DNA from: an uncultured Desulfosarcina sp.
Lineage (GTDB): Bacteria > Desulfobacterota > Desulfobacteria > Desulfobacterales > Desulfosarcinaceae
DNA: 64,000 nt
Assembly (NCBI GenBank): GCA_963674945.2
Contig: CAXXWQ010000003.1
Location: 2,400,001 to 2,464,000, forward strand
Direction: 5' to 3'
Shown: positions 1 through 64,000 of the stretch, piece after piece
Numbering within the stretch: the stretch's first letter is position 1
How the letters are laid out: every line of letters begins with the position of its first letter
Translations under genes and position numbers: made by a program
The notes under the pieces: generated by a model
What the model saw: the letters and a program-made list of their open reading frames with translations, nothing else
What the model was told of the DNA's origin: nothing
The model's database searches: none

Positions 1-129
1 CATGCGGTAACTCTTCCCCTCAATCAAAATGGTTTTGGTGTGATGCACCAACCCGTCCAGGATAGCGGATGTAAGCGTACTGTCGTTGTTAAAGATTTCC
101 GGCCAGTCTTTAAACGCCCTGTTGGTTAT
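1..129 (-). pseudogene. istB: IS21-family helper ATPase (IstB) C-terminal fragment
   Basis: Minus strand reads ITNRAFKDWPEIFNNDSTLTSAILDGLVHHTKTILIEGKSYRM, the IstB C-terminal signature. The usual ILDRL reads ILDGL, and an in-frame stop at 151-153 removes the N-terminus. Confidence 0.85.
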
Positions 130-874
130 AGGGTCAAGTTTGCCCTTGACTCATTCTCGTGAAATGGGGTCATGCAAAACACTTTGAAATCAATGGATTG
201 TGTTTAAAATAGGGGCCGTTTTTAGGCCTTAAATCGATATTTTTTGGGCCATTTAGGACGGTTTAAGGGATCATCAGGTAAAAGACCGGAAGTTGGAAAT
301 ATGGTCGGCGGTTGAGGAACGCATTTTCTCTCTTAACCGCTGTTTCCTTTTTCGGGGTGGTAGGCGGGAATAGATATCCGAGATTAGACTCCGCCGCCGT
401 CAACGGCCCTGACAAAACCCTGGTGCGGTCGCCATGCCTTCACCCCAGTCTTTATCTTGTACAGATACATCAAATTCACTTCCCTCAATTTTTCGTTCTG
501 CTCTGCAGATTAAAAATCGTATCTTCAATTAGCCCGGACTCCAGATACATGGCTGATAATCACACGTTTACCAGAGGTGGTGCTTATGTACAGGTACTTC
601 AAATAAAACGAAGGGAGCTAAAACGTTGGATATCTTAAATAATCTGCACTTGTATTTCCGAACATCCACGATCTAATCCGGTCCCCAACCACTTCAAATC
701 TCCAACCTGCGCCTATCCTTTTTTTGACATAGTAGTACCGTATCGGTTCCATTACCTCCCTGCATCCTATTTTATCCGTCATCTTTCCATACCAGGAATA
801 ATGTATCCTTTTGTATACATAGATGGCATATGTTTTTTCATCGCCATCAAATTCACTACATGGAGGATATTATC

Positions 875-1153
875 ATGACAATTCCAAGTAAAACCACATT
901 CAGTATTGGAGATACCTCTAAGGCTACAGGGGCTTCTAAAAAACAAATCCGCCACTGGGAGGCCAAGGGATACATTCCCAAAGCCCCACGAGTTGTGTCC
1001 GGTGATCGGGCTTATCGTCGATTCACATTGGGTCAGGTCGAGACCATCGGCAAGATCAAGAGCTACCTTGACGATGGGTTCACCCTTTCAACCGCCGCGC
1101 AAAAAGTCAATGGTGTGACCATTTCAAACAAGGAGGGCAAACGAAATGCATAA
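875..1153 (+). CDS. MerR-type HTH DNA-binding protein
   Basis: FSIGDTSKATGASKKQIRHWEAKGYI...YRRF MerR motif; GGAGG precedes ATG 875. Confidence 0.85.
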   Translation: MTIPSKTTFSIGDTSKATGASKKQIRHWEAKGYIPKAPRVVSGDRAYRRFTLGQVETIGKIKSYLDDGFTLSTAAQKVNGVTISNKEGKRNA

Positions 1154-1385
1154 TCTTACCGATAAAACGTGCCCGTTGATGGGCAATACCTGCCAGCTGA
1201 AAGGCTGTACCTTTTTCAACGAGCGACTGGACGGCTGTGAGATTAGCATCCTGAACTACAATCTGTACCAGGTCAAGGAGCACATCAAGGCATGGCTCAA
1301 TCAGGCGGATGGTGGAACAGATTTTGGGCCGGCCGGAAACACAGTAAATCCGAACGGCCCCAGATTCCCAAGACCAACGCGTTAA
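1146..1385 (+). CDS. Small Cys-rich hypothetical protein
   Basis: Overlaps MerR stop, AAGGAGG upstream, CPLMGNTCQLKGC..C cluster. Confidence 0.65.
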   Translation: MHNLTDKTCPLMGNTCQLKGCTFFNERLDGCEISILNYNLYQVKEHIKAWLNQADGGTDFGPAGNTVNPNGPRFPRPTR

Positions 1386-1620
1386 TTTTAAAACGGGTGT
1401 GGGTTAGGGATAGAAACGCGATCCATCCTGAAAAAGGTGCCTCTCCACCTCCACTCATACCCGATTTCACTCAGAGGAAAATTGAATTCAAGGAGGACTT
1501 ATGACAAATGAACGATTGCAAGTGCAACATCGTTGCTGAAAAATCTTTAGCCGCCGCCGAAAAATCCGCATCCAAAAATCTTCACCAAAGAAAGGAATCC
1601 AGACCGGACGGTAATGGTCA

Positions 1621-2238
1621 ATGAAACAGGAAACCCGGCTTCTGATCGAATCCTTTCGCCTCATTACCCGAAACATCCATCAAGGCGGCAAAATTTGGAT
1701 GAATCAGTCCATCCAGAGACGGGTAAAGTGGCTGTTTCGCGAGTACGGCATCACTCGCAAGGAAATCATCGAAAACCTGAAATGGGAATTCGAGAAGCGA
1801 AAAATGCATAAACGTCACAACCCAGAAAAATCCTGTTTGGAAACCTACGTGCTCACTTTTTGCTATTACGGTGTCCTGTCGATGGTAAAGAAGTGCAAAA
1901 AATACCTTGGCACAACATCATCAGTTCCACAGGATCAAAACAAAGATGGAGATAAAATAGAGGCTCGTTCGGGCGCATCCTACGAACCTTATGAAGAAAA
2001 TGGTATCAAAGAGTTGCTCGATTCACATACGCCGGAGGATCTGTTGATCGGAAAGGAACTGATGCAGATGGCACTGGAATATTTCGGCCAGGAAGATCTG
2101 GAAGTCCTTCTTGGGGCCAAGGATCGCGATGCTGTCGCAATGAAACTGGGAATCGAATACAACACTTACCAGAAGCGACTGGAGCGGAAGCGCCAGCGCT
2201 TCAAAATCATCCTTCAGCAAGCCGGCTACATCGATTGA
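1621..2238 (+). CDS. Sigma-70/ECF-like factor
   Basis: Region-2-like HNPEKSCLETYVLTFCYYGVLSMVKK, TPEDLL linker, region-4-like HTH RDAVAMKLGIEYNTYQKRLERKR. Confidence 0.6.
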   Translation: MKQETRLLIESFRLITRNIHQGGKIWMNQSIQRRVKWLFREYGITRKEIIENLKWEFEKRKMHKRHNPEKSCLETYVLTFCYYGVLSMVKKCKKYLGTTSSVPQDQNKDGDKIEARSGASYEPYEENGIKELLDSHTPEDLLIGKELMQMALEYFGQEDLEVLLGAKDRDAVAMKLGIEYNTYQKRLERKRQRFKIILQQAGYID

Positions 2239-2257
2239 TAAAGCGATCCTACCAAAT

Positions 2258-2315
2258 GGGCTCGGGCCGGGCGGGAGATACACCATCCTGTTCCAGTCGA
2301 GCCCTCTTCTTTTTC
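2258..2315 (+). terminator. Putative terminator hairpin
   Basis: GGGCTCG...CGAGCCC stem followed by TCTTCTTTTTT after the sigma-like gene. Confidence 0.5.
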
Positions 2316-2378
2316 AATCCACGTCTCTAATCCTGACGGAAAACATTAGCAATCGCATCTTCCTGTTAAAGCCAACCG

Positions 2379-2790
2379 CAACTTTCCCGGATGAAAGTTG
2401 AGCGAATGTACCGTTCATCCTGAAAAAGCCTCTGGCTTTATCAACACCATCGCCCTGATTCAGGGCAGACCTCCATGGTGTACTGAAGCTTCGGGAAACA
2501 GCTTTCCTGGCCTATGCGGCCAGACCGCAACATCCGCCTTGGCCCCACGTCGACTCATGGTGGTTGTGGGCCAAGTCGGGTGTTAAGAGACTTTTCTAAC
2601 AGACCGGAATTCAAACTCAGCGGAGCTAGTCGAACGGTTTTTCAAGCAGTCGGTCTATCTGGACTGGAAACTAGTGTAACCCGTCATGCCTGAGTGATAC
2701 CGCTATCATTCCGGGCTTACTTGTCGGGTCAAGCAATCCGGCTGTCTTATCTCATGCGAAGCCAAAAGAACGACATCCGGCTTACTTAAC
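2379..2790. ncRNA. Candidate large structured non-coding element
   Basis: No credible ORF; many consecutive stems, e.g. CAACTTTC/GAAAGTTG, AAAGCC/GGCTTT, ACACCAT/ATGGTGT enclosing GCCCTG/CAGGGC, CTGGCC/GGCCAG, CTTGGCCC/GGGCCAAG. Confidence 0.4.
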
Positions 2791-3408
2791 CCTCTACTAT
2801 ACATATCGCATAGCAAATCGAAAAATCGGACAAATTATTTTCAAAAAAATGAAGTTTTTTTCGACCTCCAGCTAACCCATTGTTTTTCTATATTATCCTC
2901 CATTAGAAAATTTCAACTTTTTTTTGCTTTTATTGCTCACTGATCTGCTGCTACAGTAAATTTGAAGAACCTGAACTAAGGATTCGGGCAAGATATTTCC
3001 CTCACTATCCCGGCAAAAGAGAAAAACAACTCGATCCATACCTAACCATATAGTTTGAATTAGATGCCCGTAAATCGTCTCTCAGGCGGCCTGAGACACC
3101 TTTTTGAAGAAGCACTCACACCGGGCAATCACTATTCTGACTTATTCATCATTGTCCTACTTTACGGCAGCCACCCAGTGTGTAGTTGCGGAACCTATTT
3201 TTTGGACAGCGCTGTCCAAAAGCGTCTTATTTATTTTAATCGACCGTCAAGACGGCGCCTTCGCCCAATACCGTTGCCATCGTCCTACTCTTATTGTGAC
3301 CAACCATATATAATTTAATGGAATTTTTCTGCAAAATGTGGCATTGGACGATCCGGACGATGATTTTCAACCTGATTCTAATTTTTCATCTTTGTTGTAA
3401 GGAAACCA

Positions 3409-3597
3409 ATGAGAGACCGATCTGTAACTATCGAGTGCACTGATGACAGCCAGCATATTACAATTCACCTGCCCTGCAGACTGGTTGAACGTGTTGATAA
3501 GTATGCCACTGAGAACGGCACCATCATTACCAATGTTGTAATTGAAGCTCTGGATTCGTTTCTAAGTGGGCAGACGATGGCAACAAAACGAGGGTGA
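3409..3597 (+). CDS. Ribbon-helix-helix (CopG-like) protein
   Basis: ITIHLPCRLVERVDKYATENGTIITNVVIEALDSFL fits the RHH pattern; AAGGA SD. Confidence 0.7.
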   Translation: MRDRSVTIECTDDSQHITIHLPCRLVERVDKYATENGTIITNVVIEALDSFLSGQTMATKRG

Positions 3598-3807
3598 AGA
3601 CTTGGCAACAATCCTCAAGGGACTACCCCATTAAAATTGCACCGTCCTTCCATTCTTTTGTATCTATAAATTGGCATGCATATTTCTCAGTGACATTTAA
3701 TTGATCTATTTTTTCTTCTCATCCATTGACAAATGGTATATTAATGATAATTACTCTCTCATGGAAGTATTTTTTTGTATTTTTTTTTTTTTTTTACTTT
3801 TCTTCTC

Positions 3808-3836
3808 TTGACAAATGAGTATTTGTGCATTATACT
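3808..3836 (+). promoter_or_regulatory. Near-consensus sigma70 promoter
   Basis: TTGACA-17 bp-TATACT, preceded by a T16 tract (3780-3795). Confidence 0.75.
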
Positions 3837-4138
3837 GGGCCAGAAGTGATGAGAGAAGATATTTCTCGTGAGGTTGAAATAGCACCTCAGGTAGTAAAAT
3901 CCAAAAGAATCATAAAACGCCTTTTCCAAGGCATAAGCAACACACGCAATAGAGCGTGAAACTCGGTGAGTTCGATTAGCCAGTTGCTTGGTTTTGGGAG
4001 AGGTGTTTTTTTATGTCCAAACATTCCTTGAAAACAACAAATCGCATTGAGAGCCATCTCGTAAACTGGCCGGGGGTTTACTCCTTCCCTCACAAGTTGT
4101 GCATCAGCATTGATGAATCATAAAATAAGGAGAATCAA

Positions 4139-4411
4139 ATGATCAAATCAATTGAAAGTTTGGACAGGGACGGAAGAAAGTTGACGAGGGAAGTAATGAA
4201 AACAGTAACCAACAATATCAGCCTGACATTTCTATGTGGGATTTCGAAAAAGAAGGAACAGATGGAGGTTGTCCAGGATGCCAGAAAAATTTTGGCGGGC
4301 GCAAATGGCGACCTTCTGGAAATCGCCAGCGTCCTGAGTGGAGTAAGGGAAAAATACAGGCACCTCGGATGCGTTGGTTACTGTTTGACGAAAACAGGGG
4401 GTGAATCATGA
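4139..4411 (+). CDS. Hypothetical protein
   Basis: AAGGAG SD; ATGA overlap with next ORF. Confidence 0.65.
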   Translation: MIKSIESLDRDGRKLTREVMKTVTNNISLTFLCGISKKKEQMEVVQDARKILAGANGDLLEIASVLSGVREKYRHLGCVGYCLTKTGGES

Positions 4412-4704
4412 AATCTTGCGACAGATTTGATCAATGCGATGCTCCGCTTTGCCCTCTAGATGAAAACCTGGACAAGCGCTGTTGGTATAGCGATGAAGCA
4501 GTGTGCTTGTCCCGCAAACACGGAAAAAGCAGATGGGTCAAGAAACAGAAAAGCATCGTACAACGGCAGACGAAAAGTTGGCTGGACAGACCGGTGACCT
4601 ATCGGGAGTTGTTCGATGCGTCCAGGCCCAGAAAGATTTCCAGAGTTCAGAAGAACCGGTTGGTGGAAATGGGAATGGAGCACCGTTACGGAATGGGCAA
4701 TTAG
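4408..4704 (+). CDS. Cys-rich hypothetical protein
   Basis: CDRFDQCDAPLCPLD...WYSDEAVC putative metal-binding motif; coupled start. Confidence 0.65.
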   Translation: MKSCDRFDQCDAPLCPLDENLDKRCWYSDEAVCLSRKHGKSRWVKKQKSIVQRQTKSWLDRPVTYRELFDASRPRKISRVQKNRLVEMGMEHRYGMGN

Positions 4705-4816
4705 AGCAAAGTATTTCGATTCCTGCCCCGCGTGAAAAAGCAGAGATGAGGAAGTAATAGTAAGGTATAGGATTTTAATTTATTTAGCTGCGGGAGACCG
4801 CGAAGGAGAAAGAAAA

Positions 4817-5026
4817 ATGAAAGAATATAGAGCAGAAATAGTTATGACCGTTAACTTTTATGTGTCAGAAGAGATGATAGAAAACTACACAGAGATGTGC
4901 GGTGATAAGGAAGAAGCATTGAAGCAGTTAGCATTGGAGCATTTAGATACGGAAGGATCATATCCAAGAGGTTTCAACTTTTTGGTATGTCTGGATACTG
5001 ATGAAGAGTATGAAGTTAATGAGTAA
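4817..5026 (+). CDS. Small highly acidic protein
   Basis: AAGGAG SD; about 18 D/E versus 5 K/R in 69 aa. Confidence 0.7.
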   Translation: MKEYRAEIVMTVNFYVSEEMIENYTEMCGDKEEALKQLALEHLDTEGSYPRGFNFLVCLDTDEEYEVNE

Positions 5027-5100
5027 GCAAACTAAACTATATAACAGGAACTCACTGGGTTTGTGAGATGGCCTGGTAAGCTCGAAGGAGATCAATAACT

Positions 5101-5430
5101 ATGAACACAGAAGCACTAAAACTTTATGGCGAGAACGATGGATTTTTCCGGGCGGTAAATACGACATGCAGCTTCATTGAGGAAGTGGAACCAGAACTTT
5201 ACGAAACTGAGGAAGAGCTATTCGATATCGCCCTCGAAAGGACCTATGACGATTACTTGGAATCCCTGGATGAGGAACGCAAATATTTCAAACGATACAA
5301 GGTGTCCGTCGAAGTTCAGATTGACCGAACCCTTGATCCGGCCAAATTCTTCGAGATCGTTTTCACGGATTCAAATGGCACCCAGCATTCGTTGCGCGAG
5401 GTCCTGGAAGTCGAAGAGATTCCGTTTTAG
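5101..5430 (+). CDS. Small highly acidic protein
   Basis: AAGGAG SD; EEVEPELYETEEELFD and DDYLESLDEE runs. Confidence 0.7.
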   Translation: MNTEALKLYGENDGFFRAVNTTCSFIEEVEPELYETEEELFDIALERTYDDYLESLDEERKYFKRYKVSVEVQIDRTLDPAKFFEIVFTDSNGTQHSLREVLEVEEIPF

Positions 5431-5596
5431 GTGTTTACATCCCCTACCCGCCTTGGTGCTTTCCTTGGCACCGGGGCACAGGTTATACCGGCAATAGAGC
5501 TGGTACACAGCATCATGCTCCAAAACGCCTGCCCCTCCTGCAGGCACAAGGACCTTCAATAGAGAAGGCCAAATTTAAAAATAGGAGGAATTTTTT

Positions 5597-6214
5597 ATGA
5601 AAGTTTTAAATTTGTACGCCGGTGTCGGCGGGAACAGAAAGTTGTGGAAAGATGTAGAAGTAACGGCAGTAGATAGTAGTAAAGAAATAGCTGATGTTTA
5701 TAGCGAGTTTTATCCTGATGATATCGTTGTTGTTGACGATTCCGTGGACTTCCTAATGAAACATTACAAGGAGTTTGATTTTATTTGGGCGTCACCACCA
5801 TGCCAAAGTCATTCAACAGTAAGATACATTGGCTTAAGTAGAACCAAAGGTCCTTACGATCCCGTTCTTCCTGATATTACGCTATATGCACTTGTGATTT
5901 GGTTTCAGCATCACTTCAATCACAAGCTTTGGTGCGTTGAGAATGTAATCCCTTACTACGAACCTCTTTTGCCACCGACGGCCAAGCTTGATAGGCATCT
6001 ATTTTGGTCGAATTTCCCCATCTCTGAAAAGAAGTTTGAAAAGCCTTCAGTTAGACATAACGATGTTAGAGGAAACACTGTTAGGTATGGAATAGATTTA
6101 AGAGATAAGAAATTTAAAGATACACAAAAGGCTGTCGTGGTTAAGAACTGTGTTAATCCAGATATAGGGGACTACATACTGAATGTTGCGAAAAAATATA
6201 TTAGTCTAAACTAA
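5597..6214 (+). CDS. Short orphan DNA (cytosine-5) methyltransferase
   Basis: Motif I VLNLYAGVGG, motif IV WASPPCQSHS, motif VI VENV; AGGAGG SD; no adjacent endonuclease. Confidence 0.9.
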   Translation: MKVLNLYAGVGGNRKLWKDVEVTAVDSSKEIADVYSEFYPDDIVVVDDSVDFLMKHYKEFDFIWASPPCQSHSTVRYIGLSRTKGPYDPVLPDITLYALVIWFQHHFNHKLWCVENVIPYYEPLLPPTAKLDRHLFWSNFPISEKKFEKPSVRHNDVRGNTVRYGIDLRDKKFKDTQKAVVVKNCVNPDIGDYILNVAKKYISLN

Positions 6215-6604
6215 GATTAATGGATCATCGGAAGGTTTGTCAGAGTTGAAGCATTAAAATGGGCAGAAACCATGTATAAAATAGTCGGGGGTCGGTAACG
6301 GCCCCCAAAGGAGTCCCTCACATCGGGCTCCAAAAGGTCGCCAATCCAATTAGCGCGACTGGGCACACCATGGGCGGCGTAATCGCTGTCTTCCGGAACC
6401 GACCGGCACAGGGCCTGCCATACCGAATTTAAAACGAGGTGAAGACAGATGAACATCAATAGAAAGGAGCAAAGTTACAAAGAAAACCAGGACGTAATCG
6501 ATGGATTGAATTTATCGGCTGGTCAGTCTGTTGTTTCAGCAGATACACCATTATCTTCGGGAGATCTAAACAATGGATTGACATTAACCGACCAGAAGAA
6601 GATT

Positions 6605-6928
6605 ATGACCCCCAAGGAAACAGCCCAGTATTTAGGAAAAAGCCTTTCATGGGTTTACAAGAATGTAGCCCTACTGGGCGGTAGGAAGCTCGGAGGTTCT
6701 CTGTTTTTCCCTGCGAAGGAGGATCTCTATGAGCACTTATTTGGTAAAGGAGAAGGGGTGGAGGTACGACTTCACTCTGGAAGGGACCAGACACACCAAA
6801 GGATGGTTCCAAAGAAAACGAGACGCCGTCAAGGCGGAAATGGAAAGAAAGGAGGAGCTAAAGAATCCGGCACCACCGCTCGAAGAGGTGGAGACGCCAA
6901 CAGACATGGCCTTTTTGGATCTGGTTAA
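6605..6928 (+). CDS. Excisionase-like HTH protein (tail overlaps integrase in another frame)
   Basis: MTPKETAQYLGKSLSWVYKN..GGRKLGGSLFF, Xis-like HTH directly upstream of the integrase; start uncertain. Confidence 0.65.
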   Translation: MTPKETAQYLGKSLSWVYKNVALLGGRKLGGSLFFPAKEDLYEHLFGKGEGVEVRLHSGRDQTHQRMVPKKTRRRQGGNGKKGGAKESGTTARRGGDANRHGLFGSG

Positions 6929-7835
6929 TTGTCGCCTGGACTACGTAAAAGCATATAATTCAGATCGGCACTATACAGATCATCTTTACCTGGCTAAGCG
7001 TTGGGTCAAAGAATGGGGAAAACGAAATTGTAGTGATATTGCCCCTACAATGATCCAAAACTATCTCATAAAGCGTTTTCGGCAGACATCAGGATACACG
7101 GCAAATAAAGAACTGCGCTACCTTCGTGCCCTATTCAACTTTGCCATGCATCCGACGAGGAACTGGATGGATTTCAACCCGACCCGCGGCATAGAATTTT
7201 TTCCGGTGGAAAAACGTATCAAATACGTCCCGCCCAAAAAAGACGTGCTCCAGGTCATCTTGGCTGCCGATCCGGAAACCCAGGATTACCTCTGGACCAT
7301 TGCATTGACAATGGGACGCATGGGGGAAATCAACCGTCTTACATGGCGAGATGTAAATTTTGAAGCTCGCTGTGTGACTCTTTATACAAGGAAGAAAAAG
7401 GGCGGACATTTAACCCCCCGCAGTGTTCCGATGACCGGCAAGCTTTTCGAGGTGCTGGTCCGGCGATTTGAGATGCGGGATAAAGACAAACCCTGGGTAT
7501 TTTGGCATCGCTATTGGAGCCGGAAACATAACCGCTGGATCGAGGGACCATACATCGAGCGGAAAAAAATCATGACGACGCTCTGTAAAAAAGCAGGGGT
7601 CAAGTATTTTCGCTACCATGCGTTGAGGCATTTTGGAGCTTCGATGCTGGACTCTGCAAAAGTCCCGATTGGATCGATTCAGCGTATTCTTGGGCACGAA
7701 AATCGGACGACAACCGAGATTTATTTACACTCCGTAGGCGAGGGTGAGCGCCATGCAATGGACATTCTGGATGAGGGTTTTTGCGAATTTTCTCACACAG
7801 ATTCTCACACAGAAAAAAAGGGATTACAGAACTGA
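6729..7835 (+). CDS. Tyrosine recombinase/integrase of island 1
   Basis: MGRMGEI (R), TRKKK (K), HALRH, LGH, TTEIY; ends beside the att repeat. Confidence 0.95.
   Translation: MSTYLVKEKGWRYDFTLEGTRHTKGWFQRKRDAVKAEMERKEELKNPAPPLEEVETPTDMAFLDLVNCRLDYVKAYNSDRHYTDHLYLAKRWVKEWGKRNCSDIAPTMIQNYLIKRFRQTSGYTANKELRYLRALFNFAMHPTRNWMDFNPTRGIEFFPVEKRIKYVPPKKDVLQVILAADPETQDYLWTIALTMGRMGEINRLTWRDVNFEARCVTLYTRKKKGGHLTPRSVPMTGKLFEVLVRRFEMRDKDKPWVFWHRYWSRKHNRWIEGPYIERKKIMTTLCKKAGVKYFRYHALRHFGASMLDSAKVPIGSIQRILGHENRTTTEIYLHSVGEGERHAMDILDEGFCEFSHTDSHTEKKGLQN
7790..7812. repeat. Tandem TTCTCACACAG x2, probable arm-type sites of island 1
   Basis: Copies at 7790-7800 and 7802-7812, about 45 bp from the att core. 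Confidence 0.55.
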
Positions 7836-7856
7836 GTCTGTAACCCCTTGATTTTA

Positions 7857-7906
<50 letters not shown>

Positions 7907-8059
7907 CACAACTACGAGAAAAACAACAAATTGATTTAGATTGATCGAAATTGATATATAATCGTATTTACCATACTTTACAATAGGTTAAACCTTAATT
8001 AATTCCTCTTTTTTAAATTTTCAAGCTGTTTTATGTTGACTTGTATTGATGAAAATTGA

Positions 8060-8078
8060 TTACATAGTGCTTACACGG
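8060..8078. repeat. 19-bp repeat TTACATAGTGCTTACACGG, probable integrase arm site
   Basis: Exact second copy at 36918-36936; both lie just inside the island ends. Confidence 0.8.
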
Positions 8079-8112
8079 AGGTTTTTCAGGTTGATGTAAT
8101 CAAGGGGGAACA

Positions 8113-9432
8113 ATGGCAAGACAAAAACTGACGGCGGGACGGGTGCAAGATTTCAAGGTGGCGAAAGGGTCAAAACAGTCCTTTTTGTGGGATTCGGAGG
8201 TGCCCGGGCTGGGTGTCAGGGCCACAAGAACCGCCAAAGTATATGTTTTTCAGGGCCGCCTCCTTTCCGGGGCGACGATCCGGCTTAAAATTGGCGATTG
8301 CCGGACATGGGCAATAGATTCAAATGATTCAGAAGTTCCAGGGGCACGTCAGGAGGCTCGACGGTTACGGGCAATGCTTGATAAGGGCATCGATCCCCGA
8401 GAGGAAAAATTGAAAATCCTGGCCGAGATCGTGGCGAAGATGGATGAAACCGAAAGACAAGAGGTTACCGTCTCCGAAGCGTGGGCGGATTATCTCAAAG
8501 CCCGTCGGCCAAAATGGAGTGATCGCCATTACCGTGACCATGAGTCGCTGGCGGATCCGGGTGGCCGTAAAGCCAAGCGAGGAAAAAAGAAGATCAAGGC
8601 TGGTCCCTTGGCCTCCCTGATGGACGTAAAGCTCATCGACTTGACACAAGAGAAAGTTATGGAATGGGCCACCCATGAAGCAAAGGAACGGGCCGCACGC
8701 ACCCGGCTTGCCTTTTCTCTCCTTCGTGCCTTCATCAATTGGTGCGGTGATCAGCACCAATATAAGGGATTGTGCCCGCCCGATGCTTGCTCGAGTCAAA
8801 TAAAGCGGGACATACTTCCGAAGCAACAACCGAAAACCGACTGTCTCCAAAAAGAGCAGCTTAAAGCTTGGTTTGAAGCGGTCCGCGGATATCAAAACGC
8901 AGTCATATCGAGCTACCTCCAAACTCTCCTCCTTGTCGGCGCCAGGCGTGAGGAGCTGTCACATTTGAGATGGGATGATGTGGATTTTAGATGGAAATCC
9001 ATAGTCATCCATGACAAGGTGGAGGGCGAACGCACCATTCCCCTGCCCCCTTATGTCGCCAGCTTGTTGGCTGGCATTCCGAAGCGCAATGAATGGATAT
9101 TCTCAAGCCCATCGGCGGAATCAGGCCGGATCCAAGAGCCCCGTCATGCCCATAATAAATGTCTTGTCAATGCCGGTATTGAGGGATTGACACTCCATGG
9201 CCTACGCCGATCATTCGGCACTCTGTCTGAATGGGTCGAGGTCCCGGTGGGTGTGGTGGCACAGATCATGGGACATAAGCCATCCGCCATCGCCGAGAAA
9301 CATTACCGGCGCCGGCCCCTTGATCTTTTGAGGAAGTGGCATGTGAAAATTGAAAAATGGATCTTAAAGCAGGCCGGCATTGAGCAGCCCGCCGAAGGTG
9401 CCGAGCCCGGCAAAATACAAGTGGTCAAATAG
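8113..9432 (+). CDS. P4-type tyrosine integrase with N-terminal arm-binding domain
   Basis: LWDSEVPGLGVR arm domain; GARREEL, HGLRR, MGH, KHY catalytic motifs. Confidence 0.95.
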   Translation: MARQKLTAGRVQDFKVAKGSKQSFLWDSEVPGLGVRATRTAKVYVFQGRLLSGATIRLKIGDCRTWAIDSNDSEVPGARQEARRLRAMLDKGIDPREEKLKILAEIVAKMDETERQEVTVSEAWADYLKARRPKWSDRHYRDHESLADPGGRKAKRGKKKIKAGPLASLMDVKLIDLTQEKVMEWATHEAKERAARTRLAFSLLRAFINWCGDQHQYKGLCPPDACSSQIKRDILPKQQPKTDCLQKEQLKAWFEAVRGYQNAVISSYLQTLLLVGARREELSHLRWDDVDFRWKSIVIHDKVEGERTIPLPPYVASLLAGIPKRNEWIFSSPSAESGRIQEPRHAHNKCLVNAGIEGLTLHGLRRSFGTLSEWVEVPVGVVAQIMGHKPSAIAEKHYRRRPLDLLRKWHVKIEKWILKQAGIEQPAEGAEPGKIQVVK

Positions 9433-9442
9433 ATGGCTCTCG

Positions 9443-9470
9443 TTGACAATATACCAAAAAGTGGTATAAG
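9443..9470 (+). promoter_or_regulatory. TA promoter with palindromic operator
   Basis: TTGACA (9443) and TGGTATAAG (-10 ends 9470); TATACCA-N5-TGGTATA at 9450-9468. Confidence 0.7.
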
Positions 9471-9477
9471 GTGACAC

Positions 9478-9756
9478 ATGGCATGGACAGTGAAGGGTAA
9501 GCGGTCATTAAACAAACGGATCGAAAAGCTACCGGCAAATGTTCATGCTCGTCTCATGGCGCTGATGCGGGACATGGAAGTGAACGGGCCTGTCCGTGGA
9601 AACTGGCCAAACTATGGGAAGCTATCAAACACCCGGCATCATTGCCACTTGAAAAAAGGACAGCCAACATACGTTGCAGTATGGGAAGTCGTCAACCAGG
9701 AAATAAGGCTTATCGAGGTGATATATGCAGGCACACACGAAAAAGCGCCGTACTGA
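9478..9756 (+). CDS. RelE/HigB-like toxin
   Basis: 92-aa basic protein (WPNYGKL..HHCHLKKG..YVAVW..YAGTHEKAPY) upstream of an XRE HTH gene; toxin-first order. Confidence 0.8.
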   Translation: MAWTVKGKRSLNKRIEKLPANVHARLMALMRDMEVNGPVRGNWPNYGKLSNTRHHCHLKKGQPTYVAVWEVVNQEIRLIEVIYAGTHEKAPY

Positions 9757-10075
9757 AGCCATAGAACTTAAATTCATCGGCCCTGTATCTAATTTGAACC
9801 GAGCCCTTGAGGCAATGAAATCTTTAGGGTTTGTGGATGCGTCCGATTATGTGCCGTGGCGCGAGGCCTTCCCCAAGTTCGCCGGAAATGAGGTCGGATC
9901 GGTTTTGAGGGGCGCACGTCTCAAGGAGGAATTGACCCAAGTCCAACTTTCCGAGCGTGTTGGGATTCCACAGCGGCATATCTCCGAAATGGAAAACGGG
10001 AAGCGTCCGATCGGAAAGGAGATGGCAAAACGCCTCGGGGCTGCTTTAAATATCGGATACAAAGTCTTTCTTTGA
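9725..10075 (+). CDS. XRE/HigA-like antitoxin
   Basis: LRGARLKEELTQVQLSERVGIPQRHISEMENGKRPIG. Confidence 0.88.
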   Translation: MQAHTKKRRTEAIELKFIGPVSNLNRALEAMKSLGFVDASDYVPWREAFPKFAGNEVGSVLRGARLKEELTQVQLSERVGIPQRHISEMENGKRPIGKEMAKRLGAALNIGYKVFL

Positions 10076-10085
10076 AAGCCACCTT

Positions 10086-10316
10086 ATGGATCAAGTTGCT
10101 TTTGCCGCCGATGAGGTTTTTCCAGACAGTCACCCGGGGCAAATTTTGAGAGGTCTAAGGATACGCGAAGGGCTCACGCAAGTGCAGCTCTCTGAAAAAA
10201 CCGGTTTGGCCGCTCGCCATCTTTCTGAAATGAAAAATGGCGAGCGGCCGATTGGCAAGGCCATGGCCAAGTGTTTGGCAAAGGCCTTGAAAGCAGATTA
10301 CCGGATGCTTTTATAA
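10086..10316 (+). CDS. Second XRE HTH protein, paralog of the antitoxin HTH
   Basis: LRGLRIREGLTQVQLSEKTGLAARHLSEMKNGERPIGKAMAK, colinear with the preceding gene. Confidence 0.8.
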   Translation: MDQVAFAADEVFPDSHPGQILRGLRIREGLTQVQLSEKTGLAARHLSEMKNGERPIGKAMAKCLAKALKADYRMLL

Positions 10317-10390
10317 ACTGATTATCGGGGATGGGGACTGCAGTCTGAAGAGCAGGTGCCCTGGCCGGCCTGCCCCGATTTTATTACTAG

Positions 10391-11200
10391 GTGCTGTTAC
10401 GGGAGATGGTTGTGGATTTGGATACGTGGATATCTGGTGATGGATCGGTTGATTCTGAGTTGGTACAACATAAGGCAGTTTTGATTGCTCGTGCCGTTGC
10501 CGTTTGCGCTACTGCCGTTTTACAAACGACTTTTGCCAAGCAAGAAAAAAAACAGACCGGTTACAAAGAGTTGGCCGACGAGGTACTGTCTGGTCAAAAA
10601 GTCACACCTTCCTTATTAGATGAAATTCTGCCAAAAGAACATCATTTTACGTCTGACTCACCATCTATGGCTTATCTCCGGGAGATACTCTCATCAAGAG
10701 ACAATGATACTTATGCCCTATTTGCTTTGCAGGAAATGGCCGGATTAAATTTCGAATGTGTTTTTAATGATCCTACACCAGATGGCTATTGGCGGCATTT
10801 TGAGGTCGTGTTGTCATGCTTGAATGTTCTTCTACGACTTTTCTCAGAAATTATTCCCAAGAAAAATTATCAAGACGTTAACGTACAGAGACTGCAACTC
10901 CTCGACCTTTCTATGAACAAACTTTTTTTTGAGGCGGGACAGGTAGCTGCCGTTTCAGTTGATGAAACGATTCGTCATGATGGAATCCGTAACATGAAAA
11001 TGGGTGAAACCGCTATAGCATTGGAGCGCCGGAAACTTACTATAGGTTTTTATGAAGAGCTCGGGGATAGAGCCAAAAACATGAAAATCACACCAATTTC
11101 AAATCTTATTAGAAACAAATACATCAAGAAATTTGGTAAGAGAAAAGCTCGTTCGGCAAAACAGATCCGAGCGGATTTGAAAGCCGCTGGTATTTTCTAG
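10391..11200 (+). CDS. Hypothetical protein, basic helical C-terminus
   Basis: 269-aa ORF; no family recognised. Confidence 0.6.
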   Translation: MLLREMVVDLDTWISGDGSVDSELVQHKAVLIARAVAVCATAVLQTTFAKQEKKQTGYKELADEVLSGQKVTPSLLDEILPKEHHFTSDSPSMAYLREILSSRDNDTYALFALQEMAGLNFECVFNDPTPDGYWRHFEVVLSCLNVLLRLFSEIIPKKNYQDVNVQRLQLLDLSMNKLFFEAGQVAAVSVDETIRHDGIRNMKMGETAIALERRKLTIGFYEELGDRAKNMKITPISNLIRNKYIKKFGKRKARSAKQIRADLKAAGIF

Positions 11201-11385
11201 AGACGGACTTAAAGCCCCGCCTCCACCCTACCCACCAAAATCTCACTCACTGATTTTGGGAAAAACGGCCTGTTTTTCCCAGTTTTTTCCTGTCAATACA
11301 GTTGCTTGTAGACGACTCAAACAGTGGGTCATATTGTGCCCCCATCGATTTATTTAAACACAATTAAATCCAATGGGAGGCCGTA

Positions 11386-11571
11386 ATGTCTATCACATCT
11401 ACCGATCAGCCGGTCAATTACCTCAGCACCGAGGAACTCGCCCAAAAATACTTAGTCAAGGCTGCCTCAGTCCGCAGCGCTTACTGCCGTCAAGGTCATT
11501 ACTGTGGCCACATCCCAGAAAAGCTTGCAAATGGTCGGCTCAGGTGGCCTGACCACCCCACCCAAAACTAA
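11386..11571 (+). CDS. AlpA/Xis-like DNA-binding protein
   Basis: LSTEELAQKYLVKAASVRSAYCRQGHYCGHIPEKLANGRLRWP; GGGAGG SD; first gene of the replication operon. Confidence 0.7.
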   Translation: MSITSTDQPVNYLSTEELAQKYLVKAASVRSAYCRQGHYCGHIPEKLANGRLRWPDHPTQN

Positions 11572-11592
11572 GGGATAGGCGGCGGAGAAGTC

Positions 11593-12546
11593 ATGATGAA
11601 AATGGGACAAGTCCAATTATCAAAGAATTCAGGAAAAATTTTCCATTGTTTCAAGGGCCGTAGTCGTCAATTGGTGGCGGACATCATCACCATTATCGAT
11701 GAGATGGAAAAATATCATCCGTTGACGGTCCGTCAGATCTATTACCAATTGGTAGCAAGGGAAATCATTGCGAACAACCGAAAAGAGTATCAGAACATCA
11801 GCCGACTTCTTACCCGGATGCGTGAGGAACACCTTGTACCGTGGAGTGCAATTGTCGATCGTTCCCGGCGTATGGTTGAGAAGCGCGGAACATCCTCCAT
11901 CGAAGACCACATCCGAGAGAATGCGGCCTATCTTTTCGATGGATACAATCGGTGCCTCGTTCAGAACCAGGAAAATTACGTCGAGGTATGGACTGAGAAG
12001 GATGCACTATCATCCATCTTCGAAGATGCCGTATGGAAATACTGTTGCCGGATCGTCGTCTGCAGGGGGCAGATTTCAGCGACCTTCCTAAATGAATACG
12101 CGGAACGAGCGGAAGCAGCAATTAAGCGAGGCCAGGAGCCGGTTATTCTATATTACGGTGACCTTGACCCCACAGGGATGCGGATACCTGAGATAATCGG
12201 GAACAAGCTAATCGACCGGTACGGTTTAGTTGTCAATATCGATAGGATTGCATTATGGCCGGAAGACGTTGACCGGCACAACCTTCCCTTCAATCCAGAC
12301 GCCACTAAAAAAGCAGACCCGAATCATGCTTGGTATTGCTCACGTGGATACGGTGATTATTCGGTCGAACTTGATGCACTGCACCCTGAAACACTCATAA
12401 ATATAATCGACGATGCCTTGCGTGACCACCTCGATATTGATGACATGATTTGTCAGCAGGACATTCAGGAAGACGAACGGCTCCTTCTCAAGCGACTAAA
12501 GTTGAAATTTTTCGACATATGTCGGGACGAAAATTTACACGTATAG
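11593..12546 (+). CDS. Topoisomerase VI subunit A/Spo11-like wHTH + TOPRIM protein
   Basis: TVRQIYYQL (candidate Tyr), EVWTEKDAL, RG, YYGDLDPTG (DxD), ELDAL. Confidence 0.75.
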   Translation: MMKMGQVQLSKNSGKIFHCFKGRSRQLVADIITIIDEMEKYHPLTVRQIYYQLVAREIIANNRKEYQNISRLLTRMREEHLVPWSAIVDRSRRMVEKRGTSSIEDHIRENAAYLFDGYNRCLVQNQENYVEVWTEKDALSSIFEDAVWKYCCRIVVCRGQISATFLNEYAERAEAAIKRGQEPVILYYGDLDPTGMRIPEIIGNKLIDRYGLVVNIDRIALWPEDVDRHNLPFNPDATKKADPNHAWYCSRGYGDYSVELDALHPETLINIIDDALRDHLDIDDMICQQDIQEDERLLLKRLKLKFFDICRDENLHV

Positions 12547-12589
12547 GGGCGATAGCACCATTATTTTCCAAAAGCCAGGCGGGGGCCAT

Positions 12590-14467
12590 GTGAAGGACAC
12601 AATATTATCCCATTTTGCAAATAATTTTGAGCAATTTTTCCGAAAATATCTTCCAGAGATTGAAAAAATTGGTGGTGACGAGTGGAAAGCAATTTGTCCG
12701 TTCCATGAGGATATGGATCCAAGCCTCAACTTTGACGCTACTACCGGCCAATGGTTTTGCCATGGCTGTGGGGCCAAAGGAGACATTTTCCATTTTTTTG
12801 GGAATCTTAAAGGACTGCAAAGCGGTCAAGATTTTGGAAAAATACTCAATGGTATTGGAGATGATTTTGGAATTTCCCGGCCTTCGAAAGATAAGGGCAG
12901 GATAACAGCCACCTACGACTATCTTGATGCCTATGGCAATTTCGTTTTTCAGGTGGTTCGTTTCGAGCCTGGAAAGAACGGGAAAAAAAAAGATTTCAGG
13001 CAGCGGCGCCGTGGAAAGGACGGGAAGTGGGTCTGGAACCTGAAGGGGATTGACTTGGTGCTTTATGGATTACCAGAGGTCATCAAGTCGACTTCAATCA
13101 TATATGTGGAGGGAGAAAAAGACGTAAATAAAGTTCGGGAGGTGGGGTTTACTGCTACAACAAACCCAATGGGCGCAGGTAAATGGCGTGATCATTATGC
13201 TCAGTTCCTCAAAGGCAAACAGGTTATCTTGATCCCAGATAATGATGAGCCTGGAAAAAAACACATGGCTAAAATTGCGACGTCACTATTGGGGATTGCT
13301 GCCGATATAAAATTGCTTTGCCTACCCGGCCTGAATGAAAAAGGTGATGTTACAGATTTTATTGAATCATTTGACGATCAAACCGAAGCCGCCGAACGGC
13401 TATCGATTATGATCGATAACTGCCCTCCATATATCCAACAGACGAAGACCGCCATATCCAATGATTCGATCAACATCCTTGATGACTTAGCCAGTCTCCA
13501 GGTGGAAAAGGATTACACGGAAATGCTTGGAAACGAGGAATGGTTTTTCCCAAACTTGGTCATTAAAAATCAAATCTTAATCATTATTGCCAAAGCAGGC
13601 GGTGGAAAAACAACGATAATTTTTGAGTTTGTGGCACCATGGATGATCGGCCATCACGGCGTCGAGGTGTATTATTTTGACTGCGACAGTCCCGCATCGG
13701 ACCACAAGCGCATGTTTGATCGAGCAATAGATATCGGTCCTAATTTCAGATGGATTAACCCGTTGACCCATGGAAGAGGCCCGGATGACATCATTAAGAT
13801 GCTCGAAAAAGGAGTTGTTGGCAAACAGCGGTTCGATAATGCAGTCCTCATCTTCGATACTGCGAAAAAGTTTTTCAATGTGATGGACAAGCGCTCCGTG
13901 AAGCCGTTTTTTAGTTTGCTGCGACAGCTCGTATCTCTTGGCGCCACCATTATCATTTTGGGTCATGCAAATAAATACCGCTCAGTGGACGGCAATCTTG
14001 TCTTCGAAGGAGTCGGTGACATCCAAAGTGACGCCGATGCACTGATATTTTTTGAGGCGATACATACGCCAGACGGAACTGACGTCACCACCATTGTCGA
14101 CCCAGACAGGGGGGCCAAAGTCCGAGGCCTTTACGAGCAGATATCGTTCCGTATCGAGCGAGGTACTCGAGTTGTTACTCAGCACAAGGAGGTTGTCGAC
14201 GTTCCGGATTGGACTCCGGGTGGCAATGGCAAGCTTACCGATGAAGAAATAGAGGAGATGGTTCGGGATTTTTTGCTGGAACAAACGGGCCACACCAAAC
14301 AAGCCGATATAATCGAGGCATTAAAGGTACAACCTGGAGTCTCTTACCATGGGATCCGGAGGGTACTCACCGCCTGTGCAGTACACAAGAAAGAGGCTGT
14401 GCAGTCAGGACAAATCTTCTATTCGGTGGGTTTTCACAATACTAAATCATACAGCGTGGTAGATTAA
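12590..14467 (+). CDS. Primase-helicase (CHC2 Zn finger + TOPRIM + P-loop ATPase)
   Basis: CPFHED...CHGC, VEGEKD, PDNDEPG, Walker A AKAGGGKTT, Walker B LIFD. Confidence 0.92.
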   Translation: MKDTILSHFANNFEQFFRKYLPEIEKIGGDEWKAICPFHEDMDPSLNFDATTGQWFCHGCGAKGDIFHFFGNLKGLQSGQDFGKILNGIGDDFGISRPSKDKGRITATYDYLDAYGNFVFQVVRFEPGKNGKKKDFRQRRRGKDGKWVWNLKGIDLVLYGLPEVIKSTSIIYVEGEKDVNKVREVGFTATTNPMGAGKWRDHYAQFLKGKQVILIPDNDEPGKKHMAKIATSLLGIAADIKLLCLPGLNEKGDVTDFIESFDDQTEAAERLSIMIDNCPPYIQQTKTAISNDSINILDDLASLQVEKDYTEMLGNEEWFFPNLVIKNQILIIIAKAGGGKTTIIFEFVAPWMIGHHGVEVYYFDCDSPASDHKRMFDRAIDIGPNFRWINPLTHGRGPDDIIKMLEKGVVGKQRFDNAVLIFDTAKKFFNVMDKRSVKPFFSLLRQLVSLGATIIILGHANKYRSVDGNLVFEGVGDIQSDADALIFFEAIHTPDGTDVTTIVDPDRGAKVRGLYEQISFRIERGTRVVTQHKEVVDVPDWTPGGNGKLTDEEIEEMVRDFLLEQTGHTKQADIIEALKVQPGVSYHGIRRVLTACAVHKKEAVQSGQIFYSVGFHNTKSYSVVD

Positions 14468-14469
14468 AA

Positions 14470-14665
14470 CATGAGACACATGAGACGTTATTCAGTTATT
14501 CAGATGAAAAACCAGTACCGAAAAACAGTTATTCACAGTTTTCCAATACGGTCTTGCAGTGAAACTGAGTAACTGAATAACTGAAAAACTGAATAACAGT
14601 TATATTACAGTCGGTTATTGTTTGAGAGACATGCGAGACGTTTTTCAGTTATTCAGTTATTCAGG
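14470..14665. repeat. Iteron-like octamer array, putative origin A
   Basis: GTTATTCA at 14487, 14495, 14528, 14648, 14656 (variant 14640); four inverted TGARWAAC copies at 14566-14597. Confidence 0.8.
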
Positions 14666-14776
14666 ATACCCCACAACCAAAAATGAAAAACTAAAATTTT
14701 CCCACCACCCCCGCCGGTGGGAAAACGGTCACCCCTCGGAACGCCCAACCGGGGGGTGACCAACCAAAAAAGAATT

Positions 14777-16137
14777 ATGAAAATACTCATCAAAAACAAA
14801 ACACACATCACCAATGCCCTGGCCTCAATCGACCGCCAGATCCGGAGCCGGCTGACCCTTTTCAACCCCAAGTGGATCGAAAATGAACGCCTGGGACGTT
14901 GGAACGGCGACACACCCCAGAAGTTACGGTTCTATGAAACCGATGGCGCTGGCGGTCTGATCGTCCCAGGGGCCTTACCGGTCAGTTGGTGGCCATGGCC
15001 CAAAAGGACGGCATCAATTTTCATCTTGTCGACGAGACCCAGGCACTACCAACCGTTGAGATCGATTTTCAAGGCGAACTGAGGCCGTTTCAGGCCAGCG
15101 CAGTGAATGAAATGCTCATCAAGCGTTTTGGTTCACTGTCGGCCCCCACGGGCAGTGGCAAGACGGTCATGGGGCTTTACCTCATTGCCAAAAGAAAGCA
15201 ACCGGCATTGGTAGTTGTCCACACCAAAGAATTGCTCAACCAATGGATCGCCCGGGCCGAAACCTTCCTTGGGATCCCCATCGATGAGATTGGCGTTATT
15301 GGATCCGGCAAGAAACGAATCGGTGAACGCCTCACCGTTGCCACGGTCCAATCTCTCGTGAAACGCGCAGATGAGGTCGCGCCCTATATCGGTCACCTCA
15401 TCGTGGATGAATGCCATCGGACTCCCAGCAAGACTTTCACCGAGGTGGTCACCGCCTTTGATTGCAGGTACATGACCGGGCTCTCTGCCACCCCCTGGCG
15501 CCGGGACAAACTTTCCAAGCTGATCTTTTGGCATTTGGGAGACCTTCAGCACCAAGTCGACAAAGTCGCCTTGGAAAATGCCGGGCATATCCTCAAAGCC
15601 CAGGTCATCACCCGGAAAACGTCATTCAGGTCAAGCGTCGATCCGTCAACTGAATATTCTCAGATGCTCAAGGAACTGACCGAGGATCCCGATCGGAACC
15701 GGCTGATTGCCTCCGACGTCGCCGGTCAGATTGGCCATGGTGGTGTTGCCTTGGTATTGAGTGATCGCAAGAGCCATTGTCTCGACCTGCAGGAAATGCT
15801 CAAGAATCAATTTGGCATCAATGCCGAAGTTCTGACCGGGGACGTGCCCACACACCAACGCGAAGAGATCGTATCCAGGATCAATGCCGGCAAGGTCCCT
15901 GTGCTGGTGGCCACCGGCCAGCTGATTGGCGAGGGGTTCGACTGCAAGCATTTATCCACATTGTTTTTGGCTACCCCGATCCGGTTCAGTGGGCGCCTGC
16001 TTCAGTATGTTGGACGTATCCTCCGGCCCGGGCCAGGTAAAGAAATCCCCAAGGTTTTTGATTACGTTGACGGGCACGTCGGCCCCTTGGCTGCTGCGGC
16101 AAAAGCCCGGCAACGTGTTTACAGCAACGCAGCATGA
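14777..16137 (+). pseudogene. SF2 (DExH) helicase split by a 1-nt frameshift near 14966
   Basis: APTGSGKT, DECH, SAT, GEGFD, QYVGRILR in 14986-16137. Upstream frame MKILIK...GGLIVP joins as IVPRGLTGQLVAMA if one base is added at GTCCCAGGGG. Confidence 0.8.
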
Positions 16138-16152
16138 TAAGGAGAGTTTCAA

Positions 16153-16467
16153 ATGGAAAATCCCAAAATAGAAGATTTCACCGAAGAACAAATCCTTCAG
16201 GCTTCAGTATCCCTCTTCCTCGAGGCCCTGGATGCCGCCGAAAATTTCATGGTCGATCCGACCGGCATGGCAGAGGGGACCGGCCACAGCGAAATTTCCC
16301 ACCGGATTGCGCACGTGGTGGAGCTGTCCTTACCGGCAGTCTCTGCCGTGAGTTTCCTGCCATCAAAATTGTTACGGAAGTATCAATATTTCTTGGAGTT
16401 AACAGCCATCAAACTATCTGAAGAAATTGCCAAGGTTGAAACCACCGAAAAGATGATGGCGAATTAA
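16153..16467 (+). CDS. Hypothetical protein
   Basis: AAGGAG SD, operonic. Confidence 0.65.
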   Translation: MENPKIEDFTEEQILQASVSLFLEALDAAENFMVDPTGMAEGTGHSEISHRIAHVVELSLPAVSAVSFLPSKLLRKYQYFLELTAIKLSEEIAKVETTEKMMAN

Positions 16468-16480
16468 AAGGAGAGATTCA

Positions 16481-16762
16481 ATGGAAATTCGAGTTTTAAA
16501 CTACCGCCCCACCGACCGGCCAAACGTCGTTGGATATTTCGCCCTTGCCTATGGCGGCCTTGCGATCGACGGATGCAAGTTAATGGTTGGACGTGGCCAG
16601 GATGGAGCATGGGTCGCCTTGCCAAGTCGAAGGATCCAACGGGATGGCAAAACCGAATTCCGTCCATTTTTATTTTTTTCAAGAATCGAAATGTCTCACA
16701 TACGCCGCACTGTAGTAGCGGAAGCGAAAAGACAAGGCTATCTGGCTGAAAACATGAAATAA
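16481..16762 (+). CDS. SpoVG-like nucleic-acid-binding protein
   Basis: GLAIDGCKLMVG...GAWVALPSRR..DG fits the SpoVG pattern. Confidence 0.75.
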   Translation: MEIRVLNYRPTDRPNVVGYFALAYGGLAIDGCKLMVGRGQDGAWVALPSRRIQRDGKTEFRPFLFFSRIEMSHIRRTVVAEAKRQGYLAENMK

Positions 16763-16777
16763 CAGGGAGATAGAGAG

Positions 16778-17194
16778 ATGACGAGCGAACTTAATAAAAG
16801 AACAAACGAACTACTGGAAGAAATTAAGCTCCGCAAGGAACGCCAGCAAAAAATCGAAATGATACTGGAAAAAGCCGAACCGCTCGTACGGAGGAACGAA
16901 CGTCGCGTTTACTGGCGAGACCTATATGGCAATGATGAAAAAGTTCTCAAGGAATACCGAAGCGATCTAGACAAATTTTTGTACGAACAAATTTTTTTGA
17001 CGGACGAATTAGATAAAAAGATCGATAAGTTGTACGAATTTTTCGGGCGGCTGGATGCCGAGGAACCAGAGCAGGTAGAGGAAAAGAATCGGATTCCAGT
17101 ACTCGATGGACCTATATACAATTTTTCAACTCCGGAAGCCCCAAAGGGACCAGTGATCCTCGAACCAAACATTTTTGACATAGGGAGAGACTAA
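16778..17194 (+). CDS. Hypothetical coiled-coil protein
   Basis: GGGAG SD, charged helical sequence. Confidence 0.65.
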   Translation: MTSELNKRTNELLEEIKLRKERQQKIEMILEKAEPLVRRNERRVYWRDLYGNDEKVLKEYRSDLDKFLYEQIFLTDELDKKIDKLYEFFGRLDAEEPEQVEEKNRIPVLDGPIYNFSTPEAPKGPVILEPNIFDIGRD

Positions 17195-17195
17195 A

Positions 17196-18014
17196 ATGAG
17201 CGAGCAAGTACAAGTTATGGAAATGTTAGAGGCGATTAACAATCGGCTAACAATAGTCGAACGGGACTGCAATGCAATCGCCCGTCGTGTCGGGTATAGC
17301 CGGCCAGCCCCCGGACCAGAGCCGGTAAAGATCGATACATCGGACTCCCTGAAAAGGCTCGCAAAACAAAATGCCGAAGAGGCGGAACGTGAGCGGTTGA
17401 GAAACCTTCCTCCCATGCCTTCAATCGACACCGATATCGAGCCGGAAAAGTCGCCGGGCCAACGCCTCATGGAAGAACGGAAAGAGCGACATAGACAAAA
17501 GTTATCTGCCCTTGCCGGCAACAATCCCCGCAACAGGCGGATTGCTGAAGAGATTGCTGGCCGTGTTGGCGATGGGTTGGTACTGGTGTTAACCGAGTTG
17601 GGCAGCCATTGCCACGAATTACATACAGTACTGAAACGGCATCAACGGATCAAGGCCGCAGTTGTGACACACGATGATAACTCACGCAAACGAGAGGGCG
17701 TCCTACGGCAAGTCGGCGCCGGTGAAATCGGTGTGCTTGTGATTACCAGCAGATCCCTCTCCCAAAAGCCCTTGGGATTAAAACCGGCGGCAATCATCCT
17801 TGCGTCTCCGGTAAAATCCACACCTGCTTTGGTCGATGAACTATGCAGGTTGCTCTTGCCCAGCGACCAAGCCGAGCGTCAATGGCTGATCGGTGATACG
17901 TTGTCGGGGTTAAAAGGTCTGGACGGATCAATACGGACCCGGTTGAGAGATTTGTTTAAGGTCAGTGCCGTTGGCAACGAGAATTTCGGATCGGGGTTAC
18001 GCAACTGGGAATAA
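17196..18014 (+). CDS. Protein with a degenerate helicase C-terminal (RecA2) domain
   Basis: C-terminal half aligns by eye to the neighbouring helicase, but motifs V and VI are lost. Confidence 0.7.
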   Translation: MSEQVQVMEMLEAINNRLTIVERDCNAIARRVGYSRPAPGPEPVKIDTSDSLKRLAKQNAEEAERERLRNLPPMPSIDTDIEPEKSPGQRLMEERKERHRQKLSALAGNNPRNRRIAEEIAGRVGDGLVLVLTELGSHCHELHTVLKRHQRIKAAVVTHDDNSRKREGVLRQVGAGEIGVLVITSRSLSQKPLGLKPAAIILASPVKSTPALVDELCRLLLPSDQAERQWLIGDTLSGLKGLDGSIRTRLRDLFKVSAVGNENFGSGLRNWE

Positions 18015-18070
18015 CACTATCCGGCATGCTGCCCCCATGGCGGCGGCGTGCCGGTAAATAATAAGGAGGC

Positions 18071-19021
18071 ATGATGCCAAGGACAAAGATCGACTATCAA
18101 CAAGAGGTCCAAGTTTATTCAAAGCTGAGGACCAAAGGCGAGAAAATTAGCCAAGTGAAATACTGTGAAGCGAGGTCCAAAGAACTTGGATCCGAAATAT
18201 CAGTACCATACTTTCGAAAGGTACTGGCAAAACTCAAAAAGAAACCGCCAAAAAAAACAGCAAGCAAACCTCAAACAACACTCAAGGATATGCAATACGA
18301 TTTCGATGTCCTCAAGGCTGAGTTTGTGGCTGGGCCGTATAAGTCGGTCTCGGATTTTTGCCGTCAACGCAAGATAAAACCAAGCGGGTATTTCCGAACA
18401 AAGACCAAGGGATGGACAGCGGAAAAGAAGAAAATTCAATCACATACAGAGTTAAAAACTGTAGAAAATATGATCGCCGATAATGCGGCGGAAGCTACAC
18501 GCGATTTGTACTCAACGGTATTATCCATACAATTCCAGTTGTTCGAATTACTCAAGATGGTTGCACAATCGCACACCCGATGGAAAGAGGTAAAATCCCC
18601 CTACACGGCTCGGGAAGCAGCCAACTTCGTGATTGATATGGAACGGGCGATTGAAAGGATCGTGCCGGCCATCCGCGGCCTGGAAAAAATGAGCGAGGTG
18701 AATAAGATTTTTGACCGGCTGGCAGATGGGACGATGGACGTCACCAAGGCTTCTTTCAAACTGCTCATGTTGGGTGTCAAAGTGCCAAAGGCCTTGGAGC
18801 TCATGCTGGCCAAACACCAGATCGAGGAGCCCGAGCTCGATGATAACGATGTGATTTCCGATGAGGCTATCCTTGCCAAGCGTGAGCAACTCTTGAAGGC
18901 GGTGGAAAAAGAACGGATCGAGCTTGTCGCCGAGCGGACCAAGTACGTTTCTGACCTCAAAAAAAAGATGAAGGGTAAGGATTCGTTTGTGGCCCAGGCA
19001 AAGGTTGAAGGCGGTGAATAA
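18071..19021 (+). CDS. Terminase small subunit-like protein
   Basis: DFDVLKAEFVAGPYKSVSDFCRQRKI...KGWT resembles the TerS N-terminal HTH; AAGGAGG SD; last in operon. Confidence 0.5.
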   Translation: MMPRTKIDYQQEVQVYSKLRTKGEKISQVKYCEARSKELGSEISVPYFRKVLAKLKKKPPKKTASKPQTTLKDMQYDFDVLKAEFVAGPYKSVSDFCRQRKIKPSGYFRTKTKGWTAEKKKIQSHTELKTVENMIADNAAEATRDLYSTVLSIQFQLFELLKMVAQSHTRWKEVKSPYTAREAANFVIDMERAIERIVPAIRGLEKMSEVNKIFDRLADGTMDVTKASFKLLMLGVKVPKALELMLAKHQIEEPELDDNDVISDEAILAKREQLLKAVEKERIELVAERTKYVSDLKKKMKGKDSFVAQAKVEGGE

Positions 19022-19101
19022 AACCGGATGATACGGGTGCAAGCCTTCGTGAGATTGACCGCCAGGTCGCTGCCGAGGTCGAAAAGTATTTTGAGACTAA
19101 G

Positions 19102-19326
19102 ATGAATCCGACCACGATCTTTACAAAAGCGTGGCGAATGCAAGCCGGGTCAGATGACCCACAAGAAGAAACCTCAACGAAATCAGGTTATAATGCAGAA
19201 ATCAAAGAAATCAAACGTGCAAAAGACGGAACACTTCACGGCGGTGCTCGCCCAGGCGCCGGCCATAGACCCAAACCGAATCCCCGGAGAGAAACCATCC
19301 AGCAAAATACTACACCATCGCCATAA
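19102..19326 (+). CDS. Short ORF with GGARPGAG motif (possible TerS-like remnant)
   Basis: HGGARPGAGHRPKP; weak start context. Confidence 0.35.
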   Translation: MNPTTIFTKAWRMQAGSDDPQEETSTKSGYNAEIKEIKRAKDGTLHGGARPGAGHRPKPNPRRETIQQNTTPSP

Positions 19327-19494
19327 TTAATGGTATCGCTAAATATGACGGTGGTAGTACTCTCCATAACCCGCTCAATGGCTTGGTAATTATGACAAGA
19401 GATCTGTTCTTTGTGGGGATATGGATAAGCAGTCCGGATCCTTTGGTGTGGAAGGGGTAGCCACGTGGCTACTCCCCATCCCGATTGAGCTTTT

Positions 19495-21564
19495 CTATGT
19501 AATGTTACTCATCTCAATTTGGATACCTGTGAGAAGTCCATCCAACATACACTGCTGCAATATGAAATAGCAGTCACGAACTTCGCTTGGTTTCTTGCTT
19601 TCAAGGTCCTGCTTGAGATATGCCAACAGATCAGCAGACGCCCCAGAGGTGAGGACGAGGTGCACGCTTTCGTGCCGGTATATCTTAACCCTATGCAACG
19701 CGTGCCATAATCCCGGATATGCAGATTTGATCTCTGTCCAGTAGTATTGCCTATTGCCTATTGATGCTCCATAGTTCTCGATTGATTCAACAAAGCACTG
19801 GTTGCAAATATTGGTGAATAATTTGAACTCGCGTTCTGTGTTGACGACATCGGTATTGTAAAATTCGTCAGCCCTTGGAAAGGAGTTCGGGCCGAATACG
19901 CTTGGCATATTAGCCTGTTTTATAGCACACTCAAGAAGTCGAAAATCTGATGTTACTGTTTTTATACGCTTGTTCACCCAGGTGTGTCGATCCGATGGAG
20001 GAACCACTCTGAAGAGCGTCTGTCTCCCTTCTTTTCTCGCTAGCTCCATGCCCACATATCGGCCGACAACAGGAATCGTAATAGCAGGCCTATGGTATCT
20101 ATCCTTTCCAAGCAGGCCATAAGAGCGGAGATGCTTTGTGTACTCAGGATACGCGGCTAACTCCACGAAATCGTGTATTTGCCCCGATGCAAGCAGCTCA
20201 AGCATTTCATATTCGTCAGGATAGAATTGTTTTAGTTCGGAGACAACATGGCGACAGTAGAACATGAGCTCAGAGTCACGTTCAACTTCGTATGCTTCCA
20301 AGGAATCTCGTGTGAATTGAATTGGGCGCTCGCCTCCACGTTGTGTCACAAGTTGCCCCTCAGTGCTACACGCCATTCGCGTTAACAAAGGGTGGCCACC
20401 ATAGCGGCTATAGATGTATTTAACAGCGGTATGATCGAACTTCAAACCCATTCGCTTGCCGAGAGTGCGGATCATGTTCCGTGTTTCATCCTGTGTTAAC
20501 CCTGTCAGGAACTGGTAAGACACGATACCGAATAAAGGATTCTGAATGCCATCTACTGAGTCCATTTCAACAGCAGACGGATTAACGCCTGCGATCATGG
20601 CACAAAGCGACCGGTGCCTACTTTGACAAGCCCAGAATGTTTGCCAAAACGCAACAAAATCTTTACGCCAGTGCGGATCGTCCTGTGCGATTGGGGAAAT
20701 GTACTCGATTTCATCGAAAATCAGAAGGACCGGTTTGGGAAGTAATGCAGCCAATTGGTAAAGCACATCGGATGCGTGACGCTCATCGCAATTTCCTATA
20801 TTTGGTAGGCCAAAGCTTTGAGACAATTGCTCGCAAATGTTCTGAATAAGCTCATACCACCTGAGCTTCCGAATGGATGGTAGCTTACAGTCGAAATATA
20901 AGACCTCCGCAAGTCCGGCCTTATTGAGCATTCTTTCGAGTTTGAAAAGTAATGATGTCTTGCCGGTTTTACGCAGCCCAAAGATTCCTCTGTTCTCAGC
21001 ACGTTTTATCGAATCGAAAAGATTGACGGCAAGTTCTGATCGACCGAAAAAGTAGGTATCATACTCAAGCGGAAGGCGATAGTCGAAAAGGTCGCGACCG
21101 TAAAGCAATCTGCTTGTTTTATTACGAATGTACCATGCGTCGGCAGCGTGTGATCTGACCTCGCCTGCCGATAGTGGTATAATCAAACGGGACTCTTGGT
21201 TCATAGAGATATAGGATTGGATCCATTGTTCTGTATCCGTCGCTTCTGATACGAAATAATATGTAAGCTTTTCAACACGCCCACGTGCGGGATCATCGCC
21301 CATAAATGACTCCGCCGCTTGAATTGAGCGAGGCTCAATGCGTGGGTACTTAGAATACACAAGCATCACTTCTTGATCGAACCCATAGGCTTCAGACATG
21401 AAGGGCTCTGGGCTTAAAATATATACCGACAAATCGGTGTTGTAGGCGCGTCGATGCCGTGCCCACGTAACAAAAAAGGCGGGCAAGAAAGCCTTGAGGA
21501 AGTCCTCCTCATCGGGATAACGGTTAAGATGTTGCTCTCTAACTTCTGTTCGTATGGCACCCAT
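19495..21564 (-). CDS. STAND-like P-loop ATPase with C-terminal RxxxxH (HEPN-like) motif; candidate defence protein
   Basis: FFGR, Walker A GLRKTGKTS, Walker B LLIFDEIE, GGHP, C-terminal YRHESVH; oriented against the backbone. Confidence 0.75.
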   Translation of the reverse strand: MGAIRTEVREQHLNRYPDEEDFLKAFLPAFFVTWARHRRAYNTDLSVYILSPEPFMSEAYGFDQEVMLVYSKYPRIEPRSIQAAESFMGDDPARGRVEKLTYYFVSEATDTEQWIQSYISMNQESRLIIPLSAGEVRSHAADAWYIRNKTSRLLYGRDLFDYRLPLEYDTYFFGRSELAVNLFDSIKRAENRGIFGLRKTGKTSLLFKLERMLNKAGLAEVLYFDCKLPSIRKLRWYELIQNICEQLSQSFGLPNIGNCDERHASDVLYQLAALLPKPVLLIFDEIEYISPIAQDDPHWRKDFVAFWQTFWACQSRHRSLCAMIAGVNPSAVEMDSVDGIQNPLFGIVSYQFLTGLTQDETRNMIRTLGKRMGLKFDHTAVKYIYSRYGGHPLLTRMACSTEGQLVTQRGGERPIQFTRDSLEAYEVERDSELMFYCRHVVSELKQFYPDEYEMLELLASGQIHDFVELAAYPEYTKHLRSYGLLGKDRYHRPAITIPVVGRYVGMELARKEGRQTLFRVVPPSDRHTWVNKRIKTVTSDFRLLECAIKQANMPSVFGPNSFPRADEFYNTDVVNTEREFKLFTNICNQCFVESIENYGASIGNRQYYWTEIKSAYPGLWHALHRVKIYRHESVHLVLTSGASADLLAYLKQDLESKKPSEVRDCYFILQQCMLDGLLTGIQIEMSNIT

Positions 21565-21895
21565 TTTTTAATCTCCACATCCAGCCCAAACAGTTATTCA
21601 AAAGATCTGTATAACATCACCTCTGTAGTGTATTACAGAAACTCACCTCTTATTTCGGAACATTTTGATACTACCCCCAAAAATAAGGAAGTGTCAAAAA
21701 GATTTCAAAAAAAGGCACCAGATAGCTTTTGACTGACGTTCCGGTGCAAAAACTTCACTTGACACAGCCCCATCATTATGGGAAATGAGAAGAACAACGG
21801 CAAACTCCGTTGCCCGGTTTGGCGACCGGAAATAGTACCGAGGCTGATAAGCGCCCCCCATACTGTACAAGGCGTTTTTTTGTTGTATAGTAAGA

Positions 21896-21968
21896 GCGGG
21901 CCATACGCGGAGACCTTCGGGTCTGCCGGTTTCCTCGGTAACCGGTTCGCCAACCGCGTGTGGCCCGC
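21896..21968 (+). ncRNA. c4/CI-type antisense RNA
   Basis: 15-bp closing stem GCGGGCCATACGCGG/CCGCGTGTGGCCCGC; AGACC-TTCG-GGTCT; CCGGTT-TCCTCGGT-AACCGG; single-stranded TTCGCCAA. Complements lie upstream (21819-21825, 21836-21843) and downstream (21977-21983, 22010-22017). Confidence 0.88.
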
Positions 21969-22025
21969 CTTTTTGTTTGGCGACAATAAGGCGGACTCTT
22001 TAAATTTTAACCGAGGAGATCCGCA

Positions 22026-22295
22026 ATGCAAAACACCAGTCCCAAATCCACGCCCGCACCACCGACCGTCCAATTAACCGAAACAATCCAAACAGCCCAT
22101 GACTGCAGTAGCCACGCGAAAGCTCTCTTAGACCAACTAAATCTCTTACTAAACAAATCCCCCGAGAACAAAGAAGATGGATTCGCGCAAAACGTCCTGG
22201 CATTCGCCGGCGTCAACCAGGCACTGGGCTTCATATGCGACACTGTCGACGACCTTGAGAAGGCCATATCCCTTCTGGAAGGAGGTGCCTCATGA
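22026..22295 (+). CDS. Small helical protein, array member 1
   Basis: SD GAGGAG overlaps the downstream c4 target; ends LLEGGAS. Confidence 0.75.
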   Translation: MQNTSPKSTPAPPTVQLTETIQTAHDCSSHAKALLDQLNLLLNKSPENKEDGFAQNVLAFAGVNQALGFICDTVDDLEKAISLLEGGAS

Positions 22296-22567
22296 CAGTA
22301 CAAGCCATGGTATGCACCACCCCCAAACCATCCACCACCGATCGGCTCAAAGAGATCATCGACGAGGCCCAATATTTCGGCGCCCATGCCAAGGCGATGG
22401 TCAGGCAGTTAAGGGCCGCCATGAGAGAGACACCGCTCACCGTAGACGATCTGTACGCTCAAAGTGTCCTCGTTTACCACGGCATTGATTGGATAGAGGA
22501 AAATGTTGACAGTATCGTCAACGATCTGGACCGAGCCCTCAATCTTCTGAAAGGGGGTGCCATATGA
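22292..22567 (+). CDS. Small helical protein, array member 2
   Basis: ATGA overlap; HAKAM..L and VNDLDRALNLLKGG mirror member 1. Confidence 0.78.
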   Translation: MTVQAMVCTTPKPSTTDRLKEIIDEAQYFGAHAKAMVRQLRAAMRETPLTVDDLYAQSVLVYHGIDWIEENVDSIVNDLDRALNLLKGGAI

Positions 22568-22770
22568 CGATGACAGCTGATCAAGCCATGGTCACCATCA
22601 GCCGCGGCGGCCAAGCCCTGGGCTTCCTTGACGCCCTGGATGCCCTCTCGAAGCTTTCCCCGGCAACAGGCCACCCGGTGGAGACCGAAACCCTGAAACG
22701 GATCTATAACGAGCTGCAGCAACGATACGTCGAGCGATACCGGCCGAAAGGAGGTGCCGCATGCAAATAG
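22564..22770 (+). CDS. Small helical protein, array member 3
   Basis: ATGA overlap; shares QAMV with member 2 and QALGF with member 1. Confidence 0.72.
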   Translation: MTMTADQAMVTISRGGQALGFLDALDALSKLSPATGHPVETETLKRIYNELQQRYVERYRPKGGAACK

Positions 22771-22949
22771 CTGACAGAATCGAAAACTGTGCCCTCAGGC
22801 TGTATGTCGCTATGAGGATGGTCGACGACGATGACGATGAGATGATGGCTGAAGCGGTAACCAATCTATGCCTGATCATAGACGATGTGTTGGAACGGCT
22901 CAACGACATGGCCATGGAGATCAGGAAGGAAAGGAGGGCCACCGAATGA
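22761..22949 (+). CDS. Small acidic helical protein, array member 4
   Basis: AAAGGAGG SD; LCLIIDDVLERL helix. Confidence 0.75.
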   Translation: MQIADRIENCALRLYVAMRMVDDDDDEMMAEAVTNLCLIIDDVLERLNDMAMEIRKERRATE

Positions 22950-23170
22950 AACAAGACATTCCCGACTTAACCGTCGAATTTTCGGAAGTCATGTCACGAA
23001 TCGCATGCGTTCAAGAGATCCTTTTGCTCTCCAAAGAAAACGATTTAAGGGAAGGTATGCTTGACGCTGCTGCTGTGGTTCTCGGCGACGCGATGAGCGG
23101 CTTGGAGGCCATCGAAGCGGGGTTGTATAAGCCCACCGAAACAGTCGGTTTGAAAGGGGGTGACGAATGA
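22946..23170 (+). CDS. Small acidic helical protein, array member 5
   Basis: Start reassigned to ATG 22946 (MKQDIPDL) after AAAGGAGG with ATGA overlap. Confidence 0.75.
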   Translation: MKQDIPDLTVEFSEVMSRIACVQEILLLSKENDLREGMLDAAAVVLGDAMSGLEAIEAGLYKPTETVGLKGGDE

Positions 23171-23346
23171 TCAGAAACCTCCACGAAAGCATAAACGCGC
23201 TGAAGGCTATATGCTCCCTCTTGCTAAGTGTCGGTGCTGAAGACGGCGCCGAAATAGACCACGACGAAATGACCGGTGCAGGCCTCATCTTGGAAAATAT
23301 CATCGACGATCTTAAGGCATATGCAGAAAGGAGCACGGCACAATGA
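23167..23346 (+). CDS. Small acidic helical protein, array member 6 (59 aa, absent from ORF track)
   Basis: MIRNLHESINALKAICSLLLSVGAEDGAEIDHDEMTGAGLILENIIDDLKAYAERSTAQ; ATGA overlaps at both ends. Confidence 0.8.
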   Translation: MIRNLHESINALKAICSLLLSVGAEDGAEIDHDEMTGAGLILENIIDDLKAYAERSTAQ

Positions 23347-23552
23347 GACCAAGGGACCTTTATGAGAATATCAAAGCATTGAGAGCTGTAAGCCTCCTGT
23401 TGTTATGTGCCGGCAGTGACGAAAGTTTGCAGCTGCAACACGAAGAGCTCACGGGGATCAGCTATCTGGTTGATGACATCATTGATAACATCGTTGCCGA
23501 TATCGAAGAATCTGGTGCACCGGGATTTGGTGCGCCGGGAGATGATCAATAG
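23343..23552 (+). CDS. Small acidic helical protein, array member 7
   Basis: Aligns gap-free with member 6. Confidence 0.8.
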   Translation: MRPRDLYENIKALRAVSLLLLCAGSDESLQLQHEELTGISYLVDDIIDNIVADIEESGAPGFGAPGDDQ

Positions 23553-23631
23553 ATCCAGCACCACCATGGCCCCTGGCGGCGGATCCCAGGGGCCATGCCA
23601 CCAAGACCAAGCCAAGCCGTAGGGGGCGAGG

Positions 23632-24165
23632 ATGGCAAGAAAACACGACAACGGGTATGGCAAGGGAACATTCATCGATACCAAAATGTTCCTGTCTGAG
23701 GCATTCTTAAGCCTTGGACAGCCTGGAACTTCGCCGGCCATATCAAGCGTTTCCACGCAGGTCTTGATCATGATCCTTGGCAAGCGTCAATTCAGTAATG
23801 CCAAAGACCGGAAAGGCCTGAAAACCAAGCAGCGGACCGACGACAATAGATTTGCCCTTACTTACAAAGAACTTTTATCCTATGGTGCCAGGTTGGATAG
23901 AAATGGCAATAGGGTTAAGGGATGCATGACGATACCCAAAATCACAAGGGCGATTGATGAATTGTTGGCAAAAGGCTTCATTGAAGTCGTCGAGTATGGT
24001 GGCGCGTATGAAAAGCACAAATCGATTTATGCGCTCGTTGACGATTGGGCAACATGGAAGGTGGGTGATCCACCAATAAGAATAAGATCAAATGATGTCA
24101 AACGTGGGTATCAGGGCAAGCCCTTGGGGGCTGTTAAAAAACAATTTTCGCGCACACGAACGTAG
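23632..24165 (+). CDS. Winged-helix DNA-binding protein, possible replication initiator
   Basis: FALTYKEL...ITRAIDELLAKGFIEVVEYGG...SIYAL; followed directly by iteron-like repeats. Confidence 0.7.
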   Translation: MARKHDNGYGKGTFIDTKMFLSEAFLSLGQPGTSPAISSVSTQVLIMILGKRQFSNAKDRKGLKTKQRTDDNRFALTYKELLSYGARLDRNGNRVKGCMTIPKITRAIDELLAKGFIEVVEYGGAYEKHKSIYALVDDWATWKVGDPPIRIRSNDVKRGYQGKPLGAVKKQFSRTRT

Positions 24166-24317
24166 GCACCCACACGCACACCAACGTAGGCACCCCATCA
24201 AGGGGACACGCACATGAACGTAGGTACCCCAAAATAAGGGAAAATCGGTCTCATCCCCATGGTGGTGGGCGTTTGCGGTAATTTTTGCCTTTTCAGGGGT
24301 GCCTACGTCTGTGTGCG
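24151..24317. repeat. 21-bp iteron-like repeats, putative origin B
   Basis: CGCACAnnnACGTAGGYACCC at 24151, 24175, 24209 and inverted at 24297-24317. Confidence 0.85.
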
Positions 24318-24454
24318 CGTTAACATGTATTACCATGGAGGGGGAAAACATGAAAAAAGGGGTCCGAAGCGCGGTCGCCTGGATCTCGGCAGAAACGACC
24401 GGTCAATATTGTCAACGAGACTTCAAAAAAGGCTAAGCCAATCACGAAAGGATA

Positions 24455-24937
24455 ATGATGCAGAAATTTGAGAGAACAGCCTACCATGAAGCTGGCCACG
24501 CAGTTATTGCTTATCGATTCAACGTCTATATAAAAGAGGTTGATGTGATTCCCAACAGCGAAAGAAATGGCGTTGCTAAATGTTTTTTTTCTGATCGCAA
24601 TCCAGAGGATAATATCGTCATACTGTTCGCCGGCCATGAGGCCCAGATCGTCTTTGACCCAGATGATAAAAGCGATCCATCCATAGTGGACTATCGCGAG
24701 ATATGGGATATTTGCGATCGTGTTGGTATAGGCAACGGGGCACCTTACCGAGAATTGAAAAACAGGGCCAAACAAATGGTACTGGATAACTGGATAGAAA
24801 TACAAACGGTCGCAAAGGCGCTTCTTCGGTTCGAACGCATAACTGGCACTTTGGTTAAGGAAATTGTGGAGGATCTTGACCGAGGGAAGGATTATACAGC
24901 TGGATGGGAATGGCAGTGGCATCAGGGGACATTGTGA
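24455..24937 (+). CDS. Stand-alone M41 (FtsH-like) zinc peptidase domain protein
   Basis: ERTAYHEAGHAVIA (HExxH), LFAGHEAQ, VAKALL..ERITG. Confidence 0.8.
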   Translation: MMQKFERTAYHEAGHAVIAYRFNVYIKEVDVIPNSERNGVAKCFFSDRNPEDNIVILFAGHEAQIVFDPDDKSDPSIVDYREIWDICDRVGIGNGAPYRELKNRAKQMVLDNWIEIQTVAKALLRFERITGTLVKEIVEDLDRGKDYTAGWEWQWHQGTL

Positions 24938-25137
24938 ATGGTGAAAATGGACTGACCATTGGTAGACTCCCTCTTCCTGATGGTTAGTCGGGCCACGGAC
25001 CAGGCCCGCCAGGTGACAGCGACCATCGATGGACAATGGAGATACTGACTAAGTTTTTCTTAGGCAGTTGGAATACCGTCGCCATTACCGACTGTATTCC
25101 CGGCCGGCAATCCAGCCCCGGCCCATCCACAATCCAC

Positions 25138-25387
25138 CAGGACGTCAAAAAAGTGTGAGGGCCTGGCAATACCGACCGATGTTTGGCAGGCAGGATGAAA
25201 GGGCGTCCATAGTAATGACGCGCCTGATGGCATCGGGTCAGCTCCACCAAGTGACAATGAAAGATGCCTCATTAGTAATGAGGCATTACGGGCGAATGAC
25301 GAAATAAACATCATCAACGAGCCTGGCCTCTACTCCCTGATCATCCGGTCCCGCAAACCCGAGGCCAAGGCCTTCAATCGCCGTTAA
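25138..25387 (+). pseudogene. Decayed BRO-N (antirepressor-like) gene
   Basis: Segments QDVKKV*GPGNTDRCLA / DE..KGVHSNDAPDG / IINEPGLYSLIIRSRKPEAKAFNR* across stops and frameshifts. Confidence 0.8.
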
Positions 25388-26006
25388 AAGGAATTATAAC
25401 CGCCCGAAAATACTTAAACCGAACGAAACGATCGGTTTAGAGTTTGGTCCCCGTGGCAAGTTGCCACCACCCTGCATTTAACGCAGGGTGTACACCCGGC
25501 CCAATCCAAATACGGCGAATCACCGTGTTTGACCTACTTATCCGTGTTGTCAAAGTAATACATCAGAGTTGCTGAGGTTTTAATCGGCCACCCCATCAAG
25601 TTGTCGGACATCTTCGTAACCTGGTGGCCTCACTAAAAATGTCGATGGTGGGAATGAAGAGGCAACCAGATAAGGACTTTCGCCAGTTCCGATGGCCATC
25701 AATATCCCCGGCCCGATAAATTCTCGGGTCAGGCACACCAGGTGACAGCGAATGTCGATGGGCCGTGGAAGCACTAACTACGTTTTTCTTTGGCAGCCAG
25801 GAAACAAACCGTCATTACTAATGACACTTTGACAAGCACCCGAAATTATTAAAAGGCGTTGAATCAGCGGGTTTGACAAAAAGCCCTCGTGGCTGGCACA
25901 ATCATTATCACCGAATCCGATCCAACTTGCCGACAGGCAGCCCCCATCACCGGCATGAAGTGGCCAATGAAAAACATCAGAATTTCCATCAACTTGACGG
26001 GTATCT

Positions 26007-26089
26007 AAAAGTAGCGAATCGCTACTTTTGGGATCCCCCGGCAAGCGCCGATCCCCGGCCCCGTCCAAAAGTGGTGAATCGCCACTTTT
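26007..26089. repeat. Two 23-bp palindromes 60 bp apart
   Basis: AAAAGTAGCGAATCGCTACTTTT (26007-26029) and AAAAGTGGTGAATCGCCACTTTT (26067-26089). Confidence 0.8.
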
Positions 26090-26648
26090 AGAAATCCATC
26101 CCAGCCGGCCGAAAATCTGAAATCGGTGAGACATTTCACATTGAGCCGAAAAATCGATAAAAATGATAGGTTTTTCCTATCATTGAGACACTAAAAATCG
26201 ACATGATAAATTTATTATTATTAGAGATAATTCAAATGGATAAATCGATTTATGGAGTGTAATTTGACATAAATATAGGTATCGGACGTTGTTGTATATA
26301 TTTGATTTGATTGGAAATAAAATTGCTAAAGTTGGTGGGCGTTATCAATTTTATCTTGACACACAGGCGATTTGCCGGTTTTTATGTGAGACACATGGGG
26401 CATTTTACCGTATGCAAGGTTTCCGGAACAGCACTGACCACCAATTTTACGGGTAGTGGGCAGCATCGCCGGCTGTCTCCAGGACAAACGTCAATGGATA
26501 CAAAACGGGCGCGCGATCCCCAAAAAGGAACGGCGGCGGTTAGAGAAGAAAACGAATCGCCTCAACCACCGTCCGGTATTTCCCCCGATTAAATAGCCGT
26601 TGTTAAGGATAAAAGTGTCACCTTAAAACCGTTTCGAGGGTCAGTTCG

Positions 26649-27350
26649 CTATTCGACGACTCTCGTCAGGATGGATACCCTTTGTTTACCAACGGCACCA
26701 CAACCGCCGCCGCCATAGAGCACGATTTCATCTTTCTTCATAGAGATCAACAGGGGGATTACCGAATTAATGACACCGCCGTTTAAGTGTGTAAAAGTCG
26801 CCAGCGAATCGGTATGAAATTCATAGGTCTGGCTGTCCTCCACGTGTGTGCACAGTCCGCTCGATCCCTCACCAATTGCGGCGAAAGATCCTTCAATCAG
26901 ATCGAAGGTGCCATCGTCATAAATTTCAACCAGTCCTGTCCCTGCGTGGGACACCTCATGATAGTTGAGATTGACGATACTCCATTTCCCTACGATGACA
27001 TCTGAAAATATCAGAGAAATTTCCTCAAGGGCGTCCTGGACATTATCCGACTCGATTTTAGAATTCGGTGCGTTTTCGAAAATAACGTCTTTCGCCATGA
27101 TTTGAGTCTCAGTGTCGACGTTATCGGCCTGGGCGAATGCTTTCTGCACCAGGTTGAAATCAAAGGGATTGGAGTCACTTGACGATTTGATCGTCGAAGC
27201 ACCATTTGTTTCGAACACAATGTTTTTCGCCAGGTATTTGGTGGGATTGTTGGATACGTTTTTTGCTGGCGTGCCATCTCCACCACCACATGAAATCAGA
27301 CCGACCATAAGCAGAAGATTCAGTGAGCAAACGATTATTCTCATAGTCAT
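26649..27350 (-). CDS. Putative lipoprotein with fibre-like motif
   Basis: Start reassigned (MTMRII); lipobox-like GLISC-GGG; AKDVIFENAPNSKIESDNVQDALEEI. Confidence 0.7.
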   Translation of the reverse strand: MTMRIIVCSLNLLLMVGLISCGGGDGTPAKNVSNNPTKYLAKNIVFETNGASTIKSSSDSNPFDFNLVQKAFAQADNVDTETQIMAKDVIFENAPNSKIESDNVQDALEEISLIFSDVIVGKWSIVNLNYHEVSHAGTGLVEIYDDGTFDLIEGSFAAIGEGSSGLCTHVEDSQTYEFHTDSLATFTHLNGGVINSVIPLLISMKKDEIVLYGGGGCGAVGKQRVSILTRVVE

Positions 27351-27835
27351 TTCTGTATTCTCCTCATTTCTTTGTGTGAAAGTCGCGTTATTTCTTAAAC
27401 CGTCCTTTGGGGCCAAAAGTAGCTTTTTTGAGGCCTGTTTTAATTCTTTTGCTTTCACATCAGGGAATTGGTTTGGTCTGACCCTTGCTCAGACAGAGTT
27501 CTGCACTACAAGGCCGTCATGCTTTGCGCACCAATACATATTGAGCCGTTATCGTACAGAATTTTGTCTATTTGACGGCCTCCGGCAGGGCCGCAAAAAT
27601 GCCGTCCGATAACGCGGCAATATGTCTCCCGCACAAAGCTCGCCCGCCCCTTGGCGCTTTCTGCGGTTTTTGCGGGGACTGGACTTTTGCTTTTTCTATG
27701 GCCCTGAAGGATCGGATCGATTTTGAGAAAAAAACGGCGGTTAAAGAGAAAATAGATTCTCTTAACCGCCGTTTGGCAAAATCAGATTGAATAGGATTTA
27801 TTGAGATATTCAGAGGTGGTCGGATTTTCCCCCAT

Positions 27836-28348
27836 CTACTGATCACTTTTTCTTCGGATAAAAAAATCTACTTCACCATATTTTTTTTCAAAAGTTGGAT
27901 CTGGATTATCAATTGAAACGATAGCGCTAACAGGCCTTCCAAAAGGGATATTATCTGGTACTTTATAATAACCCAAAATTACGCCGGATTCTTGTTTGTC
28001 CGGCCCCCCAAAACGGCTTGTCCACCTTGCAAATTTTTCTTCAAACACCGATTGATCATTTTCCATGACAGTCAGGCTTAAAACAGCACTACTTTCGATG
28101 GGAGTACCGAAAGGGGGTGGTCTTTTGATGTATACACCAATAAGGTAAGTGCCAACATAATTGTGGGTCAGTTGTAGGTTTTGAGAGCTACTCTTTCCAT
28201 CTATTGTGATTTGTTGTTTTACAATCGGGCTATACAGATCTGATGGCGGCATTACTGCTAATAGAAATTTGCTATGGGGTCTAAGCCAGTAAAATACAAT
28301 TACTGCCACAATCATTATTATAACTATAAAGGAGATTCTTTTTGTCAT
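27836..28348 (-). CDS. Putative RHS immunity protein
   Basis: Starts 13 bp after the RHS stop; N-terminal TM/signal segment; AT-rich. Confidence 0.65.
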   Translation of the reverse strand: MTKRISFIVIIMIVAVIVFYWLRPHSKFLLAVMPPSDLYSPIVKQQITIDGKSSSQNLQLTHNYVGTYLIGVYIKRPPPFGTPIESSAVLSLTVMENDQSVFEEKFARWTSRFGGPDKQESGVILGYYKVPDNIPFGRPVSAIVSIDNPDPTFEKKYGEVDFFIRRKSDQ

Positions 28349-28361
28349 ATCAATTTCCTTA

Positions 28362-31300
28362 TTACGGTGTAGGTAAAGTTACAGTACCGCCTAACCGGAA
28401 ATACTCTTGTCTCAGAGCATCAGAGAAATCTTGGCAGTTATTTTCTGTTGCAACATTGTAATTGCTCCTATCCCAACGGCCTTCAAGGTTTCTTAACGCT
28501 CTTCGCATAATATCATCATCGTATATCGGCCCTCGGAATGTGTAATCACCCCTCGTATGGCCAGTATCTTCTCTTACTCTCCCTGGCTTATTCCACATTC
28601 CATTATCTCCGAAAAAACCTATATTGGTACGCAAGTTTGGATTCCTTGCAGCATCGTCAAACCAAAGCTGTTCATGCACCCATTCGGTATTGTGTTGATC
28701 GTCGAAAACATTAACACCGTCGGGATCATTAACACCGTAGGGAGGGATGAAACCCAGCTTATCGAGAGGTCTATAACCAAATTGTGCAAGTCCCCATGGA
28801 TCAATATAGTTGATGGGGTTGTTCGATGTGTATGAATAGAGGTTAATGCCCCCAGCCAACCCAATCGGATCAGCCGTTAGGTATCTCCCAGTGGCCGGAT
28901 CGTAGTAGCGATGGTAATTATAATGCAGGCCGGTTTCCTCATCGTAGTATTGGCCCGGCAACCGCAAGTTATTCTCAATAGTATTGACCGTAATACCACC
29001 ATTCGGAGCAAGTGGCATAGTCCAACCCACCTGACCAAACGGTTTGTAATCCGCAGCCCAAACCACCGTGCCGCTGCTATCGGTCATCTTTTGCGGGGTT
29101 CCCAGATGGTCAGTGTGGTAAATGTAAATATCTTCATTTGTACCATTGATTTTAACGTTTGCAAAGGGAACTCCATTGAGATAGATGTATAATTGCGTTA
29201 GATTTCCCAGAGCGTCGCTTTCTCCGATCAGACGGCCGTCTTTGTCATAATGATAATTGGTCGTCAACCCCCCGTGGATTTTCTTTATTCTTTGTCCCAT
29301 TGGGTTGTAAACATATTCCGTAGGCGTGGCCGTCACAGAAACCGCCGTCTCTGCCGCCGATGAAACCAAGTTTCCATCATCGTCGTAGCTGTGAATTACT
29401 GTTTTCCCTGGTGTTAATGATTCAGTTACATCCAGTTTATTGCTGTCGGGGTCATAACTGTAATCTCTTAACTCCATCGTCCATTCGACATTATTTTTCA
29501 GCACTTTTCTGTCATACCACTCTCGGTTGCCATTTGGCTCATAACCGGTGAAATCAACCGATCCATAAACTCCCGTGAAATAATCGATGCGGTATAAATT
29601 ATCATAGTTGAAATGTTGGTCACGGGTGCTGTCTGCTGTGTTTGAAATATCGGTGATGTTGCCGACATCATCAGGTATGAATTCAAGCCCCTGGATCGTA
29701 ACGCCGCCATTGATGGTACTATCATTGATTGTATCGATCCCATAGCTTAAATCGTAAGTTCTCACCGAGACGCTGTTGTTGGACCATGCATAAAGTGTCC
29801 TCATCGGTCCGAAGGGCTGGTAGTAAATGCCGTTGGCAAGAATTTGCAATGGTGAGGCATCGCTTTGTTTGTAATCCACCCCCGAAACTTGACCGGCACT
29901 ATCTCGATTATAGGATACGATTTGTCCCCCAGGCATAATCATCTTGTCGAGCAAGTTCCCTGAATCATAGACATATTCGGTTACGTAAGAAATGCCGTCT
30001 ACTATCTTGGTGACTTTGTTAAGATTCCCATTCGCATCGTATCCGTAACTATAGCTGCTGAAACCGTCGATCATTCCGGTCAAACGGCCGATACCATAAT
30101 TGATCCCGCTTTCGTAGGCATCATAGGTATAGATAACATCATGCTTGTCATAAGCATAATCCTCAAATTTCAGTCGGTTGAGGGCATCATAACTGTATGC
30201 AACGGTTATTCCGCTATTTTTTACCATGGTTTCAAGGGCACCAACCTCATTGTAGGCATATCGGGTTGTCCCGGTATCAGGGGAATTCCGTTTAACCATG
30301 CGGCTCATATCATCAAAAACGAAAATTGTTTCCAGTTCTTTCGCGTCTTTCACCGAAGAAAGGTTGCCATGCCTGTCGTAACCATAAATGACAACTTGAT
30401 TTTCCGGCTGAGTTATCGTAACCGGCCTGTTAAAGGAATCATAAAGGATGGTGCTCTCATTGAGTAGAGCATCGGTTATACTGTCTGTGTTGCCTGCGGC
30501 ATCATAACCGTAAAGAGTCTCCAAATCCGAGGTATCCTCATGGTTTCTCCAGATGATTTTCCAAAGTTTTCCCGGACTGTCCGGTGACTGGTAATCAAAA
30601 CGTTGCCAAAACTTCCGTTCACCAGTTGACCTATGAAAAGATACATCGTTTATATTTCCCTGGTTATCGTAGTCGTATAGCTGGTAATTGCTAAGACCGT
30701 CTGTGATGGTTTTGAGAAGGCCATTTTTAAGGACGCCATTTGTAGAGTCATAATAGCCAAATCCTATCGATCTTCCCGCGCCGTCGGTTTCGCTGACAAT
30801 ATTTCCGGAAATGTCATACCTTATAGATTGAGTAATACTATCGGTGGTCCAACCCAGCAATCGGTTGCGACCGTCATATTGATCAAAGGTCGTTAGCACA
30901 TTGTTCCGGTCGACAACGTTACCGGGATTGCCGGCGGCATCGTAGCCTCCAAATGTTGTTGTTCCTACTATCGGTCGGGTAATGGTTTCCAGGTCGCCTG
31001 TCAGTGGATAATATGTAAACGCTGTTGTGTCATCCGCACCAGAAAGCGGTCCATCGACACTTTCAATTTGCCCTTCTGGATTGTAATAATATGCTGTTAC
31101 ATATTCATAGGCAATGACTTCCCCATTTTCATCATAGGTAAACCCCTTTTCGATTAACCGGCTCAATCGTGGCGTGGGATTTTCATTTGGAATTGTATTG
31201 CCGTCATCGTCATAATCCCAGATGGTTTCTTTCAGGCGAGATCCGTCACCCGTATCCAACGTGCTGATTTCAGTACGGCTAAGCAGCAGTCTCAAGTATG

Positions 31301-33011
31301 GAAAGCTTGTTTCATCGTAGGTGAAATGGATAACACGTTCATCAACAGCCCCAGAAGCAAGCCTCACGGTCGTTGCATTATCCTGGCTGTCATAGTCTTC
31401 AAAACTATCAATTCTTCCATTGGCGTACTCTTTTTCCATAATTCTGCCGCTGGTATCATAGTCAATCCGAACTACATCTTCATTGCAGGTTGAACATCCA
31501 ACCGTTCCCTGAGCCTGGATAATACGTTTGCGGGCATCAATTGACGAATCAATCGTGTACGAGCGGGTAAAATCGTAAGCGTCCGTTACATCTACCTGAG
31601 TTTCACTCACGAAAAGGATGGTGACTCCTGTTCCTTCTCTGTTTATGTTCTTATAAGCTTTGTCATTGTATCCATAGAACCATGTTGCTAAAGTGTTTGA
31701 CTGCTTATCACTTTTTTGGGTCAGATTGTGATCATCGTTTGGATCCTCATACTTATAATCAAATCCAGACCCATCAGCATAAGTGACTGAATCCAAATTG
31801 TTATTGGTGTCGTATCCAAAAGAAACCCAGATGCCATTGGGAATGCTTTGGGTGACTGGCCCGACAATATGGTCAAGATTGTTATTCGCATTATAATAAA
31901 ATGTCAGGCTACGGTTGCTGGATTGATCAAGAATCGTTTCCAAGCGGTTGTAGCTATTATATGAGAGTGATAGCTGGTTGCCATTTCGATCCTCAATTCT
32001 TATCAAAACGCCGTACTCATCAAAGAAATAAAGCAGGCTGTCGTTACGCTTCCACACATATTCGTTATTTTCCAACACGACTGAACTCTTTTCATTGTAA
32101 AGACCAATGAAGTTGATATTGTCTGTTGTTGAAAAAAACACGCCTCGTCCGGACTCATCTTTGATTTTAATCATACTGGAATCGGAGTAGTTAGTGGTCA
32201 GTACGGCACTGAAACTATGAGACCATCCGTATCCGAGGGCTCCGCTCTGAGTGGACTGGCTGTTATAGAATCGTTTGAAAACCAAACCATTATGAAATGG
32301 TGATGGGAGTGAGATATCTCTCTCTCTTTCCACCAAGTTGCCGCTTAAAATGTTTATCGGGTCACCTTTTTTTTCACATATCCGATATGGGGGGAGATTG
32401 ATTTCGTTTCCCAAGTAAAGTTCGGTCTCCCAGTCGCAGGCATCGCCCACACCGTCACCATCATGATCCAGCTGACCTGGGTTAAACTCCTCTATACAGT
32501 TGTCTGTGCAGTCGCCTACCCCATCTCCGTCAAAATCGTTTCCCTCGCAGCAATCAAAGTCTCCATCGCCGTCAGAATCCGGTAGCCAAAAATAAGCGTA
32601 CAGGACGTCGTCAAACATTTGTGTTTCCGAATTATATGTACTATCCTTGTGGCAGATAGCAGATGGATTAGCAGTCCCTGAGTACATATGGGGCATGTAT
32701 ACAGATTCGAGAACATAACTAATAGGGTTTGTCGGGTGGTTTGACTGAATTGCAGCAAAAGCTTCGTTGTAGCTATCGTAAACTCCCATTGCATGACCAA
32801 TAAAATTAATACTTCCGTCTGTCCATACAGCATCGTGAAAAGAACCACAATCAGGGCTTAGCTCAGCCCCAAAGACATCGTGGCTGAATAGCAGAGGAAA
32901 GTGAAATCCAAAGAGGGTAACGATTATGGTTATGGTAATTGATTTAACCGACATCAATTTCGACTTAAAGTGATAAGCCTTGATAAAAAAAGCAGAAATT
33001 CGCCTCATCAT
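28362..33011 (-). CDS. RHS/YD-repeat polymorphic toxin with signal peptide, TSP3-like repeats and papain-like C-terminal domain
   Basis: DGDGVGDACD repeats, GDPINILSGN..LGYGWSH (DUF6531-like), YD repeats, core PGQYYDEETGLHYNYHRYYDP..DPIGL..DPWGL, tip with HEQ and YNVATENNCQDF. Confidence 0.93.
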   Translation of the reverse strand: MMRRISAFFIKAYHFKSKLMSVKSITITIIVTLFGFHFPLLFSHDVFGAELSPDCGSFHDAVWTDGSINFIGHAMGVYDSYNEAFAAIQSNHPTNPISYVLESVYMPHMYSGTANPSAICHKDSTYNSETQMFDDVLYAYFWLPDSDGDGDFDCCEGNDFDGDGVGDCTDNCIEEFNPGQLDHDGDGVGDACDWETELYLGNEINLPPYRICEKKGDPINILSGNLVERERDISLPSPFHNGLVFKRFYNSQSTQSGALGYGWSHSFSAVLTTNYSDSSMIKIKDESGRGVFFSTTDNINFIGLYNEKSSVVLENNEYVWKRNDSLLYFFDEYGVLIRIEDRNGNQLSLSYNSYNRLETILDQSSNRSLTFYYNANNNLDHIVGPVTQSIPNGIWVSFGYDTNNNLDSVTYADGSGFDYKYEDPNDDHNLTQKSDKQSNTLATWFYGYNDKAYKNINREGTGVTILFVSETQVDVTDAYDFTRSYTIDSSIDARKRIIQAQGTVGCSTCNEDVVRIDYDTSGRIMEKEYANGRIDSFEDYDSQDNATTVRLASGAVDERVIHFTYDETSFPYLRLLLSRTEISTLDTGDGSRLKETIWDYDDDGNTIPNENPTPRLSRLIEKGFTYDENGEVIAYEYVTAYYYNPEGQIESVDGPLSGADDTTAFTYYPLTGDLETITRPIVGTTTFGGYDAAGNPGNVVDRNNVLTTFDQYDGRNRLLGWTTDSITQSIRYDISGNIVSETDGAGRSIGFGYYDSTNGVLKNGLLKTITDGLSNYQLYDYDNQGNINDVSFHRSTGERKFWQRFDYQSPDSPGKLWKIIWRNHEDTSDLETLYGYDAAGNTDSITDALLNESTILYDSFNRPVTITQPENQVVIYGYDRHGNLSSVKDAKELETIFVFDDMSRMVKRNSPDTGTTRYAYNEVGALETMVKNSGITVAYSYDALNRLKFEDYAYDKHDVIYTYDAYESGINYGIGRLTGMIDGFSSYSYGYDANGNLNKVTKIVDGISYVTEYVYDSGNLLDKMIMPGGQIVSYNRDSAGQVSGVDYKQSDASPLQILANGIYYQPFGPMRTLYAWSNNSVSVRTYDLSYGIDTINDSTINGGVTIQGLEFIPDDVGNITDISNTADSTRDQHFNYDNLYRIDYFTGVYGSVDFTGYEPNGNREWYDRKVLKNNVEWTMELRDYSYDPDSNKLDVTESLTPGKTVIHSYDDDGNLVSSAAETAVSVTATPTEYVYNPMGQRIKKIHGGLTTNYHYDKDGRLIGESDALGNLTQLYIYLNGVPFANVKINGTNEDIYIYHTDHLGTPQKMTDSSGTVVWAADYKPFGQVGWTMPLAPNGGITVNTIENNLRLPGQYYDEETGLHYNYHRYYDPATGRYLTADPIGLAGGINLYSYTSNNPINYIDPWGLAQFGYRPLDKLGFIPPYGVNDPDGVNVFDDQHNTEWVHEQLWFDDAARNPNLRTNIGFFGDNGMWNKPGRVREDTGHTRGDYTFRGPIYDDDIMRRALRNLEGRWDRSNYNVATENNCQDFSDALRQEYFRLGGTVTLPTP

Positions 33012-33141
33012 TCTCTCCCTTATCGCTCTGCTTATGCTTGAATGGAAAATGTAAGTTCAGCATTAATGGGGTTGAATCCGTATGTAAATTCACAGTTGAA
33101 AGACCAGACAAATGATGAATCAAATGAGGAAGAGGTATCGA

Positions 33142-33687
33142 TCATCTTGGTTGTACCTTGATAAAATGGGTCATCCTTCCTCTTGCATCGTAAATATAAT
33201 AATCGCCTGGATTCAAAGTATCATTTTCGTGCGACAGGTCACCGCCTAAGTTATTGACTTCCCACCAGTCGGGAATGCTATCGCCATCGGAGTCCATGAC
33301 GCCGTCGGAGGGGTCCAGTCCAAGATTATATTCATCCATGTTGTTTAACCCGTCACCGTCATAATCATCGGTCGGTCCTTGCGATAGGTCAGGAAAATAC
33401 TGAAGCTCCCAGTTGTTGGGAAGACCGTCGTCGAAAGAGACGATAGTGAGCGTGCCTCCGGATTTGATCACAGTGGTGGGTCTCAGTTTGACGGTCGCCT
33501 CCGTCGCCAATGTCACATCCACGCCATCGTCCACCGTGCAGCTGTTTTGGGTGATGATATTACCCGTGGAAGTATATGTGTCGCTGGTGAGACCCCCTTC
33601 CAGGTAGAGGTCGGCGGCAGCGGCAACGGATACCGCCAAAGGAATTGCCGTCAATATCCAAATCAAACAGGTAATGAATCTGTTCAT
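33142..33687 (-). CDS. Secreted protein with Ca-binding DxDxDG repeats and one terminal YD repeat
   Basis: Signal peptide, DDGLPNNWE, DYDGDGLNNMDEY, DSDGDSIPDWWE, YIYDARGRMT. Confidence 0.82.
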   Translation of the reverse strand: MNRFITCLIWILTAIPLAVSVAAAADLYLEGGLTSDTYTSTGNIITQNSCTVDDGVDVTLATEATVKLRPTTVIKSGGTLTIVSFDDGLPNNWELQYFPDLSQGPTDDYDGDGLNNMDEYNLGLDPSDGVMDSDGDSIPDWWEVNNLGGDLSHENDTLNPGDYYIYDARGRMTHFIKVQPR

Positions 33688-33767
33688 CTTTTTTTCCTCG
33701 TGAGGTATTGTGGTGGAGGCAGGTCATGAGCGGTTACCAAAGAGCACTCTTCGATAATCGACTGGCA

Positions 33768-34889
33768 TCAAGATTTTTCCTCCAGTTTCGCCAGCCGGTC
33801 CAATACCTCATCCAAGGTCTTCTGGATGGCTTCGTTTTCCACTTTTAATTCATCGCTTACTGCCTTAAGCGCTTCGTTATCGGATTTTAGTTCTTCAACG
33901 GCAATCTGAAGCTCTTCGACAATATCCATGCTTGACGTCTGTTCCTTCAGTGTATCGATTTCAGTGCTCAGTTCCTTGACGGCTTCTACGATCGGCGGAA
34001 GTAATCGTGTGTATGCGATTGACTTGTAACCATCAGCGCCAGTCAGTACTAATTCCGGATATATCTCTTCTACTTCCTGGGCTATAAAGCCGAATTGATA
34101 TTTTTGATCCTTATCCGGCTTTTTCATTTTTGTGTGATATTTTACGCTGCGTAATTTCTTGATTTGGTCCAGTGAATCCCCAAGCTCCTCAATATCTTCC
34201 TTGATTCTTTCGTCCGAGGACTCACTAAAAATTCCATCTTCCCTAAAGAGGAAATACCCATTATCGTTCACCATAAGTTCTAAATAGGACACGCCATAAT
34301 AACCTCCAAAGAAGTTAGCCTTCATTGGTGTGCTCCAGTCGGTCATTAAATTCTGGACGATCAACCCGCCGGCCTTCGAACCTGCGACGGTCGTAGCGTC
34401 GCCTTTAACATGCAACATCGCACTCGGCGATGTCGTATTGATACCGACATTCCCAAATCTATTCTGAAACAATCCCAGATTCCATGGGATTGTCGAGCCG
34501 TTTGTACCGGAACCTGCGGATTCTAACCGGAAATTTCCGTTCTCATCCATCCGAAGCTTAATTGCGCCATTGCATGCACCGCAGTATTTATCATTGTTGT
34601 CCGCACCCGTCTTGATCTGCCAATTCCCGTATCCATCGTGTGTAGTTATACGAATTTGGCCACTGTCAAACCATATGTTGTCCTCACCTGTAAGATAAAT
34701 GGCAGGAGTTTCGTTCGCTCCCGGGACATGAAGCTTTCCCAGAGGATTCGTTACACCAACCCCGACTCTACCCTGCTCCGTTACAATCAAGCTCTCGGTA
34801 TCTTGGGAAAAAACAAAGGTAGGAGAAAAAAAGGTGAGAATAAACGCAATAATGATGGGCAATACGCATTGAACCGCTTTCATGGTCAT
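33768..34889 (-). CDS. Secreted fibre-like protein with Peptidase_S74 chaperone domain
   Basis: Signal peptide; GRVGVGVTNP/GNVGINTTSP repeats; SSDERIKEDI...GFIAQEVEEIYPELV...IAY; C-terminal coiled coil. Confidence 0.88.
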   Translation of the reverse strand: MTMKAVQCVLPIIIAFILTFFSPTFVFSQDTESLIVTEQGRVGVGVTNPLGKLHVPGANETPAIYLTGEDNIWFDSGQIRITTHDGYGNWQIKTGADNNDKYCGACNGAIKLRMDENGNFRLESAGSGTNGSTIPWNLGLFQNRFGNVGINTTSPSAMLHVKGDATTVAGSKAGGLIVQNLMTDWSTPMKANFFGGYYGVSYLELMVNDNGYFLFREDGIFSESSDERIKEDIEELGDSLDQIKKLRSVKYHTKMKKPDKDQKYQFGFIAQEVEEIYPELVLTGADGYKSIAYTRLLPPIVEAVKELSTEIDTLKEQTSSMDIVEELQIAVEELKSDNEALKAVSDELKVENEAIQKTLDEVLDRLAKLEEKS

Positions 34890-35743
34890 CCCTCCGCATG
34901 GTCGTTAATGGCTATCGTTTCTTTTACAAGATCCAGGCTATTTATCAGAATCGCGTAGTTCGAAATCGCGCTTTAGCTACAACATTCACTCACATCTCAG
35001 CATATATCACTCACAACGTCGCATGGCAGAGGATCAACGTTCGGCCAAACGAATGGATGACCGTATTGTCGAATTTCTCAACAAACGGCAGCGTATTTTA
35101 GAAGATTGTATTGATAGAGAATTTTATAAATCAGAAGAGTCGAAGTGTCAACACTATATATAAATGTACTCATTTCGCGTAAATTATAAGTAGTGAAAAA
35201 AATCTCATATACTGAAATTGAAATAATGAGGATTGGGGGCAGGTAAGTGAGGAAATAAGTATAGTGAGCATCAATTAACGAGACGAGTGAAAAAGTACCA
35301 ATCTTGATTGTTGCTTATCTTCCTTATTAATTTGCGAAATCATAATCCGAGTATAATGGCGATGAGGTCATGCCGAGATGGTAGAAGGAAGAAATCGTGC
35401 TTATCCCAAATTGCTTATCAGTTTTGTCGGACAACAAAAAGGATTCGGGAATCGTATTCTTGTTCCCCAAAATGGCCAAGGCCCCACCATTGAGGGCCTT
35501 AAAAATAGGTTGCAGTTAACTATTTTATCGGCTGGTTTGGGAAAAACGTGAGCCGACTATTTCCGGCACGGACCGTCAATTTCACTCGTAACGGCCGGTT
35601 TGGTGACGCAGCTAATGACCTGGTGCCCTCGATAAAGACAGCGATGAGGTTCTGATACGGCTCTCGGGGAACCTGATACCGTTTCCATTAACGAGGAGAG
35701 CATGGCATGTATGATGAACTTGACACATACGGAGTAAGAAACG

Positions 35744-36001
35744 ATGAAAAAGACTCCCATCGACAAAGACGAAGCCCTCAGGATCGCCCAAAAGCAATGC
35801 CCCCCATCGATAGAGTCGTTTGAGATTTATGAACAAAGGCCGGAAAATTGGAATATCTATGTTGCGCCGGCGGTTAGCGGGGAATGTTGGTATATCCAGG
35901 CGCCAGGCACAGGCGCCGGCCCGTAAATCTCTCGTGCCATAATCATTTCCAAGGAAAACGGCGAGGTAATCTATGATGGATCCGCAAACGATGAAGGATA
36001 A
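35744..36001 (+). pseudogene. Small gene with probable premature stop
   Basis: GGAG SD; the frame continues past TAA 35924-35926 as ISRAIIISKENGEVIYDGSANDEG*. Confidence 0.5.
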
Positions 36002-36365
36002 AACGGTCCTCCGGCGTTCCCTATGTTATTGAAGCCCCAAAATATGCAGGGGGATCACAAGTTTCCCGCATCGCATTTTGTATAAGACTGCCTTTCCGAG
36101 ATTTTCCGGTGCAAGTTTTGTTTGACATTTCTTCCTTCAGAGGAGAATATCAATTTATAGCAACAGTACGACCTTAGCTCCTAATTTCTACACCGTTCCT
36201 ACCCGCCAGTTCATTCATGTTTGTTGCTTGATAATCCGGGTAACAATTTAAATTCATTAAATTAGTGCCCATTTTTCTGCGGACACATCTTGGGCAATCG
36301 CGCGGATCTTCCTGGATAGTGCTTGGGAGAAACCGTCTCGGTTAGTTATACAAAGTAGGTTTCAG

Positions 36366-36695
36366 ATGGCAAGCTTTCTTGAAAAACGAAAATCCACTCG
36401 TCACGATGCCAAGGGATCAATTACACTGTATTCATCCATCGTGCCTACCATGAATATACATGCAAGTATACTTGATGTCAGCCATGAAGGAATCAGTTTT
36501 TCGGCAAACAAACGATTGGCTCCTGGAACAACAATTCTGTATAAAGCCTCAATGGACAGCTGCTTGTGCCCGAACAAGGAAGGGGCCTGCCAATTGCATT
36601 CAATCAGCTTTGTGACGGTTAAATGGTGCAATGGGGGTATTACACATGAGGATCGCACCATTTATACGATGGGTGCGACTTATTTGATCCCTTAG
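36366..36695 (+). CDS. PilZ domain protein
   Basis: EKRKSTRH (RxxxR) and DVSHEG (DxSxxG). Confidence 0.85.
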   Translation: MASFLEKRKSTRHDAKGSITLYSSIVPTMNIHASILDVSHEGISFSANKRLAPGTTILYKASMDSCLCPNKEGACQLHSISFVTVKWCNGGITHEDRTIYTMGATYLIP

Positions 36696-36917
36696 TGATG
36701 AGGGAATGCAATCAATTGAATATAGGCGTATCACCAAAAAACCGGATTCCCCGGCAGCGGTCTAATATAACCATAACAAACTGGCCATAGAATATTTCGC
36801 AAGCTTCCCGTGCTTCATCTTCACACGGCTGGATCATCCCCTCCCCCGATGGTCCGGCTTCCTTTTGTGCAATCATAACCAAAACCGGTCCGGCCCATTC
36901 GAATTGATCAAATTTGC

Positions 36918-36936
36918 TTACATAGTGCTTACACGG
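36918..36936. repeat. Second copy of the 19-bp arm-type repeat
   Basis: Identical to 8060-8078. Confidence 0.8.
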
Positions 36937-36991
36937 GCCTAAAAACACGAAAGGAGCTACAAATTTTAAATTTGTAACCCCTTGAAATTTC

Positions 36992-37068
<77 letters not shown>

Positions 37069-37156
37069 TAAAGATGGACTGCTTTTTAAGCCAAACCGCA
37101 GTCCATGTCAATGGGTTCTTGAAATAATTATTGATCAAAGCCGACAAAGACTATAA

Positions 37157-37639
37157 TTGCCGAGCATGTGCCTCAGTCACGAACATTTTATGGAAATGGC
37201 GGTCGAACAGGCGATCCGCGCAGGCCGAATGGACGAAGTTCCCATCGGTGCGGTCATGGTGGATGCGCATCAAAATGTTATCGCCCGGGATCACAATCGA
37301 ACCATCAGCCGATGTGATCCCTCGGCCCATGCCGAGATGAATGTGATACGTGCGGCAGCCGCCAGGATACATAATTATCGTTTGTTAAACACGACGCTAT
37401 ATGTTACCGTCGAACCTTGTGCCATGTGCATGGGGACGATTTTGCATGCCAGGATCAAGACCCTTGTTTACGGAGCGCCGGATCCCAAATGGGGGGCCGC
37501 AGAAAGCCTTTACCAGTTGGGCAATGATACGCGACTCAATCACCAGGTGGAGATCGTTCATGGAATCTGTTCACACCGATGCAGTTCCGTGATTCAGGAA
37601 TTTTTCCGCCACCTGCGGGAAACGAAGAGTAAAGCCTGA
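37157..37639 (+). CDS. tadA: tRNA adenosine(34) deaminase
   Basis: EVPIGAV, DPSAHAE, NYRL, VTVEPCAMC. Confidence 0.93.
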   Translation: MPSMCLSHEHFMEMAVEQAIRAGRMDEVPIGAVMVDAHQNVIARDHNRTISRCDPSAHAEMNVIRAAAARIHNYRLLNTTLYVTVEPCAMCMGTILHARIKTLVYGAPDPKWGAAESLYQLGNDTRLNHQVEIVHGICSHRCSSVIQEFFRHLRETKSKA

Positions 37640-37652
37640 TACGTTTTTATGA

Positions 37653-38957
<1,305 letters not shown>

Positions 38958-39025
38958 AAAATGAGGTGGAAACACGGTTGCGACTATTGACATTTCCCAT
39001 GCCTTGAAATACAAGGACCTTCCAT

Positions 39026-39102
39026 CGGGACATGGCTCAGTCTGGTAGAGCACAGCGTTCGGGACGCTGGGGTCGCAGGTTCAAATCCTGCTGTCCCGAC
39101 CA
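39026..39102 (+). tRNA. tRNA-Pro (CGG)
   Basis: CGGGACA...CAGCG-TTCGGGA-CGCTG...TTCAAAT...TGTCCCG-A-CCA. Confidence 0.97.
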
Positions 39103-39114
39103 ATAATAAAATCA

Positions 39115-39151
39115 AAGGGGTTGCGAACGATTCGCGACCCCTTATTTTTTT
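39115..39151 (+). terminator. Intrinsic terminator after tRNA-Pro
   Basis: AAGGGGTTGCGAA-CGA-TTCGCGACCCCTT followed by a T run. Confidence 0.8.
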
Positions 39152-39361
39152 CAAATGGAAGTTTCTTGGCAAATCGTTTCGTGTCTATTCGTGACCGCGC
39201 AGACAACACTCTTCCACAACCCCCGAGTCCCTCACAGACATTGCCAGCGAATAACATAAAGGAAATGCCGGCGGATTATATGAGAGGTGGTGGAACGTTT
39301 TGAAAAGATCACCTCTTTTGCCTTGACCACTCCCGTATTTTCCGAACTTCATTTTTTCTGA

Positions 39362-39547
39362 TTACCGGCACGCAGTACGGATTTTGTTGATTTCATCGGA
39401 TGGAATCCCAAGCCAGGTCAAAAAGTCCTTATGACCTTCAGGATTGCGTGTTTCAAACAGGCGGTGCCACTTCATCATCGTCTCATCTGACATTCCCATA
39501 TCCCGGAACATGGCAACCCAATCTTCTTTGTTAACTGTCTTTGACAT
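39362..39547 (-). CDS. Small protein resembling a MerR-regulator C-terminal domain
   Basis: WVAMFRDMGMSDETMMKWHRLFE..PEGH.DFL.WLG. Confidence 0.65.
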   Translation of the reverse strand: MSKTVNKEDWVAMFRDMGMSDETMMKWHRLFETRNPEGHKDFLTWLGIPSDEINKIRTACR

Positions 39548-39671
39548 TGTCATTCTCCCTCTATTGTTGGTTTTTGTTACTGCCACGGCCATGACAATGT
39601 ATCGTATAAACTGTGAACCAATAGACAGGTCAACCGCTAAAAACCATTTTTTTCAAGCGCCAATACTCCCT

Positions 39672-40433
39672 CTATAGCCACACTGCCCAGTCGCCGTAGT
39701 CAAATATTCCGCTGCCGTGATTCAATTTGCCCTGTTCCTGCAACTGCCGAAAAGCGTCACGCATTCTGCATAAAATCTCAGGCTGAATATTCAATGTGTG
39801 ATGCGCAGGGAACACGTGCTTTGCCGGCAGGGCCGAAACCCGCTCCAGAGAGTTGAGGTACGCCTTCGGGTCGGTTGACGGGAAATAGGCAAACAGTGTG
39901 TCTTTATAAACCAGATCACCGGTAAAAAGATAACCGCGTTCCTTTTCCCAAAAACACATATGCCCTGGCGAATGGCCGGGTGTATGCAGAATTTGAACAA
40001 AACGGTCTCCGATGGGAATCACTTCATTACCCTTCAACACCCTTGTCGGATCGCCCTGGAAGAATTCATATGTATTTACGTCATACCCTTCCGGCAAGTC
40101 ACAGCGGTCCACAACCATGCCTTTCATCTGCTCCATTGTCAGGGGGAATTCTCCGTTTAGCCAGTTTATTTCAGCCTCATGGGCGTAAAAGTCCGGGAAG
40201 AATTTATGACCGCCGATGTGATCCCAATGAATGTGCGTGGCGATGGCAGTAACCGGCTTGTTCGTCAGCCGGATGACTTCCTCATAGATATTACAGATGC
40301 CAAGCCCGGTATCAATCAGCAGACTGTGGTCAGAGCCATTCAAGAGATAACAATGCGTTTCTTCCCAGTGGCGATATTCGCTTATGATATAAGTTTCCCT
40401 GTCGATTTGATCTATTGTAAACCAATTGTTCAT
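39672..40433 (-). CDS. Metallo-beta-lactamase-fold hydrolase
   Basis: THIHWDHIGG, HTPGHSPG, FTGD, PAH; start reassigned to MNNWF. Confidence 0.92.
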   Translation of the reverse strand: MNNWFTIDQIDRETYIISEYRHWEETHCYLLNGSDHSLLIDTGLGICNIYEEVIRLTNKPVTAIATHIHWDHIGGHKFFPDFYAHEAEINWLNGEFPLTMEQMKGMVVDRCDLPEGYDVNTYEFFQGDPTRVLKGNEVIPIGDRFVQILHTPGHSPGHMCFWEKERGYLFTGDLVYKDTLFAYFPSTDPKAYLNSLERVSALPAKHVFPAHHTLNIQPEILCRMRDAFRQLQEQGKLNHGSGIFDYGDWAVWL

Positions 40434-40482
40434 TTGATAAATCCTTAATCCATTTAATATTTCCTGTTTCCGTGGCACAAAA

Positions 40483-42118
40483 CCTGATTAAAACACTATA
40501 ACCAATTGATAAAACATATATATTATGGTAATATTAGGGCACTAAACGCTCACTTCGGAGGTGAAATCAATGCGGCGTCCGATCACCATAAAACACGAGA
40601 TGGAAAAACTTGCCAGTCATAGCGGATTGATCAATATCGGCGCATTACTTGATGCGATAAATTTCAGGTTCCGTTTCGAAAAGATCAACGGCGTCCATTG
40701 TGTAGACCCGAAAATTTCTCATGGTGACATTTTAGCTTCGATGATTGCTCTCATGAGTATTGGTAAACCTGATTACGATGCGATCGAGATTTTTCGTGAG
40801 AAGCAAGAATTTTTCAACAAGGCCATTGGCAATCGTGCATGCCCGTCAAGCCCGACATTGCGTCAGCGAATCGATTTGATCGGCAACCAAGCCGATAAGC
40901 TGATTAAGGATGCAGGCGTTGATTTGGTTCGATCCTGCGCTCCGGCGATTTCACCCATCCAAACCAGTGCGGGTGATTTCCTTCCTTTGGATATGGATGT
41001 GAGTCCGTTTGACAACTCAAAGACTCAAAAGGAAGGCGTTTCCAGAACCTACAAAGGCACGGATGGCTTCGCTCCGATCTTTGCCTACCTGGGCACCGAG
41101 GGGTATCTGGTGAATCTTGAGTTCAGAGAAGGAAAACAACACTGCCAGAAAAACACCCCCGAATTTATCAACGCCACCTTGGATTATGCCAGGCAAATTA
41201 CCGATCAGCCTATTTTGATGAGGTTGGATTCAGGAAACGACAGTCAAGACAACTTTCCTGACGATTCACGAAAGAATGTCCACTTTATCATCAAACGCAA
41301 TTTGCGTAGAGAATCTGTTCAAAAGTGGGTTGATCTGGCAAAAAAATCCGGCAAGCAACAGCATTGCCGCTCAGGAAAATGTGTATGGATCGGAAAGACG
41401 ATTGAAGACATCAACGGCAATCCATTGCGCTACCCAATCATCTTTGAGGTTACCGAAAGGCATACCAAAAAGGGCCAAGTACTGCTGTTCCCCGAGTATC
41501 AGATCGATACCTATTGGTGCAGCCTCGCACAGTTGCCACCGGATGAGGTGATTCGACTTTATCACGATCACGGTACCAGCGAGCAGTTTCACTCCGAACT
41601 CAAATCCGACATGGGCCTGGAGCGCTTGCCGAGCGGTCATTTTTCCACCAATAGCTTGATTCTTCATTTGGCGATGCTGACGTACAACATGCTACGGATT
41701 ATCGGACAAATCAGCATCGAAGAGAGTGATCCGACTGAATTGCCCGGTATACGCCGGAAGAAAGTTACCCGGCGTCGAATCCGGACAGTCATGCAGGACT
41801 TGATGTATATGGCCGGTCGATTAGTAACCAGAAGTAGAAAATGGTACATATCCTTTGGCCAACTCAATCCATTTTCCAAACTGATGGATCGGATTTATCT
41901 TCGTCTGAATTTGCTTTCCGCTATGAAGTAGCTATAATTTTTAAAAGAACAATTTTACAGGCATTTGCTTGGTGATTTGCTATGGCTAAAGAATGAGAAA
42001 CAGGAGCAAAATTCCTTCGAAATTTGAAAATAGTGAGAAAAATTATCAACAAATGATGGTGTGTGAGGCAATCGCCCCGCGCCAATCCTAACAGCAAAAA
42101 TTAGGCCACTGATTCAGG
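40483..42118 (+). mobile_element. IS1380-family insertion sequence
   Basis: Ends CCTGATTA... and ...TGATTCAGG, ~1.64 kb, single transposase; ends approximate. Confidence 0.75.
40561..41931 (+). CDS. IS1380-family DDE transposase
   Basis: LDMDVSPFDNS, RLDSGND, YHDHGTSEQFHSELKSD. Confidence 0.92.
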   Translation: MKSMRRPITIKHEMEKLASHSGLINIGALLDAINFRFRFEKINGVHCVDPKISHGDILASMIALMSIGKPDYDAIEIFREKQEFFNKAIGNRACPSSPTLRQRIDLIGNQADKLIKDAGVDLVRSCAPAISPIQTSAGDFLPLDMDVSPFDNSKTQKEGVSRTYKGTDGFAPIFAYLGTEGYLVNLEFREGKQHCQKNTPEFINATLDYARQITDQPILMRLDSGNDSQDNFPDDSRKNVHFIIKRNLRRESVQKWVDLAKKSGKQQHCRSGKCVWIGKTIEDINGNPLRYPIIFEVTERHTKKGQVLLFPEYQIDTYWCSLAQLPPDEVIRLYHDHGTSEQFHSELKSDMGLERLPSGHFSTNSLILHLAMLTYNMLRIIGQISIEESDPTELPGIRRKKVTRRRIRTVMQDLMYMAGRLVTRSRKWYISFGQLNPFSKLMDRIYLRLNLLSAMK

Positions 42119-42290
42119 TATTTTCCTTTATGGAATATCTGACATAACCGATAATGCAAGAAAAGATTCAAATCTCGTCATCCGTTCCATGGTTTTCCAA
42201 ATGTAAGTAATAATGAATATCGATAGTAAGAAAACTGCGAACAGTTTTTAAAAAAGTTTTTCATCTGAGGGAAATGTTGGCCGTGCAGTG

Positions 42291-42449
42291 TTGCGGATCT
42301 CTTTAAAGCTCAAGTTGTTGGTTGAAACGGTGGCGCCGGGTTGATGAATCTGATAATTTCATCGATGCCTGTAAAATGCTGATCTTCCAGTTGTAGCTGA
42401 TACCTCTAATGCGAATTGCGTTCAACTTGGGCTTTGAAGAGATCCGCAA
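42291..42449. repeat. 27-bp imperfect inverted repeat flanking ~105 bp
   Basis: TTGCGGATCTCTTTAAAGCTCAAGTTG / CAACTTGGGCTTTGAAGAGATCCGCAA. Confidence 0.75.
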
Positions 42450-42604
42450 TATTTTGCTGCTATTTTCATTTTCGAGACGATCGTCCGAACGTTCCGATTT
42501 AACTTGAAGGCTTGATTTACCGATGCAAACTATGCATCATAGCAGAATATCGCTGATTTTGAGTCTCCAACTGAAACGCCATCTGAATTCAAGCTGCCGA
42601 GATT

Positions 42605-44842
42605 ATGGATTTGACCGTTGAAAAAATCATCCTTCAGTCCGCCGGTTCATTGTCCGTTGCCATCATAGCTTTTTTATTGATGGTCCTCCAACTTGTCTTT
42701 TTTTTTCGGAAACCAAGATTTCCTCTTTATTCCTGGAGTGTCGGTATCTCCTTTTCGGCCATGCTCTATGCTGTTGGAGTATTTTTTGAATATAATTTCC
42801 CACCAGGAGGGATAAACCAATTTGCCGGAAGGCTTGAATGGACAGCCATTGTTCTTTTGATTCATATTTTATACGGATTTACGTTTTCTTACTTTACCAT
42901 TGACGGAAAACGCTATCACTTGTTTGCGGGTATTTTTCACCTCATTGTTATTATATTCATCTGGTCCACTGATTTCATTGTATCGGATCAATTTGTATCA
43001 CGCCATTTCATAGGCCTGGCAAATCCTTTTATCGAACCGGATTTGGGCCCGTTGGGACCCGGTTTTGTCTTGTACGGTTTCCTGGCATGCCTGATTGCGA
43101 TTGCCATCTGGTTTCGACGGAAAGACTCCGGCGATCGATTTAAAAATCTCTTCCTTTTGGGTATTGTTTTTTGGACACTTCTTGGTATCCATGACGGCTT
43201 GGCAGCCCTTGGAATGAGAACCTGTCAGTACCTCATGGAGTATGGATTTCTTGTTCTCTCATTTTTGGTTATTTGGATCGTTTTCAGCAGATTTTATGAA
43301 ATGTTGTCCGAAGATAAATATCGCATGATTACCGAATTTATTAATGATGGTATTCTTGTCGTTCAGGACGGGGTCGTCGTTTTTGAAAATCCGGCCTGCC
43401 GTGCACTTAACGGCCAATCCGTTGTAGGTTGGACGGCCGATAACCTCTCATTAATTTTTTCAGAAGCAGATAAAGAGCAGATTTGCAAATATTACGACGC
43501 TTTGCTTCATTCCGAAGATCAAATTGACGCCATCGTGGTGAATATCAGAAAGGGCGGCAATGAAGAATCAATTGTTGAAATCAAAGCAAACGTAATTCAG
43601 TATAACTCTTCGATCGCCGTTCTGGCTGTCTTGAGAGATATAACAGAACGTATTCGCAAGGAGGAGGAACTCAAAAACAAAGAGGAAAAATTAATACGCC
43701 TGAAAAAAATGGAAGCCCTTGGATTGCTCGCGGGAGGCGTCGCACACGATCTGAACAATGTGCTTTCGGGAATTGTCAGCTATCCGGAATTAATTTTAAT
43801 GGACCTTCCTGAAGACAGCGAAATAAGGCAGATGATTTTTACGATTCAAGACTCCGGTAAGCGCGCCGCGGCCATTGTCAACGAGTTGCTGATGATCGCC
43901 AGAGGCGCATCCATTAAGAAAAAGGTGATGAATCTCAATGCTGTTATAAGCGCGTATATAAGATCTCCAGAGCATAGCAAACTACTGATGTTTCATCCAC
44001 GGGTGAAAGTAGAGACGAACCTTGAGAGACAACTGCTGAATATCGAAGGCTCCTTGATGCATTTCGACAAAATCGTCATGAATCTGGTATCCAACGCTGC
44101 GGAGGCCATCGAAGGCGATGGCAAGGTCATCATCTCAACTGCCAATCGGTACTTGGATCAAGCGTTGCACGGGTACAGCGAAATTCCCAAAGGGGAATAT
44201 GCGGTCCTGACTGTCGAAGACGATGGCCCGGGAATCGATCAGGAGGATCTATATCGGATTTTCGAACCGTTTTACACAAAAAAGGTAATGGGTAGAAGCG
44301 GTACAGGATTGGGGCTCACGTTGGTATGGAATGTTGTTCAGGACCATGGATTTCATATTGACATGATCAGTAACAAAAACGGCACCCGCTTTGATATTTA
44401 TTGCAACACTACGCGCGACAGGCCTGTGGACGAAACAAGCCCGCTTCAATTGACACACATCAGTGGCCACGGAGAACGCATACTGGTGGTTGATGATGTT
44501 AAGAGCCAGCGGGAAATCACCTGCGCCGTATTGGACAGACTCGGCTATACTTCCGAGTCAGTCTCCTGTGGTGAGGAGGCGGTTTCCTATATCGAAAAGA
44601 ATGGCGGCGTCGATCTGTTACTTATCGATATGATCATGGATCCTGGAATGAACGGACGGGAAACTTATGAGCAGATAATAAAAATCCAACCAGCCCAAAA
44701 AGCGATTATTGCGAGCGGTTTTGCCGAAACCGATGATGTCAGGCAGGTACTTGCGGCAGGAGCCGCCAAATTTATCAGGAAGCCCATCATTATCCAAGAA
44801 CTGGGAAAGGCTGTGAAGGAGACGTTATATAGCAACGAATGA
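42605..44842 (+). CDS. Membrane hybrid histidine kinase (multi-TM, PAS, HisKA, HATPase, REC)
   Basis: GGVAHDLNN, NAAEA, GTGLGL, LVVDD..DMIM..KP. Confidence 0.95.
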   Translation: MDLTVEKIILQSAGSLSVAIIAFLLMVLQLVFFFRKPRFPLYSWSVGISFSAMLYAVGVFFEYNFPPGGINQFAGRLEWTAIVLLIHILYGFTFSYFTIDGKRYHLFAGIFHLIVIIFIWSTDFIVSDQFVSRHFIGLANPFIEPDLGPLGPGFVLYGFLACLIAIAIWFRRKDSGDRFKNLFLLGIVFWTLLGIHDGLAALGMRTCQYLMEYGFLVLSFLVIWIVFSRFYEMLSEDKYRMITEFINDGILVVQDGVVVFENPACRALNGQSVVGWTADNLSLIFSEADKEQICKYYDALLHSEDQIDAIVVNIRKGGNEESIVEIKANVIQYNSSIAVLAVLRDITERIRKEEELKNKEEKLIRLKKMEALGLLAGGVAHDLNNVLSGIVSYPELILMDLPEDSEIRQMIFTIQDSGKRAAAIVNELLMIARGASIKKKVMNLNAVISAYIRSPEHSKLLMFHPRVKVETNLERQLLNIEGSLMHFDKIVMNLVSNAAEAIEGDGKVIISTANRYLDQALHGYSEIPKGEYAVLTVEDDGPGIDQEDLYRIFEPFYTKKVMGRSGTGLGLTLVWNVVQDHGFHIDMISNKNGTRFDIYCNTTRDRPVDETSPLQLTHISGHGERILVVDDVKSQREITCAVLDRLGYTSESVSCGEEAVSYIEKNGGVDLLLIDMIMDPGMNGRETYEQIIKIQPAQKAIIASGFAETDDVRQVLAAGAAKFIRKPIIIQELGKAVKETLYSNE

Positions 44843-44858
44843 AATCGTTGTACTGCAA

Positions 44859-45542
44859 GTGACAGACTCCCTTCCAAAATCAAACTTGAGGCTACGTATG
44901 AACAGTTGTTTCAGTAATTCCATCAGAGGACGATTCAACGCTTGGATTTTGCATGTCTCAGAGGATATGGACCATAAGACGTTCGGAAAATGGAAGCAGA
45001 AAATATTCGAAGACATTCCGGATTCGATCGTGGAGTTGGGACCTGGTACCGGTTCGAATTTTCGGTATTATCCAGGCGGATCCGTTCTGACGGCCATAGA
45101 GCCGAATCAAATGATGCTCGACCGTCTGCAAAAAAGTGCAAAACAACATGAAATTACCCTTGATCTCCGACAATCCAGGGCAGAAAAACTTGACATCGCC
45201 GATGGAAGCGCCCGAGCTGTGGTCAGTACGCAGGTATTGTGTACGGTCGATGATCTGCATCAGGCACTAAAAGAGGTTTATCGGATTCTTAAACCCGGCG
45301 GTCGTTTCTTGTTCATCGAGCATATCGCTGCACCAAAGGGGACCGTTTTGCGACGCGTGCAGGAACAAAAGCTGATTCGTCAAACCTGGCAATGGTGCAT
45401 GGAAGGATGCAGGATAAACTGTGAGACAAATTCTGCATTGGCGTCAGTTGGTTTTTCGAAGATGCAAATACAAAATTTTGAAATAAAATCAATACTTCCT
45501 ATTCCGATCCGGCACTATATCGCGGGAATTGCAACCAAGTGA
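44859..45542 (+). CDS. Class I SAM-dependent methyltransferase
   Basis: VELGPGTG, LCTV, RILKPGG..FIEH; start uncertain. Confidence 0.9.
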   Translation: MTDSLPKSNLRLRMNSCFSNSIRGRFNAWILHVSEDMDHKTFGKWKQKIFEDIPDSIVELGPGTGSNFRYYPGGSVLTAIEPNQMMLDRLQKSAKQHEITLDLRQSRAEKLDIADGSARAVVSTQVLCTVDDLHQALKEVYRILKPGGRFLFIEHIAAPKGTVLRRVQEQKLIRQTWQWCMEGCRINCETNSALASVGFSKMQIQNFEIKSILPIPIRHYIAGIATK

Positions 45543-45663
45543 TTCATCCGTTTGCGAGGGGACACCGAAAAGGTGTTGTTCCCGAAAACCACAAAAGGGT
45601 ATTCGTGAGCAAAAAGCCCTTTCCTGCCAACTGTCAAACCCTATGGCAAAAAAGGTGAGGTTC

Positions 45664-46254
45664 GTGAAATATCTCTGGCTTTCCGTATTTTTTGTCGTTT
45701 TCATATGGTCGGCGGTCCATCCTGCTGATTATTTCACATGGTTCCTTGAAGTCGTTCCGGCATTGGCGGGGCTTTTGGCCCTGGCGCTGACATATCGAAA
45801 ATTTCAGTTCACAACCCTTGCTTACACATTGATCCTCATCCACTGCATCATTCTGATGATCGGCGGGCATTATACCTACGCGGAGGTGCCATTTTTTAAC
45901 TGGCTGAAAGACTCTTTTGATCTTGCCCGTAACAATTACGATAAAGTGGGACATTTCGCGCAAGGGTTTATCCCTGCAATCATATCCCGGGAAATCTTTG
46001 TCCGAAGAGATGTGATCAATGGTCGCGGGTGGCTTGCTTTTTTCGTCATCTGTTTTTGTTTGGCGTTTAGTGCATTTTACGAACTCATCGAGTGGTGGGT
46101 TGCGGTTTTTACGGGAGAATCGGCTGAGGCATTTTTAGGCACCCAGGGGTATATTTGGGATACGCAATCTGATATGGCATTGGCATTCGTCGGCGCAATA
46201 TGTGCGTTGATCTTTCTTGGCAACCTGCATGACAAACAAATGCAAAGATTGTAA
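45664..46254 (+). CDS. DUF2238/YjdF-family membrane protein
   Basis: TWFLE, GGHYTYAEVP, RNNYDKVGH, YELIEW, FLGTQG..WDTQSDM. Confidence 0.88.
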   Translation: MKYLWLSVFFVVFIWSAVHPADYFTWFLEVVPALAGLLALALTYRKFQFTTLAYTLILIHCIILMIGGHYTYAEVPFFNWLKDSFDLARNNYDKVGHFAQGFIPAIISREIFVRRDVINGRGWLAFFVICFCLAFSAFYELIEWWVAVFTGESAEAFLGTQGYIWDTQSDMALAFVGAICALIFLGNLHDKQMQRL

Positions 46255-46274
46255 ATCTCATTTGTTCGGAGACG

Positions 46275-47267
46275 ATGGCAACGAAAAAGAACAATTTAAA
46301 AACAGGCCTGCATGTTCCCGCCCATCGCGTCTTTGCCCCCACGACAGTGAGTCCGGAGGCCCGGTCAATTCTATCGAAGCGACATGCGCCGGACGGGCCA
46401 AAACAACCTTCAGGAATAGAAGACAAGGATGCCTGGCGCGCCTACATCAAAAAAAGAAATCGTTTCCTTCGACCTCAGATGGCCATGGCCGCGCGGTTTT
46501 TCCCAGCAGAAATCATTACCCACCAACTCTCACGGACACCCCTTTACGAAATTATCCCCCGGAATCTTTCGCCGGCATATGAAGACTGTGTGATCATCTA
46601 TATTCATGGCGGCGCATTCATTCTCGGGGCGGGGTTGGCCGGTGCCTATATGGGATTTCCCCTTGCCGGTGCCGCCCAAATGCGATCCTATGCCGTCGAC
46701 TATCGCATGCCGCCGGACCATCCGTTTCCCGCAGGACTCGATGACACCATTGATGCCTACCGTATCGTACTTGAGAAATTCAATCCTGAAAAAATTGTGG
46801 TTGTCGGCAATTCGGCGGGAGGCGGCCTGGCGGCATCTTTCGTTTTGAAAGCGCGCGATATCGGTTTGCCGCTTCCCGGTCTTTGCGTGCTGGACAGTCC
46901 CGAGGCCGATCTCACGGAGTCGGGGGACACGTTCGAGACGAATATCTTCGTCGACGTCGCATTGACAGAGCGACTTACGGACAGCATCATGCTTTACGCA
47001 AATGGACATGACCTTCGGGATCCCTACCTGTCACCCTTATTCGGCGATTTTTCCAAAGGCTTTTCGCCCACCATGTTGATCTCCGGCACTCGCGATCTTT
47101 TCCTTTCGAACACGGTGATGATGCATCGCGCGCTGCTTCGTGCAGGAATCGAGGCCGAACTGCATGTTTGGGAAGCCATGCCCCATGGAGGCTTTTGGGG
47201 GGCGCCGGAGGATCGGGAGGTTCTTTGTGAGCAGGTTCGCTTCATTCAAAGACGACTGAAAAAGTAA
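46275..47267 (+). CDS. Alpha/beta hydrolase (HSL-family esterase)
   Basis: HGGAF, DYR.PP, GNSAGG, HG. Confidence 0.92.
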   Translation: MATKKNNLKTGLHVPAHRVFAPTTVSPEARSILSKRHAPDGPKQPSGIEDKDAWRAYIKKRNRFLRPQMAMAARFFPAEIITHQLSRTPLYEIIPRNLSPAYEDCVIIYIHGGAFILGAGLAGAYMGFPLAGAAQMRSYAVDYRMPPDHPFPAGLDDTIDAYRIVLEKFNPEKIVVVGNSAGGGLAASFVLKARDIGLPLPGLCVLDSPEADLTESGDTFETNIFVDVALTERLTDSIMLYANGHDLRDPYLSPLFGDFSKGFSPTMLISGTRDLFLSNTVMMHRALLRAGIEAELHVWEAMPHGGFWGAPEDREVLCEQVRFIQRRLKK

Positions 47268-47399
47268 TCGGCAACGGTAGGACTGCCCCTGGGTGAGCGC
47301 CACCCGCCCCTTACGCTATTCTTATGAACACAGTACAACGCCATCAAAACATTGAGAATGTGATACACATCAAACATTCTGGGCGGTAAGGAGGAAAAA

Positions 47400-48287
47400 A
47401 TGATCAGACAACGTATCGGTTGGATCGGAACCGGTGTCATGGGCCAATCCATGTGTGGACATCTTTTGGATGCCGGACACCGATTGACTGTATTCAACAG
47501 GACCCGGAAAAAAGCCGGCGTTCTTTTGGACAAGGGCGCGATCTGGGCCGACTCCCCGGACAAAGTCGCCAAGGCGTCCGACATCGTCTTTACAATGGTT
47601 GGTTTTCCCGAAGACGTACAGGACGTGATTTTAGGGGAAAATGGTGTTCTTTCCGGAATGAAAACGGGTGGAGCGGTGGTGGATATGACCACCTCCTGCC
47701 CGGATCTGGCAAAAATCGTCCACGAACGATGCGCCGAAAAGGGTGTTGGTGCATTGGATGCGCCTGTATCCGGCGGTGACGTGGGAGCGCGGGAGGCGAC
47801 GCTGGCCATCATGGTGGGCGGCGAAGTTGCGGTTTTCGAGGCCATCGAACCGCTATTCACCCTTTTCGGCAAAACCATCTCGCTGATGGGAGGTCCGGGT
47901 GCCGGCCAGCATACAAAGATGACCAACCAGATCCTGATTGCCGGCACCATGATCGGCGTTGTGGAATCCCTTTTGTATGCCGAGCGTGCCGGCATGGATC
48001 CTCACCGGATCATCGATATCATTGGAAAAGGGGCGGCAAGCTCGTGGTCCATCAACACGCTGGGGCGACGCATCGCAGATGACGATTTCTCTCCGGGATT
48101 CTATATCAAGCATTTTGTCAAGGACATGAAGATCGCCTTGGAGGCCGCCCAACGCATGCGTCTATCGCTGCCCGGGCTGGCATTGGTGAACCAGCTCTAT
48201 ATATCCGCCATGGCCCTGGGGTGGGAGAATCTGGGCACACAGGGGTTGTACCGGGTCCTCAAAAAGATGAATCAATCCCATTCATAG
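47400..48287 (+). CDS. NAD(P)-dependent beta-hydroxyacid dehydrogenase family
   Basis: GWIGTGVMG, LDAPVSGGD, KM.NQ, KDM. Confidence 0.93.
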   Translation: MIRQRIGWIGTGVMGQSMCGHLLDAGHRLTVFNRTRKKAGVLLDKGAIWADSPDKVAKASDIVFTMVGFPEDVQDVILGENGVLSGMKTGGAVVDMTTSCPDLAKIVHERCAEKGVGALDAPVSGGDVGAREATLAIMVGGEVAVFEAIEPLFTLFGKTISLMGGPGAGQHTKMTNQILIAGTMIGVVESLLYAERAGMDPHRIIDIIGKGAASSWSINTLGRRIADDDFSPGFYIKHFVKDMKIALEAAQRMRLSLPGLALVNQLYISAMALGWENLGTQGLYRVLKKMNQSHS

Positions 48288-48293
48288 TTGGAC

Positions 48294-48809
48294 TTACGGA
48301 TTCGATGCGGAAAGAACCCGATAGCGAACGCACACGGTGTCGTCATCCAGCTGCCATGTTTTTTTAAGGGAAAGATTCAGGTCTACGGCATCGCTGAAGA
48401 TCGACAACCCCGTACCGAAGGCGTACGGAGCAATGGTAAGGATCAGTTCGTCGATCAATCCTTCCCGGGCAAACAGATAGTTGATCGTTGCCCCGCCTAC
48501 CACCACCGCCTCTTTGTACCCTTGGGCTGCCAATTCTTCGATAATCCGTTCAGGAGGCGCCTTTGTAAAAACCAAATCGTCCCGGTCGGAGCGGCGGTCG
48601 GGGTTACGGGTCATCACGACGGTTTTTCGTCCGGGCAACACTCTTCCGATGGTATCGAAGGTCCTCGATCCCATAATCATTACGCCGGCTTTGCGTGTCA
48701 CTTCCACGTAAAGCTTCTTGTCGGCTTTTCCGGTCCAGTCGGGATAGTGATCTGAATCTTTGGCAATTTTTCCATCGGCGGTAATGGCAACCATCAAACT
48801 CACATGCAT
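48294..48809 (-). CDS. Dihydrofolate reductase family protein
   Basis: DGKIA, IMGSRTF, LPGR, VGGA. Confidence 0.88.
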   Translation of the reverse strand: MHVSLMVAITADGKIAKDSDHYPDWTGKADKKLYVEVTRKAGVMIMGSRTFDTIGRVLPGRKTVVMTRNPDRRSDRDDLVFTKAPPERIIEELAAQGYKEAVVVGGATINYLFAREGLIDELILTIAPYAFGTGLSIFSDAVDLNLSLKKTWQLDDDTVCVRYRVLSASNP

Positions 48810-49039
48810 GGCAATGTTTCCCGTATTGGTTTGAATAACAGTGTCTGCATGAACCCCATATCATACCCCCCGTGGCGGGAAATCAAAGGAAGGTTATGAC
48901 GATAATTTCCATTTATGGATGCAGGTTCATCTACCGATACATTAAATTTGATTCTGGTCAAATGGTATCGAAACGGATATAATAAAAATTTGTTTTGTAA
49001 CACGTAAGTAACCATAGGTTTATTTGAGAAAGGTTTTTC

Positions 49040-50107
49040 ATGAAAGTTGAGTGTGAAAATTGTAGCAAATCTTTTCAACTCCCGGATGACCGCCTTCCCA
49101 CCGGGAAGAAGGTCTCATTTCCATGCCCTGCGTGCAAGTCAAAAATCACATTGGATTTGCGAGAAAAACCCGCCCCGGCCGAAACGGCATTGGAAGAAAA
49201 ACCCGATTCTGCCGAAGGAAAGGTTGTCTATACCCCAATCACCGAGAAAGCATCCAAAGAACTGGAAGGAACCGATCTAAAACGGAAGATATTGAACACC
49301 ATCAAGGATCTTCCCCCGATGCCGAAGATTATTCAGAAGGCACGGGAGGTCATGGCAAACCCCAAGTCCGGCTTCAAGGAAATCGCCGAAGTGATCGAAA
49401 CGGACCAGGCCATCGCCGCCAAGGTCCTACAGGTTTCCAACTCCGCTTATTATGGACTGTCCGGCATGGTCTCTTCCATCCACCAAGCAGCCGTTGTCCT
49501 CGGCCATAAAACGCTTGAACAACTCATCACCATGGTGTCGGCAACCAGCCTTTTGGGAAGCCGCCTCAAAGGATACCGAATGGGGTCCGGCGCCCTATGG
49601 CAACATTCCTTGGCCGTCGCCCTATGTTCGCGGCAAATCGCCAGTGATCGCGCACCGGCCATGGAAAACGACGCATTTTCCGTGGGGTTGATCCACGATG
49701 CAGGGAAATTGGCATTGGACCGCTATATCCTTGAACGTGAAGCGATGGTGGATCAGGTACTGAAGGAGAATGTCACCTTTCTCGAAGTGGAAAGACAGGT
49801 GCTTGGATTCGACCACACGGAGCTGGCCTCGGACTTGTGCACAAAATGGAAATTGCCGGAAAATCATGTCAATGCAATGAGATACCATCATGAACCAAGC
49901 CTTTCGGACGGCAATCAGCTGGCTTTTATCGTTCACACGGCCAACTATATCGCCCAGCAATGCAATATCGGCACAATAAAAGCCGCCCTTCCCTATGAAC
50001 TCGATCCAAAGGCCCTGGATTTTCTGGCTTTGGATGAAGAGGATCTGGAAAATTATATCCAGTCGACGACCGAAGCCGTAGACCAGATCAGCCAGAGTAT
50101 GGCCTAA
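49040..50107 (+). CDS. Zinc-ribbon + HDOD domain protein
   Basis: CENC..CPAC; LPPMP, NSAYYG, LWQHS, LIHDAGK. Confidence 0.92.
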   Translation: MKVECENCSKSFQLPDDRLPTGKKVSFPCPACKSKITLDLREKPAPAETALEEKPDSAEGKVVYTPITEKASKELEGTDLKRKILNTIKDLPPMPKIIQKAREVMANPKSGFKEIAEVIETDQAIAAKVLQVSNSAYYGLSGMVSSIHQAAVVLGHKTLEQLITMVSATSLLGSRLKGYRMGSGALWQHSLAVALCSRQIASDRAPAMENDAFSVGLIHDAGKLALDRYILEREAMVDQVLKENVTFLEVERQVLGFDHTELASDLCTKWKLPENHVNAMRYHHEPSLSDGNQLAFIVHTANYIAQQCNIGTIKAALPYELDPKALDFLALDEEDLENYIQSTTEAVDQISQSMA

Positions 50108-50152
50108 ACCATCGAATACAAGGATTTTTCGTAAATCAAAGGATATGTTTGC

Positions 50153-50557
50153 ATGACCGATATGGAAAAAACGCTGACAACAGGAGAATTTTCTGAGAAA
50201 ACAGGCATTTCTACATCGACCATCACACAGATGCTCCGCGACGGTCGGATACGGGGAGAAAAACGAAGTGGGAAGTGGGCCATCCATGCCGGTGCGCTCG
50301 AAATCGTTTTGACATCATCCAAAGAAAAGACCGCGACGGCGCCAGAAAAACCGGAAGCGGTTCCCTTCCCTTCACACATTTCAAAGGGGCACTACGATGT
50401 AAAGACCTTTGCCGAAATTACCTATTTGACCGAGAAAGGTGTACGCCAATGGCTTGCATGCGGTCGTCTTTCCGGCTCAATCGACGCCGATGGCAACCAG
50501 ACGGTGGACGCCGAAAATCTGGAACGTCCTGAGTTGAGACACCTGATCCGGGATTGA
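50153..50557 (+). CDS. Double HTH DNA-binding protein
   Basis: LTTGEFSEKTGISTSTITQMLRDG and YDVKTFAEITYLTEKGVRQWL. Confidence 0.8.
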   Translation: MTDMEKTLTTGEFSEKTGISTSTITQMLRDGRIRGEKRSGKWAIHAGALEIVLTSSKEKTATAPEKPEAVPFPSHISKGHYDVKTFAEITYLTEKGVRQWLACGRLSGSIDADGNQTVDAENLERPELRHLIRD

Positions 50558-50582
50558 TACGTCACTGACGCCAAAAACAGAA

Positions 50583-50616
50583 AAGCCCCCATGTCGTACA
50601 GTAACCATGGGGGCTT
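50583..50616. terminator. Hairpin between convergent genes
   Basis: AAGCCCCCATG...CATGGGGGCTT. Confidence 0.7.
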
Positions 50617-50632
50617 GAAATAAAGTATCGGA

Positions 50633-50968
50633 CTACAGAAGCGGACTCTCACCCACGGGTTGCGGCGAAATCTTTTCCTTTGTGTGAGATTGCAGCTTTT
50701 CCTTGTTTTTGATCAGTTGTTTCTTGGCCTTATCCACCACCAGGTCGATGGCCTCGTTCCACGCGCTGCTCTCTTCTTTGGCATGGACTTCATATCCCTT
50801 TCCTTTTAGATTCACATCCACGATCTTTCTGAGCTTTTCCTCCTGGAACACAACATCGGCGGTTCCGGGATGAGGCATGATTTTTTCCAGGCGTACGAGT
50901 TTTTCTTCAAGGTAGGATTTGAGGTAGTCTGAGGAGTCAACATTCTTAAAGGTAACCAGGATTTGCAT
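50633..50968 (-). CDS. Ribosome hibernation factor (HPF/RaiA family)
   Basis: MQILVTFKNVD...AIDLVVDK..KQL.K.KEK; AAGGAGG SD. Confidence 0.88.
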   Translation of the reverse strand: MQILVTFKNVDSSDYLKSYLEEKLVRLEKIMPHPGTADVVFQEEKLRKIVDVNLKGKGYEVHAKEESSAWNEAIDLVVDKAKKQLIKNKEKLQSHTKEKISPQPVGESPLL

Positions 50969-51076
50969 AGTATTTGCCTCCTTTCGCGGTCGTCCGGTCG
51001 TATGACCGCAAATGATGCATACCCCTTGCCACAATAGACCGAAGGGGAGTTGTATGTTTGGTTACTGTCAATTGTA

Positions 51077-51973
51077 TCACCCGCCGATGGCTGAAACAAT
51101 TAATTCCTTCGCTTTTTTCAGTAGATTTTTTTTAAATTGTATTTTCAGGTACAGGTCTCCGGAAGGACCGCCATTTTTCCCTTCCATACCCATTTTGGAA
51201 AGACGAATTTGTTGTCCTTCCCGTGTCCCGGAAGGAATGGTTACCACAAGTTTTTTAGACCGTTTTCGATGGCGGTACGCATACGGCCCGCCGGCAGCGG
51301 CAAACTCGGGTGTAAGATGGATGGTGTCGTGAATATCCTCTCCTCTATGGGGAAGGCTGTGGCCGATCACTTTGTTAAACAGGTATTTTGCGAAATTTCC
51401 CATCCCGGCTTGCGGACCTTGTGAAATGGACTTCTCCCCAAAATTTTCAAAGATGCCGCCTCCCATTTTACGACGACCTTTCCCGCCACGGCCCAATTTA
51501 CTTCGCCCGGGTCCGCCATGCCCAAGTCCACCGCGCCCAAATCCACCACGATAGACAAACCCCTTCCCGTGGAGGCCATTGGACTTGAAGGCAAAATGTT
51601 TGTATCCTTTTCCATAAAAATCTCCGAAGATGGCGTCTACTCCCCTGAGTCCGAATGAGCGTGCCATCTCTTCGAAAATCTGATGCACATCCGATCCTTT
51701 GAAAATATCCTGCTCCGTATACGTGTCCCGGAACTGACCATATGCGTTTTCTCCGAATCGACTTCGCATTTCGTCGTAGTCTCTTCTTTTGTTTTCATCG
51801 GAAAGCACGGCATAGGCCTCGTTGACCTGTTTCATCATCTCGGCAGAGGATGGGTCCTTCTCGTTGCGGTCCGGATGATAACGGAAGGCCAATGCGCGAT
51901 ATGCCTCTTTGATCGTCTTTGCATCCGCCGTTCGATCCACACCCAGTACATGATAGTAATCCTGTTGTGTCAT
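51077..51973 (-). CDS. DnaJ-domain (CbpA-like) protein
   Basis: [26 protein letters not shown]. Confidence 0.92.
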
Positions 51974-52226
51974 CTGGTTCCAATTTCCTTTGCATTCTTG
52001 ATTTTGCCACCCCAAAATGATTTGCTTTGTATAGCGAATATAGTCATTGTGCAGGGGTTTGGCGATCAAAAAAATCAGAAAGGTATCAACCCATCGCCCG
52101 GAATTTTCATTCGAAACGGGGCCTATCTTTCCCATCTCTTTCGTCAAGCCACCGTTTCAACTGCCGATAATAAACAACGGATCGCATTGATTTTGCAGGT
52201 GCTAACCTCATGGCAAGGATTGAAAA

Positions 52227-52880
52227 TTGAATGCAAACAGAATAACGCTAATTTGCAGCATCTTTCTCTTTTCGTTCACCCTGTGGGCAAAGTTGATTCT
52301 GCCCGGTACGCTTTCCGCCCATGATCGCTATTATCTGACGGCCATATTGACCATCTCGGGCCTTTTGATCGTTATCACATTGTTTCGAATGATTCGACCA
52401 ACCGGAATATCGGTCGGCAGAAAAGAAAGAAAAACATCCAGCGGACATGAGCAAAAACGTTCATTTTATCGCATTCGTTTCGAACCGGATGAACAACCCC
52501 TGTTTGTTCAACGGCACGATCCCGCCCATACGGCATCGGATGTCACCGTTCCCGTCAGTGACATCTCGGAAACAGGTATCGGACTCGTCTGCTCCGACGG
52601 TTACCGTTTAGGGGAAACGGTGATGGGTGAGGTAATGTTTCAAGATGGCGCTACGGCAGCCGTCAATGGAATCGTTATCCGCCAATCGGAGGGCCTGACC
52701 GTACTTCAACTTCACTGCACTATCGATCCCGCCCTCATAATGAAAGTCCAGCGCCATCAGATTGAGAAGAGAAAGAAAATCGGGCCGCGCCCCCCAGTGG
52801 ACCAAACCCTGCTGGATCAGAATGGCAACTCGCTTCCAAGCCATCGGCCCAAGGGTGTCTGCCGAATGAAACGGTCCTGA
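52227..52880 (+). CDS. Membrane-anchored PilZ domain protein
   Basis: Two TM helices, KRSFYR, DISETG. Confidence 0.82.
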   Translation: MNANRITLICSIFLFSFTLWAKLILPGTLSAHDRYYLTAILTISGLLIVITLFRMIRPTGISVGRKERKTSSGHEQKRSFYRIRFEPDEQPLFVQRHDPAHTASDVTVPVSDISETGIGLVCSDGYRLGETVMGEVMFQDGATAAVNGIVIRQSEGLTVLQLHCTIDPALIMKVQRHQIEKRKKIGPRPPVDQTLLDQNGNSLPSHRPKGVCRMKRS

Positions 52881-52985
52881 TACGAGTCAAGGATTTTGGT
52901 CTTTTTTGGTCATCCGCCTTGTATTGTCCGGCCGGATGGCTATTTTTGCATCTGTCTGGATGTTACCCCTATGAAGTGAGCACGT

Positions 52986-54824
52986 ATGCCTGAAACACAA
53001 GCAGTCGAAAAGATACGGAATATCGCCATCATCGCCCACGTCGATCACGGAAAGACCACCCTGGTGGATGCCATGTTTCGGCAAAGCGGTCTTTTTCGCC
53101 AAGGCCAACAGGTGGATGACAGGGTCATGGATCGCATGGACTTGGAACGCGAACGGGGAATCACCATCGCCGCGAAGAACTGTTCCGTTCAGCACCGCGG
53201 GATTAAGATCAATATCGTGGATACGCCGGGGCATGCCGACTTCGGTGGTGAAGTGGAGCGGGCGCTCTCCATGGTTGACGGTGCCATCTTGCTGGTAGAC
53301 GCCTCCGAAGGTCCCCTGCCCCAAACCCGTTTCGTTCTGCAAAAGGCCCTTCTGGCAAAATTGAAAATCATCGTGGTAATCAACAAGGTGGATCGCAAGG
53401 ATGCCCGTCCCGATGCCGTACTGGACCAGATATACGATCTGCTCATCGACCTCGATGCCGACGAGGACCAGTTGGAATTTCCCCTCTTGTATGCCATCGG
53501 CAGGGACGGGACGGCCGGTCTCGCTCCGAATCGATTGTCCGACGATCTTACGCTGCTCATGGACACCATCGTCGACGAAATCCCTGCCCCCCGATTCGCA
53601 AAGGATGCGCCGTTTCAAATGCTGGTTTCCGATCTGGGATACTCGGACTACCTGGGCCGCCTGGCGGTGGGAAGGGTGGTTGGCGGAAAGGTGGAATCCA
53701 GGAACCGACTCATTCGAATCGATGCCGACGGCGAACAACACCCCTTGAAGGTTACGCGTCTACAGATCTACGAAGGGATGGATATCCAACCTGTTTCTTC
53801 CGTGGAAGCCGGAGAGATTGTGGTTTTATCCGGTATCGACGAGGTAACCATCGGCGATACCATTTGTACCGATGCCGAACCAACGGCCCTGCCCCGCATA
53901 TCCGTGGACCCGCCGACGGTTGCCATGCGTTTTTCGATCAACGACGGCCCCATGGCCGGGAAAGAGGGCAAATATGTGCAATCGGCCCGGATTCGCGAGC
54001 GTCTTTACAAGGAGACACTACTCAACGTGGCCATTCAGGTGGAACCGGCCGGCGAGGCGGATGCCTCTATCGTGAAGGGTCGAGGCGAGTTCCAATTGGC
54101 CATTCTCATCGAGACCATGCGAAGGGAGGGGTATGAGTTTTGCGTGGGGCGGCCGGAGGTGATCCTCAAACAGGTGGACGGCATGCCCCACGAACCCATG
54201 GAGCGACTTTTTGTGGATTGCGACGAGACCTTCATGGGCGTTGTGACGGAAAAACTGTCGGTGCGAAAAGGGAAAATGATGAATATGGTCAACTCCGGCA
54301 GCGGACGGGTTCGGATCGAGTTTTCAATCCCCTCCCGCGCCCTGATCGGATATCGGGATGAATTTCTCACCGATACCCGGGGAACCGGCATCATGAATTC
54401 CTACTTTCAAGGTTATGAGCCGTATCGTGGCGATTTTCCCACCCGTTTCACCGGTTCCATCGTTTCGGACAGAAAAGGCCGCGCCGTCCCCTACGCCCTC
54501 TATAACCTTGAGCCGAGGGGCCGGTTGTTTATCCTGCCCGGCGATCCGGTATATGAGGGAATGATCATCGGTGAACACAATCGAGACAAAGACATCAACG
54601 TCAACCCCGCCAAGGAGAAAAAACTGACCAATATCCGAGCCGCGGGAAAAGACGACAGCGTCGTTCTGGCACCCATCCGGCCCATGACCCTGGAGCAGGC
54701 CATCAACTTCATCGGTGAGGACGAACAGGTGGAAGTGACGCCAAAATCAATCCGGCTGCGCAAGGAAACCTTGGGCGTAAAAGCACGCTATGTGCAGCGA
54801 GGCAAAAAGAAAATTTCCGGCTGA
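52986..54824 (+). CDS. typA: Translational GTPase TypA/BipA
   Basis: [42 protein letters not shown]. Confidence 0.98.
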
Positions 54825-54927
54825 CGGTAATTTTCGAAAAATTTTGCGTCAACACAATCGAATCGTTTTTTTGACTTTTCACATCCTCATTATTATGGTA
54901 GCGCAAGAGAAATCAAGGAGAAGCACC

Positions 54928-55137
54928 ATGCCCATATTCGAGTATCAATGTAAGGCTTGTTGTCATCAGTTCGAGCGACTCGTTTTTGCCTCTGATGACG
55001 AGCCGACGACCTGTCCGTCCTGCAATTGTGCCGATATTCAAAAATTGATGTCTGCCGGTGCGGTCCGGCCCAATGGTATCCCAACCGGATCCGGAGGCTT
55101 CCAGCCACCTGCCTGCAGTCCGACGGGCGGGGGCTGA
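54928..55137 (+). CDS. FmdB-family zinc ribbon protein
   Basis: MPIFEYQCKAC...CPSC...KLMS. Confidence 0.9.
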   Translation: MPIFEYQCKACCHQFERLVFASDDEPTTCPSCNCADIQKLMSAGAVRPNGIPTGSGGFQPPACSPTGGG

Positions 55138-55216
55138 TCGATCTGATTTCTCGTTTCTAGGTTGGAAACGGATACAAGATCGAAGCCTTGTCGGGACCTT
55201 GGAATCCGATCAGGCG

Positions 55217-55987
55217 TCAAGTCGTACCATCGCCGTTGATATCCGGGATGGCGATTCCCATGGTGAAAAGCTCCGATTCGATCCGTGCCTGCCAACCTCG
55301 GTTGGCCGCCGGGTTGGCGGGAGAGGGGTGGGTGATCCTGCCTGTCTTGATTCCCATCTTTCCTGCTGCTGCGCCGACACGTTGTTCGGCGAATCCTCCG
55401 ATCCCCACCACCCATGAAGGCCGTAATAACTCCAGGGTCTGCATAAGCGCCCGGTCGCAAACGGCAAACAGTTTTTTCCGCTCATAGGCCGAAAGTTTGT
55501 TCGGTGTTCGATTCCGACCACTTTTCTCCATGAAGACCAGCGGACAATAGTTCAGCACGAAGAACCGCCGGAAGAAGGCATCGGGTGCCCCGAAACGGGA
55601 CTCTGCCCATCCCCACAATCGGCTGCCGCTAACCTCTTTGCGCAGACAGGAAAATCCCGTGACGGGGCGCTTTGGATGAGGATTTGCCGGCTGTCCCACG
55701 GTTTCGCAGATGCCCAGCCATTCTTTTACTTTGGCAACGTCCCCGAACGGTACGCCGGTCTGGGCCATGCCATAGGGACCGGGGTTCATGCCCACCAGCA
55801 ATACCGGCTTTGTCGTATTGCCATAGAGATGAACGTACCGGTCATATCCCTTTCTGGCATAGATCAACGGATTATAGACATGTGTAACGGGATTGGAGAA
55901 GGTAAGCCGTTCCACCGTTGTTACGAGTTCATCGGTCAGTTTCCGTATAGCGGAACCAAGATCATTTGTTGGACGCAAAACATTCAT
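55217..55987 (-). CDS. SMUG1-type uracil-DNA glycosylase
   Basis: GMNPGPYGMAQTGVPFG, EVSG.RLW, HPSPANP. Confidence 0.93.
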   Translation of the reverse strand: MNVLRPTNDLGSAIRKLTDELVTTVERLTFSNPVTHVYNPLIYARKGYDRYVHLYGNTTKPVLLVGMNPGPYGMAQTGVPFGDVAKVKEWLGICETVGQPANPHPKRPVTGFSCLRKEVSGSRLWGWAESRFGAPDAFFRRFFVLNYCPLVFMEKSGRNRTPNKLSAYERKKLFAVCDRALMQTLELLRPSWVVGIGGFAEQRVGAAAGKMGIKTGRITHPSPANPAANRGWQARIESELFTMGIAIPDINGDGTT

Positions 55988-56330
55988 AAAAAGTACGCGT
56001 GACCGAAAATCGTTTGGGACATGGCGACGATTTTCTCGACTCGGTTGCTGATGATTTATCGCTGCGGTTATGGGCACTGTCGGCAATGCCGATCGGAGCC
56101 TACCGCAAATCGTATCGAAAAACAACACGTTGGGATTCGAAACAGGGACTACACCATCACACTGAAAACACCTAAGAACAAATAGGTATTTTCAATACAT
56201 ATCGGATCAGGTCACTCGTGGAAAAATTATGTAACATGCACAATATTATTGACTTTTCTATCAGATGATGATCATCTATAAATATACTTACAAACAATTA
56301 AAAAATCTATAGAATAGACAGGACCTTTTT

Positions 56331-57449
56331 ATGGCAAGACCCAAAAAAAGAGCGCCCCAGTCCCCTATCGCTGCGACCAAAACCCTAAACGCGAAAAGAC
56401 TCGAATCCGAAAACAGAAAACTTCGGAAAAACAACGAATCGTTAACCGATAAAAATGCCGAACTGGAGATCATCAGCCAATCCTTTATCGCCATCAATTC
56501 CAGTCTGGATCTGGACAATGTGCTGTCCAAAATACTGGAGTCCATACGAAAACTGTTTGGCGTCGTCGGAAGTTCCATATGGCTCAAGGATCCGGAATCG
56601 GGAGAGGTCGTATGTCGACAAGCCGCCGGACTGCAAAAAAATATCGTCAAAGGCTGGCACCTGGCCCCGAAAGAGGGGATCGCCGGGTGGGTAAGCTCAT
56701 ATGGCGAGAGTGTCGTTATACCGGACACCCGGGAAGACTTGCGCCATTTTCGCAAAGTGGCTGACAAGATGAATGTGGAACTCAGATCCATCATTAGCGT
56801 TCCCATGCGGGTGAAGGGCGTGATTATTGGTGCCCTGCAACTGGTGGATAAGAAGGTCGGCCGTTTTGACGAATCCCACGGGGCATTGTTAGAGACACTT
56901 GCCGAAGCTTCGGCCATCGCCATCGAAAATGCCCAACTCTATGAGCAGGCCAACCGTGAGATCGCCGAACGAAAGAAGGCCCAAAAAAAACTCAAGAAAC
57001 ATCAAATGGAGTTGAAGGAGAAAAGCGTCGCCCTCGAAGAAGTCAATACCGCGTTGAATGTGCTCTTGGAGAACCGGAAGGAAGATCAAAACAAAATGGA
57101 AGAGGTCATCGTGTCAAATGTCAAGGACATGGTTTTGCCTTTCGTGAATAAACTCCTTGAAAGTCCTTTGGATGAGAAGCAGGCTACATACGTGGAAATT
57201 ATTCACGCAAACCTCTCCAATATCGTGGCTCCCTTCCTTCGTCAGATCCCAACCCAATATTTCGATCTGACTCCGACCGAAATTCAGATCGCCGACCTGG
57301 TCCGTAAAAACAAATCCACGAAAGAAATTGCCCAGATCCTGAACGCTTCATCGAAGACCATCGAGGCCCACCGGAATCGTCTCCGGAAAAAATTGGGGCT
57401 GACCAACCGGCGAGTTCAGCTTCGTGACTACCTGATGACCTTGGTTTGA
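56331..57449 (+). CDS. GAF + LuxR-HTH regulator
   Basis: GIAGWV, SIISVP, LTPTEIQIA..HRNRLRKKLG. Confidence 0.9.
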   Translation: MARPKKRAPQSPIAATKTLNAKRLESENRKLRKNNESLTDKNAELEIISQSFIAINSSLDLDNVLSKILESIRKLFGVVGSSIWLKDPESGEVVCRQAAGLQKNIVKGWHLAPKEGIAGWVSSYGESVVIPDTREDLRHFRKVADKMNVELRSIISVPMRVKGVIIGALQLVDKKVGRFDESHGALLETLAEASAIAIENAQLYEQANREIAERKKAQKKLKKHQMELKEKSVALEEVNTALNVLLENRKEDQNKMEEVIVSNVKDMVLPFVNKLLESPLDEKQATYVEIIHANLSNIVAPFLRQIPTQYFDLTPTEIQIADLVRKNKSTKEIAQILNASSKTIEAHRNRLRKKLGLTNRRVQLRDYLMTLV

Positions 57450-57453
57450 TCTG

Positions 57454-57834
57454 TCATGGGGCTTTTGGTCCGATCAGCGCACGGATTTTATCAATCAATT
57501 GGACGTTGGAGAAAGGTTTCGTGATATAGGCATCTGCTCCCATGGCGAGGCCTTTTGCCATATCCGTTTCCTGGTTTTTTGCAGTGAGAAATACGATTCG
57601 AATGGATCGCCAATGCTCTTTTTGTCGAATCATGTGATAAATCTCGTAACCGTCCAGATCGGGTAGCATAATGTCCAGCAGCACCAAATTCGGTTGAAAT
57701 TCCTCGATTTTCTCGATTGCCTCCTTGCCGCTTTGGGCCAATTTCGTATCGTATCCCTCCTTTTCCAACAGGTACTGAAGCGGAACCAGGATACTCAACT
57801 CGTCATCCACGATCAAAATTCTTTTCCGATGCAT
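57454..57834 (-). CDS. Single-domain response regulator
   Basis: ILIVDD, LDIMLP, LTA, KPF. Confidence 0.93.
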   Translation of the reverse strand: MHRKRILIVDDELSILVPLQYLLEKEGYDTKLAQSGKEAIEKIEEFQPNLVLLDIMLPDLDGYEIYHMIRQKEHWRSIRIVFLTAKNQETDMAKGLAMGADAYITKPFSNVQLIDKIRALIGPKAP

Positions 57835-58027
57835 TCCTTTGCCCCCGACCTTGCCAGCGACGTCGCAATACAAAATGCGTATTGGCGTTGCTTCTTGGGT
57901 TCCGAACAGCGACTTCTAAGGAACTCGTTTATTATTCCAATGAAAAAGGATTTTTTGCGAGATCATCAACGCTTACTTCATTCCATATACCGGTAGTATA
58001 GTGGAATTATCAAAACACCACAATCCG

Positions 58028-59068
58028 TTATGATTCGAAAAACACGGAAGGCCAATGTTTCGGCCGTTCCATCGCATACGAAACGGCATCGTTGTAGATC
58101 GCCAGGGTATTCGCTTTGCGGATTTTCTTTAATATGCGCCGTCGATCCGTCATCTGCAGGGCAAAATAGCCCCAAAACCCCTTCATCCGATCCAGCACGT
58201 GGGTGGGACCCGAAAACCGCCGCAGATAGCCATCCACCAGGTCCCGGTGAAATCGATAAAAGCGATTCCTGCCATCATGGGATTTTGGACGACCATCTTT
58301 GATCCACTCGGGTAAAAATACGTTTGCCAGAACTCCTCTTCCGATCATCCAACCCGAGGTATCGGGAAATCTTTTGGAAAGGGTGTCATAAATATCGATG
58401 CCGTTGATATCCCCGTTGTATACAACCGGATGACGAATCTCTTTAAGGCACAATTCGAAGGAGGAAAGATCGACTTGCCCCGTATACATCTGCACGCCGG
58501 TCCGGGGATGAACGATCACCCGTTGGAGGGGGTAACGATTGAAAATGGGAATGAGTTGTTTTATCTCGTCGGCAGAAAACCGACCCAGCCGCGTTTTTAT
58601 AGACAGACGACCACTTATTTTTTTTTGAATGTTCTCGAGCATTTGATCGATGATGTCGGGGTACGGCAGCAGACCAGCGCCTCTCATTTTATTGGCTACC
58701 ATTGGAAACGGACATCCCAGGTTCCAATTGATTTCACAAAATCCCATTTGGAATAATGTATCGGCAAGACGGATGAAATCATCCGGGTTGTTGCTCAAGA
58801 TCTGTGGAACCACCGGCACTCCTGAATCGTTGTTGCATGGCTCCAGATCAAAAAGATGTGATGGGTTCATCCGCCGGCCTCTGCCTGTCGGGACAAAAGG
58901 GGCGACGGCCTCATCAATGCCGCCGAAATGGCGATGGTACACGTTCCGGAAGGTTACATCGGTAAAGCCGTGCAAGGGGGCGAGAATGAGGCGTTCTTTT
59001 ACAATTTCGGTTCGAGGTGTGACGGCTTCAAACTCCGAGAACCCCTTGTCATCGCGCTTGTCATGCAT
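58028..59068 (-). CDS. tRNA-dihydrouridine synthase family
   Basis: LAPL.G.TD, NLGCP, IKTRLG, HPRT, YNGD, MIGRG; start uncertain. Confidence 0.9.
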   Translation of the reverse strand: MHDKRDDKGFSEFEAVTPRTEIVKERLILAPLHGFTDVTFRNVYHRHFGGIDEAVAPFVPTGRGRRMNPSHLFDLEPCNNDSGVPVVPQILSNNPDDFIRLADTLFQMGFCEINWNLGCPFPMVANKMRGAGLLPYPDIIDQMLENIQKKISGRLSIKTRLGRFSADEIKQLIPIFNRYPLQRVIVHPRTGVQMYTGQVDLSSFELCLKEIRHPVVYNGDINGIDIYDTLSKRFPDTSGWMIGRGVLANVFLPEWIKDGRPKSHDGRNRFYRFHRDLVDGYLRRFSGPTHVLDRMKGFWGYFALQMTDRRRILKKIRKANTLAIYNDAVSYAMERPKHWPSVFFES

Positions 59069-59238
59069 TTTGATTTTTTTTAGATTTCATGAATTGTTGA
59101 CGATCCCTTTCTTTTTCCTTGAAACCGGAAGCGCACTTACCATAAAACTGCTGTGATAACGAGTCATATTGTTTTTTTGTGAATGATGCGAACGAATATT
59201 GCAACCTTACTGCGGCTTCAAAACGGATCAGAAGAAAA

Positions 59239-62200
59239 ATGAAAATGAAGATCTCCATTCGCTGGGCACTCATCGCAGGATTTTTAGGATTGATCTGGGG
59301 AACACACATTGTCACGACCACCTCTTCCTACCTCACCTCCCAGGAAGTGCTGCGTCGACACGCGACGGATATCATGAAGAACATCGCCGAACTGGCGATG
59401 GAACAATCCCAGCGGCATTTGCTTCATGCCCATGGTGCAGCGGCATTGACCAGACGCTTGTTGGCATCCAAGGTCGTCAGCAGCAAATCCGACCAGACCA
59501 ATGCCCTGGAGCGCTATTTACACGAGCAACTCTTAATCAACCCGCATTTTGCCGGAATCTATTTGGGGATGCCCAATGGCGACTTTTACGATGTACGCCG
59601 TTTCGATGCCAAAATAAAAGACGGCTTTCGCACCAAGGTAATTTTGCATTCCGAATCAGGCAGGAATGTAAACTTGATTTATCGTGATTCGAATTTCACC
59701 TTCTTGTCCGGAGAGAGCGATGACCAAGATACCTATGATCCCCGCGTCCGGCCCTGGTATCGAAAGGCCATCGACAAAAAACAAATCGTTTGGACCGAGC
59801 CCTACATCTTTTTCACCTCTCAAAAACCGGGGATCACCATTGCGGGCCCATTCTTCGATTCCAATGGAAAACTTCAGGGCGTCGTCGGGGTCGACATCGA
59901 AATCGATCAACTGTCGGTATTTATCGGGAATCTGAAAATTGGCAAGAACGGGAAGGCATTTATGCTGAACCACAATGCCGATGTCGTCGCATTCGGCGAG
60001 ATGGAAAAGCTGAAGATCAGCGATGCAAAACAAAATAACGCCTTGCGTCTGGTAAAGATACAGGAACTGGATGACGCTTATAGCCGAAAGGCGTTTGAAG
60101 CGGCTGCCATCGAAACGGATGAGGAAGGGATGCTGCTTTTGGCAAAGCCCCGTTTCTCTCGTTTTACGCACCAGGGCCATGTATATCATGCCATGTTTAC
60201 CCCCTTTTCCACACACCAATGGCCCTGGATTATCGGTGTCTATCTTCCGGAAGATGACTACCTCGGTGCCATCAAGGCCAATCGATTTCACAACATCATC
60301 GTGACCTTCGCCATCTCCTTGTTCGCTGCCGTCATGGGATTTTTCCTGGCCCGAGGCATGGTTCGTCCCATCGAGATAATGGGAAAGACCGCAAAATCCA
60401 TGAAAAAGGGCAAAGCCCCACCACTACCCCTCGTTCATTCCCGTTACAAGGAAATTCAGGAGACGGCGAATGCATTTTCTGAAATGAAAATCGCCGTCGA
60501 AAAAAGCAATCGTAAGTATCAAGGAATCTTTCACAATATCCAGGACGTTTATTTCGAGACCTCCCCCAAAGGGATACTGATCGAAATCAGCCCTTCCGTG
60601 GAACGATACTCCCGGTATCGGCGAGAGGAACTGATCGGCAAAGAGGTAGGAGGATTCTATGTGGATCCAGAAGAAAGAGACCGTTTTTTCAGGGAATTAT
60701 TGGAAAAAGGACGCATCCATGACACCGAATTGTCGGTAAAGGAAAAAGACGGCACACCCATCTATTGCTCCCTGACCGCATCGGTTCTTCGCACACCCTC
60801 CGGCAAACCCTATCGCATCATCGGTTCCTTGCGAAACATCCACGACCGAAAGATCGCCGAACAAAAACTCTTAGAATACAAAAACCATCTGGAATCCCTC
60901 GTCGATGAACGAACCCGGGAACTGAAGAGCGCCAATGTGGACCTAATCAAACAGATGGAGCGCCGCCGCGTAACGGAAAAACGTCTTCGCATCAGTGAAG
61001 AAAAATACAGGACAATTTTGGACACCATCGAAGAGGCGTACTTCGAGATGAACCTTTCGGGAATGATTACATTCGTTAACGATGCGGCTTGTCGAATCAT
61101 GGGATACACTGCCGATGAATTGTCCGGCATGCACTTCAGGCATTTTTCCGCTCACCAGCCCACGCGGACCATCATCAAAACCTTTCGCAAGGTGGTAAAG
61201 ACCGGCAAGCCTTCCGGTGTCATCACCTACCCCGTCCTCACCAAGGACAAAAACACCAAAATGATGGAACTGCGTGTCGCACTGACAACGGACACCCAGG
61301 GAACGACAACCGGCTTTAGAGGATTGGCCCGGGATGTAACGGTTAAGATCATGGCGCGAAAGGAAAAGGAAAAACTCCAGGCCCAGCTTCACCATTCCCA
61401 GCGAATGGAGGCGGTGGGTACACTTGCAGGTGGGATTGCACACGATTTCAATAACTTGTTAATGGGAATTGCGGGGAATGTGTCGCTGATTGAATCGGGT
61501 ATCGAACCCAATCACCAATTGTCCGAAAGTATCCAAGCCATCGAGCAGTGTGTGGAAAGCGGCGCCTCCCTCACCCGCCAACTGCTGGGATACGCCCGGG
61601 GGGGGAAATATCAGGTAACGGCCATCGATCTCAACGAAACGGTCCGCCGGACCGCCGAAATGTTCGGTCGAACCCAACGACAGATTCGTATCGAGACCCG
61701 ATTTGAAAGCAAAATCTGGACGGTAAGGGCCGATCAGGGACAGATCGACCAGGTGTTGATGAATCTGTATGTAAACGCCTGGCAAGCCATGACCGACGAT
61801 AAAACGCTCTCTTTGACGACAGAGAATGTGGTTTTGGACAAGGACTACGTTACACCATTCGGTGTGAAGCCCGGGAAATATGTATGTATCAGGATTCAGG
61901 ACCGAGGCTGCGGAATTGAGCCAAGTAACATCAAGCGGATCTTCGAGCCATTTTTTACGACGAAAAAAATCGGAAGGGGAACCGGTCTGGGATTGGCATC
62001 CGCTTTCGGAATCGTGAAAAACCACGGGGGAATTATCGATGTAGAAAGCCTGGTTGGGAAAGGAACCACCTTTACCATCAATCTTCCCGCCGTCGAAGAC
62101 GTTTTGGAAAACCTGCAGCATCCACAGTTTGTCAAAACGGGTAAGACAACCGGCAGGTTATTGATCGTGGATGACGAGCCGTATATCTTGAAGGCCCTGT

Positions 62201-62529
62201 CAAATGGCCTCAAACGATTCGGATACGAGGTCGTCGCCGCCGACAATGGAAAAGATGCCATTTCGCTGTTCGAAAAACAAAAAGATCTGTTTGATGCCGT
62301 GATCCTGGATATCATCATGCCCGATATGGGGGGCGACCAGGTGCTGACCGCATTGAAGCGAATCAGTCCCACGATCAAGATCATCCTTTCCAGCGGTTAT
62401 AGTTTGGACGGATTGAATAAAAATAAAAAAGAATCGCGTGGTGACGGTTTTATTCAGAAACCGTATCAAATTGATCGACTGGCAACTCTTCTCAGCAAGC
62501 TGATCAATACGGGTGAAAAAGATGAATGA
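59239..62529 (+). CDS. Hybrid histidine kinase (Cache, HAMP, 2x PAS, HisKA, HATPase, REC)
   Basis: YDPRVRPWY, GGIAHDFNN, GTGLGL, LIVDD..DIIMP..KP. Confidence 0.95.
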   Translation: MKMKISIRWALIAGFLGLIWGTHIVTTTSSYLTSQEVLRRHATDIMKNIAELAMEQSQRHLLHAHGAAALTRRLLASKVVSSKSDQTNALERYLHEQLLINPHFAGIYLGMPNGDFYDVRRFDAKIKDGFRTKVILHSESGRNVNLIYRDSNFTFLSGESDDQDTYDPRVRPWYRKAIDKKQIVWTEPYIFFTSQKPGITIAGPFFDSNGKLQGVVGVDIEIDQLSVFIGNLKIGKNGKAFMLNHNADVVAFGEMEKLKISDAKQNNALRLVKIQELDDAYSRKAFEAAAIETDEEGMLLLAKPRFSRFTHQGHVYHAMFTPFSTHQWPWIIGVYLPEDDYLGAIKANRFHNIIVTFAISLFAAVMGFFLARGMVRPIEIMGKTAKSMKKGKAPPLPLVHSRYKEIQETANAFSEMKIAVEKSNRKYQGIFHNIQDVYFETSPKGILIEISPSVERYSRYRREELIGKEVGGFYVDPEERDRFFRELLEKGRIHDTELSVKEKDGTPIYCSLTASVLRTPSGKPYRIIGSLRNIHDRKIAEQKLLEYKNHLESLVDERTRELKSANVDLIKQMERRRVTEKRLRISEEKYRTILDTIEEAYFEMNLSGMITFVNDAACRIMGYTADELSGMHFRHFSAHQPTRTIIKTFRKVVKTGKPSGVITYPVLTKDKNTKMMELRVALTTDTQGTTTGFRGLARDVTVKIMARKEKEKLQAQLHHSQRMEAVGTLAGGIAHDFNNLLMGIAGNVSLIESGIEPNHQLSESIQAIEQCVESGASLTRQLLGYARGGKYQVTAIDLNETVRRTAEMFGRTQRQIRIETRFESKIWTVRADQGQIDQVLMNLYVNAWQAMTDDKTLSLTTENVVLDKDYVTPFGVKPGKYVCIRIQDRGCGIEPSNIKRIFEPFFTTKKIGRGTGLGLASAFGIVKNHGGIIDVESLVGKGTTFTINLPAVEDVLENLQHPQFVKTGKTTGRLLIVDDEPYILKALSNGLKRFGYEVVAADNGKDAISLFEKQKDLFDAVILDIIMPDMGGDQVLTALKRISPTIKIILSSGYSLDGLNKNKKESRGDGFIQKPYQIDRLATLLSKLINTGEKDE

Positions 62530-62551
62530 ATCGTCTCTTTGCCTTGGGTGT

Positions 62552-62950
62552 TTACCGGGGAACCATCTCCACCGTGAGGGGAACCACATGCATGGATCGA
62601 TTAATTTCCCGCGTTCTGCCAAGGGTCCATGCACCGCATTGTTTACCGTTTGACAATCGGGAATCGATCTTTCGTATGATGCTGGTGATATCGATGATCG
62701 GGTGACGCTTGAAAACCTCTGGCAGACCATGTGTCAGATTGCAGGCCAAACACTTTCCGGGACGTTGTTTCAGCCGGAATTCGAAATGAAGGCGGTCATC
62801 TGCCCCTCCGCCGTAGGCGAGAGCGATGTCATAGGCACCTTCCGATGCATCGCCAAACAAGGCTTCGAAGAACTGATCTGCGCGATCCGGGGGGAATATT
62901 TCATCGAGTACCTGCTGTGGGAAACATTTGTCTATTTCGGGTGCGCTCAT
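62552..62950 (-). CDS. Conserved hypothetical protein with CxxC motif
   Basis: FFEALFGD..EGAYDI, RPGKCLACNLT.GLP; operonic with the NUDIX gene. Confidence 0.8.
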   Translation of the reverse strand: MSAPEIDKCFPQQVLDEIFPPDRADQFFEALFGDASEGAYDIALAYGGGADDRLHFEFRLKQRPGKCLACNLTHGLPEVFKRHPIIDITSIIRKIDSRLSNGKQCGAWTLGRTREINRSMHVVPLTVEMVPR

Positions 62951-63094
62951 TACTGGATTTCCTCAATAGATAAAATTTTGTCTGTTCGACCGAAACATCG
63001 ATTGTACAATGCCGTTTCTTCATATAAAGCTTATCTTCTCTACATCACTGGTCCAACAAAATCAACCACCCATGCCATTGCCTTCCCTTCGTCT

Positions 63095-63952
63095 TTATTG
63101 ATTTTTGGATAACGGTTCGCCTTCCAGATAGTGTCGATCGATCCGGCGATGAATGACCGGAAGGGATTTGGGATCGGGCGGGACGAAATCGAAAATGGCT
63201 CGCAAGAAACTCACGGTGATCCGGTAGGTGGCGCCCCATAGCAGTTCGTTCTGGTCATGGTCGCGATGGATGAAACATGGAAACTCCCTTTGGGACATTT
63301 TCAACGGCTCGCGGTTCATTACTCGTCCGGACATGACAATTCGTCCGTAATGCTGGGCGCACAGGAGATCCGCCAAGGGGATTCGAATGATTTTGTCCAC
63401 CTCCCAATTCGGGAAGAAACGCTGCTGGCGGTCGATCCATACAGCCAATGGATAGATGAACCGCTCGAATAAAACCAGTTGCTGAACCGGCATCGGTCCT
63501 AAAAAGGTAACGCCGAAGGGGTTGAGCCGCATCTCTTCCAGCCCCTCCCGAAGCGCCGTTGTCAAGAGAATGGACAATTTGGCATAGTCATCGCTTCGAT
63601 ACCGACGCCACCATTTTCGATGGGGCCATCGGAAAAGAGGTGTCGCCGGCAAATCGAGCCATTTGGCGAGAAAAAGATCCAGTTTCGGTGAAATGCCGCC
63701 ACCGGGACAACACAGATCCCCGGCCTGGCGAACGTGGGGGGATCGCCTGTTCAATATCAATTCAGGGGTGCCGTCGGGGGCAGTGCCAAGAAGAAACAGG
63801 ACCGCGGAAATGGTGTGCAAATCACCGTTGGCTGTAAACCCGAAGGAAGCCGGCCAGTGGTATTGGAGACGTTTTTGAACAAGCCGAAGGAAAGCGGACC
63901 GAGATGAAGCAGAATCCACTCCGATGGTACCTGGAGATTGCATCGGGATCAT
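63095..63952 (-). CDS. NUDIX (CoA pyrophosphatase-like) hydrolase
   Basis: QAGDLCCPGG, ALREGLEE, LWGAT. Confidence 0.85.
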   Translation of the reverse strand: MIPMQSPGTIGVDSASSRSAFLRLVQKRLQYHWPASFGFTANGDLHTISAVLFLLGTAPDGTPELILNRRSPHVRQAGDLCCPGGGISPKLDLFLAKWLDLPATPLFRWPHRKWWRRYRSDDYAKLSILLTTALREGLEEMRLNPFGVTFLGPMPVQQLVLFERFIYPLAVWIDRQQRFFPNWEVDKIIRIPLADLLCAQHYGRIVMSGRVMNREPLKMSQREFPCFIHRDHDQNELLWGATYRITVSFLRAIFDFVPPDPKSLPVIHRRIDRHYLEGEPLSKNQ

Positions 63953-64000
63953 TTGTCTGCCTCTCCCCTTTTCCTTTCCGGTACCTGCTCCTTTTGTGGC

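Follow-up and report, generated by a model that had tools for sequence, protein, structure and literature searches.

The window analysed here, a 64,000-nucleotide stretch of DNA from an uncultured Desulfosarcina sp., contains a C4-type antisense RNA followed by seven small coupled ORFs (o1 to o7), and this cassette is hosted by a 29-kb island that lies at a tRNA-Arg gene and is bounded by 49-nt repeats. The features, numbered from the first letter of the window, are as follows.

7858-7906, strand not assigned: left att repeat, 49 nt identical to the 3' part of tRNA-Arg
8113-9432, plus strand: tyrosine integrase of the island (PF00589 and PF13356)
21759-21764, plus strand: TTGACA, the likely -35 box of the operon promoter, assigned from the sequence
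21819-21825, plus strand: upstream target b1 (seqA-like leader), complementary to C4 21947-21953, with co-variation
21836-21843, plus strand: upstream target a1, complementary to C4 21933-21940, with co-variation
21889-21972, plus strand: C4 antisense RNA (RF01695), from cmscan (67.8 bits, E 5e-11, model 1-87) and its fold
21977-21983, plus strand: downstream target b2, from complementarity and co-variation
22010-22017, plus strand: downstream target a2, overlapping the Shine-Dalgarno sequence of o1 (22013-22018), from complementarity and co-variation
22026-22295, plus strand: o1, 89 aa, family A, pI 4.5
22292-22567, plus strand: o2, 91 aa, family A, predicted two-helix hairpin
22564-22770, plus strand: o3, 68 aa, family C, basic, with a low-confidence helical model
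22761-22949, plus strand: o4, 62 aa, family B, scoring 15.9 with the held-out profile, higher than any of the 6601 background ORFs
22946-23170, plus strand: o5, 74 aa, acidic, not placed in any family
23167-23346, plus strand: o6, 59 aa, family B, duplicate of o7
23343-23552, plus strand: o7, 69 aa, family B, the member most like epsilon, though only weakly so
23565-23597, plus strand: GC-rich hairpin past the last gene, without a T tail, a possible operon end
36992-37040, minus strand: right att repeat, within tRNA-Arg (36992-37068)

In addition to the integrase, genes for a primase, helicases and an AAA/STAND ATPase are found on the island, as is an RHS gene. In those island ORFs that were scanned, no gene for a capsid, portal or terminase was detected. 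Elsewhere the genome contains a large prophage-like region that includes a portal gene, and the island is presumably helper-dependent. The core set of P4-like satellites is described as psu, delta, sid, alpA, ash/epsilon and alpha (PMC8628076), and a Pfam analysis of 37 window ORFs, which include part of the small ORFs of the island, revealed none of these genes. A tyrosine integrase and att repeats at a tRNA are present, but this is a generic feature.

The RNA spans the full RF01695 model and scores well above its gathering score (67.8 bits against 45), so the earlier claim that a C4-type antisense RNA precedes the array was borne out. Two unpaired boxes of the RNA, a and b, are complementary to four sites of 7–8 nt, two of them upstream and two downstream. 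Co-variation was analysed in 18 C4 loci (including L007, which was mis-parsed yet counted) from 11 of 151 genomes. Cognate pairing of at least 7 nt was found downstream in 16 of the 18 loci for box a and in 17 for box b, and upstream in 10 and 14 loci, respectively, compared with 57 (a downstream), 23 (b downstream), 27 (a upstream) and 25 (b upstream) of 306 non-cognate pairs. The P4 CI RNA with its seqA and seqC sites has the same layout as the cassette in the window (PMC4825925). In P1/P7, c4 blocks the ribosome site ahead of ant (PMC12197685; PMC8198154), c4 of P1 controls both icd and ant (PMC8198154), and the C4 RNA family has been catalogued over Proteobacteria and phages (PMC2864571). 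The RNA module in the window is a further member of this known family, and the switch itself is ordinary. Judged from its sequence, the C4 RNA switch very probably controls the operon, and by analogy with P1 and P4 the RNA would be processed and would repress the operon.

The operon promoter combines a perfect -35 hexamer with a poor -10 box and is absent from the list produced by a consensus promoter scan, while related C4 loci have the same TTGACA at the equivalent place with better -10 boxes. Because of the poor -10 box and of its position away from the primase and helicase genes of the island, the operon may be a weakly expressed relic. A 99-aa ORF that lies over the RNA (21778-22077) was considered as an Ash protein and was rejected, having no Pfam or PHROG match.

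The original prediction described seven coupled ORFs of 59–91 aa with ATGA overlaps at five of the six junctions. Both statements proved correct, as the ORFs occupy 22026-23552 with lengths of 89, 91, 68, 62, 74, 59 and 69 aa, and the only exception to the ATGA overlaps is o3/o4, where the overlap is 10 nt. o6 had been described as missing from the ORF track, and at 59 aa it would be below a 60-aa ORF limit. When scored with the genome's own codon usage, the called frame was the best of six in all seven ORFs. Six of the seven proteins are acidic (pI below 5, net charge -4 to -10), while a pI below 5 is found in 85 of 1067 small and 363 of 4193 long background ORFs (about 8%). The model of o2 has two helices (residues 15–45 and 51–86, pLDDT 83), the predicted model of o3 was unusable (pLDDT 59), and in o4 to o7 the hydrophobic moment indicates two amphipathic stretches, which are least marked in o5. 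No transmembrane segment was found in the seven proteins (highest 19-residue hydrophobicity 0.52).

The junctions share a GAA(A)GGRG motif, which is the exact reverse complement of the 3' end of this genome's 16S rRNA, and the pairing energies with 16S at the o2 to o6 junctions are -17 to -20 kcal/mol. The full-length form of the junction is rare, with 12 occurrences in the genome, 4 in the array and 1 in the second C4 operon, and a similar GGAGGTG-type joint is found ahead of epsilon in the P4 sequence. Since the junction complements the 16S 3' end, it is a long Shine-Dalgarno sequence and in itself no mark of duplication, for which reason the motif was rejected as a general duplication mark. 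The DNA-level sign of duplication that had been proposed therefore holds in part: junctions 1 and 2 do share a stretch of DNA that continues into the 5' ends of o2 and o3, and the recurring motif in general carries no such signal. At the level of sequence comparison, the likeness of junctions 1 and 2 alone is read as a true duplication trace.

All seven proteins had been suggested to be paralogous. An all-against-all comparison, run at the sequence and profile level, did not recover one family: only two of the 21 protein pairs are clearly similar, and families A, B and C can be told apart, with o5 left unassigned. The two similar pairs are those named in the original prediction. o1 and o2 share HAKA and DL..A..LL.GG and align without gaps over 82 residues (37% identity, z 25.7), and o6 and o7 align without gaps over 56 residues (39% identity, z 19.4). 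Among the other pairs, o4/o7 (z 4.3) and o1/o3 (z 3.8) show weak similarity. The same two pairs stand out at the DNA level (z 7.9 for o1/o2 and 9.5 for o6/o7), and their identities at codon positions 1, 2 and 3 are 0.54, 0.60 and 0.41 for o1/o2 and 0.48, 0.77 and 0.30 for o6/o7. Going by these values, o1/o2 and o6/o7 are old duplications under protein-level selection.

The array is read as A-A-C-B-?-B-B (o1 and o2 in A, o3 in C, and o4, o6 and o7 in B) on the basis of held-out profiles and of the identity of o3 to first genes of other C4 operons. A family-A profile built from three proteins of other genomes gave 27 bits for o1 and 34 bits for o2 (background maximum 10.9), and o3 is 49–54% identical to the first genes of the C4 operons L030 and L009. 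For family B, the held-out profile consisted of nine hairpin-like proteins of other sources (eight from C4 loci, and the protein P0101) and is biased because its members were picked by eye; it gave 15.9 bits for o4, 15.3 for o6 and 9.3 for o7 against a background maximum of 5.4 (6601 ORFs), and left o1, o2, o3 and o5 unrecognised. In an unbiased reverse test, profiles made from window proteins only were run against 42 unselected small C4-operon ORFs, about 0.4 of which would be expected above the 99th percentile of the 6601 background ORFs. The o4/o6/o7 profile placed 7 of the 42 above this level and the o1/o2 profile placed 8. Cross-ranks between A and B fall in the top 1% and the A versus B profile-profile probability is 2%, and on such sequence evidence the two families may be remotely related. 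The trees built for families A and B lacked resolution for the most part, so the order of duplications is taken from pairwise scores only.

The original prediction had proposed a search for arrays of varying copy number behind C4 RNAs, and such arrays were indeed found, with gene number and order differing between related islands. Eight C4 loci of the genus were compared (the window, L001, L006, L008, L009, L010, L011 and L015). The related operons contain 1–5 small genes, largely of the same families in other orders, and the window contains seven. L015, whose DNA is identical to that of L031 (a Desulfosarcina cetonica record), has five genes in the order A-B-A-B-B, the reading frames of genes 1 and 5 being broken in a draft assembly. 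L006 has A-B, and in L009 and L011 a C gene comes before a member of a fourth family, D, which was grouped by alignment only. In L001, located in the window's own genome, one gene of no assigned family is accompanied by one D-like gene, while L010 has a single broken D-like gene (identified by eye) and L008 one unrelated gene. Among 65 genomes of the family searched, all five copies of family A (in three genomes) lie directly behind a C4 RNA. Related cassettes are located inside small integrase elements, one of which has a protease-capsid gene.

Within L015, copies 1 and 3 of family A have a z of 2–3 with each other, while copy 3 and gene 1 of L006 have a z of 36–40. Copies 1 and 3 are thus not mutual closest relatives, and these sequence comparisons suggest that arrays grow through duplication as well as through module exchange. 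Elsewhere in the order, in other families (14 of 151 genomes), and in metagenomes, larger regulators often occupy the slot behind the RNA, with or without a single hairpin gene next to them. Family matches were obtained for all six of the larger C4-operon genes that were chosen by eye and scanned (Bro-N in three, Rha in two and AntA in one).

Database searches with the seven ORFs obtained no meaningful family match in Pfam, PHROG, NCBIfam or PADLOC, and in genome-wide searches that admitted E values as high as 10, PF25738 (HMM cut-off 27), DUF3077, DUF6124 and NF047335 matched none of them. With an HMM built from 68 epsilon proteins, o7 scored 3.2 bits, a value reached by 14 of 6601 background ORFs, and the other six obtained no score. 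Alignment of o6/o7 with the epsilon alignment by hhalign had a probability of 18.7% and a pairwise E of 0.0013 over 19 columns only, and with a single epsilon sequence the probability was 0.4%; the profile probabilities of families A and B against epsilon were 0.3% and 2%, respectively. Language-model look-ups of o2 and o7 both list a 'Derepression protein' cluster of PF25738 (0.85), which is a lead only, and another neighbour of o2 is a putative DUF3077 cluster (0.88). A fold search with o2 revealed no structural match at E <=0.001, and nothing meaningful was obtained from PDB sequence searches.

Homologue searches with o1/o2 and o6/o7 returned the window's own proteins only. An HMM search of 1.84 billion proteins gave ten matches, namely the seven training sequences, one new relative (P0101, which comes without genomic context), a repeat artefact and a 1950-aa protein. 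Family A had only two weak matches across 400 genomes of the phylum, and the family-B profile detected its training sequences and one weak match in a long frame, and nothing else, in 65 genomes. Family C was found neither in 300 genomes of the order nor in viral contigs. A loose DNA pattern run over 401 genomes was unspecific and was discarded.

The cassette had been considered a form for which no system was described. This view has to be corrected, as the c4-icd-ant layout of P1 and the CI-kil-epsilon layout of P4 are precedents. The P4 immunity/early operon (seqA, CI RNA, seqC, kil, epsilon, orf151, cnr and alpha) has an RNA of the same family with flanking complementary sites, small coupled genes with GGAGGTG-type overlaps, and a setting in an integrase island at a tRNA, for which no capsid gene was found here. 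However, no match to Ash, Kil, epsilon, sid, psu, delta or alpha was found among the window ORFs scanned, and in place of the fixed single-copy set of P4 there are seven small genes with duplications, with the replication genes upstream and outside the operon. The immI region of P1/P7 (c4, icd, ant1/2) likewise has a two-box RNA, a downstream target over the ribosome site of the first gene and translational coupling, but the seven ORFs include no Icd or Ant homologue and the host element is no plasmid prophage.

At the protein level, P4 epsilon (PF25738) is similar in size, in its place behind the RNA, in its helix-loop-helix pattern and in the H-x-E-[LM]-[ST]-G motif of o6 and o7. In contrast, the seven proteins fall below every HMM threshold and are mostly acidic, while epsilon has a pI of 9.3 and is single copy in P4. 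DUF3077, DUF6124 and XAC0095-type proteins are linked to C4 RNAs and are small helical mobile-element proteins as well, but no HMM match connects them with the array. By analogy, the proteins are at best epsilon-like in action, and they do not belong to the epsilon family. The novelty lies in an array enlarged to seven genes from several unnamed families, with gene number and order differing between sister islands; in the literature covered (mainly openly accessible), no described multi-gene paralogue arrays behind C4 RNAs were found, nor were these Desulfosarcina islands.

C4-type RNAs are widespread, but the roles of their operons have been established in only a few phages of enterobacteria. 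Behind the RNA, these loci reveal a variable cassette of unnamed, fast-evolving small proteins with up to seven genes. Our preferred reading, which we hold tentatively and consider to fall somewhat short of an even chance, is that this is an early operon of the P4 type, in which a C4/CI cassette governs seven coupled genes of at least three families, with the RNA silencing them and the proteins acting as anti-repressors against other phages or islands. The battery of effectors under one switch that was originally envisaged is retained with regard to the C4 switch, the mostly helical-hairpin proteins, the duplications and the varying gene sets, and is given up with regard to a single paralogue family. 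For toxins or decoys, also suggested at that time, no supporting evidence was found, and anti-repression is the better-supported guess.

Anti-repression is favoured by the other occupants of the slot, which are ant in P1, epsilon in P4 (located downstream of the CI region in the P4 sequence) and Bro-N, Rha and AntA genes in sister operons. It is also favoured because epsilon binds the repressor of the helper (P4 epsilon binds the C repressor of P2, PMC2995052), both language-model look-ups lead to the epsilon cluster, though as a lead only, and six of the seven proteins are acidic compared with about 8% of the background. Counting against it are the absence of any meaningful family or structural match, the very low epsilon scores, the acidic charge of most of the proteins compared with basic epsilon, the poor -10 box and, unlike in P4, a location that is not beside the primase and helicase genes of the island. 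Under anti-repression, a single transcript would start near 21790 and the C4 RNA would be cut out of it, as in P1 and P4. By pairing both with the leader and with the target that covers the ribosome site of o1, the RNA would prevent translation of every ORF in the integrated state, and coupling and polarity would extend the translation block along the array. In a naive cell, where C4 has not yet accumulated, all seven proteins would be made in one burst. The weakest step is the next one, in which small, mostly acidic hairpins would bind repressor proteins that themselves bind DNA, in the manner of P4 epsilon with P2 C. Diverged copies would widen the range of repressors, and hence of helpers, that the island can trigger, and the long Shine-Dalgarno/ATGA joints shared by the genes would ease gene-sized gains and losses.

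Other functions might account for the same array. P4 kil occupies the same place behind the RNA, its frame being visible in the P4 sequence, and in P1 the gene that comes first after c4 is icd, whose product inhibits division (PMC8198154). The proteins might accordingly be host inhibitors of the Icd/Kil type that arrest division or growth and buy time on entry, with C4 locking them for their toxicity; the tight RNA lock would fit such toxicity, but scans detected no Icd/Kil-type family match and no transmembrane segment, and seven genes exceed the needs of a timing function, which leaves this explanation improbable. Slightly less credit is given to acidic DNA mimics or decoys, released in a burst on entry against host defence or silencing (restriction, CRISPR or nucleoid proteins). 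The charge of the six acidic proteins and the acidity of 11 of 13 checked family A, B and D proteins at other loci are in line with this idea, as are the presumed early transient expression, which would suit anti-defence, and the rapid turnover indicated by the near absence of relatives, although no known inhibitor was matched by sequence or fold and sister operons carry regulators in the slot.

The expansion itself might have little functional meaning, if the copies of one ancestral function were added by slippage or recombination at the Shine-Dalgarno/ATGA joints and mostly reflect dosage or drift. Most related operons have just one or two such genes, frames are broken in genes 1 and 5 of L015 and in L010, and the start of o2 is a copy of the 5' end of o3. 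Against this, the duplicates are old (third positions 30–41% identical) yet intact, with conserved second positions, and each of the seven genes has an open frame and a strong ribosome site. Dosage or drift is considered about as improbable as DNA mimicry. The least likely of the explanations, to which we assign very little weight, is that A and B chains are subunits pairing into helical bundles, the array thus encoding a few complexes: A is accompanied by B in all three loci, and the A-B pair of L006 is closest to genes 3 and 4 of L015 (z 36–40 and 8–9), but at L039, L132 and L141 B-like genes are found with no A gene.

If the proteins are anti-repressors, the array provides a compact test set for the widening of helper range by satellites, and many orphan hairpin proteins would gain a function; should they turn out to be inhibitors, new inhibitors could readily be drawn from the array. 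A bolder version of anti-repression, which we regard as unlikely, takes the array as an accordion battery of diverged epsilon-type anti-repressors on a helper-dependent island, with gene-sized cassettes gained and lost at the common Shine-Dalgarno joints under a single antisense lock, and each copy keyed to a different prophage repressor. Were it true, one satellite would unlock many unrelated helpers, and A, B, D, epsilon and DUF3077 would form one large unrecognised superfamily of C4-controlled anti-repressor hairpins. The stretch is also present as one unbroken piece, with no differences, in contigs from two runs of one sample, which is possibly its source.

The genome carries a second C4 cassette besides that of the window (the contig named C4 is unrelated to the RNA):

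G000:C4:1343739-1343825, second C4 cassette (L001)

The small island that harbours this cassette is a different one and contains genes of primase-like and integrase-like type. The recognition boxes of the cassette differ from those of the window C4 RNA in the same genome, and by prediction there is no cross-reaction between the two switches. Among the genomes of genus g33 (G090, G169, G215 and G254), two to eight C4 cassettes were found in each; near-identical Bro-N genes stand behind most of them, yet the recognition boxes differ.

The epsilon protein of phage P4 (L019:7888-8175) was found to match PF25738, whereas epsilon is detected with the Ash model PF10554 in PMC8628076. Surveys of epsilon presence that rely on PF10554 may have counted a frame of the RNA region instead of epsilon.

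The host island and its flanks at the tRNA-Arg site hold the following features:

6449-7835, integrase and excisionase-like gene of a second island
7858-7906 and G000:C3:2349506-2349550, sites marking that second island, integrated at the shared tRNA-Arg site
11593-12546, protein of 317 aa that weakly matches JetD/DUF2220 (Toprim-like)
19495-21564, minus strand, AAA/STAND-like ATPase of 689 aa, divergent from the C4 operon
21785-21835, open frame of 16 codons in the C4 operon leader, without a ribosome site
23632-24165, winged-helix-like ORF behind the seven-gene array
27836-34889, minus strand, RHS-repeat protein (1549 aa, TSP3 repeats), small gene and S74 chaperone-domain protein

The second island, of about 58 kb, lies in tandem with the host island. 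The RHS gene, the small gene downstream of it, which occupies the usual immunity position, and the S74 chaperone-domain gene are cargo of the host island. The ATPase is possibly an uncharacterised defence gene; a PADLOC scan gave no match for it. A primase gene directly follows the JetD/DUF2220-like ORF, and the island interior contains a 67-nt direct repeat (25001-25067 and 25730-25796, 79% identical). The start codon of the leader frame is not kept in relatives. By eye, the winged-helix-like ORF resembles one at G000:C4:1708437-1708928, which belongs to a small island bearing a capsid gene elsewhere in the genome.

One further region of the genome is prophage-like:

G000:C3 ~865000-930000, of large size and containing a portal gene

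As read by eye, it includes a cluster of genes resembling 7-deazaguanine (Que/FolE-type) synthesis enzymes.
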